64,000 bases of DNA from Candidatus Saccharimonadales bacterium. Lineage in GTDB: Bacteria; Patescibacteriota; Saccharimonadia; Saccharimonadales; SZUA-47. The stretch covers positions 95,309 through 159,308 of the forward strand of contig JBBQVE010000001.1 of assembly GCA_038211855.1 (NCBI GenBank). The letters run 5' to 3'. This document shows positions 1 to 64,000 of this stretch, in pieces (positions within the stretch are counted from its first letter, which is position 1; each line of letters opens with the position of its first letter). The translations under genes were made by a program, and so were the position numbers. The notes under the pieces were generated by a model that saw only the letters and a list, made by a program, of their open reading frames with translations, made no database searches and was not told the DNA's origin.

Positions 1-396
1 ACCATTTTCAGTCATGTTTACCACGTATCAATCAATCCGATTGCCCTTGCGAGCCTCGTAGCCTTGTTTGGTATCATCCCGACAATTGGTAATATTTTGG
101 CAGCAGTCACGGTTGCAATGATTTGTTTATTTACTTCTGCGCCGCTTGCAATCACGATGCTGATTTACTTCATCATCTATCAGCAGATCGAAAATATCAC
201 GATTCAACCCTATGTGCAGTCCCGTAACAACGATTTAACGCCGATGTTAGTCTTTATTGCTGCCATCCTCGGAATCGGCTTTGGCGGCCTCTTAGGCGGT
301 TTTGTGGCCATTCCAGCAGCGGGCTGTATCAAGATTTTGCTGTCAGACTACATGGATGATCACGAGTTCAACGCATCTACCATCAAAATCGAATAA
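1..396 (+). CDS. AI-2E (PerM-like) family transporter, C-terminal part; 5' end lies outside the window
   Basis: Frame is open from nt 1. Hydrophobic helices plus a ...QQIENITIQPYVQS...AIPAAGCIKIL tail typical of AI-2E permeases. Confidence 0.7.
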   Translation, partial: TIFSHVYHVSINPIALASLVALFGIIPTIGNILAAVTVAMICLFTSAPLAITMLIYFIIYQQIENITIQPYVQSRNNDLTPMLVFIAAILGIGFGGLLGGFVAIPAAGCIKILLSDYMDDHEFNASTIKIE

Positions 397-1794
397 CTAT
401 GAGTGGTTCCAGATCTGTTGACCGGCGCTATCTTTGACTTCTACGCCTTGCTTTCTAAGGTTGTCACGAAGTTTATCGGAGGCTACCCACTCTTTGTTTT
501 TGCGGGCTTTAGCGCGCTCTATAAGTAGTTTTTTCTGTTCCACGGAGATGTCACCTCTCTTTGAAAGTGTGAGGCCGAAGAGGCCATCAATCTCCTTCGT
601 CGCAGCTGCAATTGCTTTGGAGTCGATACCGAGTTCGGTGGTACGGTTAAGCATGCCGTTTAGCAAGGCGAGGGCGTTAGGCGTGTTGAGGTTATTGCTC
701 AGTTCCCTTTTTACAGCTTTGATGGCACTTTCGTAATTTTTGGCGAGCTCTTTAGAGGTGAGATTTTGGAACTGCAAATCGGACCACGCACGGAACTTAT
801 CAAGCACATTTTGGAACGATTCGAGAATTTCCCACGTAAAGTTTCCTTCCGTTGGATAGTGTTTCGATAGCACCATCAGCTTGAAGGCTTCGAGGTCAAA
901 GCCCTTCTTTTTTATATCTGCTAAGGTGTAGGTGTTACCAAGAGATTTTGACATTTTGCCACCGTCGACTTTGAGGTGGTTATTGTGGATCCAGAATCTA
1001 GAAAACTCTTTGCCCGTAAGGGCTTCAGTTTGAGCGATTTCGTTGGTGTGGTGTACCGGAATATGGTCGACGCCACCGGCATGCATATCGATCTGGTCGC
1101 CGAGGGTTTCGCGGGCAATGACTGAACATTCCAGATGCCAACCAGGAAAGCCTTTGCCCCACGGTGTGTCCCACTCCATATCGCGTCGTTCGTCCTTTGG
1201 GCTGAACTTCCAAAGTGCAAAATCGGTGATATTCTTTTTGCCTTCCACCGACACACGAGCGCCGGCTTCGAGGCCATCGATATCTAGCCGGGCCAATTTG
1301 CCATAGTCAGTCAGTTTGCCTGTGTCAAAGTAAATACCCTCGTCCGGGATTTCATAAGTATAGCCCTTGGCTTCGAGTTCTTTCACGAATTCTATCTGTT
1401 GTGGTATGTAGTCAGTGGCGCGTTCGAGGTGTTCAGGACGCAGCAAACCGAGTTGATTGTAGCCTTCATCTTCAGCAATGGCAATGTATTTTTCGGCAAT
1501 ATCCCACGCCGTCAGGCCTTCGTTGCGGGCGCCTTTTTCCATCTTATCTTCACCATTATCGTCGTCACTGACGAGGTGCCCAACGTCAGTATAGTTCTGG
1601 GTACGTTCTACTTTGAGGCCATTTGCACGCAAGGTACGGACCAGCACATCCCAATAGATATAGCCCACCCAGTTGCCAATGTGCGGCTGGGCATAGACTG
1701 TTAAACCACAGGTATACAATTTTACTTTGCCTGGTTCGAGGGTCGTCAGCGGCTCAGTCGTGCGGGTCATTGTGTTGTATAACTGGACGCTCAT
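397..1794 (-). CDS. cysS: Cysteine--tRNA ligase
   Basis: 465 aa with class I aaRS motifs HIGN and KMSKSLGN and overall CysS-like sequence. Confidence 0.95.
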   Translation of the reverse strand: MSVQLYNTMTRTTEPLTTLEPGKVKLYTCGLTVYAQPHIGNWVGYIYWDVLVRTLRANGLKVERTQNYTDVGHLVSDDDNGEDKMEKGARNEGLTAWDIAEKYIAIAEDEGYNQLGLLRPEHLERATDYIPQQIEFVKELEAKGYTYEIPDEGIYFDTGKLTDYGKLARLDIDGLEAGARVSVEGKKNITDFALWKFSPKDERRDMEWDTPWGKGFPGWHLECSVIARETLGDQIDMHAGGVDHIPVHHTNEIAQTEALTGKEFSRFWIHNNHLKVDGGKMSKSLGNTYTLADIKKKGFDLEAFKLMVLSKHYPTEGNFTWEILESFQNVLDKFRAWSDLQFQNLTSKELAKNYESAIKAVKRELSNNLNTPNALALLNGMLNRTTELGIDSKAIAAATKEIDGLFGLTLSKRGDISVEQKKLLIERAKARKNKEWVASDKLRDNLRKQGVEVKDSAGQQIWNHS

Positions 1795-2795
1795 GCCTGT
1801 TCCTTAAGGAGTTCAGTGGCTTTTTGGATCGTTTGGCGTTTGAGGGTGGCAAAATCATCACATTTTAAAACTTTGAAACCGGCAGCATAGGGGTGTCCTC
1901 CACCACCGAAGTGAGCAGCCAGTTTATCAGCAATCTGGCCACCTGGATTACAACGGATTTTGGCGGTCACGCGGCCGTTGTTGTAGACCTTGAAAGCGAT
2001 GCAAATCTGCACGCCGATGGTCATGCGCATATCATCTATTGCCAACATTGATGGATTGTAAATACTGCTGTACTTCTCGATTTCGACCCATGGGATCATG
2101 ATGGTGGCGATGCGGCCTTGGTCATGGAGTTCGATACGCTGTAAGAGTGAGCCTTTGTAGGGCAAGAGTTCTGGCTCGCGCTTCATAAGTTCACGGCGGG
2201 CTGCATCAAGATTAGATAAGGAGACGCCAGCCTCGACAACATCAGCGATTGTTCGAATAGCGCGAACAGTTGTGCCGTCGCTGGTGAGGCCGAGACTGTC
2301 TGACATAATCGAAACAGCAATAAAGTTCATCGCTTCAACAGACAGCGGCAGGTTTTCTTGTTTGGCGAGGGCGTAAATGACTTCACCAGTCGAAACAGCA
2401 GCTTCGACGATACTGACCTTTGCGTAGTCAATACCATCAGATGTAACATGGTGATCAAGCACAATAACGGGTTTTGATTTGATCCAGCCCATTTGGCCGT
2501 TTTTGTCGAGTGATTCAAACAGGCTGAGGGTACTGGTATCGACGATAATACTCGCATCGAACTTCTGAGGTACTTCTTTTTCGACTCGATCCCAACCGCT
2601 CAAATAACGGAGGTGGGCTGGCATGTCGATGCCGCAGACCATGATCGGTGTTTTGCCCATATCGCCTAAGATAGTCTCTAGGGCCAAAGCGCTCGCTAAA
2701 GAGTCACCATCCGGATTGTCGGCTTGCAGTATGACGATCGTTTTGGCGTCATTGATGACGGCATGCGCTGCTTTGTAGAGTTCATTCATTGTCAT
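1791..2795 (-). CDS. DHH/DHHA1 phosphoesterase (NrnA-like oligoribonuclease/pAp phosphatase)
   Basis: Motifs DNPDGDSLAS, VLDHH and GGGGHPYAAGF. ATGA overlap with the cysS start. Confidence 0.8.
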   Translation of the reverse strand: MTMNELYKAAHAVINDAKTIVILQADNPDGDSLASALALETILGDMGKTPIMVCGIDMPAHLRYLSGWDRVEKEVPQKFDASIIVDTSTLSLFESLDKNGQMGWIKSKPVIVLDHHVTSDGIDYAKVSIVEAAVSTGEVIYALAKQENLPLSVEAMNFIAVSIMSDSLGLTSDGTTVRAIRTIADVVEAGVSLSNLDAARRELMKREPELLPYKGSLLQRIELHDQGRIATIMIPWVEIEKYSSIYNPSMLAIDDMRMTIGVQICIAFKVYNNGRVTAKIRCNPGGQIADKLAAHFGGGGHPYAAGFKVLKCDDFATLKRQTIQKATELLKEQA

Positions 2796-2804
2796 AAGTA
2801 TAGC

Positions 2805-3422
2805 CTATTGCAGGTTCGTACGACCCTCAAGGGCGCGGCCTAATGATATTTGGTCGGCATACTCCAAATCGACACCGACGCTGAGGCCACGGGCCAGTCT
2901 TGTTATTTTGACCCCGCTGCCTTCCAGCTGTTGCTGTAGATACAGAGAGGTCGTTTCGCCTTCCACGCTGGCGTTTGTCGCCAGAATTACTTCTTTTACT
3001 TTGTCTTTTTTGATGCGCGTCAGCAGTTGTGGGATTTTAAGATCGTCTGGTCCTACTCCGTCGATTGGCGAAATAAGTCCGCCTAGAACATGGTACGTGC
3101 CGTTGAAAAGACTGGTCTTCTCGAGAGCGACGACGTCGAACGGATCGGCCACTAATGCAACGGTGGTTTTATCTCGTGCTGGGTCGTCATACAGGCGCGA
3201 GACTGACTCGCCGGCATCAATCAAGGCAAAAGTTACTGGACAATAGCCTATACCGGCATGCAAAGATTGCAGTGCGCTTGCCAGCTTGAAACTCTTGGTG
3301 CCATCAGCTTTTAACAGATAGTAGGCATAGCGTTCGGCACTGCGCGGCCCGACGCCAGGCAAAGTTCCTAGCGCCTCAATCAGATCTTCCAAGGCTTTTG
3401 GCAATAATGACATAACTTTCAA
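2805..3422 (-). CDS. recR: Recombination protein RecR
   Basis: 205 aa with HhH LPGVGPRSAER at the N-terminus and a Toprim-like C-terminus. Note the usual C4 zinc finger looks degenerate (CPVT only). Confidence 0.9.
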   Translation of the reverse strand: MKVMSLLPKALEDLIEALGTLPGVGPRSAERYAYYLLKADGTKSFKLASALQSLHAGIGYCPVTFALIDAGESVSRLYDDPARDKTTVALVADPFDVVALEKTSLFNGTYHVLGGLISPIDGVGPDDLKIPQLLTRIKKDKVKEVILATNASVEGETTSLYLQQQLEGSGVKITRLARGLSVGVDLEYADQISLGRALEGRTNLQ

Positions 3423-3426
3423 AAAT

Positions 3427-3720
3427 CTAGAGGCCGAGGCTACCTAATGAGCCCATCATCGGCTGCATTTTGTCGGCGGCGAGTTTTTGACTGTCAGTAA
3501 TGGCCTGTTTGACGGCTTCTTCGACCCAACGCTCTAATTGGCCGATGTCATCGGTGTCAACGCTCTCAGCATCAATCGTAATCTTTTTAATCTTCATTTC
3601 GCCGTTAATTTCGACTTTGACGGCACCATAGCCGGCTTCGGCAGTAATAACTTCCTTTTGCAGCTCCTTTTGGAGCTTACGCATCTTCATTAACATCTTG
3701 GCTTGATCAAACTTGCTCAT
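3427..3720 (-). CDS. ybaB: YbaB/EbfC nucleoid-associated protein
   Basis: 97 aa with MLMKMRKLQKELQK...GAVKVEINGEMKIKKITID, lying directly upstream of recR as in the conserved ybaB-recR pair. Confidence 0.9.
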   Translation of the reverse strand: MSKFDQAKMLMKMRKLQKELQKEVITAEAGYGAVKVEINGEMKIKKITIDAESVDTDDIGQLERWVEEAVKQAITDSQKLAADKMQPMMGSLGSLGL

Positions 3721-3745
3721 GATTTTAAAATCTCCCTTTTATAGT

Positions 3746-3754
3746 ATTGTACCA
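3746..3754 (-). promoter_or_regulatory. Extended -10 promoter (TGgTACAAT) for ybaB-recR
   Basis: Minus strand reads TGGTACAAT, then about 25 nt containing the SD AGGGAGA, then the ATG at 3720. Confidence 0.45.
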
Positions 3755-3770
3755 CTTTACCCCCGTTAAA

Positions 3771-5171
3771 CTAGGGTTTTTGCGAGTAGATTGCTTTGGT
3801 TGCCGGAGCATTCTGCCAGGCGAGGTAGAAACGATTCATGTGGTACAGGCAGGCGGTCAATACAACGATGCTGAGCATGAAAGTACCCATAAAACGCGCC
3901 AGAGGATTACGCGGGAAGACACGACGCCATTCTTCAATCAAATAGGCCATTCCACTTCCAGATAACAGATATAAAAATGGCAAAAGCATGAAGAGATAGA
4001 GCTGGTTATTGTTAAGTACAGCCAGCATGATACTGGTTATGGCAGCAAAGGCATATACAATCGTTCGCTCCAACCGCAGGTGCTGGCGGTAAGCGTACAT
4101 GCCAATCAGTAACATCGTACCGGTGAAAGCATCAAGAATCGGTAGTCTACCGAGCGAATAAGCGGGGTTTTCGTTGCTGCGATAGAAAAGAGCTGACGGT
4201 ACGTCTCGAAGCGCAATGAGGCTGTTATGTAACGAATAGTGGCTTGGCAAGAGGAGCCAGTCAATTGCAAGATGGGAATCTTTGTAAAAAGAATAAATCA
4301 GCGGTCCGATCACGATTACCGCAAGTACGCTGCCGGCAATGACGGCCCAGCGCTTCATGAATTTGAAGTAACGCGGTACATCCTTCCAGAACCAGACTGC
4401 CAGCAAGACGATGAACCAGATGGCACCCGGAATGTAGAGTGCAATGGCAATAAGAACGAGCATAACGAGCGGCGCAAAACGGGCTTTTCGAGTGGTTCGG
4501 AACCACAGGACTGCCGCAGCCAACACGAGCCATGAATAAAGCAGAATAGCTGGAGTGGCGACGCGCGCAAGCGTTAAGGTTGTCGAGCTAAGGGCAAAAA
4601 GTATCGTCGTAAGACTAGCAATGCGTGGACGGTACCACTTGCGACATATGCTGTAAAAAGCATAGATTGCGCAGATTGCTAAGCCAGCACTCACAAAGCG
4701 GTGCGACTGGGCCCCTGCCCCAAATTTAATCAGCAAATATGAGAGTAATTTATATGGTAACCACAATGGATTATGTAGGATGGCGGTGAGGCTGCGGCTG
4801 TCGTGCAGAATCTGTAATTCGGCTGGGGACATACCTGGCAAAAAGCCGCGACTGCCGTAGCCATAAAGAAACATCAGCACGCCCAGAATAAAGACATACA
4901 GCGCAGCCGTCGGGCCATGGCGCACCCCGAAACTAATAAGTTTTTTCATATGTTCACGCTTAAGTATACATGGTTTGCAAACCTCGCTAAAGTCTTCATT
5001 GACAGCGATTCCTATGATTCCCCCAGGAGGGTACGGAAAACCGCAAAAGCGGCAAAGTTTCCTCGCAGCACGACAGCTGAGCCCTCCTTGGGTGAAATCA
5101 TAAGAATCGCTCCCACACTCAGTGATATCTGACGCATTACTGAAATCGGTTTGTACCTGATTCGCTTGCAA
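3771..5171 (-). CDS. Polytopic membrane protein, GT-C/ArnT-PMT-like glycosyltransferase, with a possible N-terminal CxxC...CxxC zinc ribbon
   Basis: More than 10 predicted TM helices in a GT39-like architecture. The N-terminal 74 aa contain CRFC...CKPC. The start is uncertain: TTG at 5171 or ATG at 4949. Confidence 0.55.
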   Translation of the reverse strand: MQANQVQTDFSNASDITECGSDSYDFTQGGLSCRAARKLCRFCGFPYPPGGIIGIAVNEDFSEVCKPCILKREHMKKLISFGVRHGPTAALYVFILGVLMFLYGYGSRGFLPGMSPAELQILHDSRSLTAILHNPLWLPYKLLSYLLIKFGAGAQSHRFVSAGLAICAIYAFYSICRKWYRPRIASLTTILFALSSTTLTLARVATPAILLYSWLVLAAAVLWFRTTRKARFAPLVMLVLIAIALYIPGAIWFIVLLAVWFWKDVPRYFKFMKRWAVIAGSVLAVIVIGPLIYSFYKDSHLAIDWLLLPSHYSLHNSLIALRDVPSALFYRSNENPAYSLGRLPILDAFTGTMLLIGMYAYRQHLRLERTIVYAFAAITSIMLAVLNNNQLYLFMLLPFLYLLSGSGMAYLIEEWRRVFPRNPLARFMGTFMLSIVVLTACLYHMNRFYLAWQNAPATKAIYSQKP

Positions 5172-5186
5172 TGAGTACCCAGCGGT

Positions 5187-6545
5187 CTATTCGGTGAAAG
5201 TTTCGGTGTGACGCTTGTCGATACCCTTAAACTGCTGTTTTTCGCGATCGAAGAAGATTTCGACGTGGCCGGTAGGTCCGTTACGATGTTTCTTGATGAA
5301 TAAGTCGACGATGCTGCGCCGCTCGGATTCGGGGTTATAGTAATCTTCGCGGTAAATAAAGGCTACGACGTCGGCATCCTGCTCAATAGAACCGGATTCA
5401 CGGAGGTCGGCCAGCTGTGGAATTTGTGGGCTTCGGCTTTCAACCGAACGGCTGAGCTGGCTGAGGGCGATAATTGGCACATTGAGTTCACGAGCGACAC
5501 TTTTGAGGCCACGGGAGATTTCGGAGATTTCTTGGACGCGATTGCCGTCACCACCAAACTTGCTGCCACCGCTCATCAGTTGCAAGTAGTCGACTACAAT
5601 CAGTCCGAGCGGCCTACGATGCGCCTCGCGTCGGGCCTTGGTGCGGAGGTCGCTGATAGTGAGTCCAGGTGTATCGTCGATAAACATTTGGGCTTCACTG
5701 AGCGAGCCCATGGCTTGGCCAATCTTTTCAAAATCGCTATCTGTTAAATTACCTGTACGCAGGTTCCAAGCGTCAACACCAGCTTCGGCTGCTAACAGAC
5801 GGTCGACTAATTGTTCTTTGCTCATTTCGAGCGAGAACATGACCACTGGGAAGCCGGCTTTCATGGACACATTATGGGCGAAATTAAGTGCCAAGGCAGT
5901 TTTCCCCATCGAAGGACGGGCGGCCAGAATAATCAAATCGCTTCTTTGGAAGCCGCCGAGCATGTTGTCGAGGTCACGGAAACCGGTCGGAATGCCGCGG
6001 ATTTTACCTTTGTCTTTATGTAGCTCATCCAGTCGATCAAAACTGGCACTCAAAATATCCTCGAGACTTACTAAGTCCTGCGACACATGTCGTTGGCTCA
6101 CCTCAAACAGTCGGGCTTCAGCTTCTTCTATCAGATCTTTAAAACTTCGCGCTTCGTCGTAACTGTAGCCGGTAATGTCTTGCGAGGCTTTGATAAGACG
6201 GCGGCGCATGGCCTTGGTGGCGACGATTTCGGCGTATTGCTCAACATGTGTGGCGGTTGGGACGTAGTTCGTAAGTTCGGTGATGTAGCTCGCACCGCCT
6301 ACCGTCGCAAGCAACTCCTTATTTTTGAGCTGTTCGGTGAGCGTGAGAATGTCAATCGGGCTGTGGCGCTCATAGAGACTGACCGCTGCCTCATAAATGT
6401 AGCGGTGACGTTCATCGTAAAAATCCTGCGGCTTAATCAGATCGGCAATCTTGACGATGGCTTCACTGTCAATCAATAGCGATCCAAGCAACGAGGCTTC
6501 AGCTTCGGTGCTCTGCGGCGGTATACGGGCAGCTTTGTCGTCCAT
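5187..6545 (-). CDS. dnaB: Replicative DNA helicase DnaB
   Basis: 452 aa with Walker A ARPSMGKT, the DnaB N-terminal domain PPQSTEAEASLLGSLL, and the RecA-like IVVDYLQLM. Confidence 0.96.
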   Translation of the reverse strand: MDDKAARIPPQSTEAEASLLGSLLIDSEAIVKIADLIKPQDFYDERHRYIYEAAVSLYERHSPIDILTLTEQLKNKELLATVGGASYITELTNYVPTATHVEQYAEIVATKAMRRRLIKASQDITGYSYDEARSFKDLIEEAEARLFEVSQRHVSQDLVSLEDILSASFDRLDELHKDKGKIRGIPTGFRDLDNMLGGFQRSDLIILAARPSMGKTALALNFAHNVSMKAGFPVVMFSLEMSKEQLVDRLLAAEAGVDAWNLRTGNLTDSDFEKIGQAMGSLSEAQMFIDDTPGLTISDLRTKARREAHRRPLGLIVVDYLQLMSGGSKFGGDGNRVQEISEISRGLKSVARELNVPIIALSQLSRSVESRSPQIPQLADLRESGSIEQDADVVAFIYREDYYNPESERRSIVDLFIKKHRNGPTGHVEIFFDREKQQFKGIDKRHTETFTE

Positions 6546-8021
6546 TTAATCTACCAGCTCCGCACCTTTAAATATAGCGCTGACATCTTTCAGCGAGGAG
6601 ATTTCAGTGACCGCTGGGGCTACGTCTCTGCTGACTTTAGCGGCTCGTGCAATCGGTGCCTTCGTGTCTTTCTGGTGGACTGCTTTGACTTCTATTGAAC
6701 GCCCCAGAAGTGCACTCGCTGCATCGGCAATTCGTTTTTGCGTCGCAGACTCGCTGATACGCTTTTGATGAAATGGAAAACTAAAAAATAGCGTCAGTTT
6801 GTCGCCTTCAAGTTGCGGCTGGGCCATTCTGAGGACGCTGTAGACGGTGTTGTGACTCTTCTTGATAACTGCCAGCAGTTCTTCCCAGTAGCTTTCGTCG
6901 CTCGCGCTCATCGTGACTGGATCGGGCATCAGTACAGGTTCTACTTCCGGCGCTTGTTCTTTGGCTTGCGGTTGCGGTGGCTCGGCGATTGGCTCGGACT
7001 TCGCAGGAGTCGTTTTTACAGATACCATTGCAACCGGGGCTGGGGGCACAGCGGCCCTTGGTGCGGACGGTACTGCAGCGTACTCAAAAAGGGCGAGTTC
7101 CAGCGCTATAAAGGCATCGCGTTCACCGGCTGCCGTAACCAGCTGCCGCAAAAGCGCCACGGTGTTTGTGCTGGCGCTGCCACCTGCTAAAACGTCATTA
7201 CGGATACGTTCTCCCAAAGCCAGCGCAAGCGTACCAGCATTCACACCGCCGATGCGAGCTTCAGTGAGGAGGGTTGCTATGGCTGCGACATCGCTTGTAG
7301 TTAGTGCTTCGTACAACCCGTCAACAGTCTGTGTGCCGGGTAGTCCCAACATCGCTTCAACATCCGATTTGTGAATCGCTTCACCACTACCAACCATCTG
7401 ATCTAACAGATTGATACTGTCACGGAAACTACCACCGGCGTGTTCGGCAAGTGCCGTCAGCGCCTCATCATCAATCGTAATTTTCTCTTGTTTGGCGAGG
7501 TCTTGCAGGTGACTGACGGTATCAGCCTGGTTGATGGGCTTAAAGCTAAAGCGTTGGGTACGGCTGGCGATGGTGTCGGGCACCTTATGAGCCTCGGTGG
7601 TGGCCAGAATAAACACAGCGTGGGCTGGTGGTTCCTCAAGGGTTTTTAGGAGTGCGTTAAAAGCTTCGCGTGTCAGCATATGGACTTCATCAATGATATA
7701 AACCTTGTACTTGGCGCTGGTAGGTGCGATGTGGACTTTGTCGCGCAAATCGCGGATTTCGTCGATGCGGCGGTTGCTGGCGGCATCGATTTCGATAATG
7801 TCGAGGTGCATGCTGTCGTCGGTGTAAGGCAGGCCATTGATCTCGTGCGCCAGAATGCGCGCCACCGAGGTTTTGCCTACACCGCGAGGCCCTGTGAACA
7901 GATACGCGTGACTTATTTTTCCGGAATCGAGGGCGGCACGCAAAGTACGAACGATGTGGTCCTGTCCCACGACGTCGGCGAGTCCCTTTGGCCGGTATTT
8001 CCGGTAGAGTGCAAGTCCCAT
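6546..8021 (-). CDS. dnaX: DNA polymerase III subunit gamma/tau
   Basis: GPRGVGKTS Walker A, the IIDEVHMLT box, SRTQRF, and a Pro/Ala-rich linker. Confidence 0.95.
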   Translation of the reverse strand: MGLALYRKYRPKGLADVVGQDHIVRTLRAALDSGKISHAYLFTGPRGVGKTSVARILAHEINGLPYTDDSMHLDIIEIDAASNRRIDEIRDLRDKVHIAPTSAKYKVYIIDEVHMLTREAFNALLKTLEEPPAHAVFILATTEAHKVPDTIASRTQRFSFKPINQADTVSHLQDLAKQEKITIDDEALTALAEHAGGSFRDSINLLDQMVGSGEAIHKSDVEAMLGLPGTQTVDGLYEALTTSDVAAIATLLTEARIGGVNAGTLALALGERIRNDVLAGGSASTNTVALLRQLVTAAGERDAFIALELALFEYAAVPSAPRAAVPPAPVAMVSVKTTPAKSEPIAEPPQPQAKEQAPEVEPVLMPDPVTMSASDESYWEELLAVIKKSHNTVYSVLRMAQPQLEGDKLTLFFSFPFHQKRISESATQKRIADAASALLGRSIEVKAVHQKDTKAPIARAAKVSRDVAPAVTEISSLKDVSAIFKGAELVD

Positions 8022-8110
8022 AGTCTCTATAGTATGAGGCTTGGGCGACGATTAAAGAAGTTCTACCCGCACGTAATCTTTACTACGGAAAGAGTCAATG
8101 GTGTGCACAA

Positions 8111-8842
8111 CTAAGCGTAGTCAGCGACAAAATCTGGCTGACGCGACAGCTGTTCCATCATTTCTTGGAACGTCACATCATAATAGGCGTAAACCTGTTC
8201 GGCCTGTCGCATACCTGCTTGCCCAAAACCAGCACACGTCGCATCAAGGGCAAAGCGACTGATTGGATCGCGGAGGTCATGAGTTGCTAGTGCGGCCAGA
8301 CCGGCTGTAGCTTTACGGGCGATTTGCTCTTTTGCATCAATTGTAGGTTCTATATAGAGCGTTTTAGCTTCGCCTAGTTTACGCTCGGTGAGCTCAAGAT
8401 ATTGATCATTTGCACTTTTCGCCCAGGCAACTTTTTTAACTTCTTGGGCACCAATAAGACCCATAGTGACTTTAGAGCGATTAGATATGTGCGGTGCGGT
8501 TACTACTGCCGGGCAAAGAATAAGGATAGCTGCACCATCAGCATATGTATCAGCCTGTGCGCCAAACTTCGATGTACCAAGTCCAGATTCGGGCCAACGA
8601 CGATCTATAAATCGGGCTACCTTACCTTCCATATCACTCGCACCAAGTGCCATACCCCAGAGCGTCACACCTCTTTTATCAGCGTGTAACATATAAGCTA
8701 TTCGAAATGCCATTGCAACTCGACTGGCACTCATTATTGTCGCAGGAGTAATGATGCGATCGGATGGTTCATGCTCATGTTCGATGTGTGTTGCAGCACT
8801 ATCAGTACTAATAAATTGGCGTAAACTTCCCATAGTTGGCAA
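8111..8842 (-). CDS. Divergent CDP-alcohol phosphatidyltransferase-like protein with a soluble C-terminal half
   Basis: SDMEGKVAR-x16-GAQADTYAD resembles the DGxxAR...GxxxDxxxD motif but has EG in place of DG and a longer spacer. Confidence 0.4.
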   Translation of the reverse strand: MPTMGSLRQFISTDSAATHIEHEHEPSDRIITPATIMSASRVAMAFRIAYMLHADKRGVTLWGMALGASDMEGKVARFIDRRWPESGLGTSKFGAQADTYADGAAILILCPAVVTAPHISNRSKVTMGLIGAQEVKKVAWAKSANDQYLELTERKLGEAKTLYIEPTIDAKEQIARKATAGLAALATHDLRDPISRFALDATCAGFGQAGMRQAEQVYAYYDVTFQEMMEQLSRQPDFVADYA

Positions 8843-8858
8843 TATTATAACATAATAG

Positions 8859-9455
8859 CTATTCTATAGCTACAGCTTTGGCTTTTTCCTGGGCGTAGCA
8901 GCTGGCGCAGAGACTTTCGTATTCCACAGAATGTTCACCATCGATGGCGACCTGCGAGCCCTCAAAGACAAACTGTTTATCAACTTTGCGGGCGTTAAAA
9001 AGTGCTTTCTTGCCACAGCGACAGATGGTTTTGAGCTCTTCTACTGAATGAGCGACTTCAAATAGTCGTTTTGTGCCTGGAAAAGCCAGTGTTTGGAAAT
9101 CCGAACGTAGCCCATAAGCCATGACGGGAATCTTGTCGGTGATGGTAAGATCGAGGATCTGGTCTATTTGCTCGGCTGTCAAAAACTGGGCTTCGTCGAT
9201 GAGAACACATCTGATTTTACCATCTGAATTGTGTGTTCTTACTTCTGTAGCGATATCCATTGTGCGGTTAGCTATGATGTCTACTTTACGCGACGCGCCT
9301 ATGCGAGATACGACAGTATCGGCGCCTTTACTGTCGATAGCAGGCTTTAAAATAAGCACTTTCATGCCCTGCTCTTCATAGTTGTAAGCCACTTGAATCA
9401 AAGCAGTCGTTTTGCCGCAGTTCATCGCTCCGTAGCGAAAGTATAGTTTTGCCAT
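8859..9455 (-). CDS. tdk: Thymidine kinase
   Basis: P-loop GAMNCGKT, DEAQF, and the C-terminal zinc motif CRCG...CASC. Confidence 0.95.
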   Translation of the reverse strand: MAKLYFRYGAMNCGKTTALIQVAYNYEEQGMKVLILKPAIDSKGADTVVSRIGASRKVDIIANRTMDIATEVRTHNSDGKIRCVLIDEAQFLTAEQIDQILDLTITDKIPVMAYGLRSDFQTLAFPGTKRLFEVAHSVEELKTICRCGKKALFNARKVDKQFVFEGSQVAIDGEHSVEYESLCASCYAQEKAKAVAIE

Positions 9456-9458
9456 TAC

Positions 9459-9560
9459 CTACCAGAATACAGTAAGGATTGGCGCGCACAAAGCACGAGT
9501 CCATGGTGTATTCGCTACACCGAAAACAAAGAAAAATAAGATACTTAACTGCCAAGTCAT
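9459..9560 (-). CDS. Possible 33-aa hydrophobic peptide (MTWQLSILFFFVFGVANTPWTRALCAPILTVFW)
   Basis: An ORF too small for the track. Its stop lies 3 nt before the tdk ATG. It has a single TM-like segment and a weak RBS. Confidence 0.25.
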   Translation of the reverse strand: MTWQLSILFFFVFGVANTPWTRALCAPILTVFW

Positions 9561-9585
9561 TACGCTATTGAATCCTGTTTATCCT

Positions 9586-10134
9586 TTAGGCGAGGGGTAG
9601 GATAACTGCCAGACTGGCGATAATGGCCGGTGCGTGGCGCGGCATGAGAATTGTGCGGTTTCGTGCGCCCTCTTGCTCCATGTCGCTAAGTGGTACGATG
9701 CCGTCGTAAAAGATCGGACTGTACGTCGTAAGGCGGAATGAGACGGATGGGTCAGTTACAAGGATATCTTCGCTGCGATGCACCATCTCAAGAAAGGCGG
9801 GTGCTCGCTGACGGTAATCAGTACCGATACTCGCCGAGCCCTTGAGCTTGCCGGCGATCGTTGTAATGTGTGCGGTCGACGTGTCGCTGCCCGCCAAAAT
9901 GATTGCGAGCGAGGCTCCAGCACTGACTGCAAAAATTTTTTGTGGCCGACCTTCTTGGATGTAGTCATGATGCAGCCGACCGAGTTTTTCGGTAGCTGGT
10001 TCGTTTGTCTGCCACGCAGGATCAAAAAAGAATATCTTCTTACGTAGGAATTTATTAAGGCGTCCGACATACTTGCGCTGTGAATCGACGACACTATCTC
10101 CACCGAGCCCAGGTATATAAAAAATCTCAGACAT
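9586..10134 (-). CDS. Hypothetical protein, possibly alpha/beta-hydrolase-fold
   Basis: 182 aa with IFYIPGLGG at the N-terminus and an AVSAGAS nucleophile-elbow-like motif. The assignment is weak. Confidence 0.35.
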   Translation of the reverse strand: MSEIFYIPGLGGDSVVDSQRKYVGRLNKFLRKKIFFFDPAWQTNEPATEKLGRLHHDYIQEGRPQKIFAVSAGASLAIILAGSDTSTAHITTIAGKLKGSASIGTDYRQRAPAFLEMVHRSEDILVTDPSVSFRLTTYSPIFYDGIVPLSDMEQEGARNRTILMPRHAPAIIASLAVILPLA

Positions 10135-10167
10135 TTGTACTAGTATACAGATTATGTTCGAGTAGTA

Positions 10168-10677
10168 CTAGAGGGCGGCTTCGAGTGCTGCCCATTCGGC
10201 CTGGACATCTGAATCAGGAATGTTGATGCTGACCTGGTCGCCTGGCTTAGCTTTGAAATACGTCACAGAAGCGAGTAAGACACGGTATTCAGTTTTGCCG
10301 ACGATGACGAAGTAATGGCCGTCTTTCTGGGTAAGGACGCCGACGATCTGTTTGCGAGGAATCGGTCCGATCTGCTTATAAAGGAAAGCACCGTCATCGG
10401 CGATGGTCAATTTGAGGATGTCGCCTTGGACGAGTTTTGACTTGGATGCATAGTTAGCCGGCACAGGATATGTTTTGCCATCGGATCCGACCATGTTCTG
10501 GCCGTCAAAGACGCCTTCTATGATTTTGCCGATGTTCTCATCACTATCGAGGGCTGCGACGATGCCTTCGTCACCAACAAGGCTCACAAGCAACTCTTTA
10601 GCAGCTGCAAGCGAAGTTTCCGCTTCAGCGATGAGGGCTTTGAGTCTTTTTACTTGTTTGTCTGGTAATTCGGCCAC
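10168..10677 (-). CDS. Hypothetical protein
   Basis: 169-aa ORF with a GTG start preceded by SD GGAG 6 nt upstream. No recognised motif. Confidence 0.6.
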   Translation of the reverse strand: MAELPDKQVKRLKALIAEAETSLAAAKELLVSLVGDEGIVAALDSDENIGKIIEGVFDGQNMVGSDGKTYPVPANYASKSKLVQGDILKLTIADDGAFLYKQIGPIPRKQIVGVLTQKDGHYFVIVGKTEYRVLLASVTYFKAKPGDQVSINIPDSDVQAEWAALEAAL

Positions 10678-10957
10678 GTCACACTCCGTGATATATTTGT
10701 TTCCTATACTCTCTGTACAAGGATGAATGTACCATGCCTACTCCGTCAAGTCAAAAATATATGCTCCCTTCTGTGGATAAATTAACTAATTTAGCGGACG
10801 ACGACGCCGTATTTCATTCTGATTTCGTCGTCTGCTTTCATCTTGGCAATGTTCATATTCCTAATATCTGTAGAGATTTCTGGATTGAAATTCACTTTGT
10901 AGTTATTGCGAATGAGATCCCGAGCTCCCTTTATGTTTTTGAGAGCCTCAGCTATTA

Positions 10958-11179
10958 TTACTCAGTAGCTGTCGTACCCATAAGGCGTTTCTTTAAGTAA
11001 GGTAGCTGCACTTCATCAGCGACTTCAAAGGCGCTTCGACCAAAAGTATCGGCATCTGGAAACCGAAACGTTCTAAATTTTTCTACGTCCGAATCTGTCT
11101 CATACTGAGCGATTCGTGCCATACACGGCGGATCGACTAGAACCATACCATTCAAAAAGTTTTTTGAAGGTAAAAGCAC
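10958..11179 (-). CDS. Hypothetical small protein (start probably at the internal MARIAQYE...)
   Basis: ORF between the rplL terminator and an AT-rich region. It is followed by a protein-like frame that lacks a start codon (see findings). Confidence 0.3.
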   Translation of the reverse strand: MLLPSKNFLNGMVLVDPPCMARIAQYETDSDVEKFRTFRFPDADTFGRSAFEVADEVQLPYLKKRLMGTTATE

Positions 11180-11205
11180 ACGTCCCTTTCGGGACGTGTG
11201 CTTTT
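11172..11205. terminator. Bidirectional rho-independent terminator after rplL
   Basis: AAAAGCACACGTCCC-TTTC-GGGACGTGTGCTTTT, a perfect 11-bp GC-rich stem flanked by A and T runs. Confidence 0.85.
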
Positions 11206-11226
11206 ACAGCGAAGGGCTTTGCTAAA

Positions 11227-11607
11227 CTAGGCGAGTTCAACAGTAGCGCCAGCTGCTTCAAGAGTCTTCTTGTGCGCTTCAGCGTCTTCTTTCTTTGCCT
11301 TCTCTACGATGGTCTTTGGAGCACCATCAACAAGAGCTTTGGCTTCACCAAGGCCGAGGCCGGTGATGTCTTTGACAGCCTTGATGACTGCAACTTTCTG
11401 TGCACCAGCGTCTTTGAGGACGACGTCATATTCGCTCTTTGCGTCTTCGGCTGGAGCAGCATCGCCAGCAGTAGCTGGACCGGCTACAGCGACAGCAGCA
11501 GCTGGTTCGATGCCGTATTCGTCTTTAAGGATCGTACCGAGTTCGTTGACTTCGAGGACGGTGAGACCGACCAATTGTTCTGCAAATTTCTTAAGATCAG
11601 TTGCCAT
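11227..11607 (-). CDS. rplL: 50S ribosomal protein L7/L12
   Basis: 126 aa with ...[21 protein letters not shown]... Confidence 0.97.
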
Positions 11608-11633
11608 GATAATGATTTCCTTTGGTTGATTTA

Positions 11634-12161
11634 TTAATTGGCGGCGTTTTTGGCTGCGACTGCATCCAAGAGGCCGTGGAGGTTGCCTTTGAGGCCGCTC
11701 ATCACACCTTTGACTGGTGACATAAGCGTACTGATAACGCCAGCGATGAGCTGGTTCTTGCTTGGAAGCACCGCGAGGGTTTTTACTTCTTCGGCTGACA
11801 TGAACGTACCGTCAGCCGTGATGGCGCCGACAAATTCAATCGATGGTTCAGTTTTTGCAAAAGCGTACAGGGCCTGCGCTGGGGCGACTTCATCTTCGCT
11901 GTTAAAGGCGTACAATAGCATGCCTTTGATAGCGCTGACATCAGTGCCTTTGATGGCTTCAGTCTGCTCGATGGCCTTGATTGCTAAGCGGTTTTTGACC
12001 ACTTTGACATTGGTACCATTCTCTTTTGCTGTTTTACGAAGTGCTTGGATAGCCTTAACGGTGGTGCCTTCATATTTGGCAACAACCGTCATTTTTGAGG
12101 TTTTTAAAAGCTCTACAACTTCCGCGACTACTTCGTTTTTTTCTACTTTGGTTAAAGGCAT
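11634..12161 (-). CDS. rplJ: 50S ribosomal protein L10
   Basis: 175 aa, immediately upstream of rplL, with an L10-like sequence. Confidence 0.95.
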
Positions 12162-12330
12162 TGCTGCTCCTCACTTTAGTGATTTTTGCCCGTCCTTCGA
12201 CCTTTGGACTGGGCTGATTTATTACCGAGAATTAAAAAACTGCCTCGCTAAAACGGAGACAGCTTGCTAATGCTCAAAAACAAAGAGATTTACATCTGTT
12301 TGCCTCGGTAGCCAATTAAGCGTGTATTAA
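12162..12330 (-). promoter_or_regulatory. rplJ 5' leader with an internal hairpin plus U6 (12234..12262); candidate L10-leader-type autoregulatory attenuator
   Basis: Minus-strand CUGUCUC-CGUUUUAGC-GAGGCAG followed by UUUUUU lies about 70-100 nt upstream of the rplJ ATG, with more stem-loops upstream. Confidence 0.4.
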
Positions 12331-12401
12331 ACGCAGCTACTGTCTTCGGTAACAGAGAGAACTATAGCACAGCGGACGCTTTCTGTAAAGAGTTGCACCT
12401 C

Positions 12402-12431
12402 TTGACATAAATAGTCATTATATGCTATAAT
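12402..12431 (+). promoter_or_regulatory. Near-consensus sigma-70 promoter (TTGACA-N18-TGcTATAAT) for the GGDEF gene
   Basis: TTGACA at 12402-12407 and TATAAT at 12426-12431. The ATG lies 9 nt after the -10, implying a leaderless transcript. Confidence 0.7.
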
Positions 12432-12440
12432 AGCCATCTT

Positions 12441-13142
12441 ATGCTAGATATGGAGTTCGCACCACATGGCCTTATGCATGGCCCCGAAATCGATCCGCTC
12501 GACCGAGTCTATCTTTTGACGTCTGAAAACCAAGACCTGCGCCACGAGAATCAACAGTTACATCAAGATGCCATTACTGATGAACTTACCGGCCTAAATA
12601 ATAGGCGTGGTTTAAGAGAGTGGGCGGAAACCTCTTATGACCCGAATCGGTCATACGCCATACTTGTGATTGATTTTGCTGATTTTAAGTCCTTAAATGA
12701 TGCGCACAGCCAAGAAGTCGGCGATGAAGCGTTACGTATTTTTGGTGAAGTATTTCCGTCAGCCTTGCGTACGCATGAGCATGAACATGACGAGCGTCGT
12801 GCTGTTCAGACGAATGATGCAACCGCTGTTCGACTCGGTGGCGATGAGTTCGTCGCTATCATTGATCTTGACCACTTACCTCCTGAGCAGTTCAACGCCA
12901 TACTTGAAATTATTAAAACACGTCTTAAAAACAGCTATCGCAGCGCATGCGACGAACGTTTACCAGTCAGTCCTCGATTGCGTATGGATAACGTCACGAA
13001 TTTTAAAGGTGAAACCTTTGAACACTTCTTTCGACGCGGCAACACCTATATCAGTACGACAAAAGCCCATCAGAAGGCTGCTGAAGCACGAGCTCGAATT
13101 GAAGAACTCGGCCAAATCCAAGACGGCATTTCATTCAGCTAA
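12441..13142 (+). CDS. GGDEF-domain diguanylate cyclase (short form with an N-terminal coiled coil, no sensor domain)
   Basis: LTGLNNRRG...VIDFADFKSLND...VRLGGDEFVAII, with an intact GGDEF motif. Confidence 0.85.
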   Translation: MLDMEFAPHGLMHGPEIDPLDRVYLLTSENQDLRHENQQLHQDAITDELTGLNNRRGLREWAETSYDPNRSYAILVIDFADFKSLNDAHSQEVGDEALRIFGEVFPSALRTHEHEHDERRAVQTNDATAVRLGGDEFVAIIDLDHLPPEQFNAILEIIKTRLKNSYRSACDERLPVSPRLRMDNVTNFKGETFEHFFRRGNTYISTTKAHQKAAEARARIEELGQIQDGISFS

Positions 13143-13151
13143 AAGACCCAA

Positions 13152-13604
13152 CTAGCGGGCAATCTGGCTGAAACGCAAAGCACTTTCCCAGAGCTGATCA
13201 ATATGTTTTGCAGGATCTATCTGCTCGAGCGCGATTCCCATTACTACTGATCCCCAGAGAGCATGATGCTGCTCTGGTATCTGTCGCCGTGCGAGTGCCT
13301 CAAAAGCAGAATGTGCGGAGAGTTCACCGTTGCCAAAGCCGAGCGCTCCCTCGTATAAGTCCTTGTAATCTGGGTGAAATTCATTAAAAGCTGCAGTCAC
13401 TCCCAAGAAAGGTACATCGAATTCACGACGGGAGGCATCAATTGAGAGATGAACCGGACTCATCATGTCTACTCCAGACATCCAGGAAAAGCGAAAATGG
13501 TAAGCAGTATTTTCTTCTCCTGCAAAAACTGAATAACTGGTGGCTGCGGCTGTAAAACGCTCAGCGGCTGCTTGGTCGGGCTGTATCTGATCAAGTACTG
13601 TCAT
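13152..13604 (-). CDS. Hypothetical protein (150 aa from ATG 13604; the track ORF extends to 13631)
   Basis: Its start is 1 nt after the stop of the upstream ORF (TAAgATG), with an AGGTG SD-like sequence upstream. No recognised motif. Confidence 0.55.
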   Translation of the reverse strand: MTVLDQIQPDQAAAERFTAAATSYSVFAGEENTAYHFRFSWMSGVDMMSPVHLSIDASRREFDVPFLGVTAAFNEFHPDYKDLYEGALGFGNGELSAHSAFEALARRQIPEQHHALWGSVVMGIALEQIDPAKHIDQLWESALRFSQIAR

Positions 13605-13605
13605 C

Positions 13606-13944
13606 TTATTCAGCACCTGAAGCGAATTCATTTGATTGGCTAAAGTGACGCAAACCTACCAAAACCATCGTATTAAAACCGTTCAGATTAGCCAGGAGTT
13701 CATTGACTGCAGCAGGTGGTTCGTTCGATACCAACGTGTCTGATATGGCTTTTGCGGTTGCAAAAGCTCGCAAGGCTTGATAGTGCATGCCTGTTGCGTC
13801 AACACCATATCCAATCAATTCCCATTGCAAATGCTCTTCATGTGTCCGCGGCCTTCGATACCTCGGTTTTGGAGCCTCCGTTGCTTGCTCGCTTGTTCGG
13901 AAATCCAAGTGTTCTATGCCGTTGTCTGGTAGTACATTTGTCAT
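13606..13944 (-). CDS. Hypothetical protein (112 aa)
   Basis: ORF preceded by SD GGAGA, directly after a hairpin plus U-tract. Confidence 0.55.
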   Translation of the reverse strand: MTNVLPDNGIEHLDFRTSEQATEAPKPRYRRPRTHEEHLQWELIGYGVDATGMHYQALRAFATAKAISDTLVSNEPPAAVNELLANLNGFNTMVLVGLRHFSQSNEFASGAE

Positions 13945-13962
13945 GATAGTTCTCCATAAATT

Positions 13963-13991
13963 AAAAAACGGACTTCGTTTCCGAAGCCCGT
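13963..13991 (-). terminator. Hairpin plus U6 (attenuator terminator of leader B)
   Basis: Minus strand ACGGGCUUCG-GAAA-CGAAGUCCGU followed by UUUUUU, ending about 18 nt before the ATG at 13944. Confidence 0.8.
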
Positions 13992-14011
13992 TTGGTGTGG
14001 CTGTGTGGTTG

Positions 14012-14104
14012 CTAAATGGTCGGCTTCAAATCCATAGCAACACAGCCCGTAATAATCACCACGAGGTTGGACTTGAGCGTTGTGTTGAATGAAGTTGTCA
14101 TCAT
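14012..14104 (-). CDS. Candidate leader peptide B, MMTTSFNTTLKSNLVVIITGCVAMDLKPTI
   Basis: 30 codons with SD GGAG (14118..14115) 10 nt upstream. Contains the run GUG GUG AUU AUU ACG. Not in the ORF track because it is under 60 aa. Confidence 0.45.
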   Translation of the reverse strand: MMTTSFNTTLKSNLVVIITGCVAMDLKPTI

Positions 14105-14132
14105 TACTAGGTTACTCCACATTCACATTGTG

Positions 14133-15296
14133 TCAAGCAGTGACACCACGAGCTGCCAATCGTCCACTACGCCCTTGGTACTTGCCTTCTTCGTGAACCG
14201 CATTGGTTGTATGCCCCCAGAAAGTGGGGTCAAACGGCGTGTAAATACGATGTCCGCCCTTCAAGATGCCATCGCTGTGAATGCCCGAGCGATGCGCCAG
14301 AATATCGCTTCCAACGACGGGACTTTGCCGGTCGATTTCGAAGTTGGCGAAATGCATTACAGTTTTTGCAATATTAACGGACAGACCAGGATTAAACTCC
14401 CAGTTAATACGTTTTGGGTAATCCTCGGCAAAACGGAATAAACTGGCGACAATCGGAAATATATTTGCATTTCCTGCTCGCTCGCCTAGACCACAAATAG
14501 TAGTTTCTACCTGGACGCGTATATCATGGGACACGGGAAAATAAGCAGCCGCTTCTATAAGCGCCAAGCTATTTGCTACTGCCATGCCCAAATCATTATG
14601 ATTGTGAGATGAGACTGTCACATCTGGATTTGTAGCCATAACCCACCTTAAAACTTTGCCATAAAATGTTCGCATAAATGCAGGCGAACGCTGTCCGACT
14701 GTGTCAGGAACATTAATGACATCAGCTCCGGCATCTACGGCTGTTTTTACGACTCGTTCAAGATAGTTCATATCTGTAGTTGAGGCGGCTTCTGCTGAAA
14801 ACTCAACACTGGCACCAATGTGATCAGCGCTTATCTCTTTGGCGTACCGCACTGCGTTACGTGCCATATCGTGCACATCATCAGGAGTTTTACTGGGAAA
14901 CTTAGCACTCATATGATGCGGATCGGTGGAGACAAAAGTATGGATGCGCGGTCGAGCGGCGCCCATAACTGCTGCCCATGTTTTTTCTATATCAGAGGGC
15001 AAGGTACGAGATAAGCCGGCAATGACGGGTGGTCTTGCTACTGCCTCGCTCTTACCACTTTCATTCCAACTACAGACGGTGAAGTCAGTGGTACCAACTC
15101 CCATCGCAGCAACTTCTACTTCTTCGGCATCGCTCGGCGTCGCTGGAAAACCAGCTTCAATAACTCCTATACCTAGGTGCGCAATCGCGTTGGCAATTAC
15201 CGGTTTACTGTTGTCAGGAAACTGGTGATCTGCTGGGAGCGATTGCGCGCCGTCCCTTAATGTCGTGTCAAAAAAATCTATATGTATTTCGCCCAT
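14133..15296 (-). CDS. LeuA/CimA/NifV-family (HMGL-like DRE-TIM) acyl-CoA:2-oxoacid condensing enzyme homolog, catalytic domain only
   Basis: FDTTLRDGAQS, HNHNDLGMAVANSLALIEAA. At 387 aa it lacks the C-terminal LeuA regulatory domain. Confidence 0.75.
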   Translation of the reverse strand: MGEIHIDFFDTTLRDGAQSLPADHQFPDNSKPVIANAIAHLGIGVIEAGFPATPSDAEEVEVAAMGVGTTDFTVCSWNESGKSEAVARPPVIAGLSRTLPSDIEKTWAAVMGAARPRIHTFVSTDPHHMSAKFPSKTPDDVHDMARNAVRYAKEISADHIGASVEFSAEAASTTDMNYLERVVKTAVDAGADVINVPDTVGQRSPAFMRTFYGKVLRWVMATNPDVTVSSHNHNDLGMAVANSLALIEAAAYFPVSHDIRVQVETTICGLGERAGNANIFPIVASLFRFAEDYPKRINWEFNPGLSVNIAKTVMHFANFEIDRQSPVVGSDILAHRSGIHSDGILKGGHRIYTPFDPTFWGHTTNAVHEEGKYQGRSGRLAARGVTA

Positions 15297-15315
15297 TGTA
15301 AATCTCCATAAAATT

Positions 15316-15341
15316 AAAAAAACTTCCTTTTGGCTGGAAGT
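15316..15341 (-). terminator. Hairpin plus U7 (attenuator terminator of leader A)
   Basis: Minus strand ACUUCC-AGCCAAAA-GGAAGU followed by UUUUUUU, ending about 20 nt before the ATG at 15296. Confidence 0.7.
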
Positions 15342-15405
15342 CTACTTTTCGTGGGCTGTACTGGGCGCTTTACGCGAGATTCCAACCATGCTTGAGGCAC
15401 AGCCC

Positions 15406-15453
15406 TTAAAGGCTGAGGAGGAGGTTCGCGGTGTGGTCAGATACGAAAGTCAT
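15406..15453 (-). CDS. Candidate leader peptide A, MTFVSDHTANLLLSL
   Basis: 15 codons ending CUC CUC CUC AGC CUU UAA. The RBS is weak or absent. Confidence 0.4.
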   Translation of the reverse strand: MTFVSDHTANLLLSL

Positions 15454-15486
15454 TACTTTAAGAGTACACTGATATTTTGCTACGTC

Positions 15487-15494
15487 AAATAAAA
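15487..15494. repeat. Target-site duplication AAATAAAA (left copy)
   Basis: The identical 8-mer directly abuts the other end of the IS at 17578..17585. Confidence 0.9.
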
Positions 15495-15540
15495 GGCGAC
15501 TCTCCCCTCACAGCAAGTAGAATGATATACTTCATTTTAG

Positions 15541-15699
15541 ATGGCTCTATTACTCCTGATAGCAATTGTGATTATCGTTATAGACTTATATGTACGAATT
15601 AGTGGTGCCAGGAAAACTACGGTTGATCTTGCCAAAGCTGTAAATGAAAAGTTAAAAGAACATGAAGAACGCATAGAGGAACTGGAGAGTAATAACTAG
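15541..15699 (+). CDS. Small membrane protein (52 aa, MALLLLIAIVIIVIDLYV... plus a coiled-coil tail) carried in the IS
   Basis: TGaTATACT extended -10 (15523..15531) lies 9 nt before the ATG. One TM helix. Confidence 0.4.
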   Translation: MALLLLIAIVIIVIDLYVRISGARKTTVDLAKAVNEKLKEHEERIEELESNN

Positions 15700-15710
15700 C
15701 GTAAACGGTA

Positions 15711-15719
15711 TGCTATAAT
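15711..15719 (+). promoter_or_regulatory. Extended -10 element TGcTATAAT inside the IS, not followed by an ORF
   Basis: Followed by two hairpins (about 15746..15782 and 15815..15842) and then the tRNA-like gene. May drive a small RNA or the tRNA. Confidence 0.35.
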
Positions 15720-15814
15720 AACTTTCGTAACAACCCTATAAATAAAACAAGAAGAGAAGAATATGAGCTAACTCTTGTTTTAGGAATTGTTACACCTAAT
15801 AGGCCACACTCACA

Positions 15815-15842
15815 GCCACAAGAGACACTCTTGTGGCTTTTT
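15815..15842 (+). terminator. Rho-independent terminator-like hairpin
   Basis: GCCACAAGAG-ACA-CTCTTGTGGC followed by TTTTT. Confidence 0.7.
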
Positions 15843-15873
15843 CTTTAATAATTTGATGATACATTCCGTTTAT

Positions 15874-15950
15874 ACCGGCGTAACTCAACTGGATAGAGCG
15901 CGTGATTGGCTTTCGCGAAGATGTCGGTTCGAATCCGACCGCTGGTACCA
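15874..15950 (+). tRNA. Atypical tRNA-like gene, anticodon GGC (nominally Ala), encoded CCA
   Basis: Hand-folded cloverleaf: acceptor ACCGGCG/CGCTGGT, T arm GTCGG-TTCGAAT-CCGAC, anticodon arm CGTGA-TTGGCTT-TCGCG. Deviations are A10.C25, U37, and G4:U69 in place of G3:U70. Confidence 0.6.
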
Positions 15951-16156
15951 CCCCTAACGGATGGTAGCAACCCCTTAAAACGTAAGAGACCCGTGATGGG
16001 TCTCCGCGTGATTGGCTGTTTCTATTTTAGCACGGCTAGTCTAAGGGTGCACAGCATTTTCGCATGTGCTAATTAAATGTGCTTAATAATATGCAAAATA
16101 AGTATTACATTAACACCTTACAAAATGCCTTGCATAGCAAGTATATTTGTGATACA

Positions 16157-17011
16157 ATGAAGGTAATGAAGTACACGTTTGCTCAGTTCAAAAAAGAATA
16201 TCCGAACGACTCAGCATGTCTAAAATCTGTCCTAGAAAATCGCTACGGTAACACATGCCCTCGTTGCGGTGTTGTGGGCGTTAAATGGCACCCTATCACG
16301 GGTCGTAAAGGTTTTGTCTGCTCTGAGTGCGACCGCCATATCTACCCGCTTGCAGACACTATATTTCGGAAGTCAGAAACTAGTCTTTGGAACTGGTTTT
16401 ACGCCATTTACCTGTTCTCAGTCGCTAAAAACGGTGTAAGTGCCAAAGAGCTAGAACGGCATCTCGGCTGTAGCTACAAGACGGCGTGGCGTATGGCTAA
16501 ACAGATTCGCTTGCTCATGGAAGTTAATGGTAGCGACCCACTAGACGGTGCTGTAGAAATTGATGAAACATATATTGGTGGTCGCCGTAAACTTGCTCAG
16601 AAGTTCAATAACAAAAGCATCGTATTTGGCATGGTTGAACGTGACGGTCAGATAAAGTCTATGCATGTTAAAAGTGCGGGCAGTCGTGTTTTATTACCTG
16701 TAATTATCAAAGATATTGCACCTACAGCGAGTGTTCATAGTGATGAATGGGGAGCATACCGAACTTTACCTAAACTAGGCTACAGTCATACAACCGTAAA
16801 CCACAGTAAACTAGAGTATGTACGTGGATCGGCTCACACAAACACCATAGAGGGCTATTGGTCACAGCTCAAGCGCTCCGTGGACGGTACATATCACTCA
16901 GTATCGCCTAAATACTTACAGCAATACCTGAACGAGTTCTCGTTCCGCTACAATCTCAGAGGAATTGCTATTTGCCCTGTTCTTTTGGAACGGGCTGGGA
17001 AGCCTTTTTAA
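16157..17011 (+). CDS. IS1595-family (ISXO2-like) transposase
   Basis: N-terminal zinc ribbon CPRCG...CSEC, then a DDE domain (EIDETYIGG...HSDEWGAY...TNTIEGYW). The likely start is ATG 16166, 7 nt after TGaTACAAT; the track ORF starts at 16079. Confidence 0.9.
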   Translation: MKVMKYTFAQFKKEYPNDSACLKSVLENRYGNTCPRCGVVGVKWHPITGRKGFVCSECDRHIYPLADTIFRKSETSLWNWFYAIYLFSVAKNGVSAKELERHLGCSYKTAWRMAKQIRLLMEVNGSDPLDGAVEIDETYIGGRRKLAQKFNNKSIVFGMVERDGQIKSMHVKSAGSRVLLPVIIKDIAPTASVHSDEWGAYRTLPKLGYSHTTVNHSKLEYVRGSAHTNTIEGYWSQLKRSVDGTYHSVSPKYLQQYLNEFSFRYNLRGIAICPVLLERAGKPF

Positions 17012-17041
17012 TTAGCTTTTTGAACAGTTTTTTACTCATAC

Positions 17042-17533
17042 TTAAATTCTAACAGATAACCAGTGCCATAATTTTAACAATCCACCTGCCAATAAAGTTC
17101 CTGCTCCCGCTGCAAGTACATAAGTTAGCATTTTAAAAATCATAGGCCAGTCTTTCCAGAGTTCTTGCCAAAATCCTAACCACGGAAAACTGCTGATAAG
17201 TTTCTTACCATCCCGTGTAATTTTTAAATACATACCTTCGGGATATTTTCTTGATGGTAGTAATTTTAAGTAGTGGTACTCATTTACGGCTAAATCGTAA
17301 ATCTCTTCAGCGTTTACAGGCCCAACTTTTCTGAATCCGTATGACAATAATCTTTTTGTCTCAAATTCAACCACGGCGTGCTGGTCATATGTCATATCAA
17401 TTTCACTAACATAATCTCCAAAAACATTTTTAGGTAATTTATCAGCAATGATACGGTTGCTAAGATATACAGACTTAACGAAAGACCGCATCCTCATCAT
17501 TGTTATCATTCTCTTCAGTATACCCTTATTCAT
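17042..17533 (-). CDS. Hypothetical protein with a C-terminal TM segment (IS passenger)
   Basis: 163-aa ORF lying entirely between the transposase and IR-R. No recognised motif. Confidence 0.5.
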   Translation of the reverse strand: MNKGILKRMITMMRMRSFVKSVYLSNRIIADKLPKNVFGDYVSEIDMTYDQHAVVEFETKRLLSYGFRKVGPVNAEEIYDLAVNEYHYLKLLPSRKYPEGMYLKITRDGKKLISSFPWLGFWQELWKDWPMIFKMLTYVLAAGAGTLLAGGLLKLWHWLSVRI

Positions 17534-17577
17534 GCTTGCGACCCCATGCAGTTACTTGCTGTGAGGGGAGAGTCGCC

Positions 17578-17585
17578 AAATAAAA
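17578..17585. repeat. Target-site duplication AAATAAAA (right copy)
   Basis: Matches 15487..15494. Confidence 0.9.
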
Positions 17586-17588
17586 ATA

Positions 17589-17617
17589 TTGATAAATAAC
17601 CTTAAACGTGTTATAAT
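17589..17617 (+). promoter_or_regulatory. Near-consensus promoter TTGATA-N17-TATAAT (the -10 hexamer forms part of an extended TGtTATAAT motif)
   Basis: TTGATA at 17589-17594 and TATAAT at 17612-17617. The ATG at 17627 is 9 nt downstream. Confidence 0.7.
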
Positions 17618-17626
17618 ACATAAAGT

Positions 17627-18187
17627 ATGAGTGCATTCGAAAGATATAAAAATGATATGACTCCAGAGGAGGCAGCTTCTTATGGATTGCCAGCTTATGG
17701 AGACGCGCGATTAGAACTTGTGAGTCAAATTGAAGAATTGAGCATAGTAAAAGACCAACAGCGTACAGGCAGCCCCTCAAAAGGTTTCGACTTAGCCCTT
17801 AGATCTCTCAAGATAATTACGGGTCAACGCGAAGCGTTTATTGTTCATACTGGTGAAAAAGAGATTATACGTCCCGCGACAATTCATGTGGTGAACGATG
17901 AACCACTTTGGAAAGGCTTCGGACTGGTGTTCCCAAGAATGGCAGATGCGCTGAGCAAACAGATGCATGTGTCGCATGTGCCAGATATTCAGGAAATATT
18001 TCAATCGGATCAACCAACTGAACTCGCTTCGCATGCAGGCATGCTGCTGGTCGCACAGTCAATGGAAGTTGCCATATTCAGAGAACCAAGTATCCAGATT
18101 TGGGCAACAAATCCAGACAGTCACATCATGTTAACTTTCGAATCTGCGCACAATACGATAAATAGATTACCTACTCCATCTGAGTAA
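17627..18187 (+). CDS. Hypothetical protein (186 aa)
   Basis: ORF behind a strong promoter. Its 3' end overlaps the convergent tmk-thyX gene by 17 nt. Confidence 0.6.
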   Translation: MSAFERYKNDMTPEEAASYGLPAYGDARLELVSQIEELSIVKDQQRTGSPSKGFDLALRSLKIITGQREAFIVHTGEKEIIRPATIHVVNDEPLWKGFGLVFPRMADALSKQMHVSHVPDIQEIFQSDQPTELASHAGMLLVAQSMEVAIFREPSIQIWATNPDSHIMLTFESAHNTINRLPTPSE

Positions 18188-20516
18188 GTTTGAACTGTGT
18201 GTAGCGTTCGGCAGCTAGTCGAGTGAGCTCGGCGTCTTCATCGGAGTTGACGAAGCGCATGCCTTCGGCCAGCATTGGATGGACTTCGCCGAGTTTTTCA
18301 TGCATCTGCAGAACGAGTTTGCGATAGCCAGGATGGCCTTGCGGCGTTGATCGCAGTTCATGGATATGAAAGGCCTCACGGGCATTGTACGTGACCTTCC
18401 AGCGCATCTTGTGGCCAAGCAGCGTGGCGTATTGGGCCTCGATTTCGTGGCCGGCGCTTTGTAGGATGCTGTAGAGTTCTAGACTTATCTCAAAACACTT
18501 CTCGAATTGCTCGGTCAGGCCGGCGTCTTCGACAAGTTTTGGAATCTCGTAGCCGTAGCGCGGTGTCAAGAACTGCCACTCCATGTCATCGACGAGGCGG
18601 TGGCGCTGCATGTCGCGGAAAATGCCATAATCACACATGATATCCCAGCTGTAATGGGCTTTTTCAAGTGCCCTGCCTGGCCGGTGGCGGCGGTTGAGAC
18701 GTTCGCCAAAGTACGTCTTCATAATCTGTTCTTTTTCTTTCATGGAAAGCTTGCTGACACGAGTACGGATTTCTTCAAGCGGCATATCGCTGTGCTCGTA
18801 GAGCATGTCTGCACAGAGATCGAGTTCGTTTTTTGGCCAGAAATCGGTCATTGTGACATCGTCCTTGCCTGAGGTGTGCCCAACCGGCAATAGCATATTT
18901 GCGAGTTCTTTGACCGCTTTGTAAGTGTTGGCTTTATATGCAACCAGAGCACCACCGCGTTCTGGCTTGTCAGCGCGCTCCAAAAAGGTACCCATGACTT
19001 TGCGGGCTTCGACGAGCAACTGCTCGCCTGTTTCGCGGGCCTCGGGCAGTTCGTCGGCCAACAGATGCATGATCAAGCTTTCTAGCGCTTGACCGCTGGC
19101 ATAGATGCCCACCGTGGCCTTGGTTGCAACCGGTAAGACTGCACGAATAGCATCGCAGGCTTGGGCACGAGTCGCGCCTTGCCACGCGACATCCTGCTCA
19201 GTTTTCGGTACGTTTGAGCCTTCGCGGACGTAGGTAGTCAATTTTCGGACCATTTCTGAGTACAGGTCAAACAATGAGTTCATGAATTGCTCGTACATGA
19301 CTTTGGTTTTTTTTGGCAACGATTCGGGGGTGTAATAACGATATTTGCCGTCGGCGTCCTTTTGATCGAAATAGATGTAGCGGGTTGATTGCTCCAAATA
19401 GGCAGCAAGGCGGCCCCATTCCAGCTTTTTGGTGAGCAGATTACTGGCGTTCTCGACGACCACGTGCTGACCGACCAGCTGCTGGACCGAATCATCGCCG
19501 TAGGCTGTTATAACGCGCCGGAGTAGTTTTTCGTCTTTACCGGCCGCAGTGGCGAATTCGTCGAGTATGGTGATGCGCATGTCGTCGGCCCGACGTGAAA
19601 GTCGAGCCATTGCGGCTGCAATCGTCATAGCGCTCAATTTGTCGGTAAAGGCGTAGACGTTACCGGTCGGGTTGGTGACAGACTCTTCTAGGAACTCATT
19701 GCCGGCAGCGGTCACCACATAGCGACCGTCTTTGTCTTTTTTGACGTATTCAAGCACTGTTTCGGTCGCAGAATTTTTGTCATCTGGTGATTTGTACCCA
19801 TGGGTGAGCGACCCTTTGGCGTCCTTTGCGGGTGTTGGTAACAGTGGTATGACGCTTTCCCAAATAAGATCATGGATCTGCGGGATGCTCATCAACTCGC
19901 CGCTACGCACGCAATCGATGCGCATAAAGTCTTTCGGAAACAACGAGCACATTTCATCGTATACTTCGACGGATTTTTTGAGGTGTTCGATGTCGGCTTC
20001 GTGGATATCGCGCTTTTTGTCCGTATAGCTGCGTTTGCCTTTTTGGTCAACTAATTGTTGAGCAATCTCGGCTGGTACACGCAATACGACGCTTCTATCG
20101 GGCCGGGGTACGTTCAGCATCTGGAATTCCAGATTATCGACCCAGATGAAATAGCCGCGACGTTCAGCCGAATTCACGAACTTCGTTCCTTGATGCGCCA
20201 TGTTGCTGCCGGTAAAACGGTTGCAAAGCACGACCTTGCCTTCAGCGAGAGCTTTTTGGATGGCAGGAGCGGCTTGGAAACGATCGAGCGCGTAAAAAAG
20301 CGAACCCGTATAAGGACCGACCTGCTCAGCGGTGCCGTAAGCCCCATTCAGATATTGCTCAACAAAGTAGGCTGAGGGCTGCCCATACTGTGGAAAATCA
20401 AACACCACGACATCATGACCACTTTCTGATAAGCGACGGCCTAGCAGATCGAACTGCGTTCCCTTGCCTGAGCCGTCGGTGCCCTCGATCACTAAAAAGG
20501 TACCTTTTTCTGTCAT
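18171..20516 (-). CDS. Fusion protein: N-terminal dTMP kinase (Tmk) plus a long C-terminal ThyX-like (flavin-dependent thymidylate synthase) region with two ThyX-like halves
   Basis: LVIEGTDGSGKGTQ P-loop at the N-terminus. Later WGRLAAYLEQSTRY and QRHRLVD...TPRY resemble split or degenerate copies of the ThyX motif RHRxxSxxxxSxRY. Confidence 0.7.
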   Translation of the reverse strand: MTEKGTFLVIEGTDGSGKGTQFDLLGRRLSESGHDVVVFDFPQYGQPSAYFVEQYLNGAYGTAEQVGPYTGSLFYALDRFQAAPAIQKALAEGKVVLCNRFTGSNMAHQGTKFVNSAERRGYFIWVDNLEFQMLNVPRPDRSVVLRVPAEIAQQLVDQKGKRSYTDKKRDIHEADIEHLKKSVEVYDEMCSLFPKDFMRIDCVRSGELMSIPQIHDLIWESVIPLLPTPAKDAKGSLTHGYKSPDDKNSATETVLEYVKKDKDGRYVVTAAGNEFLEESVTNPTGNVYAFTDKLSAMTIAAAMARLSRRADDMRITILDEFATAAGKDEKLLRRVITAYGDDSVQQLVGQHVVVENASNLLTKKLEWGRLAAYLEQSTRYIYFDQKDADGKYRYYTPESLPKKTKVMYEQFMNSLFDLYSEMVRKLTTYVREGSNVPKTEQDVAWQGATRAQACDAIRAVLPVATKATVGIYASGQALESLIMHLLADELPEARETGEQLLVEARKVMGTFLERADKPERGGALVAYKANTYKAVKELANMLLPVGHTSGKDDVTMTDFWPKNELDLCADMLYEHSDMPLEEIRTRVSKLSMKEKEQIMKTYFGERLNRRHRPGRALEKAHYSWDIMCDYGIFRDMQRHRLVDDMEWQFLTPRYGYEIPKLVEDAGLTEQFEKCFEISLELYSILQSAGHEIEAQYATLLGHKMRWKVTYNAREAFHIHELRSTPQGHPGYRKLVLQMHEKLGEVHPMLAEGMRFVNSDEDAELTRLAAERYTQFKLTQME

Positions 20517-20518
20517 TA

Positions 20519-21250
20519 TCAGATCTCCCTCGGTGTTCTACGTTTGTCTTTGTACGCCCGCGGTAACATCTGTTCAGGGCGCCATTCTGCGATCAATCCC
20601 ACGAGGTTATCGGCGTTACCGGGCTGGTATTTGCCAGAGAGCTTGGCGTATTCCGTGTCGACCGGCCCGGTGTGATAAAAAACTATTTGGGCGATACGTT
20701 CGCCAACTGGTAGCACGACGCTTTCATGCTGGTTCATATTGTATATTTCCATCGTCCAGCGATTGATGTAACCCGGGTCGCCCCAGCCAGCGTCCAAACA
20801 GACGGCGACACCGTTCCGGCCCCAAGTGCTACGCGCTTGCATGGTGCTGGTGCCGGGGGCTTTGATGCCGATGAACTCGTGGGTGTGCGCTAAGATGCGT
20901 TCGCCGGGACGCAGGACAATGATTGGATGATCGGCTGGAATGCCACGGAAAAGCGTGCGGCCATTTGCCTGCGCCCAAAGTGAATGCGTTTCGGCATGAT
21001 GCGGGCCATCAAAATAACGATTCACATCAGATTCATCAAAGGGGTTGTAAAAACCGCCGCTCGGGCCGCTTTCGGTCCGGTAAAACCAGTGCCCGAGAGT
21101 TACATCAACACTGCTGCCGGCAATATGCTCAGGGATGTAAGGATGGAAGACGATGTGGCCGGTTTTAATCGCTTCCATAATTTCGATATTAGAATAGACA
21201 CCCCCGACGAGTGGAGTCGCGATAACCCCTGTTCTGCTACCCTCATTCAT
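20519..21250 (-). CDS. dcd: dCTP deaminase/dUTPase-superfamily protein (Dcd-like)
   Basis: SSVDVTLG, GWGDPGYINRWTMEIYN, VGERIAQIVF. ATG 21250 lies 7 nt after TACAAT; the track ORF uses TTG 21283. Confidence 0.8.
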   Translation of the reverse strand: MNEGSRTGVIATPLVGGVYSNIEIMEAIKTGHIVFHPYIPEHIAGSSVDVTLGHWFYRTESGPSGGFYNPFDESDVNRYFDGPHHAETHSLWAQANGRTLFRGIPADHPIIVLRPGERILAHTHEFIGIKAPGTSTMQARSTWGRNGVAVCLDAGWGDPGYINRWTMEIYNMNQHESVVLPVGERIAQIVFYHTGPVDTEYAKLSGKYQPGNADNLVGLIAEWRPEQMLPRAYKDKRRTPREI

Positions 21251-21318
21251 TACCACTATTGTACGCGTGCGACCTCTTGCCAAGCAAGGTAAAATGTATT
21301 GTACTTTTTACGTGTGCA

Positions 21319-21828
21319 CTATATATGGTGTTTGAAGATCCATTCACATACGCTAAGAGATTCGCTAAAAAGGTCACCTGCGGCATAAAGTTCTCTAATG
21401 GCCATAAGTGTAAGCCACTCAATGGCATCGGCACCATCTGGATTGTCGGTAATTTTAGTTGTTTTCGCACGAACTAGATAACTGAGATCAATATGCTTAT
21501 GAGTTTCGTTATAATTGTGCTGAAAAAAATAAAACGGAATCGGCAGGCGAGTAATGCCGCCACCGGGGTTTGGTTGTTCGGGCTGAGCGATTATGTCGTA
21601 CTCTGAGGGTTTGAGACCGGTTTCTTCTTCAAGTTCATGATGCAGTGCCTCAAGCGGATTTTCGTCCAACTCAATGTGGCCACCTGGTTGTAGCCATTTG
21701 CCAATTTTACGGTGTTTTAACAAAAGTAATTTCGGTTCTGTAGGGTGCAAAATAAACGCGCTGGTCGTGAAGTCATTCAACTCATGAATATGGGGCATAG
21801 AGAAACTATACACCGCGTTGATGCACAA
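21319..21828 (-). CDS. NUDIX hydrolase
   Basis: Nudix box GGHIELDENPLEALHHELEEETGL. Confidence 0.85.
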   Translation of the reverse strand: MCINAVYSFSMPHIHELNDFTTSAFILHPTEPKLLLLKHRKIGKWLQPGGHIELDENPLEALHHELEEETGLKPSEYDIIAQPEQPNPGGGITRLPIPFYFFQHNYNETHKHIDLSYLVRAKTTKITDNPDGADAIEWLTLMAIRELYAAGDLFSESLSVCEWIFKHHI

Positions 21829-22357
21829 GATAAGTCATAACGGCGACTCTCGTTAGAAAACGACGCTGCCGCCCATCACCGACAAATCTGGCGTCATCTC
21901 TTTCGATCAGCCTGATGATGGATTGTGGTGATCTCCAGACTTTCATACAGCCTACAGGTAAGTTTTCTGGTGTAGGAGAGGGCATATTTCGATAGAGCAC
22001 CGGAATGTGGAGTCGTGGTGCGGCGCCTTTTGTAGAAATGGCTCGAATGAGTATAGTGCCAATCGCCTGACCTTCGCCTGCTGTATGAAAACGGCGCGCA
22101 ACTGCCTTGGATACTTCAGTAGCACCAAATGGCGGATCAATAATTGCTTCAGGTAATTTCGCTATTTTAGGAATATTGCCAAAAGCATCGAAATCCAAGG
22201 TCAGCAGGTTACCTTCAGCATTTGGTATGATTCCCATCGCAACTGGTTGGTCCGAGGTGTTTTCAAGAATGGATTGTAAGGAGTCCGGAGAAAATCTTAA
22301 GACTTCCACGTCTGACGGTATGTTCGAGTGAGACATATGATGTTCTCCTTCTCCCAC
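21806..22357 (-). CDS. Hypothetical protein (183 aa)
   Basis: ORF only, with no recognised motif. Confidence 0.5.
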   Translation of the reverse strand: MGEGEHHMSHSNIPSDVEVLRFSPDSLQSILENTSDQPVAMGIIPNAEGNLLTLDFDAFGNIPKIAKLPEAIIDPPFGATEVSKAVARRFHTAGEGQAIGTILIRAISTKGAAPRLHIPVLYRNMPSPTPENLPVGCMKVWRSPQSIIRLIERDDARFVGDGRQRRFLTRVAVMTYLVHQRGV

Positions 22358-22366
22358 CCAGAGAGT

Positions 22367-23356
22367 TTAAAGCTCGGAGTTTAGAACTTTGATGCTTGGG
22401 CCCATGCTGGTTGTCACGAAGGCAGATTTGACGTAAGTAGCTTTGACGCTTGAAGGTTTTGCGGCTTTGAGGGCGGCAATGACGGCCGCGGCGTTTTCAC
22501 CGAGCTTGGCAGGACCGAAGCTGACTTTGCCCATGGCAAGATGAATGATACCAGTTGGGTCGACGCGGTATTCAACTCGACCAGCTTTGGCTTCTAGGAC
22601 GGCTTTCGCGACGTCTTTGGTGACTGTACCGCTCTTTGGGTTCGGCATCAGGCCTTTTGGACCGAGCACGCGGGCGTATTTGCCGAGTTTCGCCATGACT
22701 TGCGGGGTAGAAATAAGTACGTCGAAGTCGATTTTGCCCTTATCAAGCTGGGCGAGGAAGTCTTCGGCACCAGCGATTTCGGCACCGGCTTTTTTGGCAA
22801 GTGCAACGTCATCAACTTCGGCAAAAACGGCAACACGAACAGCTTTACCGGTACCGGCTGGCAATACCAGCTGACCACGGATGTTCTGATCGGCTTGACG
22901 AGGATCAACGTTTAAGCGAACGTGCAGCTCGACGCTTGAGTCAAACTTGGTGGTAGCGGTCTTGGTGGCAAGTTCGAGGGCTTCGGCAAGGCTGTATTCT
23001 TTGTCTCTTTCAATAAGTTTGAAGGCTGCGCGGTATTTTTTGCCGGCGCGCTCAGAGTGAGGGCGAGCTGTTGGCGCTAGTTTGGCAACATGCTCAGTGT
23101 CATCATCTTCTGAGGCGTGAGCTTTTCGATCTTCCTTCGCCTCTTTGGCTTCGGCTACTTTGACACCTTTGGCGCTGCGCTTACCAGCCTTGGCTGTTTT
23201 TGGCTCTTCAGCCTCAATAACTGCGACCTCTTGGGCAACAACTTCTTCAGATGCAGGCGTTTCTGCCAACACCTCAACAATAGGCTTTTCGGCCTTTTTG
23301 ATAGCTGGCTTCTTGGCTGCTGGAGCTTTTGCAGCTGGTTTCTTGGCTTCCGCCAT
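22367..23356 (-). CDS. rplA: 50S ribosomal protein L1 with a roughly 100-aa Lys/Ala/Glu-rich N-terminal extension
   Basis: The C-terminal roughly 230 aa are L1-like (GKAVRVAVFA..., VLGPKGLMPNPKSGTV). ATG 23356 is preceded by the SD AAGGA. Confidence 0.9.
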   Translation of the reverse strand: MAEAKKPAAKAPAAKKPAIKKAEKPIVEVLAETPASEEVVAQEVAVIEAEEPKTAKAGKRSAKGVKVAEAKEAKEDRKAHASEDDDTEHVAKLAPTARPHSERAGKKYRAAFKLIERDKEYSLAEALELATKTATTKFDSSVELHVRLNVDPRQADQNIRGQLVLPAGTGKAVRVAVFAEVDDVALAKKAGAEIAGAEDFLAQLDKGKIDFDVLISTPQVMAKLGKYARVLGPKGLMPNPKSGTVTKDVAKAVLEAKAGRVEYRVDPTGIIHLAMGKVSFGPAKLGENAAAVIAALKAAKPSSVKATYVKSAFVTTSMGPSIKVLNSEL

Positions 23357-23449
23357 AGAGTGATCCTTTCGTGGTACGAGCGGCTTGTTTAAAGCCTCCC
23401 ACAAACTTACTTGTTTATGAGCATATTATAGCAGTTTCGTATCCGTTTG

Positions 23450-24220
23450 TCACTCATTCTCGTAAGCACCAAAGAAACGGTCTCCAGCATCGCCAAGCCC
23501 TGGAACAATATAGGCATTGTCATTAACGCCCCAGTGTAGTTGTGTCGTTGTTATATCAAAGTTATCAGGAAATGCTTTAAGTAAACGAGCGGTACCTTGG
23601 GGGGCTGGAATCATGGCCAACATATGCACGTATCGGGCGCCACGCTCGAAGGCTGTTTCTATAGTTACCTCGGCAGATCCACCGGTTGCGAGCATCGGAT
23701 CGCAGACAAACACTTCTTTGCCCTTTAGGTTCTTCGGCATTTTGTCTGCGATCATAAGTGGGTCATGTGTCAATTCATCACGCTTCATGTCAAGGAAGTA
23801 CTGGTGGGCATTGGGAACATGGGCATCGATACCCTCACGGAAAGCAAGACCGGCACGAGGAATGATGACGAATGCCATGTCATCTTGGATGAGGGTACTA
23901 GCCGTTAGATAGCGCTGATTCGGTGTAGTAACTGATCGGGGATGACGACTAGAGATGGAATTATTAAGTGCATCAGCAACTATGATGCCACCTAGATACC
24001 CCGCGGTACGTTTAAAGGTCTCCATGTCGGAGCTCGTATCGCATAATCTTAACACGGCACCTGCAACGAGAGGACTGTCTAGTATATGGAGTCTTCTTGC
24101 TTCAAAGTTTGTTTGGCAAACGTCGAGTGCGGCTTCAGTCGATTGAAATTTGATGAGGTTGCTACTTATGAAAGGTTTTGTTCCATTGGGGGTTTCGGAT
24201 GTGATCGAGATACTGCTCAT
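23450..24220 (-). CDS. upp: Uracil phosphoribosyltransferase-like protein with an N-terminal extension
   Basis: PRPP-binding VFVCDPMLATGGSA and the C-terminal YIVPGLGDAGDRFFG. Confidence 0.85.
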   Translation of the reverse strand: MSSISITSETPNGTKPFISSNLIKFQSTEAALDVCQTNFEARRLHILDSPLVAGAVLRLCDTSSDMETFKRTAGYLGGIIVADALNNSISSRHPRSVTTPNQRYLTASTLIQDDMAFVIIPRAGLAFREGIDAHVPNAHQYFLDMKRDELTHDPLMIADKMPKNLKGKEVFVCDPMLATGGSAEVTIETAFERGARYVHMLAMIPAPQGTARLLKAFPDNFDITTTQLHWGVNDNAYIVPGLGDAGDRFFGAYENE

Positions 24221-24251
24221 GATGCCTCCTATCAGTTTGACCGACTATAGC

Positions 24252-24285
24252 AAAAAGAACCTATCAAATGGTAGGTTCTTTTTTA
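24252..24285. terminator. Bidirectional terminator hairpin
   Basis: AAAAAGAACCTA-TCAAATGG-TAGGTTCTTTTTT. Confidence 0.75.
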
Positions 24286-24298
24286 CAATGATGTATCG

Positions 24299-24502
24299 TT
24301 AACGACGCAATGCGCGCGAGCGGGCCTGCATCGCGTTGATAAGTGCGACTTGGCCGACTTCATGCTCATACTGGCTATCGCTATAGATCTTTCTAGTTAC
24401 ATCGACTTCTATATGTAAAGGCGGTAACGAGTCGAAAGGCTCTTCGGCTGGCAATCTTGCCTCCCGAGGAGCTGTGTAGACGAGTTCGACGTTTCCTTGC
24501 AT
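24299..24502 (-). CDS. Hypothetical small protein (67 aa)
   Basis: ORF between rplK and the terminator. Confidence 0.4.
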   Translation of the reverse strand: MQGNVELVYTAPREARLPAEEPFDSLPPLHIEVDVTRKIYSDSQYEHEVGQVALINAMQARSRALRR

Positions 24503-24511
24503 GATGAAAAT

Positions 24512-24943
24512 CTAGGCTTCGACTTCGACGCCCATTGAACGGGCAGTGCCAGCGACCATTTTCTTTACAGATTCGATGTTATCGGCATTCATGTCGATCA
24601 TCTTGGCTTCGGCAATTTCGGTTAGTTGGCTTTGGCTAAGCTTTTTAGCGATTTTTTCGCTGTTCGGCTTGCCGCTGCCTTTTTTGATACCGAGTTTTTC
24701 GCGGATAAGGTCGTCAGCTGGTGTGCCAATGACACGAAAACTCATGGTGCGGTCTTCATAAATTGCAATATGTACCGTGAGCGCTTTGCCCATGCGGTCT
24801 TTGGTGGCTTCGTTGAATGGATTAATGAAATCCATCATGTTGACGCCGTACTGACCGAGAGTGGAACCGACTGGTGGCGCCGCGCTGGCCTGGCCACCTT
24901 TTAATTTCATCTTTAAATTTGCTTTGACAGGCTTTCCAGCCAT
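24512..24943 (-). CDS. rplK: 50S ribosomal protein L11
   Basis: KLKGGQASAAPPVGSTLGQYGVNMMDFINPFN. Confidence 0.97.
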   Translation of the reverse strand: MAGKPVKANLKMKLKGGQASAAPPVGSTLGQYGVNMMDFINPFNEATKDRMGKALTVHIAIYEDRTMSFRVIGTPADDLIREKLGIKKGSGKPNSEKIAKKLSQSQLTEIAEAKMIDMNADNIESVKKMVAGTARSMGVEVEA

Positions 24944-25033
24944 AGTACTTCTCCTTGTGTGCAGCAGTTTGAAGCTCTGCTAGACAATTGTGCGTAACTT
25001 GAAGCTCATTATACTACAGCTTACCTCTGTTGT

Positions 25034-26017
25034 CTAGCGATCTAAAAGGACACGATTGTCTCTTAATTTTTTTAGTGCACTTTTCAAAGAAGCGCTAACT
25101 GCTTGTTGAGAGATACCCAGCTCTTCTGCAATTTCTCTAGAGCTATGCGTCTCTCCGGAAAGACCAAACTTATGAAGTACGATATGTCGCTGCCGCTCCG
25201 TCAGAATACTAAGAAAATGGATCAGTTTTTCCTTGTGTGCGACTCGCATGAAAGCTTCTTCAGGCCCGGTACCCGTAGAGGCAATTAAGTCACCATGGCT
25301 GGCGTTCCCATCAAAGCCAACTTTTTTGTCGAGTGAAGCCGGCGTACTGGCCCGATAAATACACAAAGTGTCGTGTGTCATCTTCGTTTCATCGCCGTTC
25401 ACATTTCTCACTTGTACATTTGCAGCGCTGTACCGGTCTGTGGGAACTTTTACGAGACTTCCTTTATTAATAGCTAAACCGATCCGTTGACGAATCCATC
25501 CAGTTGCATAAGATGAAAATTTTGTATCACGACGCCAATCAAATAAATCGATGGCGTGAACGAGGCCCGTCTTACCTTCTTGCATGTAATCTTCTTTTGT
25601 GAGGCCATTTTTCGGTGGATAGCGGTTTGCAATGCTGGCTACCAACCCTGTATTAGATCTTATAAAGCGATCCTTGGCACTATCTCCGGCTTCTATACTT
25701 AAAAGCTCACTCGCTGTCGGTCTATGATCTGGTCGGCTTAGTGCTGACGCACGTGCCAGACGGCCGACTTCGATTTGTTGCGCTAATCATTTTTCTGTCG
25801 CAGCATTTAAAAGCGGCAAATTATCACTACTTATCCGCTGCCGGCGAGCTTCTCGCTGCTCAAGCAAACTCAATTGCGGTAGACTCAGCTCGAGGGGTGC
25901 TGCTGTTTGTACATCCTGAAGTGCCACAAAACCTGCGCTCTCAAAAACATTTAGAGGATCAAGGTTTACTCCTGACTGAAATTCTTGTGTTTCTCGAAAG
26001 GCTTCAGTGTATTGCAT
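25034..26017 (-). CDS. Sigma-70-family RNA polymerase sigma factor interrupted by one in-frame TGA (25787..25789)
   Basis: Track ORFs 25787..26017 and 25034..25645 share a frame, and the 47 codons between them are open. The joined protein has regions 1.2 (PLLNAATEK*LAQQIEVG), 2 (NTGLVASIANRY...EGKTGLVHAIDLFD...YATGWIRQRI) and 4 (LTERQRHIV...REIAEELGISQQAVS). SD GGAGA precedes ATG 26017. Confidence 0.7.
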
Positions 26018-26048
26018 GTTCTCCGATGGCGTGTGCTAGACAATTAAA

Positions 26049-26597
26049 TTAAACTCGCTTGACTTGAAGGCCGTCGAGCTCAACCGGTGTCTCGCGGCCG
26101 AACATGTTGACGAGGACTTTGAGTTTGCCTTTAGCGGCATCGATTTCATTGATAGAGCCATCGAAGCCCTTGAACGGACCGTCGATGATATTGACCACTT
26201 CGCCGATGGCAAAGTCGATTTTGTGCTTTGGATCTTCACGACCCATGCGCTTCATGATCTTTTCCATCTCTTGGTCCTCAACAGGAGTTGGATCGGTTCC
26301 GGAGCCGACGAAACCAGTGACACTTGGGGTATTACGAACAATGTACCAGGCATCTTCACTCATCTTCATCTGGACCATGACATAGCCTTGGAAGATACGC
26401 TTTTCGACAACTTTACGTTTGCCGTTCTTGATTTCGATCATTTTCTCTTTTGGTACGAGTACCATAAAGATTTTGTCGCCCATGTCGAGTGAGTCAGCGC
26501 GTTGACGAATTGATTCAGCAACTTTTTCTTCATAGCCACTATATGTATGGATAGCGTACCAGTGTTTTTGTGAGTCGTAGCGTTTTGAAATATTCAT
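26049..26597 (-). CDS. nusG: Transcription termination/antitermination factor NusG
   Basis: WYAIHTYSGYEEKV at the N-terminus (NGN domain) and a KOW domain at the C-terminus. Confidence 0.95.
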   Translation of the reverse strand: MNISKRYDSQKHWYAIHTYSGYEEKVAESIRQRADSLDMGDKIFMVLVPKEKMIEIKNGKRKVVEKRIFQGYVMVQMKMSEDAWYIVRNTPSVTGFVGSGTDPTPVEDQEMEKIMKRMGREDPKHKIDFAIGEVVNIIDGPFKGFDGSINEIDAAKGKLKVLVNMFGRETPVELDGLQVKRV

Positions 26598-26609
26598 AAA
26601 TTGTAAATC

Positions 26610-27008
26610 CTACAGGAATGCTTTCTTAAATAGTTTATCGAGTCCGTAGTCAACGATGGCGATGACCGTACCAAAGGCGATTGAAAAGATAAAAACAGAA
26701 ACAACCAATTTCCAGGTCGACTTGCGGTCTGGCCAAGCCACTAATTTGAGTTCTTTGAAAGCGGCGCGGAAATAGCCAGGTGTCCAGCGGCGCTTCTTGG
26801 TCAGAAAACCTTTAAAGCCATCTTCCCGTGGTTGCACGACATAGTATTCTTTTTTGGCGATGTGTGATGCTGCCTTGAACGGCTTGCTGACAATACTTGC
26901 CGTACTGCTCAATCGGCGTTGTTTGCCAGCACGCGTGACCGCTTTGTCGGATTTTTCACGCATTGACTCCGGTTTAATGAGTCTTTTGCGTGACTTCTCT
27001 TCTGCCAT
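26610..27008 (-). CDS. secE: Preprotein translocase subunit SecE (long N-terminal basic extension)
   Basis: C-terminal ELKLVAWPDRKSTWKLVVSVFIFSIAFGTVIAIVD. Lies directly upstream of nusG. Confidence 0.85.
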   Translation of the reverse strand: MAEEKSRKRLIKPESMREKSDKAVTRAGKQRRLSSTASIVSKPFKAASHIAKKEYYVVQPREDGFKGFLTKKRRWTPGYFRAAFKELKLVAWPDRKSTWKLVVSVFIFSIAFGTVIAIVDYGLDKLFKKAFL

Positions 27009-27058
27009 CTTTCTAAAACTCCTTTAAAGGCCTGTCCAAATAAAAAACCTTCATACTT

Positions 27059-28654
27059 ATGAAGGTCGCTGATGTCAATATACCACAAAGTAGGTTGTTT
27101 GGGAAGAAGTCGTCATATACCCCTTATGGTATAGTTGATTCTATGATCTTTTCTGCGCTGCCATGGGTACTTTTTGCTGCGGCATGTCTGTTTGAGGCCT
27201 TCTTGATGTCGGTTCGCCTCTCACATGAAGCTCGGCAATGGGCTGGTGGGCTACTATTGCTACTTCTTACTATCTCACTCGGTGCACTCGTCATACAGGA
27301 GCCGCTGCTGTTCGGTGTTCCCTTCTTGATTATTGGCTGCTACCGGATTCTGAATTGTATGCGCTTTATTTATGGACGCATGCACGAAGAATACTTATAC
27401 CGAGTGGTACCCCGTTCTAGTCTTTATTTGGTCAGTACTCAGCTGACTGTTGGTGGTCTCGGACTTTTGTTGGCGCGTAATCACCTACCTTTAAATGGTG
27501 TGCTCCTGAGTGTAGCAGTCGTTCAGCTTATAGCTGCTGCCACGTTGCTCCTTTCACTGCGTGTCAATCTTAAAAAAAGCCAGCTAACAGCAGCCGAAGC
27601 AGTACCAGACAAGAAGTTGCCGAGTGTCAGCATCCTGATTCCGGCTCGTAACGAAACCGCTGATCTTGAAGCCTGCTTAAAGACTTTAACTGCTTCGACC
27701 TATCAAAAGCTGGAGATTTTGGTGTTAGATGATTGCTCGCAAGACAGAACGCCCGAACTTATTAAACAGTTTGCCCATGACGGCGTGCGCTTTATCCGCG
27801 GTAGTGAACCTGGTGAAGTCTGGCTGCCAAAAAACGCCGCCTACAATAAGTTGGCCCATGAAGCATCAGGTGAGTTCCTTCTGTTTTGTGGAGTTGACGT
27901 CCGCTTTATGCCGAATGATATAAAAACATTGGTCAGTTACGCCTTGGAACAACGACTCACTATGGTGAGCGTGTTGCCGGCTCGATCTGCACAGGGTACC
28001 GGAAACAGTCTTGCGCAGCAGGTACGCTATCTTTGGGAACTGGCTTTGCCGCGCTTTGTCAGCAATCGTCCACCGGTGTTAAGTACCTTGTGGCTGATCC
28101 AAGCGACCGCGCTCAAAAAATATGGTGGTATGGCTGCAGTGCGACGTAACGTTGTGCCGGAAGGTTTCTTTGCGCGCGAACTCGATAAGAAGAATATGTA
28201 CCGCTTTTTGCGCTCCGGCGAGGCGCTCGGCATAGTTAGCACCAAGTTACCGAGCGAACAGCGTTACACAGCTCTACGCGTGCGCTACCCGCAACTACAT
28301 CGTCGTCCAGAGGTAGTGATGGTGGTGGCGTTATTCGAATTGGTCACGATTATCGGTCCGTTTTTTCTGGCCGGTTACGCGTTGTACTACAGTCACTGGA
28401 CTGTAGTTGTGATTGCCCTCGCTGCGTCTGTCACGCATCTGCTGGTGCTGGTAGAGATGTCGCGAGTCATGGGTCACCGCTCCGCATTGGCTGCGCTCAA
28501 TGGTATTTTTGCCGTTTTCTTGGATATATGGCTCGTTAATCGCTCAATGTATTTGTATGAGTTTGGCGCTGTGCACTGGAAAGAACGAAATGTTTGTTTG
28601 CCGGTGATGCACGCCATGCCGAGCCAACCGCAGTTGCCGCGTGCCAAACACTAA
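27059..28654 (+). CDS. Membrane-embedded family-2 glycosyltransferase
   Basis: N- and C-terminal TM bundles flank a GT-A domain (SILIPARNE...LVLDDCSQDRT). Confidence 0.8.
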   Translation: MKVADVNIPQSRLFGKKSSYTPYGIVDSMIFSALPWVLFAAACLFEAFLMSVRLSHEARQWAGGLLLLLLTISLGALVIQEPLLFGVPFLIIGCYRILNCMRFIYGRMHEEYLYRVVPRSSLYLVSTQLTVGGLGLLLARNHLPLNGVLLSVAVVQLIAAATLLLSLRVNLKKSQLTAAEAVPDKKLPSVSILIPARNETADLEACLKTLTASTYQKLEILVLDDCSQDRTPELIKQFAHDGVRFIRGSEPGEVWLPKNAAYNKLAHEASGEFLLFCGVDVRFMPNDIKTLVSYALEQRLTMVSVLPARSAQGTGNSLAQQVRYLWELALPRFVSNRPPVLSTLWLIQATALKKYGGMAAVRRNVVPEGFFARELDKKNMYRFLRSGEALGIVSTKLPSEQRYTALRVRYPQLHRRPEVVMVVALFELVTIIGPFFLAGYALYYSHWTVVVIALAASVTHLLVLVEMSRVMGHRSALAALNGIFAVFLDIWLVNRSMYLYEFGAVHWKERNVCLPVMHAMPSQPQLPRAKH

Positions 28655-28657
28655 TAC

Positions 28658-29770
28658 TTATGATTGTAAATTTGGAATCGTAATGAAAAAAGTTGAGCCC
28701 TGATTCAGCTCACTTTCGACGTTCACGTCGGCATGAACAAGGCGCGCCAATTTCATGGTCACATAGAGGCCAAGACCGGTGCCGCTGTTTTGGCGGGTTC
28801 GATAATCTTCACTCCGAAAAAATTTATCCCACACCCTTTCCTGGTCGCTCTTCGTCATGCCGATACCTGTATCTGACACGGCGAATTCAACCCCATTTTT
28901 TGCTGGCTTTGCACTAATCGACACTGTACCTTTATCAGTGTATTTGATGGCGTTGGTAATAAAGTTCTGTAAGATTTCTCGAACATATAGTTTGCTTGAA
29001 TATAACAATTCAAGTGAGGGATTTATTGTTATATTGAGCTTGAGATTTTTTCGTTCTGCTTGCGGCATATAATTCGATTCGAGACCGCTGACGAGTTCGT
29101 GGACGTTAATCGGTTCGACCTCGATTTTCAGGACCCCACGCTCGGCTCGTGAGAGGGTACTCAAGTCATTAATCATATCTGCCAAAAACAATACTTGGTC
29201 ATGGGCCTGTTTGAGCGCCTTGTTGACAGCCGAGAGGTCGCCGCTTTTTTCTACCATATATTGAGCATTACCAATGTTACCTTCAGCAATGGCAATCGGA
29301 GTACGCAGTTCATGGCTGACGACACTGATAAACTCATCGCGCTCTTCTTCAAGCGATTTCTCACGTGTAATATCACGCAGTAACACTACGAAACCGGCAT
29401 TTCCGGCATGACCATAGCCAAGTTTGACAGGAGCCACACTTAGGTAAACGTTAATCATACTGCCATCAGCGTATGGCATGCGCAGATCACGATTCGTTAG
29501 TTGCGTTTTTACCCCTGTCACCAGATGTTTTGTATCGATTTTCTGCCCATTTTTGTCGACGAGTTTTAGGATTGAGTCTATGCGCGCGCCAGTCATGGTG
29601 CTGTTTAGATCAAGAATATTAAGGGCTGCGCCGTTATACAGCACAACTTTACCCTCGTCACTAAGAGCAATCACCCCATCGGCCATGCTGTTGATCAAAC
29701 TACTGAGGCGTTCGTGTTCTAGGGCGGCCAATGTGGCGGCGGTTAATTTTTTGGGTTTGCTCATTGCCAT
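28658..29770 (-). CDS. Cytoplasmic PAS-domain sensor histidine kinase (orphan)
   Basis: H-box FISVVSHELRTPI and HATPase N/G boxes (NAIKYT, DTGIGM, GTGLGL). No TM segment and no adjacent response regulator. Confidence 0.9.
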   Translation of the reverse strand: MAMSKPKKLTAATLAALEHERLSSLINSMADGVIALSDEGKVVLYNGAALNILDLNSTMTGARIDSILKLVDKNGQKIDTKHLVTGVKTQLTNRDLRMPYADGSMINVYLSVAPVKLGYGHAGNAGFVVLLRDITREKSLEEERDEFISVVSHELRTPIAIAEGNIGNAQYMVEKSGDLSAVNKALKQAHDQVLFLADMINDLSTLSRAERGVLKIEVEPINVHELVSGLESNYMPQAERKNLKLNITINPSLELLYSSKLYVREILQNFITNAIKYTDKGTVSISAKPAKNGVEFAVSDTGIGMTKSDQERVWDKFFRSEDYRTRQNSGTGLGLYVTMKLARLVHADVNVESELNQGSTFFITIPNLQS

Positions 29771-29781
29771 AACCGTTATTA

Positions 29782-30495
29782 TTACATAAAACGTTCGGCA
29801 TCACGTGCATCAAATACGGCCGTCGGGTATTTTTTGAGTGCGACGCGCCGTGCTTTGTAGCTTGGTACCATTTGTTCGACGTTGGCCCAGAACTGCGCGC
29901 CGTGGTTGTGATGGTGCAGGTGGGCGAGTTCATGGAGCAGCACGTAGTCGATTAACGGCCATGGCAACTGCATCAGGTAACTATTGAGAATTATATCGCC
30001 ACGACTTGAACAACTCCCCCAGCGGCTCTGGAGGGGTTTGATAACCACGCTTCTCACCTCGTAGCCATGGGTTTTGGCGTAGTGCATCAGTTGTTGGGGC
30101 AGAAGTGATTCTGCCTCCTTTTTTAGGACGCGACGGGCTGCATCAGCCACTTTTTTTTGCACGGTATCAACATCCATGTCTTCTGGAATACCAACCGATA
30201 CCGTATCGCTGCTTATGAGTACCGTCGTTTTTATATTTGTCGTTGGAGTGATGATGAGACGATGCGCTTTACCGATACGAGCACCACTGTCCAGATACGT
30301 TTCCTCGGTTTGATGCTTATCGAGCCAGACCTGTTTTTGCTGCAAAAATTTGACTCCTTCCTTCAGAGAAACGCGGTATGGAATCGACAATCTGACCTCC
30401 CCATTCTGGGTCACACTAATACGCATCGTCCTCGAACCACGGCGACGAGAAACTCGCACTTTACCGATGCCTGCAACTTCTACAAATTCAATCAC
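29782..30495 (-). CDS. YgjP/DUF45-type (M48-like) metal-dependent hydrolase
   Basis: WGSCSSRGDIILN...HELAHLHHHNHGAQFW. Confidence 0.8.
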   Translation of the reverse strand: MIEFVEVAGIGKVRVSRRRGSRTMRISVTQNGEVRLSIPYRVSLKEGVKFLQQKQVWLDKHQTEETYLDSGARIGKAHRLIITPTTNIKTTVLISSDTVSVGIPEDMDVDTVQKKVADAARRVLKKEAESLLPQQLMHYAKTHGYEVRSVVIKPLQSRWGSCSSRGDIILNSYLMQLPWPLIDYVLLHELAHLHHHNHGAQFWANVEQMVPSYKARRVALKKYPTAVFDARDAERFM

Positions 30496-31166
30496 TATCT
30501 AATTATAACGTTGCGACGCGCCATATCGACCCTGCCACCGGGAACAAGATTAACGAGGCCGGGTTTGACAACATTTAACTGCGTGGTGGCGTTAGATATC
30601 AAGCCGAGTTCGCTGAGACGCTTAAAGACGGCACTTTTTTGGCTTGGGAAGGTATGTTTGCCAGACAGCACTATGAAATCTTCATTATTCGGATTCTGCA
30701 TGTAGCCTAGCATTTTAGAATATTCTTGCTCGTTATATTCGCGGGCGTATTTGTCCTCAGTTCGGCGTTTATCACGCTTATCGAGCCTTGCAAAAGAGGA
30801 ATCAGCATCAATCTGAAACCAAACCAACAGTGCTAGGGCATTTTTTTTGCGCGCCATGTCGCGGACGGCCATGCGCTGACTGACGCGGATGACGCTGTCG
30901 TCGTAAATCACGCTGACGCCAGCGTTCAAGAACTCTTCGGCCATGTAGTTCATAAGCTGCGTAACAATAGTATTTTCCTGCTTGTCATAGCGAGGTTCCG
31001 TAAAAAGTTCACTACGGATACGATCACCCTGAATATGTGCAACTTGCAAGTGTTCAGCCAATTGTCGTGCGAAGTAGCTTTTGCCGGAACCCGGAAAGCC
31101 ATAGAGCATAATCAAGATTGGTTTTGCAGGGGTAGCTTTTGCCATGTTGATTGTATTGTATATCAA
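30495..31166 (-). CDS. P-loop kinase-like ATPase (AAA_33/zeta-toxin-like fold)
   Basis: Walker A GFPGSGKS near the N-terminus. Confidence 0.6.
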   Translation of the reverse strand: MIYNTINMAKATPAKPILIMLYGFPGSGKSYFARQLAEHLQVAHIQGDRIRSELFTEPRYDKQENTIVTQLMNYMAEEFLNAGVSVIYDDSVIRVSQRMAVRDMARKKNALALLVWFQIDADSSFARLDKRDKRRTEDKYAREYNEQEYSKMLGYMQNPNNEDFIVLSGKHTFPSQKSAVFKRLSELGLISNATTQLNVVKPGLVNLVPGGRVDMARRNVIIR

Positions 31167-31444
31167 ATGCTATCAGTTTGTGAACAGAGGCGACGATTTG
31201 TAGCGCGATCCGGGCGGCAATAATTGTTCCACCAAGATTCGTAGGTGCGTTTACTTCGTTAGCAATTCCTGCGATATATCTGTCAACGATCAGTGGATGC
31301 AAACCGAGGGTATTCGATGCGGCGTAACCGACTAACTGGCCGAGATCATCTATGCCTTCAGGCGCTTCAATTGGAGGCTCGAATTCCAATCGAACACCTA
31401 GATGAAGTCACACTTTCATATATCATAAATAAAACTATACAATC

Positions 31445-32704
31445 TTATACGTGCTTGTGCACTGCGGCATGGGACCCAGCGACAAAACCGGTTGACCAAC
31501 AAAGCTGAAGCGAATAGCCACCGGATGGACGATTGACGTGCAGGAGGTCCCCTGTGACAAACAGATTCAGAATCTTTTTGGAGCGCATGGTCTTGAGGTC
31601 AATCTCTGTCAGAGGCACGCCGCCGTCAGCCACAACCGCCCTGTCAAACCCCATAAGGCCTTCTATCGTCATCGGTAGGGCTTTAAGTAACTGAACGATG
31701 CATTTACGGTCATTTTTGCTGACGGAATGCACCTTCGTTTCGATGTCCAAGTGATCTGTTAAAAGTAGAGCAATTCCCTTCTGTATGCCAGCAGGCAGAA
31801 ACTCACGCAGCACGTTTTTTAGCGTTTTGTTTTTGCTCGCTTCAAAGACGGTAAGGATTTTCTGCTCAAGTGAGCCAAGATCAGTATCCGGAAAAGCATC
31901 AAGCGTTGCAGTCACGCTGCCGCTATAGAGTAAATCAGCGACTTTGTGGGCGCTGTTTAGAATGAGCGGTCCAGATATACCGAAATGTGTAAACAGTAAG
32001 CCGCCATCAATGCGGAATTGTTTTTTGCCTTCAACATAAAAAGTCAGCCGCATATTTTCGAGCGATATACCTGACAATTCTTTGACCCATGCGTCGTTCA
32101 CTGCCAGCGGCACTATTGTGGGGGTAGGTTTGGCGACTGTGTGGCCGAGCTGTCGTAGCCACTCAAGGCCATCTCCCGTGGAGCCAGTTTCGGGGTGGCT
32201 GATGCCTCCAGTCGCCAATACGTATTCTTTGGCCGTAAATCTCTCTCCTTTGCACTCTACTGAAGTTATTAGGCCTTCTTCGACATTCACTTTTGTGACG
32301 GGTGTACTGAGGCGAACGGTTGCACCACCAGCCCGCACGAATTTTTCGAGTACCGACACGACGTCTTCAGCTTTTTGGGCTTTCGGAAAGGCGCGTTTAC
32401 GAGCCTCAACTATTAGCGGTAGGTTTCGGCCTTCAAAAAATCGAAAAGTGCCATTTACACCAAACTGTGCAAATAAAGAGTATAAAAACTGCTCCGATTC
32501 ACCGTACATTTTAAGGAGTAAACGTTCGTTTTCTTCGGCATTCGTAATATTGCAACGGCCGCCACCAGAAATGCGCAGTTTTTCACCAAGTTTCTTGTTT
32601 TTTTCGAGCAATAGTACCTTGAGCCCGCGTTCAGCAGCACGGCCAGCGGCCATCATCCCGGAAGCCCCGCCACCCACTACAATCAAATCAAACTCAGGAT
32701 TCAT
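31445..32704 (-). CDS. HI0933/YhiN (BaiN-like) family FAD-dependent oxidoreductase
   Basis: DLIVVGGGASGMMAAGRAAE, SGGGRCNITN, and the C-terminal GYSLQLCWSTG. Confidence 0.85.
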   Translation of the reverse strand: MNPEFDLIVVGGGASGMMAAGRAAERGLKVLLLEKNKKLGEKLRISGGGRCNITNAEENERLLLKMYGESEQFLYSLFAQFGVNGTFRFFEGRNLPLIVEARKRAFPKAQKAEDVVSVLEKFVRAGGATVRLSTPVTKVNVEEGLITSVECKGERFTAKEYVLATGGISHPETGSTGDGLEWLRQLGHTVAKPTPTIVPLAVNDAWVKELSGISLENMRLTFYVEGKKQFRIDGGLLFTHFGISGPLILNSAHKVADLLYSGSVTATLDAFPDTDLGSLEQKILTVFEASKNKTLKNVLREFLPAGIQKGIALLLTDHLDIETKVHSVSKNDRKCIVQLLKALPMTIEGLMGFDRAVVADGGVPLTEIDLKTMRSKKILNLFVTGDLLHVNRPSGGYSLQLCWSTGFVAGSHAAVHKHV

Positions 32705-32716
32705 ACCCGTAGTTTA

Positions 32717-33244
32717 CTAGAGTTCACTCTTAATAGCGGTAACGACTTTGCTGACAGGCATTGAGGTGGTGTCCAAAAAGTGAACATCTTTCGGGAATTT
32801 TTCTATATCAAACATGGCGTGATTAACGCGGACTTTCTCGTCACTCAGTCTTGCTGTGCCGGTTCGTTCATTATTGCGTCCAACTGCCGTCGCGACATCA
32901 GGCAGCAGTATAAAGCTCACATAATCCAGTCCCTTGAGTTCACTTTTCCAGTGGGTGAAGTCTGTCGGGTCTGCATAAAAGTCCAAGATACAGTTCATGC
33001 CAAACTCGTTATAGCGTCGAATCATATCGCAACAGATAGGGATCGAGACTGCCATTTGATTTTTGAGACTGGCTGACCATGTGTCAACCATGCCATTAGC
33101 TGATTCATAGCCTGTCTTCACTAGGTCGCGGACGTCGTCCTGTGACACAAGAGCCCAAACGCCTTTCATCTCTTTCATGAGTGCTTTGGATGTTGTTGAC
33201 TTCCCCGCTCCTGAAGGTCCGTTGATAAGAATTATTTTTGCCAT
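32717..33244 (-). CDS. P-loop NTPase/kinase-like protein
   Basis: Walker A NGPSGAGKST; 175 aa. Confidence 0.6.
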   Translation of the reverse strand: MAKIILINGPSGAGKSTTSKALMKEMKGVWALVSQDDVRDLVKTGYESANGMVDTWSASLKNQMAVSIPICCDMIRRYNEFGMNCILDFYADPTDFTHWKSELKGLDYVSFILLPDVATAVGRNNERTGTARLSDEKVRVNHAMFDIEKFPKDVHFLDTTSMPVSKVVTAIKSEL

Positions 33245-33322
33245 GTCTGTATGATATCAAAAGCTCTCAAGGTATACTGATATCTGCCTTATATATCCAC
33301 AAGGAAATATAAATGAGAACGT

Positions 33323-33398
33323 AGGGGCGTAGCTCAGCTGGTAGAGTACCGGTCTCCAAAACCGATGGTCGCAGGTTCGATCCCTGTCGCCCCTGCCA
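33323..33398 (+). tRNA. tRNA-Trp (CCA)
   Basis: AGGGGCG acceptor, anticodon loop CTCCAAA, T arm GCAGG-TTCGATC-CCTGT, encoded CCA. Confidence 0.95.
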
Positions 33399-33492
33399 TA
33401 AGCATTTTGACCTCTGTAAAGAAAGAGCATATTTTATTGTTACTGTAAGCGGCGAATCGTAAAATATAAAAAAGCTTGTATAGTACGTATAA

Positions 33493-34149
33493 ATGGGACG
33501 TAATAAATCTAAGTCCTCAAGGTATTCCGACCTGTTAAAGCATGCCGAAAGATGGGCGCAGCAATTTAACGATGGACTACTGAGCGTTCCCGACGACGTG
33601 GGTGACGCGCATATCGTGTACTCCATTTTTAACGGTGATGATAAAGCGATTCTACGACGACATGTTGATTCGCTGGCCAATAAATGGCGACTACAAAGAG
33701 GCGGTTCGGCAGTAATACAAATAACATGTAATCCGAGTATCGATGACCTAAAAACTATTGTTCAGGACCACACAGTATCTACATTGGCTTTTGTGGGCCA
33801 TGGATCACTTGGTGCATGGTGGCGATACGATGCAAAAGTACACTCAGCCATTTCTTGGTATGATTTTGCGACTATGTCGACGCATCTCAAACAAGGTACT
33901 GTCGAACAGAGAACGTGTGCTTCTTCCGCCGACTCAAAGACTGTACGTCTTCCGGTCGGTACATTCATGGTGTCGGACCAAAGAAATGTGATAGCACCAG
34001 TTGGATACGCCCTAGGCGGTTGTGCTGGTTCTGATGAGTTTGAAGATGTACTGCGCCCCGTCTTTGTAAACGAAGTTAATACGCCCTCAGATCTCATATC
34101 TCAAGTTCATGATAGAGTCCGTTTAGTTCAGCATCTAGGAGCTGAATAG
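33493..34149 (+). CDS. Hypothetical protein (218 aa), cassette 1
   Basis: ORF only; contains an FVGHGSLG motif of unknown meaning. Confidence 0.5.
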   Translation: MGRNKSKSSRYSDLLKHAERWAQQFNDGLLSVPDDVGDAHIVYSIFNGDDKAILRRHVDSLANKWRLQRGGSAVIQITCNPSIDDLKTIVQDHTVSTLAFVGHGSLGAWWRYDAKVHSAISWYDFATMSTHLKQGTVEQRTCASSADSKTVRLPVGTFMVSDQRNVIAPVGYALGGCAGSDEFEDVLRPVFVNEVNTPSDLISQVHDRVRLVQHLGAE

Positions 34150-34158
34150 ACTCCTCGC

Positions 34159-34192
34159 AAAAGTTCGAAGAGCGTCCGCTAGGGGCTGCCAA
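34159..34192 (+). repeat. Cassette-end repeat, copy 1 (AAAAGTTCGAAGAGCGTCCGCTAGGGGCTGCCAA)
   Basis: One of four near-identical copies, starting 9 nt after the stop codon. Confidence 0.9.
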
Positions 34193-34199
34193 GCATAAG

Positions 34200-34225
34200 C
34201 ACTTTGCGAAAGCAAAGTGTTTTTG
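34200..34225 (+). terminator. Terminator hairpin
   Basis: CACTTTGC-GAAA-GCAAAGTG followed by TTTTTG. Confidence 0.75.
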
Positions 34226-34242
34226 TTTGCTATTATTAAGTT

Positions 34243-34476
34243 ATGGAAAAGACTCAAATAGCACAAATTGCTTTAGAAAAATTGCAATTTATTAGTATCG
34301 AGGAAGCCGAAAGAAACTTAGTGCTCGTTGAAGGGGTCGGCTACAGTTGTTATAATCCCGAACTTAGAGGTACTTCAGGAATCTTTGGATTTGATGGTGG
34401 ATTTCTTATGTATGGCGGAATGAATGCAACGACAGAAGATGCGATTGAATCATACAAACAAGGCCGTCGTTCGTAG
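34243..34476 (+). CDS. Hypothetical protein (77 aa), cassette 2
   Basis: TGcTATTAT lies 6 nt before the ATG, implying a leaderless transcript. Confidence 0.5.
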   Translation: MEKTQIAQIALEKLQFISIEEAERNLVLVEGVGYSCYNPELRGTSGIFGFDGGFLMYGGMNATTEDAIESYKQGRRS

Positions 34477-34479
34477 CTC

Positions 34480-34513
34480 AAAAGTTCGAAGAGCGTCCAC
34501 TAGGGGCTGCCAA
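34480..34513 (+). repeat. Cassette-end repeat, copy 2
   Basis: AAAAGTTCGAAGAGCGTCCACTAGGGGCTGCCAA, starting 3 nt after the stop codon. Confidence 0.9.
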
Positions 34514-34531
34514 TCCGCTTATGCTTAAAAT

Positions 34532-34555
34532 GACTCTGTAAAAGGAGTCTTTTTT
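34532..34555 (+). terminator. Terminator hairpin
   Basis: GACTC-TGTAAAAG-GAGTC followed by TTTTTT. Confidence 0.65.
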
Positions 34556-34594
34556 ACTTCAGTCGAATAACCCCAAAAATGGTATAATTAGGGT

Positions 34595-34843
34595 ATGAAT
34601 GATGACCAATTCACAAAACTCTTTAAATACATGACTGAACGTTTTGATGAAATTGATAAAAAGTTAGACTCGAAAGCCTCACAAGATAGTTTAAATAAGT
34701 TAATAAACACTTTGGATGGGTTTGTAAAACGACTTGATGATAACGAGACGGAACAGTCAGCACGCGATGCACAGTTTGATCGACTACTTGAATGGGCACG
34801 TGAAGTTTCAAAGAAAACTGGTATTCCTCTTAGGAATCTTTAG
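34595..34843 (+). CDS. Hypothetical coiled-coil protein (82 aa), cassette 3
   Basis: TGgTATAAT lies 6 nt before the ATG, implying a leaderless transcript. Confidence 0.55.
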   Translation: MNDDQFTKLFKYMTERFDEIDKKLDSKASQDSLNKLINTLDGFVKRLDDNETEQSARDAQFDRLLEWAREVSKKTGIPLRNL

Positions 34844-34844
34844 T

Positions 34845-34879
34845 AAAAGTTGCGAAATACGTCCGCTAAGGGCTGCCAA
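34845..34879 (+). repeat. Cassette-end repeat, copy 3 (diverged)
   Basis: AAAAGTTGCGAAATACGTCCGCTAAGGGCTGCCAA, starting 1 nt after the stop codon. Confidence 0.85.
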
Positions 34880-34919
34880 ATTGCTTATGCCTTAAATGAA
34901 CCTCGTTTGTGAGGTTCAT

Positions 34920-35477
34920 TTAATAATAACTAACTGACCTACGTGCGTCTGTCTGATCCCTAAAAATGTGAGGCTGACTATGATCAAAAATAAGTAGGTC
35001 GCCTTCGTTTAATGTTGTTCTCAGGGCTTGTGTTGGTGGTGATAGTTGGTCACTATCGATTTGCCCTCGTTCGAATAGGTATTCAGCTACATCGTGATAA
35101 GGTATGACATCACCTATAAATCCTGAATATTTTGACCCAACTAAGATAGCAGCTTCCACGCTACCGGCTACTGTGTGATGGAGCGTGACACTATTTCTAC
35201 TCCCAGTATCGGTATGTATTTGTGTACCTTTTACTCCACCCCATTCGTCAGACTCGCGCTCTTGGGTTCGCTTAGTACTAAACATACAGTTCATACAACT
35301 TTCTAACTCCTGGATACTTACTCCACGTACTGCATATGCGCCATAAGATTGCCTCTTACCTCGTCGAGCCTTACCTATTGCATCTAGCAGTTCGGGGATT
35401 TGATCATGGTCAAAATCTTCCACAGGCTCGAAATTCACCGTAATTAGTTTTTCAGGGTTTGAGACAAGTTGTGTCAT
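34920..35477 (-). CDS. Hypothetical protein, possibly a 2OG-Fe(II)-oxygenase/cupin-like fold, cassette 4 (reverse orientation)
   Basis: IHTDTG...TLHH and GDLLIFDHSQPH resemble an HxD...H facial triad. The assignment is weak. Confidence 0.4.
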   Translation of the reverse strand: MTQLVSNPEKLITVNFEPVEDFDHDQIPELLDAIGKARRGKRQSYGAYAVRGVSIQELESCMNCMFSTKRTQERESDEWGGVKGTQIHTDTGSRNSVTLHHTVAGSVEAAILVGSKYSGFIGDVIPYHDVAEYLFERGQIDSDQLSPPTQALRTTLNEGDLLIFDHSQPHIFRDQTDARRSVSYY

Positions 35478-35514
35478 TAATGCTATTTTACAATATCTAT
35501 AAGATATATACAGT

Positions 35515-35544
35515 AGTTCGAAGAACGTCCGCTAGGGGCTGCCA
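35515..35544 (+). repeat. Cassette-end repeat, copy 4
   Basis: AGTTCGAAGAACGTCCGCTAGGGGCTGCCA, closing the islet. Confidence 0.85.
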
Positions 35545-35591
35545 GACATAAATTGCGTATCAATGCTGAACGAGTGCTATACAGCAACACT

Positions 35592-36443
35592 TTAAGGTAG
35601 CCAATCTTCTAAAAGTTCGGTGTGCAAACCAGCGGCTTTTTCAGCGTTTAAAAAAGACTGCATGTCTTTGGCGAATTCGGGTCGGAAATGCATCAAGACA
35701 ATATCACCTGGTTTTAATGTGTGACCAATTTGGTATTGCATAGAACCGCCGTTCGCTTTAGCTATCCACAGAACGACAGCTTTCATGCCACAAGCTGCCG
35801 CGGCTCGCTGCGTATCGGTATTGTAGTTGCCGCCAGGTGGTCGGAAGATATTTGGCCGCCTTCCAAACTGCTGAAACTGTAAATCTGCTTCACCACAGAT
35901 TTCTTGTTTTTGGTCAGCATAATTTAAGTTTGAAAGTAGTTTATGATCAATCGTATGATCCTCTACTAATGAACCGGCCGTCACAAAGTCTTTAAAAAAT
36001 GACGAGTTGTCTTTTATGAATCGATTCGCTAAAAAGAGCGAGGCTTTTATGCCATTATCCTTCATCATCTGCAGCTCAAATGCCTGTTTGTTGGCGCCAT
36101 CATCCATACCCAAAAAGACCACTGGTTCCTTGGTCGCCAAACGAATAATTACAGGAGCAAGACCTTTCGTGATGGGCGGAATAGATACATCATGCGTGAT
36201 CGCTGGAACAGCTACCGTTTCTGGTACGGTGGCATTGGCAGGCTTCAAGGGCTCTTCTGCTGTATCCGTTCGTGCACTGACAGGAGATTTACTAGCGGAG
36301 ACAGTAGTCTGGTGCGGACGAATCCAAACAGAATAAGCTCCCGCGGATCCAATCACGATTACTAAGATGAGCATAATGGCTGTAAATGACTTTCTACTTC
36401 CCTGAGAAGCAGGCGCTTTGTAAGTCCGGTGTAACATAAGCAT
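35592..36443 (-). CDS. Polysaccharide deacetylase (NodB-homology domain) with an N-terminal TM anchor
   Basis: FLGMDDGANK (TFDDG-like) and HTIDH (HxxxH) motifs. Confidence 0.8.
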   Translation of the reverse strand: MLMLHRTYKAPASQGSRKSFTAIMLILVIVIGSAGAYSVWIRPHQTTVSASKSPVSARTDTAEEPLKPANATVPETVAVPAITHDVSIPPITKGLAPVIIRLATKEPVVFLGMDDGANKQAFELQMMKDNGIKASLFLANRFIKDNSSFFKDFVTAGSLVEDHTIDHKLLSNLNYADQKQEICGEADLQFQQFGRRPNIFRPPGGNYNTDTQRAAAACGMKAVVLWIAKANGGSMQYQIGHTLKPGDIVLMHFRPEFAKDMQSFLNAEKAAGLHTELLEDWLP

Positions 36444-36608
36444 ATAGTAGCAGGTGAGCTTTCATTATGTAATAATCAGTTGTCACATAAGCCTGTGGGC
36501 GAGCATAGTACTATGTATTTCAACCAGATCCGTCTTAATCTAGCTCCATTTTATTTTTACGGAATTTTGCTATAGGATACGTTTATATTGAAAGAATAAA
36601 GTGACTCA

Positions 36609-37106
36609 CTAAGACTTGCCAATACGATAAAAATAACAGTTATTTTTGAGCAGGTAGTGCTCCATATTCGGAATTGGATAGGCGTAAGTAAGCACAATTG
36701 ATCCTGGCTTTAGCTCTTTGTTCAGTTTCGTTCCCAGTTGTTCCATGAATTTTGGCATGAGAAAAGCAAAGACGACATCTGCTGGACCGAACGACGTATC
36801 CCAAGCGTTACCGAGCTTTACTTTTACGTTTTTGCGACGAGACAGTAGCCAGGCGATCGTCCATACGAAAGGATTGATCTCGTAGCCGGTCGCAAAGGCA
36901 CCTTTTGCGGCAACTTTTCTAAGGAATCGGCCATCACCGCAGCCAAACTCGTACACTTTAGTTCCCGGTTTTAATTTTAGTTGTTTGATAGCAGCATCGG
37001 TATCTTTCGAAAAAGCCGGTACCCAAATCGCACCCTTAAGGCCGCTAATGATAAATCCTGTGCCGACAACAATTATCAGTAAGAGTATAAAGAATTGTAT
37101 TGGCAT
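36609..37106 (-). CDS. Class I SAM-dependent methyltransferase with an N-terminal TM helix
   Basis: Motif I VYEFGCGDGRF. Confidence 0.75.
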   Translation of the reverse strand: MPIQFFILLLIIVVGTGFIISGLKGAIWVPAFSKDTDAAIKQLKLKPGTKVYEFGCGDGRFLRKVAAKGAFATGYEINPFVWTIAWLLSRRKNVKVKLGNAWDTSFGPADVVFAFLMPKFMEQLGTKLNKELKPGSIVLTYAYPIPNMEHYLLKNNCYFYRIGKS

Positions 37107-37244
37107 TTGATGAGATTATACAGGATTAAAGTATGGGCCAGCTTTTGTCATTCTTCGAATATCGAGCGCAAACCATATTCGCCACAGTTTTGAGTTGATG
37201 TTTGGTATCGAAATAGACCCCTTAACACTGGTATACTAGTCAGC

Positions 37245-37679
37245 ATGAAGAAATTTGCCAGTTTAAGATTTGGATTAGCGGTTGTCGGTACTTTTGGTGG
37301 CTGTAGCGCAGAGCGCGATGTCACTGCACTCGCTACACATATGACACGGAGCTGTAAAATCGCGTACCCAGAGCGGTGGCAAACAAATCATTCACTCTAT
37401 GATTCAGGCATAATGCGCGGTCTAGCTGAGCAATTAGATATCACGATTGAAGAAGTGAATGCCGGAAAGTCGGGCCCAATCGAATGCACCCCAGATACTA
37501 TCACGCGCAAAGACGAAGACGGTTCAATCAGAATTAAGATTGGTCATCTTATGTGCTCCCCTGGTGGGCGTGACCCTGATTTAGGTAACGATGAAATGGT
37601 AATTTGTTACCAACCAGCCTCGCTGGAGCCCGCACCAGACATGACTGTATTTACACCGAGTACGCTCTATGACACCTAA
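37245..37679 (+). CDS. Putative lipoprotein
   Basis: Signal peptide with lipobox FGGC. TGgTATACT lies 7 nt before the ATG. Confidence 0.6.
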   Translation: MKKFASLRFGLAVVGTFGGCSAERDVTALATHMTRSCKIAYPERWQTNHSLYDSGIMRGLAEQLDITIEEVNAGKSGPIECTPDTITRKDEDGSIRIKIGHLMCSPGGRDPDLGNDEMVICYQPASLEPAPDMTVFTPSTLYDT

Positions 37680-38313
37680 GCTGCTATTGGCCTCGATTTC
37701 ACCGCGTCGGAAGGTGTTACTGGAGTCTATGGGGCTAGTTTTTGATGTTATTCCAAGTAAGTTCGAGGAACATTTAGATAATGCCCGCTCGCCACAAGAA
37801 GTTGCTCTGGAGCTCGGCTTCGGAAAAGTTGACGCGGTGGCCAAAGATAATCCTGAAGCCTATGTAGTTGGTGGTGACGCGATTGTGGTGATAGATGGCC
37901 AGCAACTCGAAAAACCAGTCGACGAAGCTGATGCCAAAGATATGTTACATCGTTTAAGTGGCCAGACGCATCAGGTCGTTACATCAGTGATAGTAGTTTG
38001 TATAAACGATGACGTGAGAGAGGGTGTCGTCAGCACGGTCGATGTGACATTTAAACAGCTTTCAGAAGAGTTGATAAATAACTATGTTGCGACTGGTGAC
38101 CCATATGACAAAGCGGGCGGATATGCCCGAGAACATCCACTGCTAAAGCCCTACATCACGACTCATGGTGACTTACATGCCGTCAACGGCCTTTCAACGA
38201 TAGAGTTACGCAAACTCCTTGAAAAGCATGGCATTTTAGTACCGAATGATCAGTCAAAAACAGAGTACTTATTCGAAAACGCACGCCCAACAGACCCTAA
38301 TTATTTAATGTAA
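37669..38313 (+). CDS. maf: Maf-like nucleoside triphosphate pyrophosphatase
   Basis: LLLASISPRRKVLLESMGL...KAGGYA. Confidence 0.9.
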   Translation: MTPKLLLASISPRRKVLLESMGLVFDVIPSKFEEHLDNARSPQEVALELGFGKVDAVAKDNPEAYVVGGDAIVVIDGQQLEKPVDEADAKDMLHRLSGQTHQVVTSVIVVCINDDVREGVVSTVDVTFKQLSEELINNYVATGDPYDKAGGYAREHPLLKPYITTHGDLHAVNGLSTIELRKLLEKHGILVPNDQSKTEYLFENARPTDPNYLM

Positions 38314-39149
38314 GTATCGTGACCAGTACGGATATAGACTTCATATTGTTTGAGTAGTGCGCCTATTTGGCGGGTCGTCTGGCCTAGCACTTTCGGCATT
38401 GGCTCCATTTCGGCTTCAGCGATGCGAGTCGCTAAGTCCACCATCGTCTCACCTGGCAAAAGCTCATAGCCTTCCCTTTTGAGTCTTTCGTTAACATAAC
38501 GTCTGGTCTCATCACCGATAGTCCTAAAGCCAATCGCGTCAATACAATCTACAACACTGAGCACAGCACCAAAATCATGGTCGTTTGGCTCGAGAACAGG
38601 AATTGATCTATTTTTGCGATACGTTGCCAGTTTGTTTTCGGACGGATAATTATCAGCGAGGTTGCGGTGATGACCGTGGTGCGTAACGACGTACAGACCA
38701 ACCTTTTGCTTCATTGACTCGTCGGCTTCAGTGACCGTCAGCATCGCATGTAACAGGTGTAAACTAATCTCAGGATGGCGTCTTTGCTCGGCGCGCATCG
38801 TATCAGATTGGTCAGTATCGCATAGCAAGACAGCGCTATTTATGACTAAATTTGCGCAGCCCCATTTGCCAAAATCATGGCCGATGCCGGCTACTCGTAA
38901 TGTGGCAGCTTCGCGAAGACTAAGATCAGCCTCCCAGGCAACGACTGTGCAGCCGTTGGCGACACGCATAGAATGTGTGTCTACCTCGGGTTCGAGACGA
39001 CGACCACTTTCGGTGCCTTGCTCGCTGAAGGTATGTAATAGTTTTTCGGAATCATGAACAATAGTTAAAGCGTTTACCTCTTGTTCGAATTGCTCAAAAG
39101 TGACCGCCATGCAAGTAGTAGTAATAGCATACACAAAATGATTGCGCAA
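38301..39149 (-). CDS. HD-domain phosphohydrolase
   Basis: GIGHDFGKW and VVTHHGHH...NYP, faintly HD-GYP-like but degenerate. Confidence 0.65.
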   Translation of the reverse strand: MRNHFVYAITTTCMAVTFEQFEQEVNALTIVHDSEKLLHTFSEQGTESGRRLEPEVDTHSMRVANGCTVVAWEADLSLREAATLRVAGIGHDFGKWGCANLVINSAVLLCDTDQSDTMRAEQRRHPEISLHLLHAMLTVTEADESMKQKVGLYVVTHHGHHRNLADNYPSENKLATYRKNRSIPVLEPNDHDFGAVLSVVDCIDAIGFRTIGDETRRYVNERLKREGYELLPGETMVDLATRIAEAEMEPMPKVLGQTTRQIGALLKQYEVYIRTGHDTYIK

Positions 39150-39155
39150 ATAAGC

Positions 39156-40970
39156 TTATTTAGCACGCTTGCGCTTGTTGGGATCGAGTTCTTTTTTGCG
39201 TAAGCGAAGGCTCTTTGGTGTCACTTCGAGCAGTTCGTCGTTTTCAATGAAGTCGAGGCACTGCTCAAGACTGAAAATCACCGGAGGAGTTAATTGTACA
39301 ACACCATCTGAACTGGAGCTGCGCATGTTAGTAAGGTGTTTGGCTTTACAAACGTTGATTTCCATATCGTCTGAGCGAGTGTTGAGGCCGATAATCTGGC
39401 CAGCATAGACTTTTTCAGCCGGACCGATGAAATTTGTACCGCGTTCTTCAACATTCTGCAGTGCATATGGCGTGGTGACGCCGGCTTCAAAAGCAATCAA
39501 AACGCCGCTACGAAGCTGTTGCATAGCAGTACCGAGTTCCTGATAGCCAAGTGGCAGCGTGTTCATGATGACGGTGCCTTTGGTGTTGGTCATGAGGATA
39601 TTGCGCATACCTAAAAGGGTGCGGGTTGGCATTTCGTACACAAGTTTTGTGACGCCTTTATTACTGCTGAACTGCTCTTTGAGCGTGGCACGGCGGGCAC
39701 CAAGTTCCATCTGGACTGCACCAACGTGCTCGGCGGGTACTTCTATGATAACTTCTTCGAGTGGTTCCATCGTTTTGCCGTCATCTTGGTGGGTGACAAC
39801 TTGCGGGCGGCCGACTTCGAATTCGTAGCCTTCACGGCGCATAGTTTCGATCAGGACACTGAGGTGGAGTTCGCCACGCCCAGAAACAGTAAAACCGATA
39901 CCGTCTTCTTCGACGCGCAAGCCGACGTTTGATTCGAGTTCTTTATTGAGACGTTCTTTGATCTGGCGAGAAGTGTTAAATTCACCCTCGAGACCCTTAA
40001 ATGGACTAGTATTTGGACCGAGGTAAATACTCAACGTCGGATCTTCAACTTCGAGGACCGGCAGAGCTTCAGGGTTGGTCGCATCAGCAATCGTTTCGCC
40101 GATCTGCACATCAGCAATACCCGTCAATTGGACGATGTCACCGGCAACGCCCTTGCCGACTTCAAAACGGCTGACGCCGCGGCTCATAAAGACATTATCA
40201 ACTTTAGCTTTAACGAAAGTGCCGTCCTTTTTACAAAGAGTGACTTGGTCGCCGGCCTTGACTTGACCACGAGATATACGTCCGATGGCGTATTTACCCT
40301 TGAACGTATCCCAATACAAGGCGTTGATCAGCATTTGGAAGGGCTTATCGATTTCGATTTTTGGAGCCGGAATTTCAGAAATTATCGCGTCAAAAATCGT
40401 TTCTAGGTCGCCAGGAGCGCTTGGGTCGGCAGGAACATCCTTCCAGGCTTTGCCTTCACGACCGATGGCGTAATACACGGGATAATGGAGTTGATCTTCA
40501 TGGACGGCCAGTTCGAGGAAAAGCTCATCAAGCTCATCCCTGACCTCTGTAATACGGCTGGCCTGCTTATCGATTTTGTTAATCACAACGATTGGCTTCA
40601 AACCAAGCGCTAATGCTTTGGAAAGTACGAATTTAGTCTGTGGCATCGGCCCTTCTTGAGCATCGACGATCAGCAAACAACCATCAGCCATGTTCAAGGT
40701 GCGTTCGACTTCACCGCTGAAATCGGCATGGCCTGGGGTATCGACAATATTAATACGGTAGTCATTGTGCTCAACCGAAGTAATTTTGGCAGTAATTGTG
40801 ATGCCACGTTCTTTTTCTTGGTCACCGCTGTCCATGATAAGGTCCTGGCTCATTTCGGCCTGATTATCTCTGAAGGTGTTTGACTGCTTCAAGAGGCCAT
40901 CGACAAGCGTTGTCTTACCGTGGTCGACGTGAGCAATAATAGCTACATTGCGTATCTTTGTTGGGTCCAT
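39156..40970 (-). CDS. typA: Translational GTPase TypA/BipA
   Basis: IRNVAIIAHVDHGKTTL, DTPGHADF, NKID; 604 aa. Confidence 0.95.
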   Translation of the reverse strand: MDPTKIRNVAIIAHVDHGKTTLVDGLLKQSNTFRDNQAEMSQDLIMDSGDQEKERGITITAKITSVEHNDYRINIVDTPGHADFSGEVERTLNMADGCLLIVDAQEGPMPQTKFVLSKALALGLKPIVVINKIDKQASRITEVRDELDELFLELAVHEDQLHYPVYYAIGREGKAWKDVPADPSAPGDLETIFDAIISEIPAPKIEIDKPFQMLINALYWDTFKGKYAIGRISRGQVKAGDQVTLCKKDGTFVKAKVDNVFMSRGVSRFEVGKGVAGDIVQLTGIADVQIGETIADATNPEALPVLEVEDPTLSIYLGPNTSPFKGLEGEFNTSRQIKERLNKELESNVGLRVEEDGIGFTVSGRGELHLSVLIETMRREGYEFEVGRPQVVTHQDDGKTMEPLEEVIIEVPAEHVGAVQMELGARRATLKEQFSSNKGVTKLVYEMPTRTLLGMRNILMTNTKGTVIMNTLPLGYQELGTAMQQLRSGVLIAFEAGVTTPYALQNVEERGTNFIGPAEKVYAGQIIGLNTRSDDMEINVCKAKHLTNMRSSSSDGVVQLTPPVIFSLEQCLDFIENDELLEVTPKSLRLRKKELDPNKRKRAK

Positions 40971-41124
40971 AAATTGTATAATCCTTTAGAATGTATTGTA
41001 ACAGATATCAGCCCAAAAAGCTACCGCTTTCCACTCAGGAGAAAAACAGGGGAAAAAAGGTTGTGCTTTCCACTGTAAGAATTTATACTGTAAATCGATA
41101 GGAACATCAAAAAGAGGGCCTCTG

Positions 41125-42348
41125 TTGAAAGTATTAATGCTAGGTTGGGAGTTGCCTCCGCACTACGTGGGCGGTATGGGGATTGTTTGCGACCAGCTGA
41201 CACGCACTATGGCGAAGCAAGGTGCAGATATCGAGTTTGTATTACCTTTTTATGCCGATTATTCGCATATTACTCATATGAAGGTCACCTCTGCCCTCGA
41301 ACAAGACGCTCAAACTTTGATGATCAGTGGCGGTACGTACGACAGCATGCGCTACGAAGTGACGATGCTCAATGGCAAAAAATACACCAGGACACTTTAC
41401 GATCAGGTGATGGCTTTTGCCAGTAACGTGCGGAATTTGGCGTTTTACGGTGAGTACGATGTGATTCATGCTCATGACTGGCTGACCTTACGAGCTGGAA
41501 TCGAGGCCAAAGCAGTCACGGGCCTGCCCCTGTTCGTCCACATTCACGCCACCGAGTATGACCGTGCTGGCGCGAAGCACGGCAATCCATTAATTCGTGA
41601 GATTGAGTATATTGGTCTGCATATGGCCGATCACATCTTTGCCGTCAGTGAGCGCACCAAACAGACACTGATTGAGCAATACGACATCCCTGCTGACAAG
41701 ATCACTGTTGCTTACAACGTCATGGAGATACATCCTGATTACCTCAAAGAAGACGAAGAAACCTATGTGTATTTGCAAAAAATGCGCTCGCTTGGCTACA
41801 AAGTCGTTGTGAACGCCGGTCGGATGACGGTTCAGAAAGGTATTTATAATCTGGTGATGGCCGCTCGTAAGGTGCTTGATGAGATGCCGAAGACGATTTT
41901 CCTGTTTGTTGGCGGAGGCGAGCAGATTCCGGAACTGCTGGAACTCGCTGCATCGCTTGGTATGTCGGGTAATGTCATCTTTACTGGTCGAGTCGAAGGC
42001 ATTGGTCGACAGTGGCGCGACTGCTTCCGGGCAGCTGATTTGTATGTGATGCCATCTGTTTCTGAGCCGCTTGGTATGGTGCCTTTGGAGGCGATTGCTT
42101 ATGGTGCTCCAACCCTTATTTCAAAACAGTCAGGCATCGCAGAATTCCTGGTAAATACACTGAAAGTTGACCACTGGGACGTGCAGGAAATGGCCAATAA
42201 AATTTGTGCCGTCTTGCAAAATCCTGATTTGCATGATCAGTTACTGTTGAACGCTCAAGCCGAGCACAGGCAGATGAGCTGGAAACCGACGTCTGAGCGC
42301 ATTATGCAGACGTACGACCACGTTAAGCGGCAGGTGGCCATATCGTGA
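41125..42348 (+). CDS. Family-4 (GT-B) glycosyltransferase, glycogen/alpha-glucan synthase-like
   Basis: TTG start, MLGWELPPHYVGGMG, and the EX7E motif EPLGMVPLEAIAYG. Confidence 0.8.
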   Translation: MKVLMLGWELPPHYVGGMGIVCDQLTRTMAKQGADIEFVLPFYADYSHITHMKVTSALEQDAQTLMISGGTYDSMRYEVTMLNGKKYTRTLYDQVMAFASNVRNLAFYGEYDVIHAHDWLTLRAGIEAKAVTGLPLFVHIHATEYDRAGAKHGNPLIREIEYIGLHMADHIFAVSERTKQTLIEQYDIPADKITVAYNVMEIHPDYLKEDEETYVYLQKMRSLGYKVVVNAGRMTVQKGIYNLVMAARKVLDEMPKTIFLFVGGGEQIPELLELAASLGMSGNVIFTGRVEGIGRQWRDCFRAADLYVMPSVSEPLGMVPLEAIAYGAPTLISKQSGIAEFLVNTLKVDHWDVQEMANKICAVLQNPDLHDQLLLNAQAEHRQMSWKPTSERIMQTYDHVKRQVAIS

Positions 42349-43559
42349 GTGAAAAACGCGCCATTGTTTTATACCTGCACGTACACCAACCGTTCCGCGT
42401 GCGCCATTACACTATTTTTGACGCTGGCAAGCACCATGATTATTACGATGCTCCAGAGGGCGACCGCACCAGTAACGCCGACATCGTTCGTAAAGTTGCC
42501 GAGAAATCATATTTGCCAACCAATGAACGTTTGCTAAAGATGTTGCATGATAATCCGGACTTCAAACTGTCGATGTCTATTACCGGTACTGTTATAGAGC
42601 AGCTAGAGCGCTATGCACCCCATGTTTTAGATACTTTTAAAGAAGTTGTTGCCACGGGGCGCGTCGAAATCGTTGCGGAAACTTATCATCATTCCCTAGC
42701 CTTCTTTTATTCCCGCGAAGAGTTCGAGGCGCAGGTCGCTTTGCACCGCGAGAAGATTCAGCAGGTTTTTGGCCTGACGCCGACTGCCTTCCGCAATACC
42801 GAGCTCAGCTATAACAATGATTTGGCTTATTGGGCGGACAAGGCTGGATATAAGGCTATTCTGTGCGAAGGTTGGGATCCAGTGCTCGGCTGGCGCAGCC
42901 CAAATTTCGTCTATCGTCCGGCCTACACTGACAACATCCGGCTACTGACCAAAAACTACAAACTGAGCGACGACATCGCCTTCCGTTTTGGCAATAAGAA
43001 CTGGGAATCATATCCGTTAACAACAGATAAGTTCATGGATTGGACGAGTGCTGCTTGGCGAGAGCCGCTGATTAACTTGTTTATGGATTATGAGACCTTT
43101 GGCGAGCACCAGTGGGCCGACACTGGAATTTTTGACTTTTTGGAGCACCTGCCAAAGGCATGGTTGGCAAAAGAGGGCCATACATTCATGACAGTTACGG
43201 AGGCAGCCGAAGCTTTTGAAGCTGCCGACTTCCTAGATGTGCCAAACACTATCACCTGGGCCGACACTGAGCGTGATTTAACGGCGTGGCTGGGCAATAT
43301 GATGCAACAAGGTTCGATTGGTGCGCTCTATAGTCTGCAGCCGCTAATTATGGGCTCTCAAGACATGGTGCTGATTGAAGATTGGCGAAAATTACAGACG
43401 AGCGATCATTTTTATTACATGTGTACCAAGTGGTGGAATGATGGTGATGTTCACGCTTATTTTAGTCCTTATGAATCACCATATGAAGCTTATATGAACT
43501 TTATGAACGCCTGGCATGACCTGAAATACCGGTTGGCCGAGAAAGGAATCGAGGTTTAG
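42345..43559 (+). CDS. Glycoside hydrolase family 57 protein
   Basis: LHVHQPFR at the N-terminus and MDYETFGEHQW. Its GTG start overlaps the upstream TGA stop. Confidence 0.8.
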   Translation: MSEKRAIVLYLHVHQPFRVRHYTIFDAGKHHDYYDAPEGDRTSNADIVRKVAEKSYLPTNERLLKMLHDNPDFKLSMSITGTVIEQLERYAPHVLDTFKEVVATGRVEIVAETYHHSLAFFYSREEFEAQVALHREKIQQVFGLTPTAFRNTELSYNNDLAYWADKAGYKAILCEGWDPVLGWRSPNFVYRPAYTDNIRLLTKNYKLSDDIAFRFGNKNWESYPLTTDKFMDWTSAAWREPLINLFMDYETFGEHQWADTGIFDFLEHLPKAWLAKEGHTFMTVTEAAEAFEAADFLDVPNTITWADTERDLTAWLGNMMQQGSIGALYSLQPLIMGSQDMVLIEDWRKLQTSDHFYYMCTKWWNDGDVHAYFSPYESPYEAYMNFMNAWHDLKYRLAEKGIEV

Positions 43560-43561
43560 CG

Positions 43562-45496
43562 GTGGCACGACCAGTCATTTTAGGAAACGGATCGTTGACA
43601 ATCGGCTTGAACGAGCACGGGTTGGTACATGATTTTTACTATCCGTATGTTGGGCTTGATAACTTAACAACAGCCCGCAGCGTGCACCATAAGATCGGTG
43701 TTTGGGTAAACGGAGCTTTTTCTTGGGTTGATGACGGCTCGTGGAAGACGACTGTAACGTTCGAGTCGGATGCGCTGATTAGTAATGTTTCGCTCGTGAA
43801 CGACCAACTAGGCGTCGAACTCACTTTGCATGACTTCGTCGATACCATCCACACTATATTTATTCGCGACATTCAAATCAAAAATAACAGGGGTGATGAG
43901 GCCGATATCCGTCTGTTCATGCATCAAGTCTTTGAAATTAGCCGCGGTGGGCGGGCCGATACTGCCCTGTTTGTGCCGGAAGAACACTATATCTTAGATT
44001 ATAAAGGCCGCTGCTGTTTGTTAATCTATGCTCAGGATGAATTTGGTGTGCCGTTTGATCAGTTTGCGGTTGGAAGTTACGGCATTGAAGGTAAAGAAGG
44101 CACTTTCCGTGATGCCGAAGACGGTGAGCTATCAGGTAGCGCCGTCGAGCATGGAGGCGTTGACTCAGTCATTCGTATGAGCTTTAAGGTTGCCCCAGGC
44201 AAAACGATCGGTGCTGAGTATTGGGTAGTAGCCGGAGACTCGCAAGCGGTGCTAGAGCGCACCCACAAACAGTTACTCAAAGACACTATCGAACACCGCC
44301 AAGCTAAGGTTCGAGCCTGGTGGAAGGAATGGTTCGCGCCTGCGACTGACAAGCTAGAAGCGATTGATGACAATTACCTTGACATTTTCAAGAAGTCTTT
44401 ACTCGTCATCAAGGCACATTGCGACCGCCGTGGTGGCATCATCGCCTCCTGTGATTCAAGTATCTATAACTACGGCCGCGATTATTATAGCTATGTCTGG
44501 CCGCGTGACGGTGCTTATGCCGTCTGGCCACTGATTCGTATCGGTATCTTTGACGAAGCCAAAAAGTTCTTCTTGTTCTGCCGCGACACCGCAACCGAAG
44601 AAGGATACATGATGCACAAATATCAGCCGGACCGCGCTATTGGCAGCACCTGGCATCCACTATTACACGGTCGACACAGCGAACTCGCAATTCAAGAAGA
44701 TGAAACCGCCTGCATTATCTTTATGTTAGGTGAATATCTTGATTACTCTAAGGATTTCGACTTCTGCGAAAATATCTTCGAAACTTATGTAAAGGCTGCT
44801 GCCGACTTTTTGGTTCGCTTTGTTGATGACCAGACCGGCCTGCCGCACGCCAGCTATGACTTGTGGGAAGAAAAGTTCCTGACGAGCACCTATTCGACAG
44901 CGATCACCTATAAGGCACTCAAAGTGGCGGCGCGTCTTGCGCATGAGTTTGGCTATGCCGAAGGCCAACACAACTGGGAACATGCCGCTACGGAACTCCT
45001 GAAGAACAACAGCGCCTTTTGGAATGAAGAACGCCAGATGTACCGCAAAGGATTCTTACTGCAAGAAGACAATACACTGCAGTTTGATAATGTGCTCGAT
45101 GTTTCTAGTATGTACGCCATGTTCATGTATGAGTTTGAGACTGATAAGCCTCGCTTGAAGGCGGCTTTGTCGACACTTGAAAATGAACTTCTCAACTCTG
45201 CTCCATCAGGTGGTGCACCACGCTATGAGTATGATCACTACTTTGCCGTCGACCCTGCGTACAAAGGAAATCCGTGGATTGTGACAACGCTTTGGATCGC
45301 GCAATTCTACGTTCGAATTGGTATGAATGAAGCAGCGCTTCATCTGGTTGACTGGGCGATTGAGCGAGCTTTACCGAGTGGCGTTCTAGCAGAGCAGTTC
45401 AATCCGTCAGACGGTAGCGCTCTGAGCGTCACTCCACTTGTCTGGAGTCACGCCGAGCTTGCCAACACACTGCTCGACCTTCACGGCACAGAATAG
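43562..45496 (+). CDS. Glycoside hydrolase family 15 (glucoamylase/glucodextranase-like)
   Basis: SYVWPRDGAY, LWEEKF, and the C-terminal (alpha/alpha)6-type region with PLVWSHAE. Confidence 0.85.
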   Translation: MARPVILGNGSLTIGLNEHGLVHDFYYPYVGLDNLTTARSVHHKIGVWVNGAFSWVDDGSWKTTVTFESDALISNVSLVNDQLGVELTLHDFVDTIHTIFIRDIQIKNNRGDEADIRLFMHQVFEISRGGRADTALFVPEEHYILDYKGRCCLLIYAQDEFGVPFDQFAVGSYGIEGKEGTFRDAEDGELSGSAVEHGGVDSVIRMSFKVAPGKTIGAEYWVVAGDSQAVLERTHKQLLKDTIEHRQAKVRAWWKEWFAPATDKLEAIDDNYLDIFKKSLLVIKAHCDRRGGIIASCDSSIYNYGRDYYSYVWPRDGAYAVWPLIRIGIFDEAKKFFLFCRDTATEEGYMMHKYQPDRAIGSTWHPLLHGRHSELAIQEDETACIIFMLGEYLDYSKDFDFCENIFETYVKAAADFLVRFVDDQTGLPHASYDLWEEKFLTSTYSTAITYKALKVAARLAHEFGYAEGQHNWEHAATELLKNNSAFWNEERQMYRKGFLLQEDNTLQFDNVLDVSSMYAMFMYEFETDKPRLKAALSTLENELLNSAPSGGAPRYEYDHYFAVDPAYKGNPWIVTTLWIAQFYVRIGMNEAALHLVDWAIERALPSGVLAEQFNPSDGSALSVTPLVWSHAELANTLLDLHGTE

Positions 45497-45500
45497 AATT

Positions 45501-45707
45501 CTAGCCCTTACGAGGTTTGACTTCGTTGCGACCGAGGTTCTTCTTGGTTTCTTCATACATGACGTGCTTACGCAACGTTGGATCGTACTTGCGAAGTTTA
45601 AGCTTGTCAGGAGTGTTCTGAGTGTTTTTGCGCGTGTAATATGTACGGTGACCACTTTCAGTGCTTACCATTCCGATTACTTTGCGCTTGTCGCCTTTTT
45701 TGGCCAT
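45501..45707 (-). CDS. rpmG: 50S ribosomal protein L33
   Basis: MAKKGDKRKVIGMVSTESGHRTYYTRKN...KLKLRKYDPTLRKHV. Confidence 0.93.
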   Translation of the reverse strand: MAKKGDKRKVIGMVSTESGHRTYYTRKNTQNTPDKLKLRKYDPTLRKHVMYEETKKNLGRNEVKPRKG

Positions 45708-45770
45708 GATTAATAAATCCTTTTGTCAAATTTTAGCAGATTTTGTATATTCGGTCAAACAGATACAGTA

Positions 45771-45845
45771 TGGAGCCGACACCGAGAGTTGAACTCGGGA
45801 CCCCAATCTTACCATGATTGTGCTCTACCACTGAGCTATGTCGGC
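45771..45845 (-). tRNA. tRNA-Thr (GGU)
   Basis: Minus strand GCCGACA...CAATC-ATGGTAA-GATTG...TGTCGGC-T-CCA. Confidence 0.93.
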
Positions 45846-46420
45846 AATAACCCAACTAGGATATCACGTAACTTCTTATTATGGTAATAAATGGTGACCA
45901 CGCCATATGTGCTTTTTTTACGATAAGTTCCAATAGATCCAGATATTGTGGTGTGTATAGCATAAAATTGTGACGACTTCACAGCAAGCGTATCGCACCA
46001 ATATTTTAAGGCTTGCATCGGATTGATATCCGTAAATATTTGAAGCCCAAAATGAAAATCGTCTTTTTTTACACCATACAATTCAATAAGGAATCGCATA
46101 AATGTGCTAAGCAGTAGTGGATCCGTATTGCCAAGTCGAACACTATATTTGTTAGCTCTCGTGCCCTCCCCCCAATACAAACCGACACCCATACCAAACA
46201 GTTCAGCATCCTTGCGGTTCTTAGGGGGAATAACTGTGAATGGATCACCTGTTGGATTAATTCTTTGATAAACAGCTTCACTTATTGATCGGCGTTTAAT
46301 TCCATATACGTTCATCCAATACGTAACTCGATTTGCAGAGCACCCCAGCAAAACCGAAATCTGTTTAACGGACAATTTCTGCTCATTGTACTGCTTTAGT
46401 AAGTATTCCAGTTCAATCAT
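45836..46420 (-). CDS. HTH plus LAGLIDADG-like homing-endonuclease-family protein (free-standing)
   Basis: N-terminal HTH (SVKQISVLLGCSANRVTYW) and FGMGVGLYWGEGT, which resembles a LAGLIDADG block. The last 10 nt overlap the 5' end of tRNA-Thr(GGU). Confidence 0.5.
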   Translation of the reverse strand: MIELEYLLKQYNEQKLSVKQISVLLGCSANRVTYWMNVYGIKRRSISEAVYQRINPTGDPFTVIPPKNRKDAELFGMGVGLYWGEGTRANKYSVRLGNTDPLLLSTFMRFLIELYGVKKDDFHFGLQIFTDINPMQALKYWCDTLAVKSSQFYAIHTTISGSIGTYRKKSTYGVVTIYYHNKKLRDILVGLLPT

Positions 46421-46520
46421 GGTGGATCTATTGTACTACATAGCTATGGTATACCATGACCTAAAGAGAGGTATGGTTGTAGAAGAGACTTTACTTTGAT
46501 ACAATTGCTCACTGAACGTT

Positions 46521-46595
46521 GCCGAAGTAGCTCAGTGGTAGAGCGGCTGTTTTGTAAACAGCGGGTCGCAGGTTCAAATCCTGTCTTCGGCTCCA
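46521..46595 (+). tRNA. tRNA-Thr (UGU)
   Basis: GCCGAAG acceptor, anticodon loop TTTGTAA, encoded CCA. Confidence 0.93.
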
Positions 46596-46607
46596 TAATT
46601 AAAATGT

Positions 46608-46693
46608 GCAGAGGTAGTGAAGCGGTCAAACACAACAGACTGTAAATCTGTCGGCATTCGCCTTCGAAGGTTCGAATCCTTCCCTCTGCACCA
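46608..46693 (+). tRNA. tRNA-Tyr (GUA), long variable arm
   Basis: GCAGAGG acceptor, ACAGA-CTGTAAA-TCTGT anticodon arm, extra arm, encoded CCA. Confidence 0.93.
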
Positions 46694-46701
46694 AACAGTA
46701 T

Positions 46702-46725
46702 GCCCACCCTCAAAGTGGGCTTTTT
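46702..46725 (+). terminator. Terminator after tRNA-Tyr
   Basis: GCCCAC-CCTCAAA-GTGGGC followed by TTTTT. Confidence 0.75.
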
Positions 46726-46758
46726 GTTTGGTGCATGTAGAACTCACAATATTTCTAA

Positions 46759-47412
46759 CTACACCACGACGCGCTTTGGTCGCATAATTCTCTTCGGATG
46801 ACCGGCAGGTGTTATGAGCGTTTGGAGGCGCTTTTCGATAGCTGCTGCCTGCTCTTCCATACCCCTGTTCTCGTAAGCTCTGAACAAGAGCGTAAATGAT
46901 TCCCTGTTCGGTTCGAGTTCGGCTGCTTTTTCGAGTTCATCAAGGACGATTTTGTCATTACCGAGCTTTTCATGGACCTTGGCATACGCAATGTGGCGAG
47001 CGGCGAGGCCATCTTCTAGTTTGAGCGCTTGTTCGAAAGCAGCCGCAGCCTTTTCATAATTCTCTGTTTCGAGGTAAATAAGGCCGAGGTTGTGAAGAGA
47101 CGAGGCGGTTGGTTCGATGCTGCTAGCGATTTCAAAACAGTCGATAGCGTCGCGATATTCCTTTTGTTTGGCATACAGAATGCCGAGTCGGTTATAGGCG
47201 GCAGCGTTCTTCTGGTCCATTTTGAGGATGGTGAGCAGGGCTTTTTCGGCACGTAACAAACGGTTCTCGCGCATGCCTTGGTGAGCTACTTCCCAAAGTC
47301 GACCAAGCTGGTCAGATATCTTCAAAGGGATAGGCGAAAGTTCGCTGTCACGGGAGCGGCTGCTCGACAGGGCTAGAAGCGCACATAGGATAACAAGTGC
47401 TAATCCAATCAT
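46759..47412 (-). CDS. TPR-repeat protein with an N-terminal TM/signal anchor
   Basis: Several 34-aa TPR units (AAAYNRLGILYAKQKEYRDAIDCFEIA...). Confidence 0.8.
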   Translation of the reverse strand: MIGLALVILCALLALSSSRSRDSELSPIPLKISDQLGRLWEVAHQGMRENRLLRAEKALLTILKMDQKNAAAYNRLGILYAKQKEYRDAIDCFEIASSIEPTASSLHNLGLIYLETENYEKAAAAFEQALKLEDGLAARHIAYAKVHEKLGNDKIVLDELEKAAELEPNRESFTLLFRAYENRGMEEQAAAIEKRLQTLITPAGHPKRIMRPKRVVV

Positions 47413-47434
47413 ATGGTTCTTTAAGTATAACCCC

Positions 47435-48268
47435 TTAACGCAGATTCAAGAAGAGCTCATCGAGAGCCAGCTTGGCTTGGACGTTAGCCTCAAGCTTTTT
47501 TAGCGTTTCAGCGCAGAGTCTGCTATTGCGCACCCAGCGCTCGGTAGCTCGACCACTTTGGAGGGCAGCGGTACAGACGCGTAAAAGTGCCATAACGATG
47601 CTGTGGGCAGCTTCACGTCCCTTAAACAAGGAATCAACTTGCTTTAAGCGGTCATAGGGGGTCGCTGCCAGTAGCTGTTTGGCTGTCTCAATTGATACAA
47701 CAAGCGGATGTTCATTGTTTGTCTGTAATTCCTGGAGTAGTCCGGCATGTCCAGCGCTCAAGTGATACTTTCTCGTTAAGTCTGCAGATGTATCACCAAA
47801 AAACTCCTGTGCCTGCGTTAGCGATATCGGTAGTACGTCAATGTTTACACAGCGTGAACTAATCGTCGGTAGAATTTTTGACGGCTCGTGGGCTAGCACT
47901 ATGAACAAAACGCCGCGCGGCGGTTCCTCGAGTAGCTTCAACAAGGCGTTTTGGGCCTCTGCTTGCATGGCTTCTGCGGAGTTGATGACGACACAGATTG
48001 AGACTTCGTTCGAGACAGAATTACGAAGCTTTAGTCGTCTGCTGAGTGCTCGAATATCATCAATCGGAATCGTACCTTTTTCGTTAGGTTCAACCGCTAT
48101 GAGTGCATCAGCATCGGGTGCATTAGCAGTTAATGATTTTCTAACGAAGCTCGCAATTATCTGTAAACCACTTCCCTGCTGCCCTAACAAAAGTAGGGCA
48201 TGCGACGGTCGTATCAAAAAGCCATTTATCCGTTTTCTGGTAAGTGTATTAAGTAACAGATCAGCCAT
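47435..48268 (-). CDS. holB: DNA polymerase III delta' subunit (HolB-like)
   Basis: AQNALLKLLEEPP and SRC motifs. ATG 48268 lies just after the rluD-like stop; the track ORF extends to 48379. Confidence 0.75.
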   Translation of the reverse strand: MADLLLNTLTRKRINGFLIRPSHALLLLGQQGSGLQIIASFVRKSLTANAPDADALIAVEPNEKGTIPIDDIRALSRRLKLRNSVSNEVSICVVINSAEAMQAEAQNALLKLLEEPPRGVLFIVLAHEPSKILPTISSRCVNIDVLPISLTQAQEFFGDTSADLTRKYHLSAGHAGLLQELQTNNEHPLVVSIETAKQLLAATPYDRLKQVDSLFKGREAAHSIVMALLRVCTAALQSGRATERWVRNSRLCAETLKKLEANVQAKLALDELFLNLR

Positions 48269-49145
48269 GATCAAACCTTGTAGCAAAGTCATTTGGCAAC
48301 GGCGCTTCAAAGGTGTGCATGGTGTCGTCGGGCAAACGGATTGTGAGTTTATGCGCGTGAAGATACATGCGCGGTTCATTTTTGTCGTCGCTGTACAGGA
48401 TATCGCCGATTATTGGGTGGCCGATGTGCTCCATATGGAGGCGGAGTTGGTGTGTTCTGCCTGTCAGCGGATGCAAGTCTATCATTGAGACGGTTTTGTT
48501 GCTTTTGACGATTTTATAGATGGTCTCAGCGTGTTTACCGGCCTTATCTACCTTGAACTGCTGGGGAATTTTTGGGTTGCGCGCTAAAGCAGCGATGATA
48601 TGTGCTTCTTCAACATCAGGCGTACCATGGACCAAGGCAACATATTCTTTTTGGACTTTCTTATCGGAAAATTCCTTCTGCAGGAACGTTTGAGCTACTT
48701 GGTTGCGGGCAGCAATCATGACGCCGCTGGTGGCACGATCCAGGCGGTGTACGATGCCGGCTCGTTCGCCGACCATATCTTTGGTTTTATCCCTGATAAA
48801 CGAGGCAACTGAGGCTTCTTGCCAAAAACGGCCACGGGCGTGACTGATGATGCCGGCGGGCTTGTCGACAACTATCACATCTTCATTCTCAAAAATAACG
48901 GGTAAATCAATCACATCCGGCTCTTGCTCGAGTGGACTCAGATTGGCTTTCATGACCTGCCCTATCTTGAGTTTATCGCCAGGGCGGCCCGGTTCGCCGT
49001 CTATCGTGATATTGCCCATATCAAACAATTTCTTGAGGGCAGCACGACTGTACTGGGTAAAGGCATCAGCCAAGACGACATCAGCTCGCTTTCGGGCCGT
49101 CGTTTCGTCGATCGTCAGATCCATGGCGTGTGCGAGGTCAGGCAC
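48261..49145 (-). CDS. RluA-family 23S rRNA pseudouridine synthase (RluD-like) with an S4 domain
   Basis: HRLDRATSGVMIAARN catalytic motif. Confidence 0.9.
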   Translation of the reverse strand: MPDLAHAMDLTIDETTARKRADVVLADAFTQYSRAALKKLFDMGNITIDGEPGRPGDKLKIGQVMKANLSPLEQEPDVIDLPVIFENEDVIVVDKPAGIISHARGRFWQEASVASFIRDKTKDMVGERAGIVHRLDRATSGVMIAARNQVAQTFLQKEFSDKKVQKEYVALVHGTPDVEEAHIIAALARNPKIPQQFKVDKAGKHAETIYKIVKSNKTVSMIDLHPLTGRTHQLRLHMEHIGHPIIGDILYSDDKNEPRMYLHAHKLTIRLPDDTMHTFEAPLPNDFATRFDHG

Positions 49146-50169
49146 GGAGACCTACGGCTTTTTGTACCTTAAATAGCGTGTTATTGGCGACCTTATTCAT
49201 GGTGATTTCATCTTCCTCGAGCTTTTTGTGAATCTCCTGCACACTTGTCTTGGCGAGTTTAGCCTGGAAATCCGTCAAAAAGTCCTTGATAAACCCGGCG
49301 ACCTCCGTTTTTAGGGGGCCATATTGGGCCTGTCCTTGCCACTTTTCAATATATTCAGCAACGTGCTGAGCGCTCAAAAGAGCACCGATTTGGAGCAGAT
49401 TACTAATACCGGGTCGTTCTTTGAAGTTGAACTGAATATCGGCAAAACTATCGGTTGTGGCACTCATAATCTTTTTAGCAGCCGCTTCCGGTGCATCGGT
49501 CATTAGAATGGTTCCGGCTGGGTCCTCGACACTCTTACTCATCTTCTTTTCGGGATTTCGCAGTGAGCGGATACGGATGCTTTCGTCACGACCGGTAAAC
49601 GCGACCTGCTTTTTCCATTCGGGCGGCACAACGAATAACTCACCGAATTTACTGTTAAGGCGTAAGGCGAGATCGCGCGTGAGTTCAAGATGCTGTCTCT
49701 GGTCATCACCAAGCGGAACATAGGTGGCGTTGTAGAGTAGGATATCCGCTGCCATGAGGATCGGATAATTGAACTGACCAACGGAAACTGTTTCGTTACC
49801 GATTTTGGCGGATTTATCTTTGAACTCAATCATGCGGCTGGCCTCGCCAAAATAGGTGAAGCAATCCAATATCCAGGCAAGCTCGCTATGGGCTGGCACA
49901 TAACTTTGGCGGTAAATGAAAGTGTCTTTATCTTCAATATCGAGTCCGGCAGCCACGAAAACTTGCAGATTTGCCATGATGTTACCCAGTAGCTTACTGT
50001 GGTCAATCGGCGTAGTAAAGCTATGCAAGTCAGGAATGAACATGTTGACCTGATATTTGCCGGCGTATTTCTTTTGGAGTTCGACCATCGGCAAAATCGC
50101 CCCTAGGTAGTTACCGAGGTGGAATTCGCTGTTTGCTCGAAGCCCCGTTAATATGACTGGTTTACTCAT
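49138..50169 (-). CDS. trpS: Tryptophan--tRNA ligase
   Basis: FHLGNYLGA (HIGH-like) and KMSKS. ATG 50169 lies 12 nt after a minus-strand TGCTATAAT (50190..50182); the track ORF extends to 50202. Confidence 0.93.
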   Translation of the reverse strand: MSKPVILTGLRANSEFHLGNYLGAILPMVELQKKYAGKYQVNMFIPDLHSFTTPIDHSKLLGNIMANLQVFVAAGLDIEDKDTFIYRQSYVPAHSELAWILDCFTYFGEASRMIEFKDKSAKIGNETVSVGQFNYPILMAADILLYNATYVPLGDDQRQHLELTRDLALRLNSKFGELFVVPPEWKKQVAFTGRDESIRIRSLRNPEKKMSKSVEDPAGTILMTDAPEAAAKKIMSATTDSFADIQFNFKERPGISNLLQIGALLSAQHVAEYIEKWQGQAQYGPLKTEVAGFIKDFLTDFQAKLAKTSVQEIHKKLEEDEITMNKVANNTLFKVQKAVGLRA

Positions 50170-50205
50170 CGTAGTGGTCTCATTATAGCAAGAACTGTTC
50201 AAGAG

Positions 50206-51072
50206 CTAGGCCTCCATCCTCAAGATAGCCTCAAAGTGCTGCAAATCACGCTCAACCTGATAACTGTGAGCGGTACAATTACTATCATTGCCGGCCAAAA
50301 CGTCGTCTAACAGCTGCTCGCCCCCACTACCTATTGAAAAGGGCGATATGACATGTTGCGTGAGCACCTGAACAGATGGGACTGTAAGGCTAGCGGGCAT
50401 TATGTTCCCCACTCCGCTGCATGCCGCATGCGTGAGGCGATCCTGCTCAGGACCTACCGTGACAATTCGCTTCGGGGAGACAATATTGGCCGCATTGAAG
50501 AGTGTATGAAGGTGCAGGAACTTTGTGTGAGTCCCTGTAAACCTAGCGCCTATAAAATCAGCGGGGTTTCCGCCGTGTCGCTGCGCACGCTCATACAACT
50601 TCCGCCTAATGTAATAGTCGGTGCTCATATATCGTTCTACGATAGGTTCCATAGTATTAATATGCTCTGGGGTGGTGTCTTCAGCAAAAATTGTTTTTTC
50701 AGATATGTCGGGCATGTTTCTATGGAGGAGAGCTGATCCAAAGAGCGCTAATTTTTTAAATTGTGGCAGTGAATCGACTAGGGCAACCCCGTTCACTTGT
50801 TCTCCAACTTTTGCAGTGTGGATTATCTGTAACTGCTCAATAGGTACGAGCTGTGCTATACGAGCTGCCGAAAGTAGCAAAGTAGCCGCACGCATAGGCA
50901 TCTGCTTCTTAGCATCGACGAAGACCCTTAAGACATTTCCTTCTCCGCCTGAATGTTCAAGTACTTCTTCAAAGGCTGGTTTGTCTGCTTTTATGACGCT
51001 TTCGACGTATGCCAATTCGTCTTTAACGAGCTGTTTACTCATCCGTGAAGCGCGTGGTGTTAAGTCTTTCAT
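50206..51072 (-). CDS. Hypothetical protein (288 aa from ATG 51072)
   Basis: SD AAGGA lies 8 nt upstream of ATG 51072. No recognised motif. Confidence 0.55.
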   Translation of the reverse strand: MKDLTPRASRMSKQLVKDELAYVESVIKADKPAFEEVLEHSGGEGNVLRVFVDAKKQMPMRAATLLLSAARIAQLVPIEQLQIIHTAKVGEQVNGVALVDSLPQFKKLALFGSALLHRNMPDISEKTIFAEDTTPEHINTMEPIVERYMSTDYYIRRKLYERAQRHGGNPADFIGARFTGTHTKFLHLHTLFNAANIVSPKRIVTVGPEQDRLTHAACSGVGNIMPASLTVPSVQVLTQHVISPFSIGSGGEQLLDDVLAGNDSNCTAHSYQVERDLQHFEAILRMEA

Positions 51073-51252
51073 AGTAAAATTCCTTTTCAAAAATGTATTA
51101 AATTTAAATGTCCGTCACGTGTATCCGGTGACGGACTATTCAATGCATTCGAATTTTTACAAACAAACAGAATAAACCATCACGGTGGAGAGATGGTGAG
51201 CCAATAGCCTTTGATTATAATTCGTAGTGTAAACATTGTTTTGTCTTTAGGT

Positions 51253-51552
51253 CTACAGAAATTCACCTGTAGCAATATTAATTGTAATAGGTGGCGAGTC
51301 GGGTACTTCTGTGGGAGGTTCAAGCGGTCCGGTGAGCAGCAAAGCAAGCTCTCCAGCTTTAGCACGGATCTCTTTATGAAAATCTATTCGTTCCCAGCTC
51401 GTCAGATGACCTATGGAACATTCGGCAAGCGACATAAGATGCGTCGCTATGTTAGGCCGTATGTCGCTCGCCTTAATCACGCCATTCTTATAGGCATCTT
51501 TGATACTTTGAGGGATTTGTTCGATTGGATTGGGTTCTATTTCATCAGTCAT
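51253..51552 (-). CDS. Hypothetical protein (99 aa)
   Basis: ORF overlapping the upstream gene's stop by 4 nt, suggesting translational coupling. Confidence 0.5.
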   Translation of the reverse strand: MTDEIEPNPIEQIPQSIKDAYKNGVIKASDIRPNIATHLMSLAECSIGHLTSWERIDFHKEIRAKAGELALLLTGPLEPPTEVPDSPPITINIATGEFL

Positions 51553-52379
51553 GGTACTTTCACCTTTTTCGGTGCTCTTATTGGAGGTATGAGTTCGATA
51601 TGGTAGCCTTCCCGCTCAATCCCTCTAAGTGCACATCTCGTATCAAATTTACGTGTTTTTGGGTCGAGTACAAAGTAAAAACCTCTGTTAAAGTCTGTGT
51701 CTTCTGGCGCATTCCGCCGTGCCATATTGATGAGGTTGACAGTCTTAAGATGATTCAACACTCTGTCAAGTGATCCTATTCTGTGGTCAGTCAGCACATA
51801 GAGCGTTTCTGCTTTGTGTGGTCGTTTTAGACCCTTTTGACCGGGCCAATTGTCATGTAGCGGTGTCGCAAGTTGTTTTGACCGGGTCGGAATAACTTCT
51901 AGTGTACTGATAGGTGTATAAGATCCCAGAATGACCGGCGCGAGTCCTTTTAGCCTCATTTGATTGAGCGCACGCTTTACGACGCCGTCGTGCTGTTCGA
52001 GCTCAGCAAAGAAGGCGCGGTGATGCGTATCTTTTGGAGCGAGATGGCTATCAATGTCAGTAATATTTACGCCGTTTTTTCTCAGAATATTTGTTGTTGT
52101 TCGTAAACCGCCCGCTTCGTCAGGTACTTCAAAGGTAATTGCGGTGTGGGTGCCTTCTTGCTCATGGCCTTTTTGCAAAGGATGTACAACCCAGAACTTT
52201 GTGGCATTATGGGGTGAGTCATCAAATTCTGCGTTGGTCTGAAAACGATTTAGCAACTCATCATGTGTAGCGACAGGAACGAGCTCCACTCCTTGTAATG
52301 ATTGCCCATAGTAAACACGAGCCGCTTCTTCGTGGAAGGAGCCGCCTAACGCCTCTGCTTGGATACCTACTAACTTCAT
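51549..52379 (-). CDS. Prephenate-dehydratase-derived protein: a truncated PDT remnant plus two ACT-like domains
   Basis: N-terminal MKLVGIQAEALGGSFHEEAA matches the PheA start. NATKFWVV matches the PDT C-terminal N.TRF.V block. FEVPDEAGGLRTTTNILRKNGVNITDIDS is ACT-like, as is the second YVLTDHRIGSLDRVLNHLKTVNLINM. The central roughly 100 aa of the PDT catalytic core appear absent. Confidence 0.5.
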   Translation of the reverse strand: MKLVGIQAEALGGSFHEEAARVYYGQSLQGVELVPVATHDELLNRFQTNAEFDDSPHNATKFWVVHPLQKGHEQEGTHTAITFEVPDEAGGLRTTTNILRKNGVNITDIDSHLAPKDTHHRAFFAELEQHDGVVKRALNQMRLKGLAPVILGSYTPISTLEVIPTRSKQLATPLHDNWPGQKGLKRPHKAETLYVLTDHRIGSLDRVLNHLKTVNLINMARRNAPEDTDFNRGFYFVLDPKTRKFDTRCALRGIEREGYHIELIPPIRAPKKVKVP

Positions 52380-52386
52380 ATTTATT

Positions 52387-52408
52387 AAAAAACCGCCTTG
52401 TTGGCGGT
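52387..52408 (-). terminator. Hairpin plus U6 (attenuator terminator of leader C)
   Basis: Minus strand ACCGCC-AACAA-GGCGGU followed by UUUUUU, ending 7 nt before the ATG at 52379. Confidence 0.75.
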
Positions 52409-52432
52409 CTGTGCTTTCTTCTCAAAACTTAT

Positions 52433-52528
52433 TTATTGAATTACAAAAACCGCTGGAGTTGACTCCGTAAACCAAAAGTAGCTGTTATAGCGGTTTAAAT
52501 TGCTCATCCAACAGATAGTAGCACACAT
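52433..52528 (-). CDS. Candidate leader peptide C, MCATICWMSNLNRYNSYFWFTESTPAVFVIQ
   Basis: 31 codons with an alternative start at ATG 52507. Contains the run UAU AAC AGC UAC UUU UGG UUU. No clear SD. Confidence 0.4.
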   Translation of the reverse strand: MCATICWMSNLNRYNSYFWFTESTPAVFVIQ

Positions 52529-52541
52529 TATTGCCAAAAAC

Positions 52542-52573
52542 AAAAAACTTCCCGTTTGGCTGGGAAGTTTTTT
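52542..52573. terminator. Terminator after rpsI
   Basis: AAAAAACTTCCC-GTTTGGCT-GGGAAGTTTTTT. Confidence 0.85.
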
Positions 52574-52591
52574 GCAGTTCTTTGACGTAAT

Positions 52592-52987
52592 TTAACGCTT
52601 GGTGAACTGACGCTGTTTACGTGCGCCCTTGAGGCCGAACTTCTTACGTTCGCGTTCACGAGGATCGCGACCGAGGAGCTCCGCACGTTTCAAGGTGCTT
52701 TTGAGATCTTCGTTCATTACAACGAGGGCTTTGGCGATTCCGAGGCTGATTGCATCAACCTGACCGGCGTGACCGCCACCGCTGACGAGAACAGACACAT
52801 CAAACTTATCGTTTTCGATGACAACAAATGGCTTTACGAGATCAGTCATCAACATAGCACTGCCAGCGAAGTACTCGCTTGCGGGTACCTTATTGATCGT
52901 AATGATGCCTTTGCCATTCATGACTCGAACACGAGCTGTGGCGCTCTTGCGACGGCCGAGGCCGTAAAAATAACTCTTTTCAGCCAT
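52592..52987 (-). CDS. rpsI: 30S ribosomal protein S9
   Basis: GGGHAGQVDAISLGIAKAL...KKFGLKGARKQRQFTKR. Confidence 0.97.
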   Translation of the reverse strand: MAEKSYFYGLGRRKSATARVRVMNGKGIITINKVPASEYFAGSAMLMTDLVKPFVVIENDKFDVSVLVSGGGHAGQVDAISLGIAKALVVMNEDLKSTLKRAELLGRDPRERERKKFGLKGARKQRQFTKR

Positions 52988-52989
52988 GA

Positions 52990-53433
52990 TTATTTGGTCT
53001 CCTTCTTCAAGCTCAGGGTAACTGGCTTCTGGGCTTCATGATTATGCTCGCTACCAGCATAGATTTTAAGGCGCTGCAAGCGAGCAGGACGAAGTTTGTT
53101 AACTGGAATCATGCCACGTACGGCCTTCTCAACGACGACAGTTGGATCAATCGTGATTTGCTCTTCAAGCGTACGTTCGCGCAGACCACTCGGGTAACCA
53201 CTATAGTGATAGTAAATCTTGTCTTTGGTCTTGTTACCAGTAGTGATTAAGCTGGCAGCGTTTATGACGATGACAAAGTCACCGCAGTCAATGTGCTGCG
53301 TATATTGCGGCTTCTCTTTTCCTGTAAGTAGTGTCGCGATCCGAGTTGCCATACGGCCAAGCGGAACCTCGGCTGCGTCAATGACGAACCAAGCGCGTGT
53401 CACATCAGTTGGTTTTGCGGAATAGGTCTTCAT
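52990..53433 (-). CDS. rplM: 50S ribosomal protein L13
   Basis: WFVIDAAEVPLGRMATRIATLLTGK. Confidence 0.97.
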   Translation of the reverse strand: MKTYSAKPTDVTRAWFVIDAAEVPLGRMATRIATLLTGKEKPQYTQHIDCGDFVIVINAASLITTGNKTKDKIYYHYSGYPSGLRERTLEEQITIDPTVVVEKAVRGMIPVNKLRPARLQRLKIYAGSEHNHEAQKPVTLSLKKETK

Positions 53434-53910
53434 TTATTTGGCCTCCTTGGCAACAGCTTTTTTAGCTGGTGCTTTTTTAGCGGCTGTCTTGGTTGCGGTT
53501 GTTGCTGGCTTTTCAGCAGCGACTGCGCTGACGGCGACTGGTGCTTCGTTGAGGTCATCAACAAAGCTGACGCGTGCCATCATGGTGTTATCACCGCGGC
53601 GAGCAGTTGTACGCTCAATGCGGAGATGACCACTGTTACGGCCGCTTAGTTTTGGTGCAATTTCGTCTACCAGCTTGTGAGCGGCTTCGAGAGTCTGCAA
53701 TTGAGCGATGATCTGGCGGCGATTGTGTAAATCTCCAACTTTTGCCTTCGTAATCAGTTGTTCAACGTAAGGAACAATTTCTTTTGCTTTGGAAATAGTC
53801 GTTTCAATGGTGGTGTGCAGGATTAAAGCTTCAGCGAGGCTGGCCATAAGCGCTGCGCGCTGGTCGCGTTCTCGTCCGAACTTTCTTCCTTGGTATCCGT
53901 GGCGGTGCAT
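53434..53910 (-). CDS. rplQ: 50S ribosomal protein L17 with an Ala/Lys-rich C-terminal tail
   Basis: MHRHGYQGRKFGRERDQRAAL. Confidence 0.95.
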   Translation of the reverse strand: MHRHGYQGRKFGRERDQRAALMASLAEALILHTTIETTISKAKEIVPYVEQLITKAKVGDLHNRRQIIAQLQTLEAAHKLVDEIAPKLSGRNSGHLRIERTTARRGDNTMMARVSFVDDLNEAPVAVSAVAAEKPATTATKTAAKKAPAKKAVAKEAK

Positions 53911-53911
53911 C

Positions 53912-54862
53912 TTATAGCTCCAACTCTGCGAGCTTTTCTTTTACTTCGTCGAGTGCTTTACTGCCAAACCCTTTCAGGTCACGCAGTTCTGCATCGCTCA
54001 GAGAGAAAAGGTCTTTTAGGGTGTGAATATCGTTATTGATGAGGGCATTGGTGGTCCGAGCACTCAGGTTCATGTCTTCGATTGATGTATCGAGCATGGT
54101 TGGCTCTTCAGATGACTCTGAAGTTGAAGTGCTTTCAGCTTTGGCGCTGGTCAGGGGAGCGCCGACTTCGACGCGGGTAGCGCCAGCAAGTGCGGTGTAC
54201 TGATTCACGAGGATAGCTGCAGCTTCTTCAAACGCATCACGTGGCGTGATAGTCGCGTCGGTTTCAACCGTCAAAAGTAAGCGGTCAAGATCAGTCATTT
54301 GGCCGACACGGGTGTTTTCCACGCGATAACGGACACGCATGACAGGGCTGAAGATGGCATCAAGTGCAATCATGTCGGTTGAAGTGCGCTTGGTAGAGGC
54401 TTCATCGATTGAGCGGTAGCCGCGGCCTTTTTCGACGACAATATCGATCGCAATTGATGATTTGTCGGTGTCGAGCGTGGCAACGACGTGCTCAGGATTA
54501 ACGACTTCGACGTCAGCGTTCAGCGTGATATCTTTTGCGGTGACAAGGCCTTTGCCTTTTTTGGTAATCCGTAGCGTCTGTGGTTCGTCGCTGAACACGC
54601 GGAAGCGGATGCCCTTTAGGTTCTGCATGATGTCAACAACGTCTTCTTTGACGCCTTCGGCAGTCGTGAATTCGTGGGTGACGCCTTCGATGCGGAAGGC
54701 TGTGATCGCTGCACCGGCAATACTCGAAAGGAGTACGCGGCGTAGTGAGTTACCGAGCGTCATCCCATAACCGGTGTGAAGTGGCTCGACAACAAATGTC
54801 GCGCTGGTTGCACTATGGTCGGTGACATTCGATAGTATTGGTGTATGTATAGTTTTAGACAC
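53912..54862 (-). CDS. rpoA: DNA-directed RNA polymerase subunit alpha
   Basis: N-terminal-domain-like sequence (EPLHTGYGMTLGNSLRRVLLSS) and a C-terminal domain with LSARTTNAL...LKGFGSKALDEV. Confidence 0.96.
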   Translation of the reverse strand: MSKTIHTPILSNVTDHSATSATFVVEPLHTGYGMTLGNSLRRVLLSSIAGAAITAFRIEGVTHEFTTAEGVKEDVVDIMQNLKGIRFRVFSDEPQTLRITKKGKGLVTAKDITLNADVEVVNPEHVVATLDTDKSSIAIDIVVEKGRGYRSIDEASTKRTSTDMIALDAIFSPVMRVRYRVENTRVGQMTDLDRLLLTVETDATITPRDAFEEAAAILVNQYTALAGATRVEVGAPLTSAKAESTSTSESSEEPTMLDTSIEDMNLSARTTNALINNDIHTLKDLFSLSDAELRDLKGFGSKALDEVKEKLAELEL

Positions 54863-54875
54863 TCGCTTATCCTCC

Positions 54876-55502
54876 TTAACGTGAGTAGTATTCGACGATT
54901 AGTTGTTCTTTGATCTCAGGTTCAGCGTTTTCACGGGTAGGAAGCGCAGTAATGCTAATAGAAAGCTTCTTACGGTCGGCCTTCAACCAGCTTGGCATAT
55001 CATTGCTGGCTGGACTGACTTCATCAAGCTTCTTGAAATACTCGGTTTTAGTGCTGTGGTCACGGACAATCAGTACATCACCAGGAGCCAAACGTAGTGA
55101 CGGAATGTCAACACGGCGACCATTGAGGGTAAAATGTCCATGAGTCATTAACTGACGTGCGGCGCGGCGTGAAGTCGCGAATCCAGCACGATAGACGGCG
55201 TTATCGGCGCGTTGTTCGAGGAAACACAACAGGTTTTCACCGGACTGGCCGGCTTTCTTGTTGGCTTCGTTCATGAGGTTGCTGAACTGCTTCTCTAAAA
55301 GGCCATACAAGCGCTTTACCTTCTGCTTTTCGCGAAGTTGGAGCGAGTACTGACTTGGTTTGGCTGGACGACGTCCGTTACCACCGCCACCGCCTGCACC
55401 CGGCATGCCTGTACGTTTAACGAGGGCTTTGTGGGCTTTTGGATGAAGTGCGTAGCCCTCACGGCGGGACATCTTGACCACACTTTGCATATTGCGTGCC
55501 AT
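54876..55502 (-). CDS. rpsD: 30S ribosomal protein S4
   Basis: SQYSLQLREKQKVKRLYG, and an S4 RNA-binding domain. Confidence 0.96.
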   Translation of the reverse strand: MARNMQSVVKMSRREGYALHPKAHKALVKRTGMPGAGGGGGNGRRPAKPSQYSLQLREKQKVKRLYGLLEKQFSNLMNEANKKAGQSGENLLCFLEQRADNAVYRAGFATSRRAARQLMTHGHFTLNGRRVDIPSLRLAPGDVLIVRDHSTKTEYFKKLDEVSPASNDMPSWLKADRKKLSISITALPTRENAEPEIKEQLIVEYYSR

Positions 55503-55505
55503 ATA

Positions 55506-55958
55506 CTAGACCCTCCGTGCTTTCTTTGGACGGCAGCCACCATGTGGGATGCCGGTCATGTCTTTGATTGACTCAACCGCGATATCGAGACTGGCGAGGG
55601 CGCGGATAGCGGCGTCGCGGCCTTGGCCGATACCTTTGATGTAGGCGTCAACTTTGCTCACGCCGTACTGCTGCTTGGCAAGGTTTGCGGCTTTTTCGCC
55701 AGCAATTTGGGCAGCATAGGCTGTGCCTTTTTTGCTGCCGCGGAACCCGCAGGCTCCAGCGCTTGAACTCGTCAGAACAGCACCATTGCGGTCTGTAAAA
55801 GTGACAATCGTATTGTTGAATGTTGCTTGAATGTGAAGTTGTCCGTAAGGAACCGAGCGCTTGGCTTTCCGCTTTTTGGCGGGAGCTGCAGCAACAGCGG
55901 CTGGTGCCGTTGTTTCAGTTACTTCTGTAACAACAGGTGTTTCAGTAGAATCTGCCAT
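55506..55958 (-). CDS. rpsK: 30S ribosomal protein S11 with an N-terminal extension
   Basis: HIQATFNNTIVTFTDRNG...GFRGSKKGT. Confidence 0.96.
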   Translation of the reverse strand: MADSTETPVVTEVTETTAPAAVAAAPAKKRKAKRSVPYGQLHIQATFNNTIVTFTDRNGAVLTSSSAGACGFRGSKKGTAYAAQIAGEKAANLAKQQYGVSKVDAYIKGIGQGRDAAIRALASLDIAVESIKDMTGIPHGGCRPKKARRV

Positions 55959-55970
55959 ATATCTCCCTTC

Positions 55971-56357
55971 CTACGTCTTTGAGACGGCTTTCTTAGCGGT
56001 ACCACCGACAGTTACTTTTTTGCCACGGCGAGTACGAGCATTAGTGCGAGTACGTTGGCCACGGCTCGGCAAATTGTTGGCGTGGCGGGTACCTCGGTAT
56101 GACTTGATGTCTTTGAGGCGCTTGATATTACCCGTCACAACGCGGTGCAGCTCACCTTCGACGGTGAGCGTGTTGTTAATAACTTCTTGAATACGCGACA
56201 CTTCATCATCTGTGAGACTCTTGGTACGGATGGTAGGGTCGACTTTTGCCTTTGCAAGGACATCTTCAGCGGTTTTGTGACCGACTCCAAATACATACTG
56301 CAATGAAAATAAGATTTGCTTCTCGTTAGGGATTGTTACTCCTGAAATACGTGCCAT
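55971..56357 (-). CDS. rpsM: 30S ribosomal protein S13
   Basis: MARISGVTIPNEKQILFSLQYVFGVG. Confidence 0.96.
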   Translation of the reverse strand: MARISGVTIPNEKQILFSLQYVFGVGHKTAEDVLAKAKVDPTIRTKSLTDDEVSRIQEVINNTLTVEGELHRVVTGNIKRLKDIKSYRGTRHANNLPSRGQRTRTNARTRRGKKVTVGGTAKKAVSKT

Positions 56358-56358
56358 A

Positions 56359-56475
56359 TTAGCCTTGCCTCTGCTTATGCTTTGGTTTGAGCTTATTAAT
56401 CACATACAACCGCCCTTTGCGACGAACTAAAATATCGTCAGGGCTGATTTTCTTTACACTTGCACGCACTTTCAT
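56359..56475 (-). CDS. rpmJ: 50S ribosomal protein L36
   Basis: Hand-translated 38 aa, [38 protein letters not shown]. Not in the track because it is under 60 aa. Confidence 0.92.
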
Positions 56476-56541
56476 GCGGATCATCACTCCTTAATGCTGT
56501 GGTGGTGACACACTGCTTAGTTATTAATATCCCTGACTGTG

Positions 56542-56763
56542 TCAGGACTTGCGATAGGTGATTCTTCCCTTAGTAAGATCATAAGGGGTCAACTCAACCG
56601 TCACGCTGTCGCCCGGTACAATACGGATAAAATGTTTCCGCATTTTGCCTGCGACATGAGCTATAATTCGATGGCCATTCTCAAGTTCTACTTTGAACTG
56701 AGTACCAGGTAGAGTCTCTACGATGGTTCCCGTTAATTCAATTACTTCCTTGTTCTTGGCCAT
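56542..56763 (-). CDS. infA: Translation initiation factor IF-1
   Basis: [31 protein letters not shown]... Confidence 0.96.
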
Positions 56764-56815
56764 AAGTTATATATCAACTTACTACTTTAACAGATTCGTA
56801 TCTGTAAGTAAAGTG

Positions 56816-58345
56816 TTAATTTTTGTCATTCTTATCACTATTTTTACCAGGCTTCGTTTTGCGAGTAAATCGGCCACCGAAGCGCAGTTTACGCGCGCCA
56901 CTCGCTGCCAGAGCAGGCTCATCTGAGCCGTAGAAGAAGTCTGGTGTAGAATAGTCATCGTAGGTGACCATAAGGGCACGTGATTCAATCTGACGGAGTG
57001 TTTCGATCGCTACTGCCACCAGAATCAACACGCTGGTACCACCGATAGATATGTTCGTATTCAGGAAGACTTGGGCGACCATTGGTACGAGTGCCAAAAT
57101 ACCAAGGCTGATTGCACCAAACAACGTCAGGCTGTTGACAACTTTTGCAAGGTATTTTTCGGTTTCACGCCCAGATCGAACACCCTCGATAAAGCCACCT
57201 TGCTTTTGTAAGTTCTCGGCAATTTCCTTGCTGTTGAAGGTGATACCTGTATAGAAGTACGTAAACAGCACAATTAGGACGAAGTAGACGAGTGGATAGA
57301 TGTACGGCGTAAAGCCTTTACCCGCAAAGGTAGTGGCTGAGGGCGTCGTAAACCATGCAACCATTTTGGTACCGATAGTTTGCAGGTGAGCGCTCTTATT
57401 GGTGAGCAGTAACTGACCAACAAAGCTTGGAACACTTAGGAAAGCTAATGCGAAGATAATTGGCACAACACCGGCGGTAATTAGTTTGACTGGAAGTATG
57501 GTCGTCACGCCGCCATAGGTGCGGTTTCCTTGTACGCGTTTCGCGTAATGGATTGTTACATTGCGGGCAGCTTCGTTTAGTTTGACTACTATATAGGTTA
57601 TCGCTACGACTGAGAACAAAATGATCGCCGCCAGCAGCAAACCTTTGCCACTCACCGGAATACTTTTGCCGAATAATTCCAGGTGCTTTTTGCCAGAAAA
57701 AATACTACTTGCGACAGAGGTGATGGTTGAAGGTAGGCGTGAAACGATACCAACTGTAATAAGCAAAGATATGCCATTTCCAATTCCCTGTTCCGTGACC
57801 AGTTCGCCGAGCCACATCAGTAACATTGAACCACCGCTAAGGGCAGACACCATCAATATCCACTGAAGGATGCTGGCATTCTGGGCAATATTGCCAACAC
57901 CGGAATACTGGCTGGCTGTCTGGCTCACAAGGTAGATGGCGCCGATTGACTGAATAATTGACAGCGGAAAAGCGATCATACGAGTATATTGATTGATCTT
58001 CTTGCGGCCATATTCACCTTCTTTATTGAGGGCTTCCAGCTTCGGTATGGCGTGTGTTAAGAGCTGCATGATGATAGAGGCGTTAATGTATGGCCCAAGT
58101 CCTATCAGCATAATGGATAGGTTGGCTAAGGCACCGCCAGAAAGGATGTCCAGGACGCCTAATATCTGTGTCGTTTTGGACGCCTGAAATAGGTTTTGCA
58201 GGACTTGCTTGAGAGTTGCTGGATTTCCTAGCGGTATTGGAATGTGGGCAAGCAGACGAAAAACAAGCAGCATACCCGCAACAGCCAAAAGGCGTTTACG
58301 CATGTCACTGGCTTTAAGCGCGCGCCACATCAGTTTCCAGTTCAT
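56816..58345 (-). CDS. secY: Preprotein translocase subunit SecY with a roughly 60-aa basic C-terminal extension
   Basis: 10-TM SecY pattern (GLGPYINASIIMQLL..., WLGELVTEQGIGNGISL). Confidence 0.95.
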   Translation of the reverse strand: MNWKLMWRALKASDMRKRLLAVAGMLLVFRLLAHIPIPLGNPATLKQVLQNLFQASKTTQILGVLDILSGGALANLSIMLIGLGPYINASIIMQLLTHAIPKLEALNKEGEYGRKKINQYTRMIAFPLSIIQSIGAIYLVSQTASQYSGVGNIAQNASILQWILMVSALSGGSMLLMWLGELVTEQGIGNGISLLITVGIVSRLPSTITSVASSIFSGKKHLELFGKSIPVSGKGLLLAAIILFSVVAITYIVVKLNEAARNVTIHYAKRVQGNRTYGGVTTILPVKLITAGVVPIIFALAFLSVPSFVGQLLLTNKSAHLQTIGTKMVAWFTTPSATTFAGKGFTPYIYPLVYFVLIVLFTYFYTGITFNSKEIAENLQKQGGFIEGVRSGRETEKYLAKVVNSLTLFGAISLGILALVPMVAQVFLNTNISIGGTSVLILVAVAIETLRQIESRALMVTYDDYSTPDFFYGSDEPALAASGARKLRFGGRFTRKTKPGKNSDKNDKN

Positions 58346-58400
58346 ATTTAAATCCTACTATATCAGTTTTAAGGAGTAACCGACAACCCTATGGGTGTTG

Positions 58401-58868
58401 TTACTTTGTCGTCGCTTCTTTTTTAGTACGTGCAGGCTTTGGGGTGACGGCAAATGTACCACCAGCCTTCTGGATCATTTCAACCGATCGAGCGCTGGCA
58501 GCTTGCAATTTGACTTGCAGTTTTTTGGTAATATCGCCACGAACGACCACGCGAACCATCTGGTAAGGTGAGTCTATCAAACCGACTTCGTAGAGGGTAA
58601 AGTTGTCTACCATTCCGGTCATGGCGTTGATTTTATCGGTCGTGATAGCAACAGGCTTGTCCCAGAATGGGGTAAAGCCACGTAATTTTGGTACGCGTTT
58701 CATCAACGGCCTTGAACCACCTTCAAAGCCAGGCTTGCGGCGTGAACCGGTTCGAGAGCCTTGACCCTTAGTACCACGACCAGCAGTCTTGCCTTGGCCG
58801 GCAGAAATACCGCGACCAACGCGATTAATGCGCTTGTGGGGCGTGAGTTTAAGTTCGTTATATTTCAT
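58401..58868 (-). CDS. rplO: 50S ribosomal protein L15
   Basis: GRGISAGQGKTAGRGTKGQ. Confidence 0.96.
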   Translation of the reverse strand: MKYNELKLTPHKRINRVGRGISAGQGKTAGRGTKGQGSRTGSRRKPGFEGGSRPLMKRVPKLRGFTPFWDKPVAITTDKINAMTGMVDNFTLYEVGLIDSPYQMVRVVVRGDITKKLQVKLQAASARSVEMIQKAGGTFAVTPKPARTKKEATTK

Positions 58869-59443
58869 TATTTGGCCTCCGCTTTTTTGACTTCTGGCGC
58901 TTTGGCGACAGAAGTTTCAGTTTTCGCTGGTTTTTCGGCTTTGGCTGATTTGACGTTCTTAGAAGTAATCCATTCACTCTTTGGTTCCATGGCGCGGATC
59001 ACATCAAGTGTCGCGTAAGCGATATTGATTTTATTGCTTGAACCGAGTGACTTGGAAAGGATGTCATTTACACCAGCGACTTCAAGAATCGTACGGACGA
59101 CACCGCCAGCGATAAGACCGGTACCGGCTGAGGCTGGTTTTACAAAGATACGGGCACCACCGACCTTCGCTTCGGCCTCATGTGGCAAGGTTCCATTGAC
59201 GACAGGAACGCTAATCATGTGCTTTTTGGCGACTTCAGTTGCTTTACTGACGGCTGCGGTTACATCAGCACCTTTGGCAATACCAACGCCGACTTTGTGC
59301 TTGCGGTCACCAACGACGACGAGTGCGCGGAAACGAAAGCGACGGCCACCTTTTACGACACGCGCGACACGGTCGATATTAACAACTCGCTCGTCAAATG
59401 GACTTGGTTCTTGTGGGCCTTGATTTCGTGGTTCGCGAGCCAT
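58868..59443 (-). CDS. rpsE: 30S ribosomal protein S5 with a Lys/Ala-rich C-terminal tail
   Basis: VVNIDRVARVVKGGRRFRFRALVVVGD. ATG 59443 lies just after the rplR stop; the track ORF extends to 59530. Confidence 0.95.
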   Translation of the reverse strand: MAREPRNQGPQEPSPFDERVVNIDRVARVVKGGRRFRFRALVVVGDRKHKVGVGIAKGADVTAAVSKATEVAKKHMISVPVVNGTLPHEAEAKVGGARIFVKPASAGTGLIAGGVVRTILEVAGVNDILSKSLGSSNKINIAYATLDVIRAMEPKSEWITSKNVKSAKAEKPAKTETSVAKAPEVKKAEAK

Positions 59444-59444
59444 A

Positions 59445-59798
59445 CTAGAACTCCAATCCTTCTGCGCGTGCCGCATCGGCAAACGCTTTAACGCGTCCGT
59501 GATAGAGACGACTGCCTCGGTCAAGGACAACTTTCTTCACTTTAGCTGCTTTAGCTTTTTTGGCGATTTCAGTGCCGAGTACGACGGCCTTTTCGGACAT
59601 CGTGCCGGTTGCTTTGTTACCAACGGTCGTGGCGCTGACAATAGTCTTGCCATCTTCATCATTAATAACTTGGGTCGTAATGTGCGTGTTCGTGATGCGC
59701 AAGCAAAGGCGTGGGCGCTCAGCTGTCCCATGGACAGTGGCACGGACGCGGTGGGCGCGCTGGGTACGATTTGATAGTTTACGGACTCTTTCGTTCAT
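59445..59798 (-). CDS. rplR: 50S ribosomal protein L18
   Basis: RHRVRATVHGTAERPRLCLRITN...GRVKAFADAARAEGLEF. Confidence 0.96.
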   Translation of the reverse strand: MNERVRKLSNRTQRAHRVRATVHGTAERPRLCLRITNTHITTQVINDEDGKTIVSATTVGNKATGTMSEKAVVLGTEIAKKAKAAKVKKVVLDRGSRLYHGRVKAFADAARAEGLEF

Positions 59799-59804
59799 AT
59801 GGGC

Positions 59805-60344
59805 CTACTTGTCCTTTCCGCTCTTGCCGCTCTTACGGACAATGCGCTCGGTTACATACTTAATACCCTTACCTTTATAAGGTTCAGGCTTTTTGAAGGA
59901 ACGGATTTCGGCAGCGGCCTGGCCAACTTGCTGTTTGCTGATGCCGCTGATGGTAACAAGGTTTTGCTCGACGGTTGCAGTGATACCTTCAGGAAGTTGA
60001 TAAATAACATCGTGAGAGAAGCCAAGCTGCATCTTCAAGGTCGTGCCTTGTACTGCTGCGCGGAAACCGACACCGTTAATTTCCAGCTGCTTTTTGAAGC
60101 CTTCTGTGACGCCTGTCACCATATTCTGGATCAGCGTTCGCATCAGACCGTGCTTACTCTTATGTTCGCGTTCATCGCTCGCGCGGGTAACGGTGAGGGT
60201 GTCACCATCTACTTTGGCGATGATACCAGGCATTGTGAATTGCTTCAGTGTGCCCTTCGAACCGGTGACGGTTACAAAATCATCGTCGACAGTAATTGTC
60301 ACACCGCTGGGAATTTTGATCGGCAGTTTTCCTATACGACTCAT
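59805..60344 (-). CDS. rplF: 50S ribosomal protein L6
   Basis: MSRIGKLPIKIPSGVTITV. Confidence 0.96.
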   Translation of the reverse strand: MSRIGKLPIKIPSGVTITVDDDFVTVTGSKGTLKQFTMPGIIAKVDGDTLTVTRASDEREHKSKHGLMRTLIQNMVTGVTEGFKKQLEINGVGFRAAVQGTTLKMQLGFSHDVIYQLPEGITATVEQNLVTISGISKQQVGQAAAEIRSFKKPEPYKGKGIKYVTERIVRKSGKSGKDK

Positions 60345-60358
60345 GTTCTCTCCTTACT

Positions 60359-60757
60359 TTAATAAATCTGGCAAATCAATTCGCCGCCAAGACGCTGTTT
60401 TTTAGCTTCCTGACCGGTCATGATGCCTTTAGATGTACTGATAATGACAATACCGCGGCCACCTTTGTAGGTGGGGATTGAATCTGCGTTGCTGTACAAG
60501 CGGCGACCAGGTTTGCTCATGCGGGTCACTTCTGTAATTGACTGACGACCGTTGGAACGGGCGAGGTCGATGACGAGCTGTTTGACAATCCCTTCATCGT
60601 TAACAGAAACAGCACCAACAAAGTTGTTACTGCTCAAAATCTTGGCGACGGCCTCTTTTAGCTTGCTGTGCGGCATGCTGACAGCATCTTTATTGACAGC
60701 TGCGGCGTTACGGATACGAGTCAGCATATCGGCGATTGGATCGGTTGAAACCATCAT
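60359..60757 (-). CDS. rpsH: 30S ribosomal protein S8
   Basis: DPIADMLTRIRNA. The start was trimmed to the ATG just after the rpsN stop. Confidence 0.95.
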   Translation of the reverse strand: MMVSTDPIADMLTRIRNAAAVNKDAVSMPHSKLKEAVAKILSSNNFVGAVSVNDEGIVKQLVIDLARSNGRQSITEVTRMSKPGRRLYSNADSIPTYKGGRGIVIISTSKGIMTGQEAKKQRLGGELICQIY

Positions 60758-60761
60758 AGTA

Positions 60762-61031
60762 TTACCAACTCGCTTTCGTGACACCAGGGATTTCACCCTT
60801 GCTGGCGTGTTCGCGGAAACTTAAGCGGCTTAGACCGAACTGACGCATGTAAGCTCGTGGACGACCTGTTTCTAGGCAGCGGTTCTTCAAACGAGTTGGT
60901 GAACTGTTGCGTGGTAATTTGTGTAGACCTTCAAGATCGCCAGCTGCCTTAAGTTCAGCACGCTTGGCAGCGTACTGTTCGTGCATTTTGCGTCGTTTAA
61001 GGTCGCGAGCGAGACTAGATTTCTTAGCCAT
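60762..61031 (-). CDS. rpsN: 30S ribosomal protein S14 (long, non-zinc form)
   Basis: ...[39 protein letters not shown]. Confidence 0.95.
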
Positions 61032-61621
61032 TATTTGGCCTCCTTATGTGCACTTTTCTCGAATGGCATGCCAAATTGTTCGAGTAGTTTGCGGCTATGT
61101 GCGGTTTCTTCTGCTTTAATAACAAATACGAACTGCATTCCGTGGGAATTTGAGGTTTCTTCAAAAGTAAGTTCCGGGAAAACGGTCTGATCTACCAGAC
61201 CGAGGCTGTAATTACCTTGTTTGTCGAAGGCTTTGGCACTGACGCCGTGAAAGTCGCGTAGACGAGGCAAGACAATCGCAATAAGGCGATCAGCCATTTC
61301 GTACATACGATCACCACGAAGGGTCACTTTGAGGCCAATCGGACTGCCTTCACGTAGCTTGAACGTCGCAATCGACTTCTTGGCAATCGTTTGGACAGGC
61401 TGCTGGCCGGTAATTTTACGAAGAGTATTCGTGGCGATTTCGAGGACTTTTTTGTCATCTTTCGCTTTTCCAAGACCGATGTTAATGATGATTTTGTCGA
61501 GTTGTGGTGCCTGATGGGTGTTTTTAAGGCCCAATTCTTTTACAAGGTTGGCACGCTCAGCAAAATATTGCGCTTTCAAGCGAGGAGTATAAGCTTTGGT
61601 AGCGGTTTTAACAGTTGCCAT
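61031..61621 (-). CDS. rplE: 50S ribosomal protein L5
   Basis: L5-like sequence in the expected operon position. Confidence 0.95.
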
Positions 61622-61959
61622 TACTTGATCTCCTTCCCTGTTGAAACGAACTGGCGAACTTTGTTGCCGTTCTTATCAAATGCGAATTTAATACGGCTTG
61701 GTTTCTTGCTGATAGGTTCCAAAATAGCAACTTTGCTGGCCCAGATTGGTTTGGTCAGTTCGACGATACCGCCCTGTGGTTTGACCTGCGTTGGCTTGAC
61801 GTGGCGTTTGACGACACTAATGCCTTCAACCGTCACTTTGTTGAGTGTTGGATGCGTCTTCAAAACAGTGCCAGTCTTACCTTTTTCGCGGCCCGAAAGG
61901 ACTACGACGGTATCACCTTTTTTAACACGGATTTTAAACATAGTGGGTTGTTTTTTCAT
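61621..61959 (-). CDS. rplX: 50S ribosomal protein L24
   Basis: KOW motif IRVKKGDTVVVLSGREKGKTG. Confidence 0.95.
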   Translation of the reverse strand: MKKQPTMFKIRVKKGDTVVVLSGREKGKTGTVLKTHPTLNKVTVEGISVVKRHVKPTQVKPQGGIVELTKPIWASKVAILEPISKKPSRIKFAFDKNGNKVRQFVSTGKEIK

Positions 61960-62327
61960 TAGAGGACCTCCGGTGCGAGGCTGATGATCTTAGCATAGCC
62001 TTGGTCGCGCAGTTCACGTGGAACCGGTCCAAAGATACGGGTTGCTTTGGGTAACTTGTCGTCACCGATTATGACGGCAGCGTTGTCATCGAAGCGGATG
62101 CTTGAGCCATCTTTACGCTTAATCGATGATTTGGTGCGGACAATAACAGCACGAACGACGGATTTCTTCTTGACGGTGCCAGTTGGATTAGCCTGCTTAA
62201 CGGTAGCGACGATGATGTCACCGACGCGTGCGTAACGACGGCGAGTTCCACCAAGCACGCGGATACAAAGGATTTCCTTGGCGCCGCTGTTATCGCAGAC
62301 GCCGAGGCGAGTTTCTTGTTGAATCAT
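61959..62327 (-). CDS. rplN: 50S ribosomal protein L14
   Basis: [27 protein letters not shown]. Confidence 0.97.
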
Positions 62328-62626
62328 TACTTCTCCTCCTCGTCTTCGTTAGCTGTGACTTTGTCGACACGGTCTTTCTCAGAAATCTTAGCGGTTTCAA
62401 GGATCTCTTGGAGTATGAACCGCTTGCGGGCTGACAACGGACGAGTCTCGACAATCGTGACTCGGTCGCCAACGTGCGCGCTGTTCTTCTCGTCATGAGC
62501 CATGAACTTGGTTGTGACGCTATACTGCTTCTTATACTTGCTGTTCGTCTTGCGCGTCTGGACGGCAATCACGATCGTCTTTTCGGCTTTATCGGAAACA
62601 ACTGTACCTGTAAGTGTGCGACTCAT
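62327..62626 (-). CDS. rpsQ: 30S ribosomal protein S17
   Basis: [18 protein letters not shown]...KFMAHDE. Confidence 0.95.
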
Positions 62627-62826
62627 TACATGTTCTCCTTACTAAGTTGTTCGCTTAACACGGTCATAATACGGGCGAGGTCCTTGCGCTTGGTACGGAT
62701 AGAACGAGTATTCTGCACTTCGCCCATGTATAGGCGACGCTTCATTTCGACAATCTCTTCGCGCAGCTCGGTTGACTTGGAAGCCAGCTCGCCAGTCTTA
62801 AATTTACGGATTTCAACAATTTTCAT
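62626..62826 (-). CDS. rpmC: 50S ribosomal protein L29
   Basis: 66 aa in the expected operon position, with LREEIVEMKRRL. Confidence 0.93.
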   Translation of the reverse strand: MKIVEIRKFKTGELASKSTELREEIVEMKRRLYMGEVQNTRSIRTKRKDLARIMTVLSEQLSKENM

Positions 62827-62828
62827 GA

Positions 62829-63242
62829 CTACAACACCTCCTTGGTCAAAAACTTGGTTTTGACAGGCAGTTTGTGGCCAGCGAGACGCATTGCTTCGCG
62901 TGCTATTTCTTCAGTGACACCACCCATTTCAAACAAAACGGTACCGGCTTGAACTTTGGCGACGAAAAACTCTGGGTTTCCCTTGCCTGAGCCCATTTTG
63001 ACATCTAATGGTTTACGAGTGACGGGGGTATGTGGGAAGATGCGGATCCAGATCTGACCACCGCGCTTAATATAGCGGGTCATAGCCTGACGTGAAGCCT
63101 CAATCTGACGGCTCGTGATGCGTTCGTTTTCTTGTGACTGAAGTGCGTATTCGCCAAAGGCAATCGTGTTGCAGCTGGTTGCGACGCCACGGTTCTTGCC
63201 TTTGCGTACTTTGCGGTACTTGGTTCGTGCTGGGACTAACAT
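62829..63242 (-). CDS. rplP: 50S ribosomal protein L16
   Basis: [19 protein letters not shown]. Confidence 0.97.
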
Positions 63243-63871
63243 TACAGTGCCTCCCCCTTATAAATCCAGACTTTGACGCCGATAATGCCGGCGGCCGTCT
63301 TGGCTTTCACAGAAGCGAAGTCGATGTCAGCGCGAATCGTATGAAGCGGAACACTGCCCTCAACAGTTTTTTCGCGGCGGGACATTTCAGCGCCGTTCAA
63401 ACGACCAGCGACTTCAATACGGATACCTTTGGCACCGGCGCGCATGGTTGCACCTGCAGCCGACTTGGTAGCACGACGGAAAGCAATGCGGCGTTCAAGT
63501 TGGTGGGCGATATTCTCGCCAACTAATTTGGCATACATTTCTGGCTTCTTAATTTCTTCGATATTCACGCGGGTTGGCATACCATAGATTTTCTCAATAG
63601 CAGCTTTTAACTCTTGTGCTCCTGCACCACCACGACCAATGACGACACCGGCTTTGGCGGTCTGGATCGTTACGCTTGCCAAGTTTGGTGAGCGTTCGAT
63701 GTCGACTTTGTTGATGCTAGCACGGGTACCGAGTTTGTTGATGATGAGGCGGCGAACTGCCAAGTCATCTGTCAGGAACTTGCGGTAATCCTTCTTGCTG
63801 GCGAACCAACGGCTGCGCCAGTCTTTGTTAACTTGCAGGCGCATGCTAATTGGATTTACTTTTTGTCCCAT
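63242..63871 (-). CDS. rpsC: 30S ribosomal protein S3
   Basis: [24 protein letters not shown]. Confidence 0.97.
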
Positions 63872-64000
63872 TATTTTGTCTCCTTTGCATCGGCATCGGC
63901 CTTATCGGCTGCTTTGACGGGCTTCTTGCGAACTTCGCCATCAACAGTTACGAAAATGTGTGCTGATTTACGCTGGAATGGTAGAGCTCGTCCCTGGGCT
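63871..64000 (-). CDS. rplV: 50S ribosomal protein L22, C-terminal part (5' end lies outside the window)
   Basis: Hand translation gives ...GRALPFQRKSAHIFVTVDGEVRKKPVKAADKADADAKETK*. Its TAA stop overlaps the rpsC ATG (TAATG). Confidence 0.85.
   Translation of the reverse strand, partial: AQGRALPFQRKSAHIFVTVDGEVRKKPVKAADKADADAKETK

Follow-up and report, generated by a model that had tools for sequence, protein, structure and literature searches.

A complete prephenate dehydratase (PDT) catalytic domain comprises about 180 residues arranged in two subdomains, and in bacterial PheA proteins, such as those of Chlorobium tepidum (2qmx) and Brucella (6vh5), this domain (PF00800) is joined to an ACT domain. 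PMC13217925 describes the Thr-Arg-Phe (TRF) motif as critical for PDT catalysis, on the strength of mutagenesis in the E. coli and C. glutamicum enzymes, and GALV and ESRP are given there as the Phe-binding consensus motifs of PDT-type ACT domains. Two other kinds of described system also bear on the locus considered here. The tandem-ACT modules of IlvA (9d2s), the SerB2 ACT pair, GcvR-like proteins (1u8s) and the AHAS small subunits are one, and the other is the leader-peptide attenuator exemplified by E. coli pheL-pheA and trpL, where a short ORF in which codons for the regulated amino acids are clustered is followed by an intrinsic terminator directly 5' of the structural gene, and an alternative hairpin, whose other strand lies at the leader stop codon, takes up the terminator 5' arm. 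We have analysed a 64-kb stretch of a Saccharimonadales contig (hereafter the window), in which a gene of 276 codons can be set beside each of these systems. All of the features described below lie on the minus strand.

The 276-aa ORF (51549..52379) is an internally deleted PDT-ACT-ACT2 gene, as seen from the ORF list, Pfam and NCBIfam searches and an alignment with homologues. Set against six of these, the protein occupies alignment columns 1-54 and those from 185 onwards, with one gap of 130 columns between them; about 125-130 central PDT residues are absent, in frame. What is left on the N-terminal side is a PDT stub (aa 1-46; 52242..52379) that represents the first two strand-helix pairs of the PDT fold, followed by the deletion junction, where LLNRF meets QTNAEF (52230..52253), and by the NATKFWV block at the TRF-motif position (52188..52208). 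The alignment thus bears out the proposal of the initial annotation that the first 46 or so residues and the NATKF block of PDT are retained without the central portion, the GGSFHEEAA block near the N-terminus and NATKFWV both being present. Its further suggestion that the catalytic Thr-Arg-Phe region had been deleted does not hold, as this position is occupied by Thr60-Lys61-Phe62, with Thr and Phe kept and Arg replaced by Lys as in most members of the family. The stretch that has gone is the one in which full-length relatives hold the conserved VDNNTSGRV and SQxPALDQC motifs, and its removal eliminates one PDT subdomain entirely and the second in part.

Profile searches give the same picture. 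Pfam reports no PDT match in the 276-aa protein and ACT alone, at residues 80-126 (E 7.7e-6; 26.0 bits, below the gathering cut-off of 27), and the NCBIfam PDT equivalog NF008865 matches at residues 51-155 only, which correspond to positions 168-277 of a 284-position profile, scoring 43 bits where the cut-off is 219; a complete PDT domain is therefore absent and ACT similarity present, as had been anticipated. AlphaFold2 predicts the sister protein's PDT domain with a pLDDT of about 90, in a fold that matches PDT crystal structures (TM 0.80 and E 4e-20 for 2qmx), and the stub in the 276-aa protein reaches pLDDT values of only 32-41, which extend across residues 1-74. Compared with PheA, then, the window protein still has the GGSFH block, TKF at the TRF position and an ACT domain alignable with those of PDT and phenylalanine hydroxylase, but about 125 catalytic-domain residues are gone. 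Given the loss of a PDT subdomain together with two conserved motifs, we infer that the product cannot be a working prephenate dehydratase, and annotation of the gene as such is inappropriate.

It might be argued that the real gene is full length and that the gap reflects mis-assembly or a minority deletion variant, since there is a single NCBI record for the protein and metagenome-assembled genomes can collapse variants. We consider this highly improbable. The junction is in frame, and the missing segment leaves no trace elsewhere in the window: an HMM built from the 130 deleted columns, run with filters off and E <=100, matched nothing in any frame of the 64 kb, which also rules out a moved or inverted PDT segment within the window. 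A Logan contig (L015, from SRR19962015) produced by a different assembler is 100% identical over 50662..52404, junction included, and although the two assemblies may share the same reads, the deletion is for this reason not the artefact of one assembler.

The six homologues, of 389-400 aa, all carry a Pfam PDT domain and are 33-44% identical to the window protein over the retained parts; full-length relatives match PF00800 with E 1e-30. Wherever length could be settled, every relative found has 389-446 aa with complete PDT, ACT and ACT2, a range that also holds for the approximately 18 best-scoring representative clusters with matches over the full profile length. The 276-aa form itself is a singleton in a search of 5.8 billion protein clusters, and is the sole internally deleted form among the best 150 of 9,642 matches drawn from 1.84 billion representatives. 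A 247-aa match is judged a fragment because it falls into a cluster at >=90% identity with a 400-aa protein. Separately, a 221-aa protein (P0024) begins at the TRF block and may be either a fragment or a second truncated form.

Together with the identity of the retained parts, the position of the gene between rpsI and trpS establishes its orthology with full-length PDT genes. The order rplQ-rplM-rpsI, PDT, trpS-rluD is found at three related loci (L001, L002 and L003), and the same rplQ-to-rluD order is seen in L004 and L005 as far as those short contigs extend. L005, the nearest relative at 82% ribosomal-protein identity, has its PDT gene intact at 389 aa; scans of genomes and metagenomes yielded no relative above 82% ribosomal-protein identity, and contributed three distant loci besides a single new full-length one. 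Across lineages the site holds DAHP synthase of type I or II, the three-domain PheA, TrpBA and genes of unknown function. L001 has a racemase-like gene broken into ORFs of 83 and 128 aa and matches DAHP synthase only weakly, PDT is missing entirely from L014, and the window contains no DAHP synthase, no TrpBA and no 250-aa dehydrogenase-like gene. Some Saccharimonadales thus possess a variable aromatic amino-acid island at a fixed site between rpsI and trpS, which different lineages hold in different states of decay. Our literature search found no paper on PDT in Saccharibacteria.

The retained C-terminal portion consists of two ACT modules. ACT1 (aa 78-154; 51918..52148) is of the PDT/PAH type, and ACT2 (aa 191-264; 51588..51809), a diverged duplicate of ACT1 in which Pfam detects no ACT domain, is common to all family members. 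Comparison of the two profiles with hhalign gives a probability of 94.7% (E 6e-8), AlphaFold2 predicts two beta-alpha-beta-beta-alpha-beta units at residues 78-154 and 191-264 with pLDDT 80-93, and Foldseek searches with the 276-aa model retrieve tandem-ACT proteins at E 2e-7 to 1e-6. These analyses agree with the earlier assignment of one ACT domain and a second ACT-like repeat, and on the predicted structure the second repeat is real. The model resembles described tandem-ACT modules in its two consecutive ACT-fold units, with a TM score of 0.61 to the regulatory domain of IlvA (E. coli threonine deaminase), but sequence identity to such modules is 10-18%, and the window pair is the leftover of an enzyme's regulatory end where those form recognised modules; it belongs to no conserved stand-alone family. 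The additional C-terminal repeat sets the whole family apart from PheA, as do K (or T) in place of the R of TRF and the replacement of GALV and ESRP by GGL and DSHL. In ACT1 of the window protein these positions read GGLR and IDSHL. If any activity remains in the 276-aa protein, the models suggest that it would be the binding of aromatic amino acids by ACT1-ACT2.

It is from this point that two readings of the truncated gene diverge. We hold with moderate confidence that it is a lineage-specific deletion allele of a three-domain pheA-type gene behind an intact attenuator, that is, a young remnant and not a dedicated sensor, the remnant probably being a product of the island's reductive evolution. 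The stub is predicted to be unfolded yet is perfectly conserved: none of its 8-9 family-invariant residues is violated, and it shows 0-2 unique changes where the sister shows 2-8, a pattern that suggests a recent deletion. Rates in the portions that remain are not raised relative to the intact sister gene (Tajima relative-rate chi-square 0.02-1.9, not significant), and the 6 of 46 family-invariant positions that the window protein violates are no more than are violated by intact members in a leave-one-out comparison; with neither test giving acceleration, we rejected relaxed selection on these parts. All 276 codons are uninterrupted by stop or frameshift. Measured against what is expected of a pseudogene, an essential part has been lost, but the frame is undisrupted and constraint is not relaxed, and the intact frame and absence of acceleration are compatible with a very recent deletion.

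The intact ORF, the unaccelerated rate, the confident ACT models, the intact attenuator and the coupling to the next ORF would be equally expected, however, if selection were acting on the tandem-ACT remainder. According to this second reading, selection has preserved ACT1-ACT2 as a regulator that binds aromatic amino acids; this regulator might be expressed when charged Phe, Trp and Tyr tRNAs are scarce, and its target might perhaps be the 99-aa or the 288-aa product of the adjacent genes. The retained invariant residues and the fold, which resembles not only IlvA but also SerB2, GcvR-like proteins and AHAS small subunits, are in keeping with such a role. We nevertheless regard it as doubtful. 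A stand-alone regulator should have its architecture conserved across genomes, and neither the cluster search nor the best 150 of the 9,642 matches confirmed a second genome with it; the paired ACT domains go back to the ancestor of the whole family, so that the deletion did not create them and they are no novelty of the 276-aa protein; and the 46-aa stub, superfluous for a sensor, is the best-conserved part, as a very young deletion would predict. To this may be added the departure of ACT1 (GGLR/DSHL) from the Phe-binding GALV/ESRP consensus (PMC13217925) and the want of an evident target. The initial annotation's verdict of a sensor rather than an enzyme consequently stands for the loss of the enzyme, but its sensor half is weakened by the singleton status of the truncated form and the ancestral origin of the tandem. 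In its fullest form, in which a CPR bacterium without Phe synthesis turned the regulatory end of PheA into a free, attenuator-controlled tandem-ACT sensor of aromatic amino acids, we think the idea unlikely; were it true, an enzyme-to-sensor conversion would have been caught at its origin, within a regulatory system undescribed for Patescibacteria.

The 99-aa ORF (51253..51552) overlaps the 276-aa ORF by ATGA, confirming the coupling proposed earlier, and its codon usage is coding-like, features which a regulator with a partner would lead one to expect. Its product has no homologue in 5.8 billion clusters, Pfam, NCBIfam, PADLOC or PHROGs, which counts against such a role; the search for co-occurrence of the two genes that had been proposed came back empty, and with an orphan partner co-occurrence therefore gives no support for a two-gene system. 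In relatives a Rossmann-type gene of about 250 aa stands after PDT (ATGA-coupled in L007, with a 1-nt overlap in L002 and a 12-nt gap in L004), and the notion that the 99-aa ORF is a decayed form of it was rejected at an hhalign probability of 0.2%.

Taken by itself, the truncated gene is of modest importance, a further snapshot of reductive evolution in a symbiotic lineage with small genomes, and its surroundings, the island and the attenuators, matter more. Beyond rpsI and its intrinsic terminator (AAAAAACTTCCC-loop-GGGAAGTTTTTTG; 52541..52573) lies a promoter-like element composed of TTGTTT, a 17-nt spacer and an extended -10, TGcTACTAT (52515..52543), which stops 7 nt upstream of the ATG of a leader ORF. 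This is the aromatic-codon leader noted previously; it reads MSNLNRYNSYFWFTESTPAVFVIQ and stop (52433..52507), has homologues in relatives and contains the putative regulatory codons Tyr-Phe-Trp-Phe as TAC TTT TGG TTT (52469..52480). The candidate antiterminator strand AGCGGTT (52448..52454) is a near copy of the terminator 3' arm and pairs with the 5' arm, and the attenuator terminator, GACCGCC-AACAA-GGCGGTTTTTT (52387..52409), ends 7 nt upstream of the ATG of the 276-aa ORF. Promoter, leader and terminator all look intact. A ribosome stalled at Tyr-Phe-Trp-Phe would leave AGCGGTT free to pair with the terminator 5' arm, giving read-through, and a ribosome at the leader stop codon would mask this segment and so allow the terminator to form. 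This mechanism, which we infer from conserved geometry and compensatory changes, would match pheL-pheA and trpL in the clustered codons of a short ORF, in the terminator directly 5' of the structural gene and in the alternative hairpin that takes the terminator 5' arm and has its other strand at the leader stop codon.

The arrangement recurs in relatives. We count ten leader copies over six loci, all with aromatic codons at a fixed position, the homologous leaders being those of L005, L001 (two copies), L002, L003 and L014; the window has YFWF as its cluster where relatives have YWF, FAFFAF or FYFWF, and the genes that follow encode PDT, DAHP synthases of types I and II and the 288-aa protein. 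When the RNA preceding emergence of the 3' arm is folded, the terminator 5' arm pairs with the end of the leader ORF in nine of the ten copies. In all ten, the end of the best duplex lies 57-61 nt from the leader ATG, and the duplex was equalled by shuffled sequences in 0-43 of 1000 trials per copy, each copy beating 95.7-100% of them. Two compensatory events were read by eye, because the MAFFT alignment of the leaders had L003 out of register in the terminator. One is in L002, where GGCGGT/ACCGCC has become GGCGAT/ATCGCC with three segments changing together (GGCGAT/ATCGCC/GGCGAT), and the other is in leader 2, where GTGGCG/CGCCAC changes to GTGACG/CGTCAC between L014 and L005.

These leaders differ from described leader-peptide attenuators in several respects. 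No Rfam family matches them in the window or the five related loci, and the codon cluster in Saccharimonadales comprises 3-5 codons only, with Tyr, Trp and Phe combined. Read directly from the sequences, the -10 also stands 6-9 nt from the leader ATG in L001, L002, L003, L005 and L014, so near that the transcript would be leaderless or nearly so. The sequences therefore point to a conserved and previously undescribed leader-peptide attenuator, with translation apparently starting on a leaderless transcript. Our literature search found no report of attenuation in Saccharimonadales, CPR or Patescibacteria, and if the finding is confirmed, leader-peptide attenuation reaches the Candidate Phyla Radiation; the attenuators would moreover mark genes tied to aromatic amino-acid supply, such as the 288-aa gene beside trpS. 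A heuristic scan of the window found leader 1 alone as an attenuator of this type. Scan matches at about 14101 and 12408 were set aside, as they look like the ordinary terminator of a LeuA-like gene and the region upstream of rplJ.

A second leader precedes the 288-aa gene. Leader ORF 2 reads MFTLRIIIKGYWLTISPP and stop (51180..51236), with Tyr-Trp codons at 51201-51206, and its candidate antiterminator strand CGTGATGG (51177..51184) overlaps the leader stop codon. The 9-bp hairpin which the initial annotation placed at 51110..51136 is indeed located there, as GTCCGTCAC-loop-GTGACGGAC, but is no mere separator of the coupled pair from the next gene; it appears to be the terminator of this second leader-peptide attenuator. 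Its T-run is weak in the window and proper in L005. The gene that follows (288 aa from ATG 51072, 50206..51072; or 294 aa from TTG 51090) is of unknown function, and the 294-aa protein has neither a PDB nor a Pfam match. Homologues were found at two loci only, following PDT in L005 and a class II DAHP synthase in L014, and the possibility that the gene is a DAHP synthase relic, as in L001, was rejected for absence of similarity.

This downstream context raises a further explanation for the open frame of the 276-aa ORF, namely that its product is functionless and the ORF is kept as a translated spacer, nonsense or frameshift alleles being polar on leader 2 and the 288-aa gene, which would share the attenuated promoter. 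There is no convincing promoter before leader 2 in the window, unlike in L014 and L001, where clear ones are present, no terminator was seen between the 99-aa ORF and leader 2, and the ATGA coupling would hold ribosomes on the mRNA as far as that leader. Rho-dependent polarity in this organism is assumed, however, the 288-aa gene has no known essential role, and the one downstream gene that is clearly essential, trpS, comes with an extended -10 of its own (TGcTATAAT, 50182-50190); we judge this explanation improbable and retain the recent deletion allele as the preferred reading. The trpS ORF (49138..50202; likely start ATG 50169) begins about 1.05 kb past the stop codon of the 99-aa ORF, in line with the position downstream of the pair originally assigned to it.

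The 276-aa ORF (51549..52379, minus strand) is an internally deleted PheA-type protein, to which the name prephenate dehydratase (PDT) should not be applied. The initial annotation had taken it for a PDT relic, and this holds: Pfam finds no PDT domain, the sole domain being ACT (residues 80-126, E 7.7e-6, 26.0 bits, slightly below the ACT cut-off of 27 bits), and against the NCBIfam prephenate dehydratase equivalog residues 51-155 alone align, with profile positions 168-277 of 284. The same stretch aligns with PDB sequences of PDT and phenylalanine hydroxylase, NATKF lying opposite NTTRF and IDSHL at the ESRP position. Searched against 5.8 billion protein clusters, the protein matched its own entry (one member, from one 165,565-bp NCBI contig) and six relatives of 389-400 aa and 33-44% identity, all six carrying the Pfam PDT domain. 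In the family alignment the 276-aa protein fills columns 1-54 and 185 to the end, and the single 130-column gap between these removes the family-conserved motifs VDNNTSGRV and SQxPALDQC, leaving the GGSFHEEAA and NATKFWV blocks. The Thr-Arg-Phe position of PDT has been described as critical for catalysis (PMC13217925), and its region had been thought deleted; because the gap spares the NATKFWV block, however, the position is retained as Thr-Lys-Phe, and what is lost is the remainder of the active-site cleft. An HMM of the deleted columns found no match in the six frames of the window, and the segment has therefore been lost rather than moved.

Structure prediction agrees with the sequence evidence and points to a protein whose catalytic domain is destroyed and whose regulatory end is intact. 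The AlphaFold2 model, built on a 7-sequence alignment (mean pLDDT 64), contains two beta-alpha-beta-beta-alpha-beta units (residues 78-154 and 191-264, pLDDT 80-93), and residues 1-74 are at pLDDT 32-41; the PDT stub, the N-terminal 46 residues, is not folded in this model and cannot form a PDT domain. Its Foldseek matches in the PDB are tandem-ACT regulatory modules, namely SerB2, the IlvA regulatory domain (TM 0.61 normalised to target), the GcvR-like 1u8s and AHAS small subunits, and PDT is matched across 85 ACT-domain columns alone. The model of the full-length sister protein has a mean pLDDT of 81, with its PDT domain near 90, and superposes on PDT crystal structures (2qmx, TM 0.80 and E 4e-20, and also 6vh5 and 7am0). 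Every full-length relative has a C-terminal extension of ~120 residues after the first ACT unit (ACT1), and the match between ACT1 and ACT2 segment profiles in hhalign (probability 94.7%, E 6e-8, 72 columns) identifies ACT2 as a diverged duplicate of ACT1. Both units are real and ancestral to the PDT-ACT-ACT2 family, and the reading of one ACT domain with a second ACT-like repeat is borne out by Pfam (for ACT1), hhalign, AlphaFold2 and Foldseek. One of the solved structures nearest to this family, GqqA (PDB 7alz/7am0), has the PDT fold and is described by its depositors as a quorum-quenching acylase; the fold can thus serve activities other than that of a dehydratase, a point that may bear on the full-length relatives with their TKF variant.

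With HMMER, the family profile detected 9,642 PDT relatives in an exhaustive search of 1.84 billion representatives. The top-scoring ones that cover all three domains of the profile form ~18 clusters of 389-446 aa, all full length, and the 276-aa protein is the sole internal deletion (two separate matched stretches) among the top-scoring representatives listed. It is very improbable that this form is an artefact: the stretch 50662..52404, which holds the junction, the 99-aa ORF, the second leader and the start of the next gene, recurs with 100% identity in a 1,743-bp Logan contig assembled from run SRR19962015, which rules out an artefact of a single assembler. A 247-aa match was rejected as a second truncated form, since it clusters at at least 90% identity with a 400-aa protein and is a fragment. 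A 221-aa family member (P0024; ENA contig, 5,364 bp) starts with MFSDNPDSTTRFW, exactly at the TRF block, and continues with ACT1 and ACT2; the gene call may have been shortened by a contig end or by the start codon chosen, or this may be another PDT-less form of independent origin. Scans of genomes and metagenomes yielded one further locus, in a Saccharimonadales MAG (L002), and no relative closer than those already found.

By concatenated RpsI, RplM and RplQ, the closest relative of the window is L005 (82% identity), in which the PDT gene is intact. Tajima relative-rate tests of the 276-aa protein against this sister with five outgroups (chi-square 0.02-1.9) reveal no rate acceleration. At the 46 positions invariant in other members the protein has six violations, within the range of intact members; the 46-residue stub has none, and 0-2 unique changes compared with 2-8 in the sister. 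Had the deletion been old, the stub would have been free to drift; we therefore take the deletion to postdate the split from L005 by a wide margin, and we lean, by a little, towards a young deletion allele that is functionless or not yet purged. The same data are also expected for a constrained tandem-ACT protein, and it would take a closer relative to separate the two readings. The proposal of a sensor rather than an enzyme stands in its relic half, the deletion being confirmed; the sensor half is possible but unsupported, and we consider a retained tandem-ACT ligand-binding role doubtful.

The minus-strand gene order is rpoA, rplQ, rplM, rpsI (52592..52987), a 212-nt spacer, the 276-aa ORF, the 99-aa ORF (51253..51552), a 162-nt spacer, a 294-aa ORF (50206..51090), trpS (49138..50202) and an RluD-type pseudouridine synthase, and the coordinates and lengths first assigned were all correct. 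The 294-aa ORF more likely starts at ATG 51072, giving 288 aa (50206..51072). An extended -10 (TGcTATAAT, 50182..50190) lies 12 nt upstream of the likely trpS start (ATG 50169), within the 3' end of the preceding gene, and trpS probably has its own promoter. The 99-aa ORF overlaps the stop of the 276-aa ORF as ATGA; that the longer frame is kept open solely to avoid polarity seems to us quite unlikely. Co-occurrence of the two genes in other genomes, suggested as a check, found no support, the 99-aa protein having no homologues in any search run, and it was rejected as a member of the 250-aa family found 3' of PDT elsewhere, to which it is unrelated. It sits in ~300 bp absent from the sister locus, where leader 2 begins 7 nt past the PDT stop. 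In the annotated frame its codons resemble those of coding sequence (0.176 bits per codon; the 5th percentile of real-gene windows is 0.063), the values in all other frames are negative, and the ORF may have arisen recently as a gene.

Most worth further study are the conserved aromatic-codon attenuators and the decaying island around them. The aromatic-codon leader proposed before the 276-aa ORF is present, with homologues in relatives. Between the rpsI terminator (52541..52573) and ATG 52379, all on the minus strand, lie a promoter-like element (TTGTTT, 17-nt spacer, TGcTACTAT), the leader 1 ORF MSNLNRYNSYFWFTESTPAVFVIQ (52433..52507), starting 7 nt past TGcTACTAT, and the terminator GACCGCC-AACAA-GGCGGTTTTTT (52387..52409). 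Leaders, each closed by a stop codon as in the window, precede PDT in L005 (MKTVNTYSYFWFTETTPAV), L001 (MLISKHNAMYWFTDFNEAVI) and L003 (MLANISAFAFFAFTDSKEAVR), a class I DAHP synthase in L002 (MSTTTQNCAYWFASFKKAIV), a DAHP-synthase-like gene in L001 (MSITTRNNSNYWFTDFTKAVYSTYPDF) and a class II DAHP synthase in L014 (MISREMNTFYFWFTTSPTWRLPSYCQ). The attenuators, with mixed Tyr/Trp/Phe codons, occupy 52387..52543 (minus strand) in the window, 5840-5990 and 7320-7480 in L001, 4050-4190 in L002, 1810-1960 in L003, 1730-1860 in L005 and 6440-6620 in L014.

In every copy the terminator 3' arm is repeated at the 3' end of the leader ORF, as an antiterminator strand. Folding the RNA only as far as the start of the terminator 3' arm pairs the 5' arm with the leader ORF end in nine of ten copies; in each of the ten, the best duplex has its end 57-61 nt from the leader ATG, and shuffled upstream sequence equals it in 0-43 of 1000 trials per copy. 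In L002 all three segments have changed together (GGCGAT, ATCGCC, GGCGAT). In several copies the antiterminator strand has a further possible partner in the codons right behind the aromatic cluster (ACCGAC), which completes the 1:2, 2:3, 3:4 layout of the trp and pheA leaders. We infer from this anatomy that leader 1 would act as a classical, conserved leader-peptide attenuator. Wherever a -10 element can be read directly (leader 1 of the window and of L005, both leaders of L001 and of L014, L002 and L003), it lies 6-9 nt 5' of the leader ATG, which suggests that the leader is translated from a leaderless or nearly leaderless transcript. Rfam gave no match to the leaders in the window or five related loci, and we found no published report of attenuation in Patescibacteria or CPR.

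The 9-bp hairpin GTCCGTCAC-loop-GTGACGGAC (51110..51136, minus strand) is correctly placed in the initial annotation; it is not a mere separator, and belongs to a second attenuator with its own leader and alternative pairing. The leader 2 ORF MFTLRIIIKGYWLTISPP, closed by a stop (51180..51236), lies 3' of the 99-aa ORF, and the hairpin 5' arm can pair with the antiterminator segment CGTGATGG (51177..51184), which contains the leader 2 stop. The element recurs in L005, with a proper T-run, and in L014, with its own promoter (TTGACT-18-TGgTATAAT) and a co-varied helix (GTGGCGGTCT with AGATCGCCAC); L008 has a partial copy. This type, a Tyr-Trp (or Asn-Trp-Tyr) leader 5' of the 288-aa gene, lies at 51110..51236 (minus strand) in the window, 3044-3200 in L005, 7840-7990 in L014 and about 1440-1555 in L008. 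Behind the regulatory codons comes a conserved nucleotide block, CGTG(G/A)(C/T)GG..TTC.GT.TG.TTG; the leader ORF of L014 and L008 continues across it (RGGLFR), and that of the window and L005 ends ahead of it or within it. The window copy has a weak T-run and no convincing promoter, including a -10, 5' of leader 2, so transcription may run on from attenuator 1 through the truncated gene.

Gene order around the PDT gene is conserved, and the contents of the island vary by locus. L003 has rplQ-rplM-rpsI, PDT (400 aa), a 61-aa ORF, trpS and rluD; L005 and L006 have rpsI, PDT (389 aa) and a homologue of the 288-aa gene; L004 has rpsI, PDT and a 248-aa gene; and L007 has PDT ATGA-coupled to a 257-aa gene. 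L002 carries rpsI, class I DAHP synthase, PDT, a 252-aa gene, a 75-aa ORF, TrpB, TrpA and trpS, and L001 rpsI, two unrelated genes, PDT, a weak DAHP-synthase-like gene, an Asp/Glu-racemase-like gene as 83- and 128-aa ORFs, and trpS. L014, without PDT, has class II DAHP synthase, a homologue of the 288-aa gene, an intact 231-aa racemase-like gene and trpS. DAHP synthase, TrpBA and the 250-aa gene are absent from the 64-kb window, which, given these differences between loci, is one state of a piecemeal loss in several lineages. Decay in another lineage is seen at L001 7488-9089, where the racemase-like gene is split and the DAHP-synthase-like gene matches PF00793 weakly (E 1.5e-6).

The ~250-aa family 3' of PDT (L002 6653-7411, L007 1665-2438, L004 2942-3688) overlaps PDT by 1 nt in L002 and is separated from it by 12 nt in L004. 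Its members carry a GxGxxG Rossmann motif at the N-terminus together with a conserved EHD..MA.SQ block, and we take the family to resemble prephenate/arogenate dehydrogenase (TyrA), a likeness that Pfam and PDB profile searches did not confirm. The 288-301-aa family (window 50206..51072, minus strand; L014 8001-8906; L005 3230-3736) has no match in Pfam, NCBIfam, PDB, PADLOC or PHROG. It is always inside the aromatic island, 3' of PDT or class II DAHP synthase and 5' of trpS, and always behind a Trp-codon leader, and it may provide an unrecognised step in aromatic amino-acid metabolism, or a regulator of it. Elsewhere in the window, a 387-aa ORF (14133..15296, minus strand) starting with MGEIHIDFFDTTLRDGAQS is presumably, as recognised by eye, an isopropylmalate/citramalate/homocitrate synthase (HMGL-like) catalytic domain, which would be unexpected in a lineage thought to be without amino-acid biosynthesis.

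Follow-up and report, generated by a model that had tools for sequence, protein, structure and literature searches.

The RNA between the rpsI terminator and a gene for a 276-residue protein derived from prephenate dehydratase (PDT) is very probably a transcription attenuator of the leader-peptide type, in which a translating ribosome gauges how well the cell is supplied with charged aromatic tRNAs. It lies on the minus strand of the window, by which we mean the whole 64,000-nucleotide stretch of Candidatus Saccharimonadales DNA that was analysed. The sequence elements, their alternative pairings, the energies of these pairings, their conservation and their geometry were observed in eight distinct loci, all in metagenome-derived sequences: the window, L001, L002, L004, L008, L016, L018 and L019. 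The attenuator logic originally predicted upstream of a pheA-type gene draws its support from this recurrence of the module.

The features of the leader are collected in Table 1. Those that had been predicted on the minus strand are all present at their coordinates, including the rpsI terminator and regions 1 and 2. The residues Y, Y, F, W and F are packed into seven codons of the 24-codon leader ORF (the run Y-N-S-Y-F-W-F), and its stop codon is situated 11 nt past region 2. The 2:3 pairing, GCGGUUU with AGACCGC, is lengthened by UGU/GCA, and the core of region 2, GCGGU, is a copy of region 4. The second terminator has a GC-rich stem of 8 bp, AGACCGCC/GGCGGUUU (52410..52403 with 52397..52390), and a loop AACAA; its U6 tract ends at 52387, and the ATG of the structural gene at 52379 follows 7 nt past the terminator. 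In L002, the rpsI terminator is the same hairpin with compensatory changes in the stem (CUCCUC/GAGGAG), and the small hairpin before region 2 is kept as GGAG-ACAA-CUCC.

Table 1. Coordinates of the leader and its surroundings in the window
Feature	Position	Strand	Sequence or remarks
Intrinsic terminator of the rplQ-rplM-rpsI operon	52542..52573	(-)	AAAAAACUUCCC-AGCCAAAC-GGGAAGUUUUUU + U-rich tail
Putative weak -35-like hexamer	52538..52543	(-)	TTGTTT; 17 nt upstream of -10 box; read from sequence
Extended -10 box	52515..52523	(-)	TGcTACTAT; ends 7 nt before ATG 52507
Leader-peptide ORF	52433..52507	(-)	MSNLNRYNSYFWFTESTPAVFVIQ*; 24 codons + UAA
Regulatory aromatic codons	52469..52489	(-)	UAU 52489..52487; UAC UUU UGG UUU 52480..52469
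Region 1	52489..52496	(-)	AAACCGCU; pairs with region 2 (anti-antiterminator) in minimum-free-energy folds
Small hairpin	52455..52466	(-)	GGAG-UCAA-CUCC; adjoins region 2
Region 2	52443..52454	(-)	AGCGGUUU (52454..52447) + UUGU; partner is region 1 or region 3
Region 3	52403..52414	(-)	GCAC-AGACCGCC; terminator 5' arm; partner of region 2 in antiterminator
Region 4 and U6 tract	52387..52397	(-)	GGCGGUUU + U6; terminator 3' arm; U tract ends 7 nt before gene ATG
Regulated gene, 276-aa PDT-derived protein	51549..52379	(-)	family matches, homolog alignment, structure model

The 162-nt RNA folds with an energy of -42.1 kcal/mol (z = -2.87 against dinucleotide shuffles), and its minimum-free-energy structure holds 1:2 and 3:4 together. 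In the window, the 2:3 fold and the 3:4 terminator hairpin are of equal energy, -12.4 kcal/mol, the 2:3 duplex alone reaching -13.3 kcal/mol. At the five loci for which both energies were computed, the 2:3/3:4 values are -12.4/-12.4, -12.0/-11.3, -15.5/-12.5, -16.1/-14.6 and -14.3/-10.2 kcal/mol, 2:3 being at least as stable as 3:4 at each. The duplex that the 5' arm of the terminator forms with upstream RNA was matched by 38 of 1000 shuffles for the window and by 2–46 of 1000 for four relatives.

For the masked folds, a ribosome was assumed to cover about 12–13 nt on the 3' side of its A-site codon. With the ribosome on aromatic codons of the cluster, the nascent RNA takes up 2:3 as its minimum-free-energy fold at every locus, L016, L018 and L019 included; the exception is L004, whose 1:2 hairpin survives a ribosome on either of the two Phe codons nearest the 5' end. 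With the ribosome at the stop codon, the fold switches and 3:4 alone is left. The predicted masking of region 2 by a ribosome completing translation is borne out in this outcome, although in the window such a ribosome leaves the 5' half of region 2 free and covers just the 3' half. Where no ribosome is placed, the RNA of L004, L016, L018 and L019 has region 2 sequestered in 1:2. At four loci, the window among them, a ribosome-free transcript ending after region 3 favours 2:3 over 1:2 thermodynamically, so that default termination there would depend on kinetics or on a translating ribosome. Counting against an attenuator, moreover, is codon 21 of the window ORF, a Phe codon (UUU) inside region 2, where a stall would favour termination.

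Transcription start, translation of the ORF, ribosome stalling, termination and read-through, as we read them from these sequences, would be connected in the following way. Transcription would start about 7 nt after TGcTACTAT, at or beside the A of the ATG at 52507, and the 24-codon ORF would be read from a leaderless mRNA. As long as Tyr-, Phe- and Trp-tRNAs are in good supply, the ribosome would cross region 2 (AGCGGUUU) to the UAA and block 2:3; region 3 (AGACCGCC) would then pair with region 4 (GGCGGUUU + U6) and RNA polymerase would terminate 7 nt before the structural gene. Were any of the aromatic tRNAs poorly charged, the ribosome would stall on UAC-UUU-UGG-UUU with its front about 5 nt short of region 2. 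Region 1 would be covered by the ribosome or kept by it from region 2, region 2 would seize region 3 as it emerges, and the blocked terminator would allow read-through into the PDT-derived gene and possibly further. If there is no translation, 1:2 and 3:4 would both form and termination would follow.

The leader ORF most likely begins at the ATG at 52507 rather than at 52528. Counted from 52528, the ORF (52528..52433) encodes MCATICWMSNLNRYNSYFWFTESTPAVFVIQ*, and the frame and aromatic run that had been proposed on this basis stand; the upstream start was dropped because the likely -10 box falls within the extension, overlapping the first 21 nt of that ORF, and the relatives point to 52507. 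An alignment of five loci shows no variation at the T, G, T, A and T of TGnTAnnnT. L008, L001, L018, L019 and L016 each have a single promoter-like site, scoring 9–11 out of 12, that ends exactly 7 nt before the ATG of the mini-ORF. The window's own site, TTGTTT-17-TACTAT, is weak by consensus (7/12), and the promoter scanner makes no call there, which we count against the attenuator reading; its -35-like TTGTTT overlaps the T-tract of the rpsI terminator. L002 shares the arrangement, as TTGTTT-17-TAGTAT.

Judged by the fixed spacing of 6–7 nt between the conserved -10 box and the ATG, the mRNA of the leader peptide probably has no leader or one of 1 nt. Such a box at such a spacing would both supply a promoter and make an SD sequence unnecessary, and the two weaknesses feared at the outset, the lack of each of these, are thereby plausibly resolved. 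Against the reading stands the structural gene itself, which has no SD sequence in the window or in L002.

In the window's long ORFs, aromatic residues amount to 8.1%. Four aromatic residues in four positions occur in only 3 of the window's 621 short ATG-ORFs, and two of these three are the leader ORF read from its two starts. Frame 0 is open at all eight loci, frames 1 and 2 mostly containing stops, and every orthologous leader has 3–5 aromatic codons in frame 0 against 0–3 in the other frames. The leader peptides are ..RYNSYFWFTESTPAVFVIQ (window), MKTVNTYSYFWFTETTPAV (L002), MLISKHNAMYWFTDFNEAVI (L001), MLANISAFAFFAFTDSKEAVR (L004), MSTTTQNCAYWFASFKKAIV (L008), MLRVSFWNYAYFINPRVATSS (L016), MSTAQSNQYWFTGTSRGGLFCKRA (L019) and MSKQSTTQYWFTDTSRGGLLNLFA (L018). 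Y, F and W swap among them and a synonymous UUU/UUC change is seen, the pattern expected if selection acts at the level of the codons.

Outside the aromatic cluster, the peptide is poorly conserved and its C-terminal part shifts frame between loci. This speaks against the mini-ORF as a functional small hydrophobic or aromatic protein with a promoter and terminator of its own, next to which the PDT-derived gene would be expressed independently. The conservation of the ORF in eight loci together with its own promoter-like site and terminator would suit such a protein, and leader peptides with trans-acting functions are known (peTrpL, PMC7298713). However, the U-tract is separated from the annotated start codon of the structural gene by 6–25 nt; a separate promoter does not fit into this gap, so that the structural gene would be transcribed by read-through only. 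As a small protein would also leave the copying of region 4 by region 2 without explanation, we consider it extremely improbable.

The residues that follow the aromatic run are alike at six of the eight loci (T-E, T-E, T-D, T-D, T-G and T-D), and the window and L002 both retain T-E despite a change of pairing partner in the RNA beneath it (ACGGAG versus ACCGAC). These similarities would be explained if the same switch were driven by TnaC-like arrest of the nascent peptide with free aromatic amino acid, (Y)WFT(D/E) being the arrest sequence. The motif is nevertheless broken in L008 (A-S) and L016 (I-N), L004 has F-A-F-F-A-F in place of Y-W-F, and ACCGRC is accounted for as region 1 pairing with region 2. 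Moreover, an abundant amino acid would then lead to read-through, which is the wrong sign for biosynthetic genes. Arrest is on these grounds very unlikely, and a ribosome responding to charged tRNA remains the preferred reading.

A search for the leader upstream of orthologous genes, also proposed with the original prediction, revealed the mini-ORF, the aromatic cluster, region 2 and the terminator in seven other loci besides the window (8/8), all from Saccharimonadales. When genomes and metagenomes were scanned with the PDT alignment, L008 was the only new locus to emerge besides duplicates; DAHP synthase homologs were the sole route to further leaders. No leader is found at the more distant PDT homologs L005, L007, L014 and L015, which have 31–34% identity or an overlapping upstream gene. 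The module precedes a PDT gene in the window, L001, L002 and L004, DAHP synthase-PDT in L008, and an operon DAHP synthase-PDT-257aa-157aa-trpB-trpA in L016; it is followed by DAHP synthase and then a cut-off gene in L019, and by DAHP synthase alone, between clpP and rpoB, in L018. This gene association is kept though the upstream neighbour varies (rpsI, clpP or a cohesin-like gene). Nucleotide identity of the leaders to that of the window is 64–85%, which equals the level of rpsI (66–76%), whereas the adjacent PDT proteins reach just 41–45%. L016 has in addition an attenuator-like Trp-codon leader of the same architecture before trpBA; with a Leu-codon leader of the window, described below, it speaks for the attenuator reading.

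The geometry of the leader is closely maintained. The gap between the last codon of the cluster and the GCG of region 2 (GCGRU) measures 15 nt at six loci and 16 nt at the other two, and the stop codon follows region 2 at a distance of 0–18 nt that varies with the locus. The reading frame across region 2 varies between loci, giving Ala-Val or Gly-Gly, which places the constraint there on the RNA and not on the peptide. In L008, region 2 (GGCGAU), region 3 (AUCGCC) and region 4 (GGCGAU) have changed in concert. Because MAFFT puts region 3 of L004 and L016 in the wrong place when whole leaders are aligned, regions 2, 3 and 4 were spliced together and pairs counted on that alignment. The in-register 2:3 pairing is 76.6%, against 28–55% when the regions are slid by 1–3 columns. 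Covariation support is slender, a point against the attenuator reading: the helix cores are near-invariant, with two-sided change in one locus only, and covariation was not significant for 3:4 (54 of 500 shuffles) or, by any measure set against shuffle controls on the spliced alignment, for 2:3.

The 1:2 helix is present as 8 bp in the window and also in L002, L004, L016, L018 and L019; it is weaker in L001, as an interrupted hairpin based on ACCG/CGGU, and weak in L008. Two positions of region 1 are in use, and this variation in the form of the helix counts against the attenuator reading. The helix as first drawn, with region 1 on the 5' side of the aromatic run, is limited to the window/L002 subtype, the other loci having ACCGRC just after the run. 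In L002, region 1 is AAACUGUU at the same position and still pairs, through two G-U pairs. A second GGCGGTTTTT, at 21049 of the window, falls within a coding region and was set aside as unrelated.

The high nucleotide conservation of the helix cores, the folding of the RNA beyond its shuffles (the z-score given above) and the amino-acid-binding ACT domains of the regulated protein might also be taken to indicate a switch that works in the absence of translation, through a trans-acting factor or ligand (T-box/tRNA, a riboswitch, a TRAP- or PyrR-like protein), with the ORF incidental. A permissive Rfam scan of 51000..54000 (cmscan, E <= 10) gave no leader family, T-box or riboswitch, returning chance matches only, on the opposite strand (STnc230, mir-73 and isrG), and six related loci gave zero matches at the gathering score. 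An incidental ORF is, moreover, difficult to reconcile with the open frame 0 at all eight loci and the concentration of aromatic codons in it, with an ATG fixed 6–7 nt from the -10 box and with a stop codon always at or shortly past region 2. Conserved unpaired sequence of the kind expected of a ligand pocket was not seen. We regard a translation-free switch as highly improbable and retain the translating ribosome as the sensor.

The gene behind the leader had been described as beginning like PheA. It is indeed derived from PDT, but an in-frame deletion has removed about 115 aa of the PDT domain; by comparison with homologs of 389–400 aa, alignment columns 55–184 of this domain are missing, and an ACT domain and a second ACT-like domain are kept. 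In the structure model (mean pLDDT 65), the order beta-alpha-beta-beta-alpha-beta occurs twice, at residues 78–154 and 191–264, the N-terminal remnant has pLDDT below 50, and the fold matches are to tandem-ACT regulatory domains. The protein is essentially a tandem ACT module. We count the loss of most of the PDT catalytic domain against the attenuator reading in the window genome, where the leader could instead be a relic: the attenuator of a former pheA that now stands before a dead gene, or a second terminator behind rpsI. The missing columns and the low pLDDT of the remnant are in keeping with decay, as is the 294-aa neighbour, which differs from the DAHP synthase found in the relatives. 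Nevertheless, 85 of 99 family-conserved positions persist in the parts that remain, the ACT and C-terminal domains; the full-length homologs do no better, and the gene is thus still under constraint. Furthermore, the elements of the window leader are all intact and 85% identical to the leader of L002, where PDT is full-length, and a strong, separate rpsI terminator is already there. We therefore think a relic improbable and favour a working attenuator in the window as well. The suggestion that the 294-aa neighbour is itself a decayed DAHP synthase was rejected (BLASTP E = 0.57–1.2).

The archetype of such systems is trpL-trpE of E. coli, with its regulatory codons, four regions, a region 2 that copies region 4 and a 2:3 pairing that excludes 3:4; the pheL-pheA attenuator of gamma-proteobacteria has the 1:2 / 2:3 / 3:4 logic. 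The predicted likeness to both holds for this logic. In trpL, however, region 1 contains the regulatory codons, whereas in the window and L002 it is upstream of them, and the distance from region 2 to the stop codon and the 1:2 helix vary among our loci. The likeness to pheL is limited by the codons themselves: the leader mixes Tyr, Phe and Trp codons and so resembles an 'aro' leader more than pheL. The cluster Y-F-W-F of the window is two-fourths Phe, with no run of Phe codons, and of the eight leaders only that of L004 has a Phe-only cluster (F-A-F-F-A-F). In pheL, one or more runs of Phe codons are internal to a short ORF upstream of pheA (PMC3082878). Our loci share with pheL-pheA (Rfam Phe_leader) a short ORF with internal aromatic codons and a terminator directly before a prephenate-dehydratase gene, but the window and six related loci match no Rfam family, the window ORF is apparently leaderless where pheL is SD-led, the host belongs to the Saccharimonadales and not to the proteobacteria, and the regulated PDT has an extra ACT-like domain and no chorismate mutase fusion.

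A leader peptide with Phe-Tyr-Phe precedes aroF, encoding DAHP synthase, in Corynebacterium glutamicum (PMC4046766). The leaders of L008, L016, L018 and L019 likewise precede DAHP synthase, in another phylum, whereas that of the window precedes a PDT remnant. Leaderless leader peptides are on record in Actinobacteria, for example trpL1, leuL and ilvL of Streptomyces lividans and the leader of ilvB of C. glutamicum, with hairpins and a U-stretch upstream of genes for amino-acid biosynthesis or tRNA synthetases (PMC8079986, citing Morbach 2000 and Neshat 2014). The window leader resembles these in an ORF placed, to judge from its -10 spacing alone, at the transcription start and lacking an SD sequence; it differs in lineage (Patescibacteria/CPR) and in its aromatic regulatory codons.

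Reports of attenuators in Saccharibacteria, Patescibacteria or CPR were not found in the literature. The mechanism is classical, and the leader is a further case of a known attenuator type in a group for which we found no report. It is tempting to generalise, and leaderless leader-peptide attenuators might be a general means of amino-acid sensing in environmental Saccharimonadales, the one in the window controlling a PDT reduced to a tandem-ACT sensor and perhaps the syntenic trpS. The idea draws on the three leaders of the window and the Trp leader of L016; if true, it would be direct sequence evidence for tight coupling of transcription and translation and for leaderless initiation in a phylum commonly portrayed as poor in regulation and without amino-acid biosynthesis. 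We offer this tentatively, as a possibility about which we are more doubtful than convinced.

The leader provides a concrete cis-regulatory element in the Saccharimonadales/Patescibacteria, mostly uncultured bacteria whose gene regulation is almost unexplored. If the attenuator reading is true, it would imply that these cells couple transcription to translation, initiate on leaderless mRNAs and use sigma-70-like promoters with extended -10 boxes. It would also mark a small clade that keeps regulated genes for aromatic (and Leu and Trp) biosynthesis beside a ribosomal protein operon. Rfam lacks this leader family and could gain a new model from it, and a conserved -10-N7-ATG rule could sharpen the annotation of small ORFs and transcription starts in Saccharimonadales/Patescibacteria genomes. 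A shortened PDT/tandem-ACT gene behind an intact attenuator, finally, raises the question of what survives when a biosynthetic enzyme decays.

Elsewhere in the window, an attenuator-like Leu-codon leader of the same architecture stands before an HMGL-like, LeuA-type gene, and there is a third leader, rich in Thr/Ile/Val.

The minus strand of the window carries, in order, rpsM-rpsK-rpsD-rpoA-rplQ-rplM-rpsI, the leader region and the gene for a 276-aa protein, 3' of which lie an overlapping 99-aa gene, a 294-aa gene, trpS and a pseudouridine synthase gene. An aromatic-codon attenuator had been proposed upstream of the 276-aa gene, and its elements, namely two terminators, an ORF, RNA regions 1 and 2 and a 2:3 pairing (GCGGUUU/AGACCGC), were all found where the original prediction had placed them; the 2:3 pairing is in addition lengthened by UGU/GCA. 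The minimum free energy fold of the 162-nt RNA combines the 1:2 anti-antiterminator with the 3:4 terminator (-42.1 kcal/mol, z = -2.87), and the 2:3 antiterminator fold equals the window's terminator hairpin in energy, both at -12.4 kcal/mol. An upstream partner of the terminator arm equal to that observed arose in 38 of 1000 dinucleotide shuffles, and a 4/4 aromatic run occurs in three of the 621 short ATG-ORFs of the window, two of the three being the leader ORF. We conclude from these values that the leader features exceed chance. A further short ORF with an aromatic run, MYFNQIRLNLAPFYFYGILL at 36513 (+), lies between two minus-strand ORFs and may be chance.

Positions of the leader elements and associated features (window coordinates unless L016, a related metagenome locus, is named)
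Feature	Position	Strand	Details	Basis
rpsI terminator	52573..52542	-		sequence
Second terminator	U6 end 52387	-	stem AGACCGCC/GGCGGUUU, loop AACAA, U6; 7 nt before ATG 52379	
ORF	52528..52433	-	UAU AAC AGC UAC UUU UGG UUU	sequence
Region 1	52496..52489	-	AAACCGCU	sequence
Region 2	52454..52447	-	AGCGGUUU	sequence
276-aa gene	52379..51549	-	3' of leader region	
Leu leader	15320..15490	-	TTGACG-N16-TACTCT-N7-ATG; mini-ORF MTFVSDHTANLLLSL-stop; CUC CUC CUC AGC CUU	
Leu-leader terminator	within 15320..15490	-	CUUCC-AGCCAAAA-GGAAGUUUUUUU	
387-aa HMGL-like (LeuA-type) gene	15296..14133	-	directly 3' of Leu leader	
Third candidate leader	13966..14115	-	TAACCT-N7-ATG; mini-ORF MTTSFNTTLKSNLVVIITGCVAMDLKPTI-stop; Thr/Ile/Val-rich	
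Its terminator	within 13966..14115	-	GGGCUUCG-GAAA-CGAAGUCCGUUUUUU	
L016 Trp leader	L016 7225..7420		TTGACA...TGaTAGTAT-N7-ATG; mini-ORF MSNLQDDQIIPNLGQQGAWRNSQDTWESI-stop; two Trp codons	
L016 Trp-leader terminator	within L016 7225..7420		AGCUCCC-GAAA-GGGAGUUUUUU	

Both the 276-aa protein and its neighbours have their nearest relatives in metagenome-assembled genomes that bear the label Candidatus Saccharimonadales/Saccharibacteria, so that the window very probably belongs to this lineage (Patescibacteria/CPR). Only nine relatives were found among 5.8 billion clustered proteins, all of 389-400 aa with a full prephenate dehydratase (PDT) domain; this PDT + ACT + extra ACT-like family is rare (10 clusters). 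Their contigs share the order rplQ-rplM-rpsI, then PDT, often followed by trpS-rluD. The search for mini-ORF and helices at orthologs located the module in seven other loci. It is intergenic and upstream of PDT in L001, L002 and L004; the L006 contig is cut within the leader, retaining the terminator; and in L008 the module lies 5' of a DAHP synthase (DAHPS) gene that overlaps PDT. Three further loci were reached through DAHPS homologs: L016 (identical to L017; rpsI-leader-DAHPS-PDT-257aa-157aa-trpB-trpA), L019 (rpsI-leader-DAHPS) and L018 (clpP-leader-DAHPS-rpoB). The eight distinct leaders thus all stand 5' of aromatic-pathway genes, regardless of the upstream neighbour; the more distant PDT homologs L005, L007, L014 and L015 lack the leader. 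Nucleotide identity of the leaders to the window is 64-85%, comparable to that of rpsI (66-76%), and the adjacent PDT proteins share only 41-45%. No separate rpsI terminator is visible in L004, L008, L016 and L019, where the terminator of the attenuator may double as the end of the ribosomal-protein operon.

Several minor features of these loci were noted. The L006 terminator (AACCGCCUC-CAAA-GAGGCGGUUUUUU, within 1..50) stops 2 nt short of the ATG annotated for P0003, for which a GTG a few codons further on, preceded by AAGGAG, is probably the true start. The loop AGCCAAAC is common to the rpsI terminators of the window and L002 (1690..1725), whose stems differ by compensatory changes (CUUCCC/GGGAAG versus CUCCUC/GAGGAG). 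trpS and PDT are syntenic and co-directional in several genomes (L015 3871..6185, L004 1974..4475, window 49138..52379); their 4-nt overlap in L015 suggests a PDT-trpS operon there, and a 162-nt gap on the way to trpS in the window (51091..51252) has no obvious terminator.

The mini-ORF frame of 19-24 codons is open in 8/8 loci, stops being usual in the other two frames, and holds 3-5 aromatic codons per leader against 0-3 in the others. The aromatic residues themselves vary between leaders (YSYFWF, MYWF, FAFFAF, FWNYAYF, QYWF), and there is a synonymous UUU/UUC change, the pattern predicted by codon-level selection. From the last cluster codon to the GCGRU core of region 2 there are 15 nt in six loci and 16 nt in L018 and L019. 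Region 2 is constrained as RNA, since the frame across it varies between loci (Ala-Val versus Gly-Gly); it duplicates region 4, and in L008 regions 2, 3 and 4 have changed jointly (GGCGAU / AUCGCC / GGCGAU). The stop codon lies 0-18 nt past region 2.

Nascent RNA was folded with a ribosome on each aromatic codon, only the RNA that begins 13 nt 3' of the A-site codon's first base being left unmasked. With the ribosome on the aromatic cluster, the RNA ahead folds as 2:3 (-12 to -17 kcal/mol) in 8/8 loci, except at the first two Phe codons of L004; once the ribosome has reached the stop codon, 3:4 alone is possible. Shortage of aromatic tRNA would stall the ribosome, allowing 2:3 to form and transcription to read through, and sufficiency, or no translation, would lead through 3:4 to termination. 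These folds fit classical attenuation and are consistent with the logic originally proposed, with two amendments. Region 1 lies just 5' of the aromatic run, as predicted, in the window and L002 (AAACCGCU / AAACUGUU), where a small GGAG/CUCC hairpin adjoins region 2; in L004, L016, L018 and L019 it is ACCGRC, directly 3' of the run, and region 2 is held in the 1:2 hairpin when no ribosome is present. Nor, in the window, would completed translation mask all of region 2: a ribosome at the UAA hides approximately its 3' half, which suffices to disrupt GCGGUUU:AGACCGC.

Counted on an alignment of regions 2, 3 and 4 spliced together, covariation gives thin support. Pairing reaches 90.6% in the 3:4 helix and 76.6% in 2:3, versus 25-65% for slid registers; each helix has a single two-sided change in its favour, and shuffles of this alignment were not significant for either. 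The form of the 1:2 helix differs from locus to locus, and in the truncated, ribosome-free transcript 2:3 is already the thermodynamic optimum in four loci, the window included.

In the alignment, 6-7 nt separate the end of a TGnTAnnAT-type -10 box from the mini-ORF ATG. A promoter scan of L008, L001, L018, L019 and L016 gave one promoter-like site per 500 nt (9-11/12), and the -10 hexamer of each of the five ends exactly 7 nt before that ATG. The window has TTGTTT-17-TGcTACTAT-7-ATG(52507), an arrangement repeated in L002; its site is weaker by consensus and was not called by the scanner. This candidate promoter would be the one that the original prediction called for. Given this fixed distance, the real mini-ORF start is very probably ATG 52507 rather than 52528, and the mRNA very probably leaderless or with a 1-nt leader; if so, the missing SD ceases to be an objection.

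Aligned to homologs, the 276-aa protein matches over residues 1-54 and resumes at "QTNAEFDDSPHNATKFW", having lost, in frame, about 115 aa of the PDT catalytic domain. In the full-length homolog P0006, residues 2-283 match solved PDT-ACT structures and are followed by an additional C-terminal domain of about 115 aa. AlphaFold models the 276-aa protein (mean pLDDT 65) with a low-confidence N-terminal remnant and two confident beta-alpha-beta-beta-alpha-beta units (residues 78-154 and 191-264); the structures that match this model best are tandem-ACT regulatory domains, e.g. IlvA, SerB2 and AHAS small subunits, and the remainder models as a tandem ACT/ACT-like module. The retained parts keep 85/99 family-conserved positions, like full-length proteins. 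The deletion and this retention together indicate that the product is probably not a working dehydratase, yet that the gene is still under constraint.

The regulatory logic is shared with trpL and pheL. The leader matches no Rfam family and is therefore not a member of Phe_leader. The two closest analogues are the Corynebacterium glutamicum aroF leader, whose peptide contains Phe-Tyr-Phe (PMC4046766), and the leaderless leader peptides of Actinobacteria (PMC8079986). No description of attenuators in Saccharibacteria, Patescibacteria or CPR turned up in literature searches.

The -10-N7-ATG-mini-ORF-terminator architecture recurs twice more in the window and once in L016, which suggests, from sequence, that these genomes use attenuation repeatedly. 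The additional leader of L016, a locus from a related Saccharimonadales genome, stands upstream of the 157-aa gene and then trpB-trpA and resembles a Trp attenuator built on this leaderless plan. The overlapping 112-aa and 159-aa genes 3' of the third candidate leader have no Pfam match. The Leu-leader/LeuA-like locus adjoins an IS1595/ISXO2-type transposase gene (16079..17011, +), and the hairpin of its terminator (about 15325..15345, CUUCC-AGCCAAAA-GGAAG) is near-identical to that of the rpsI terminator.
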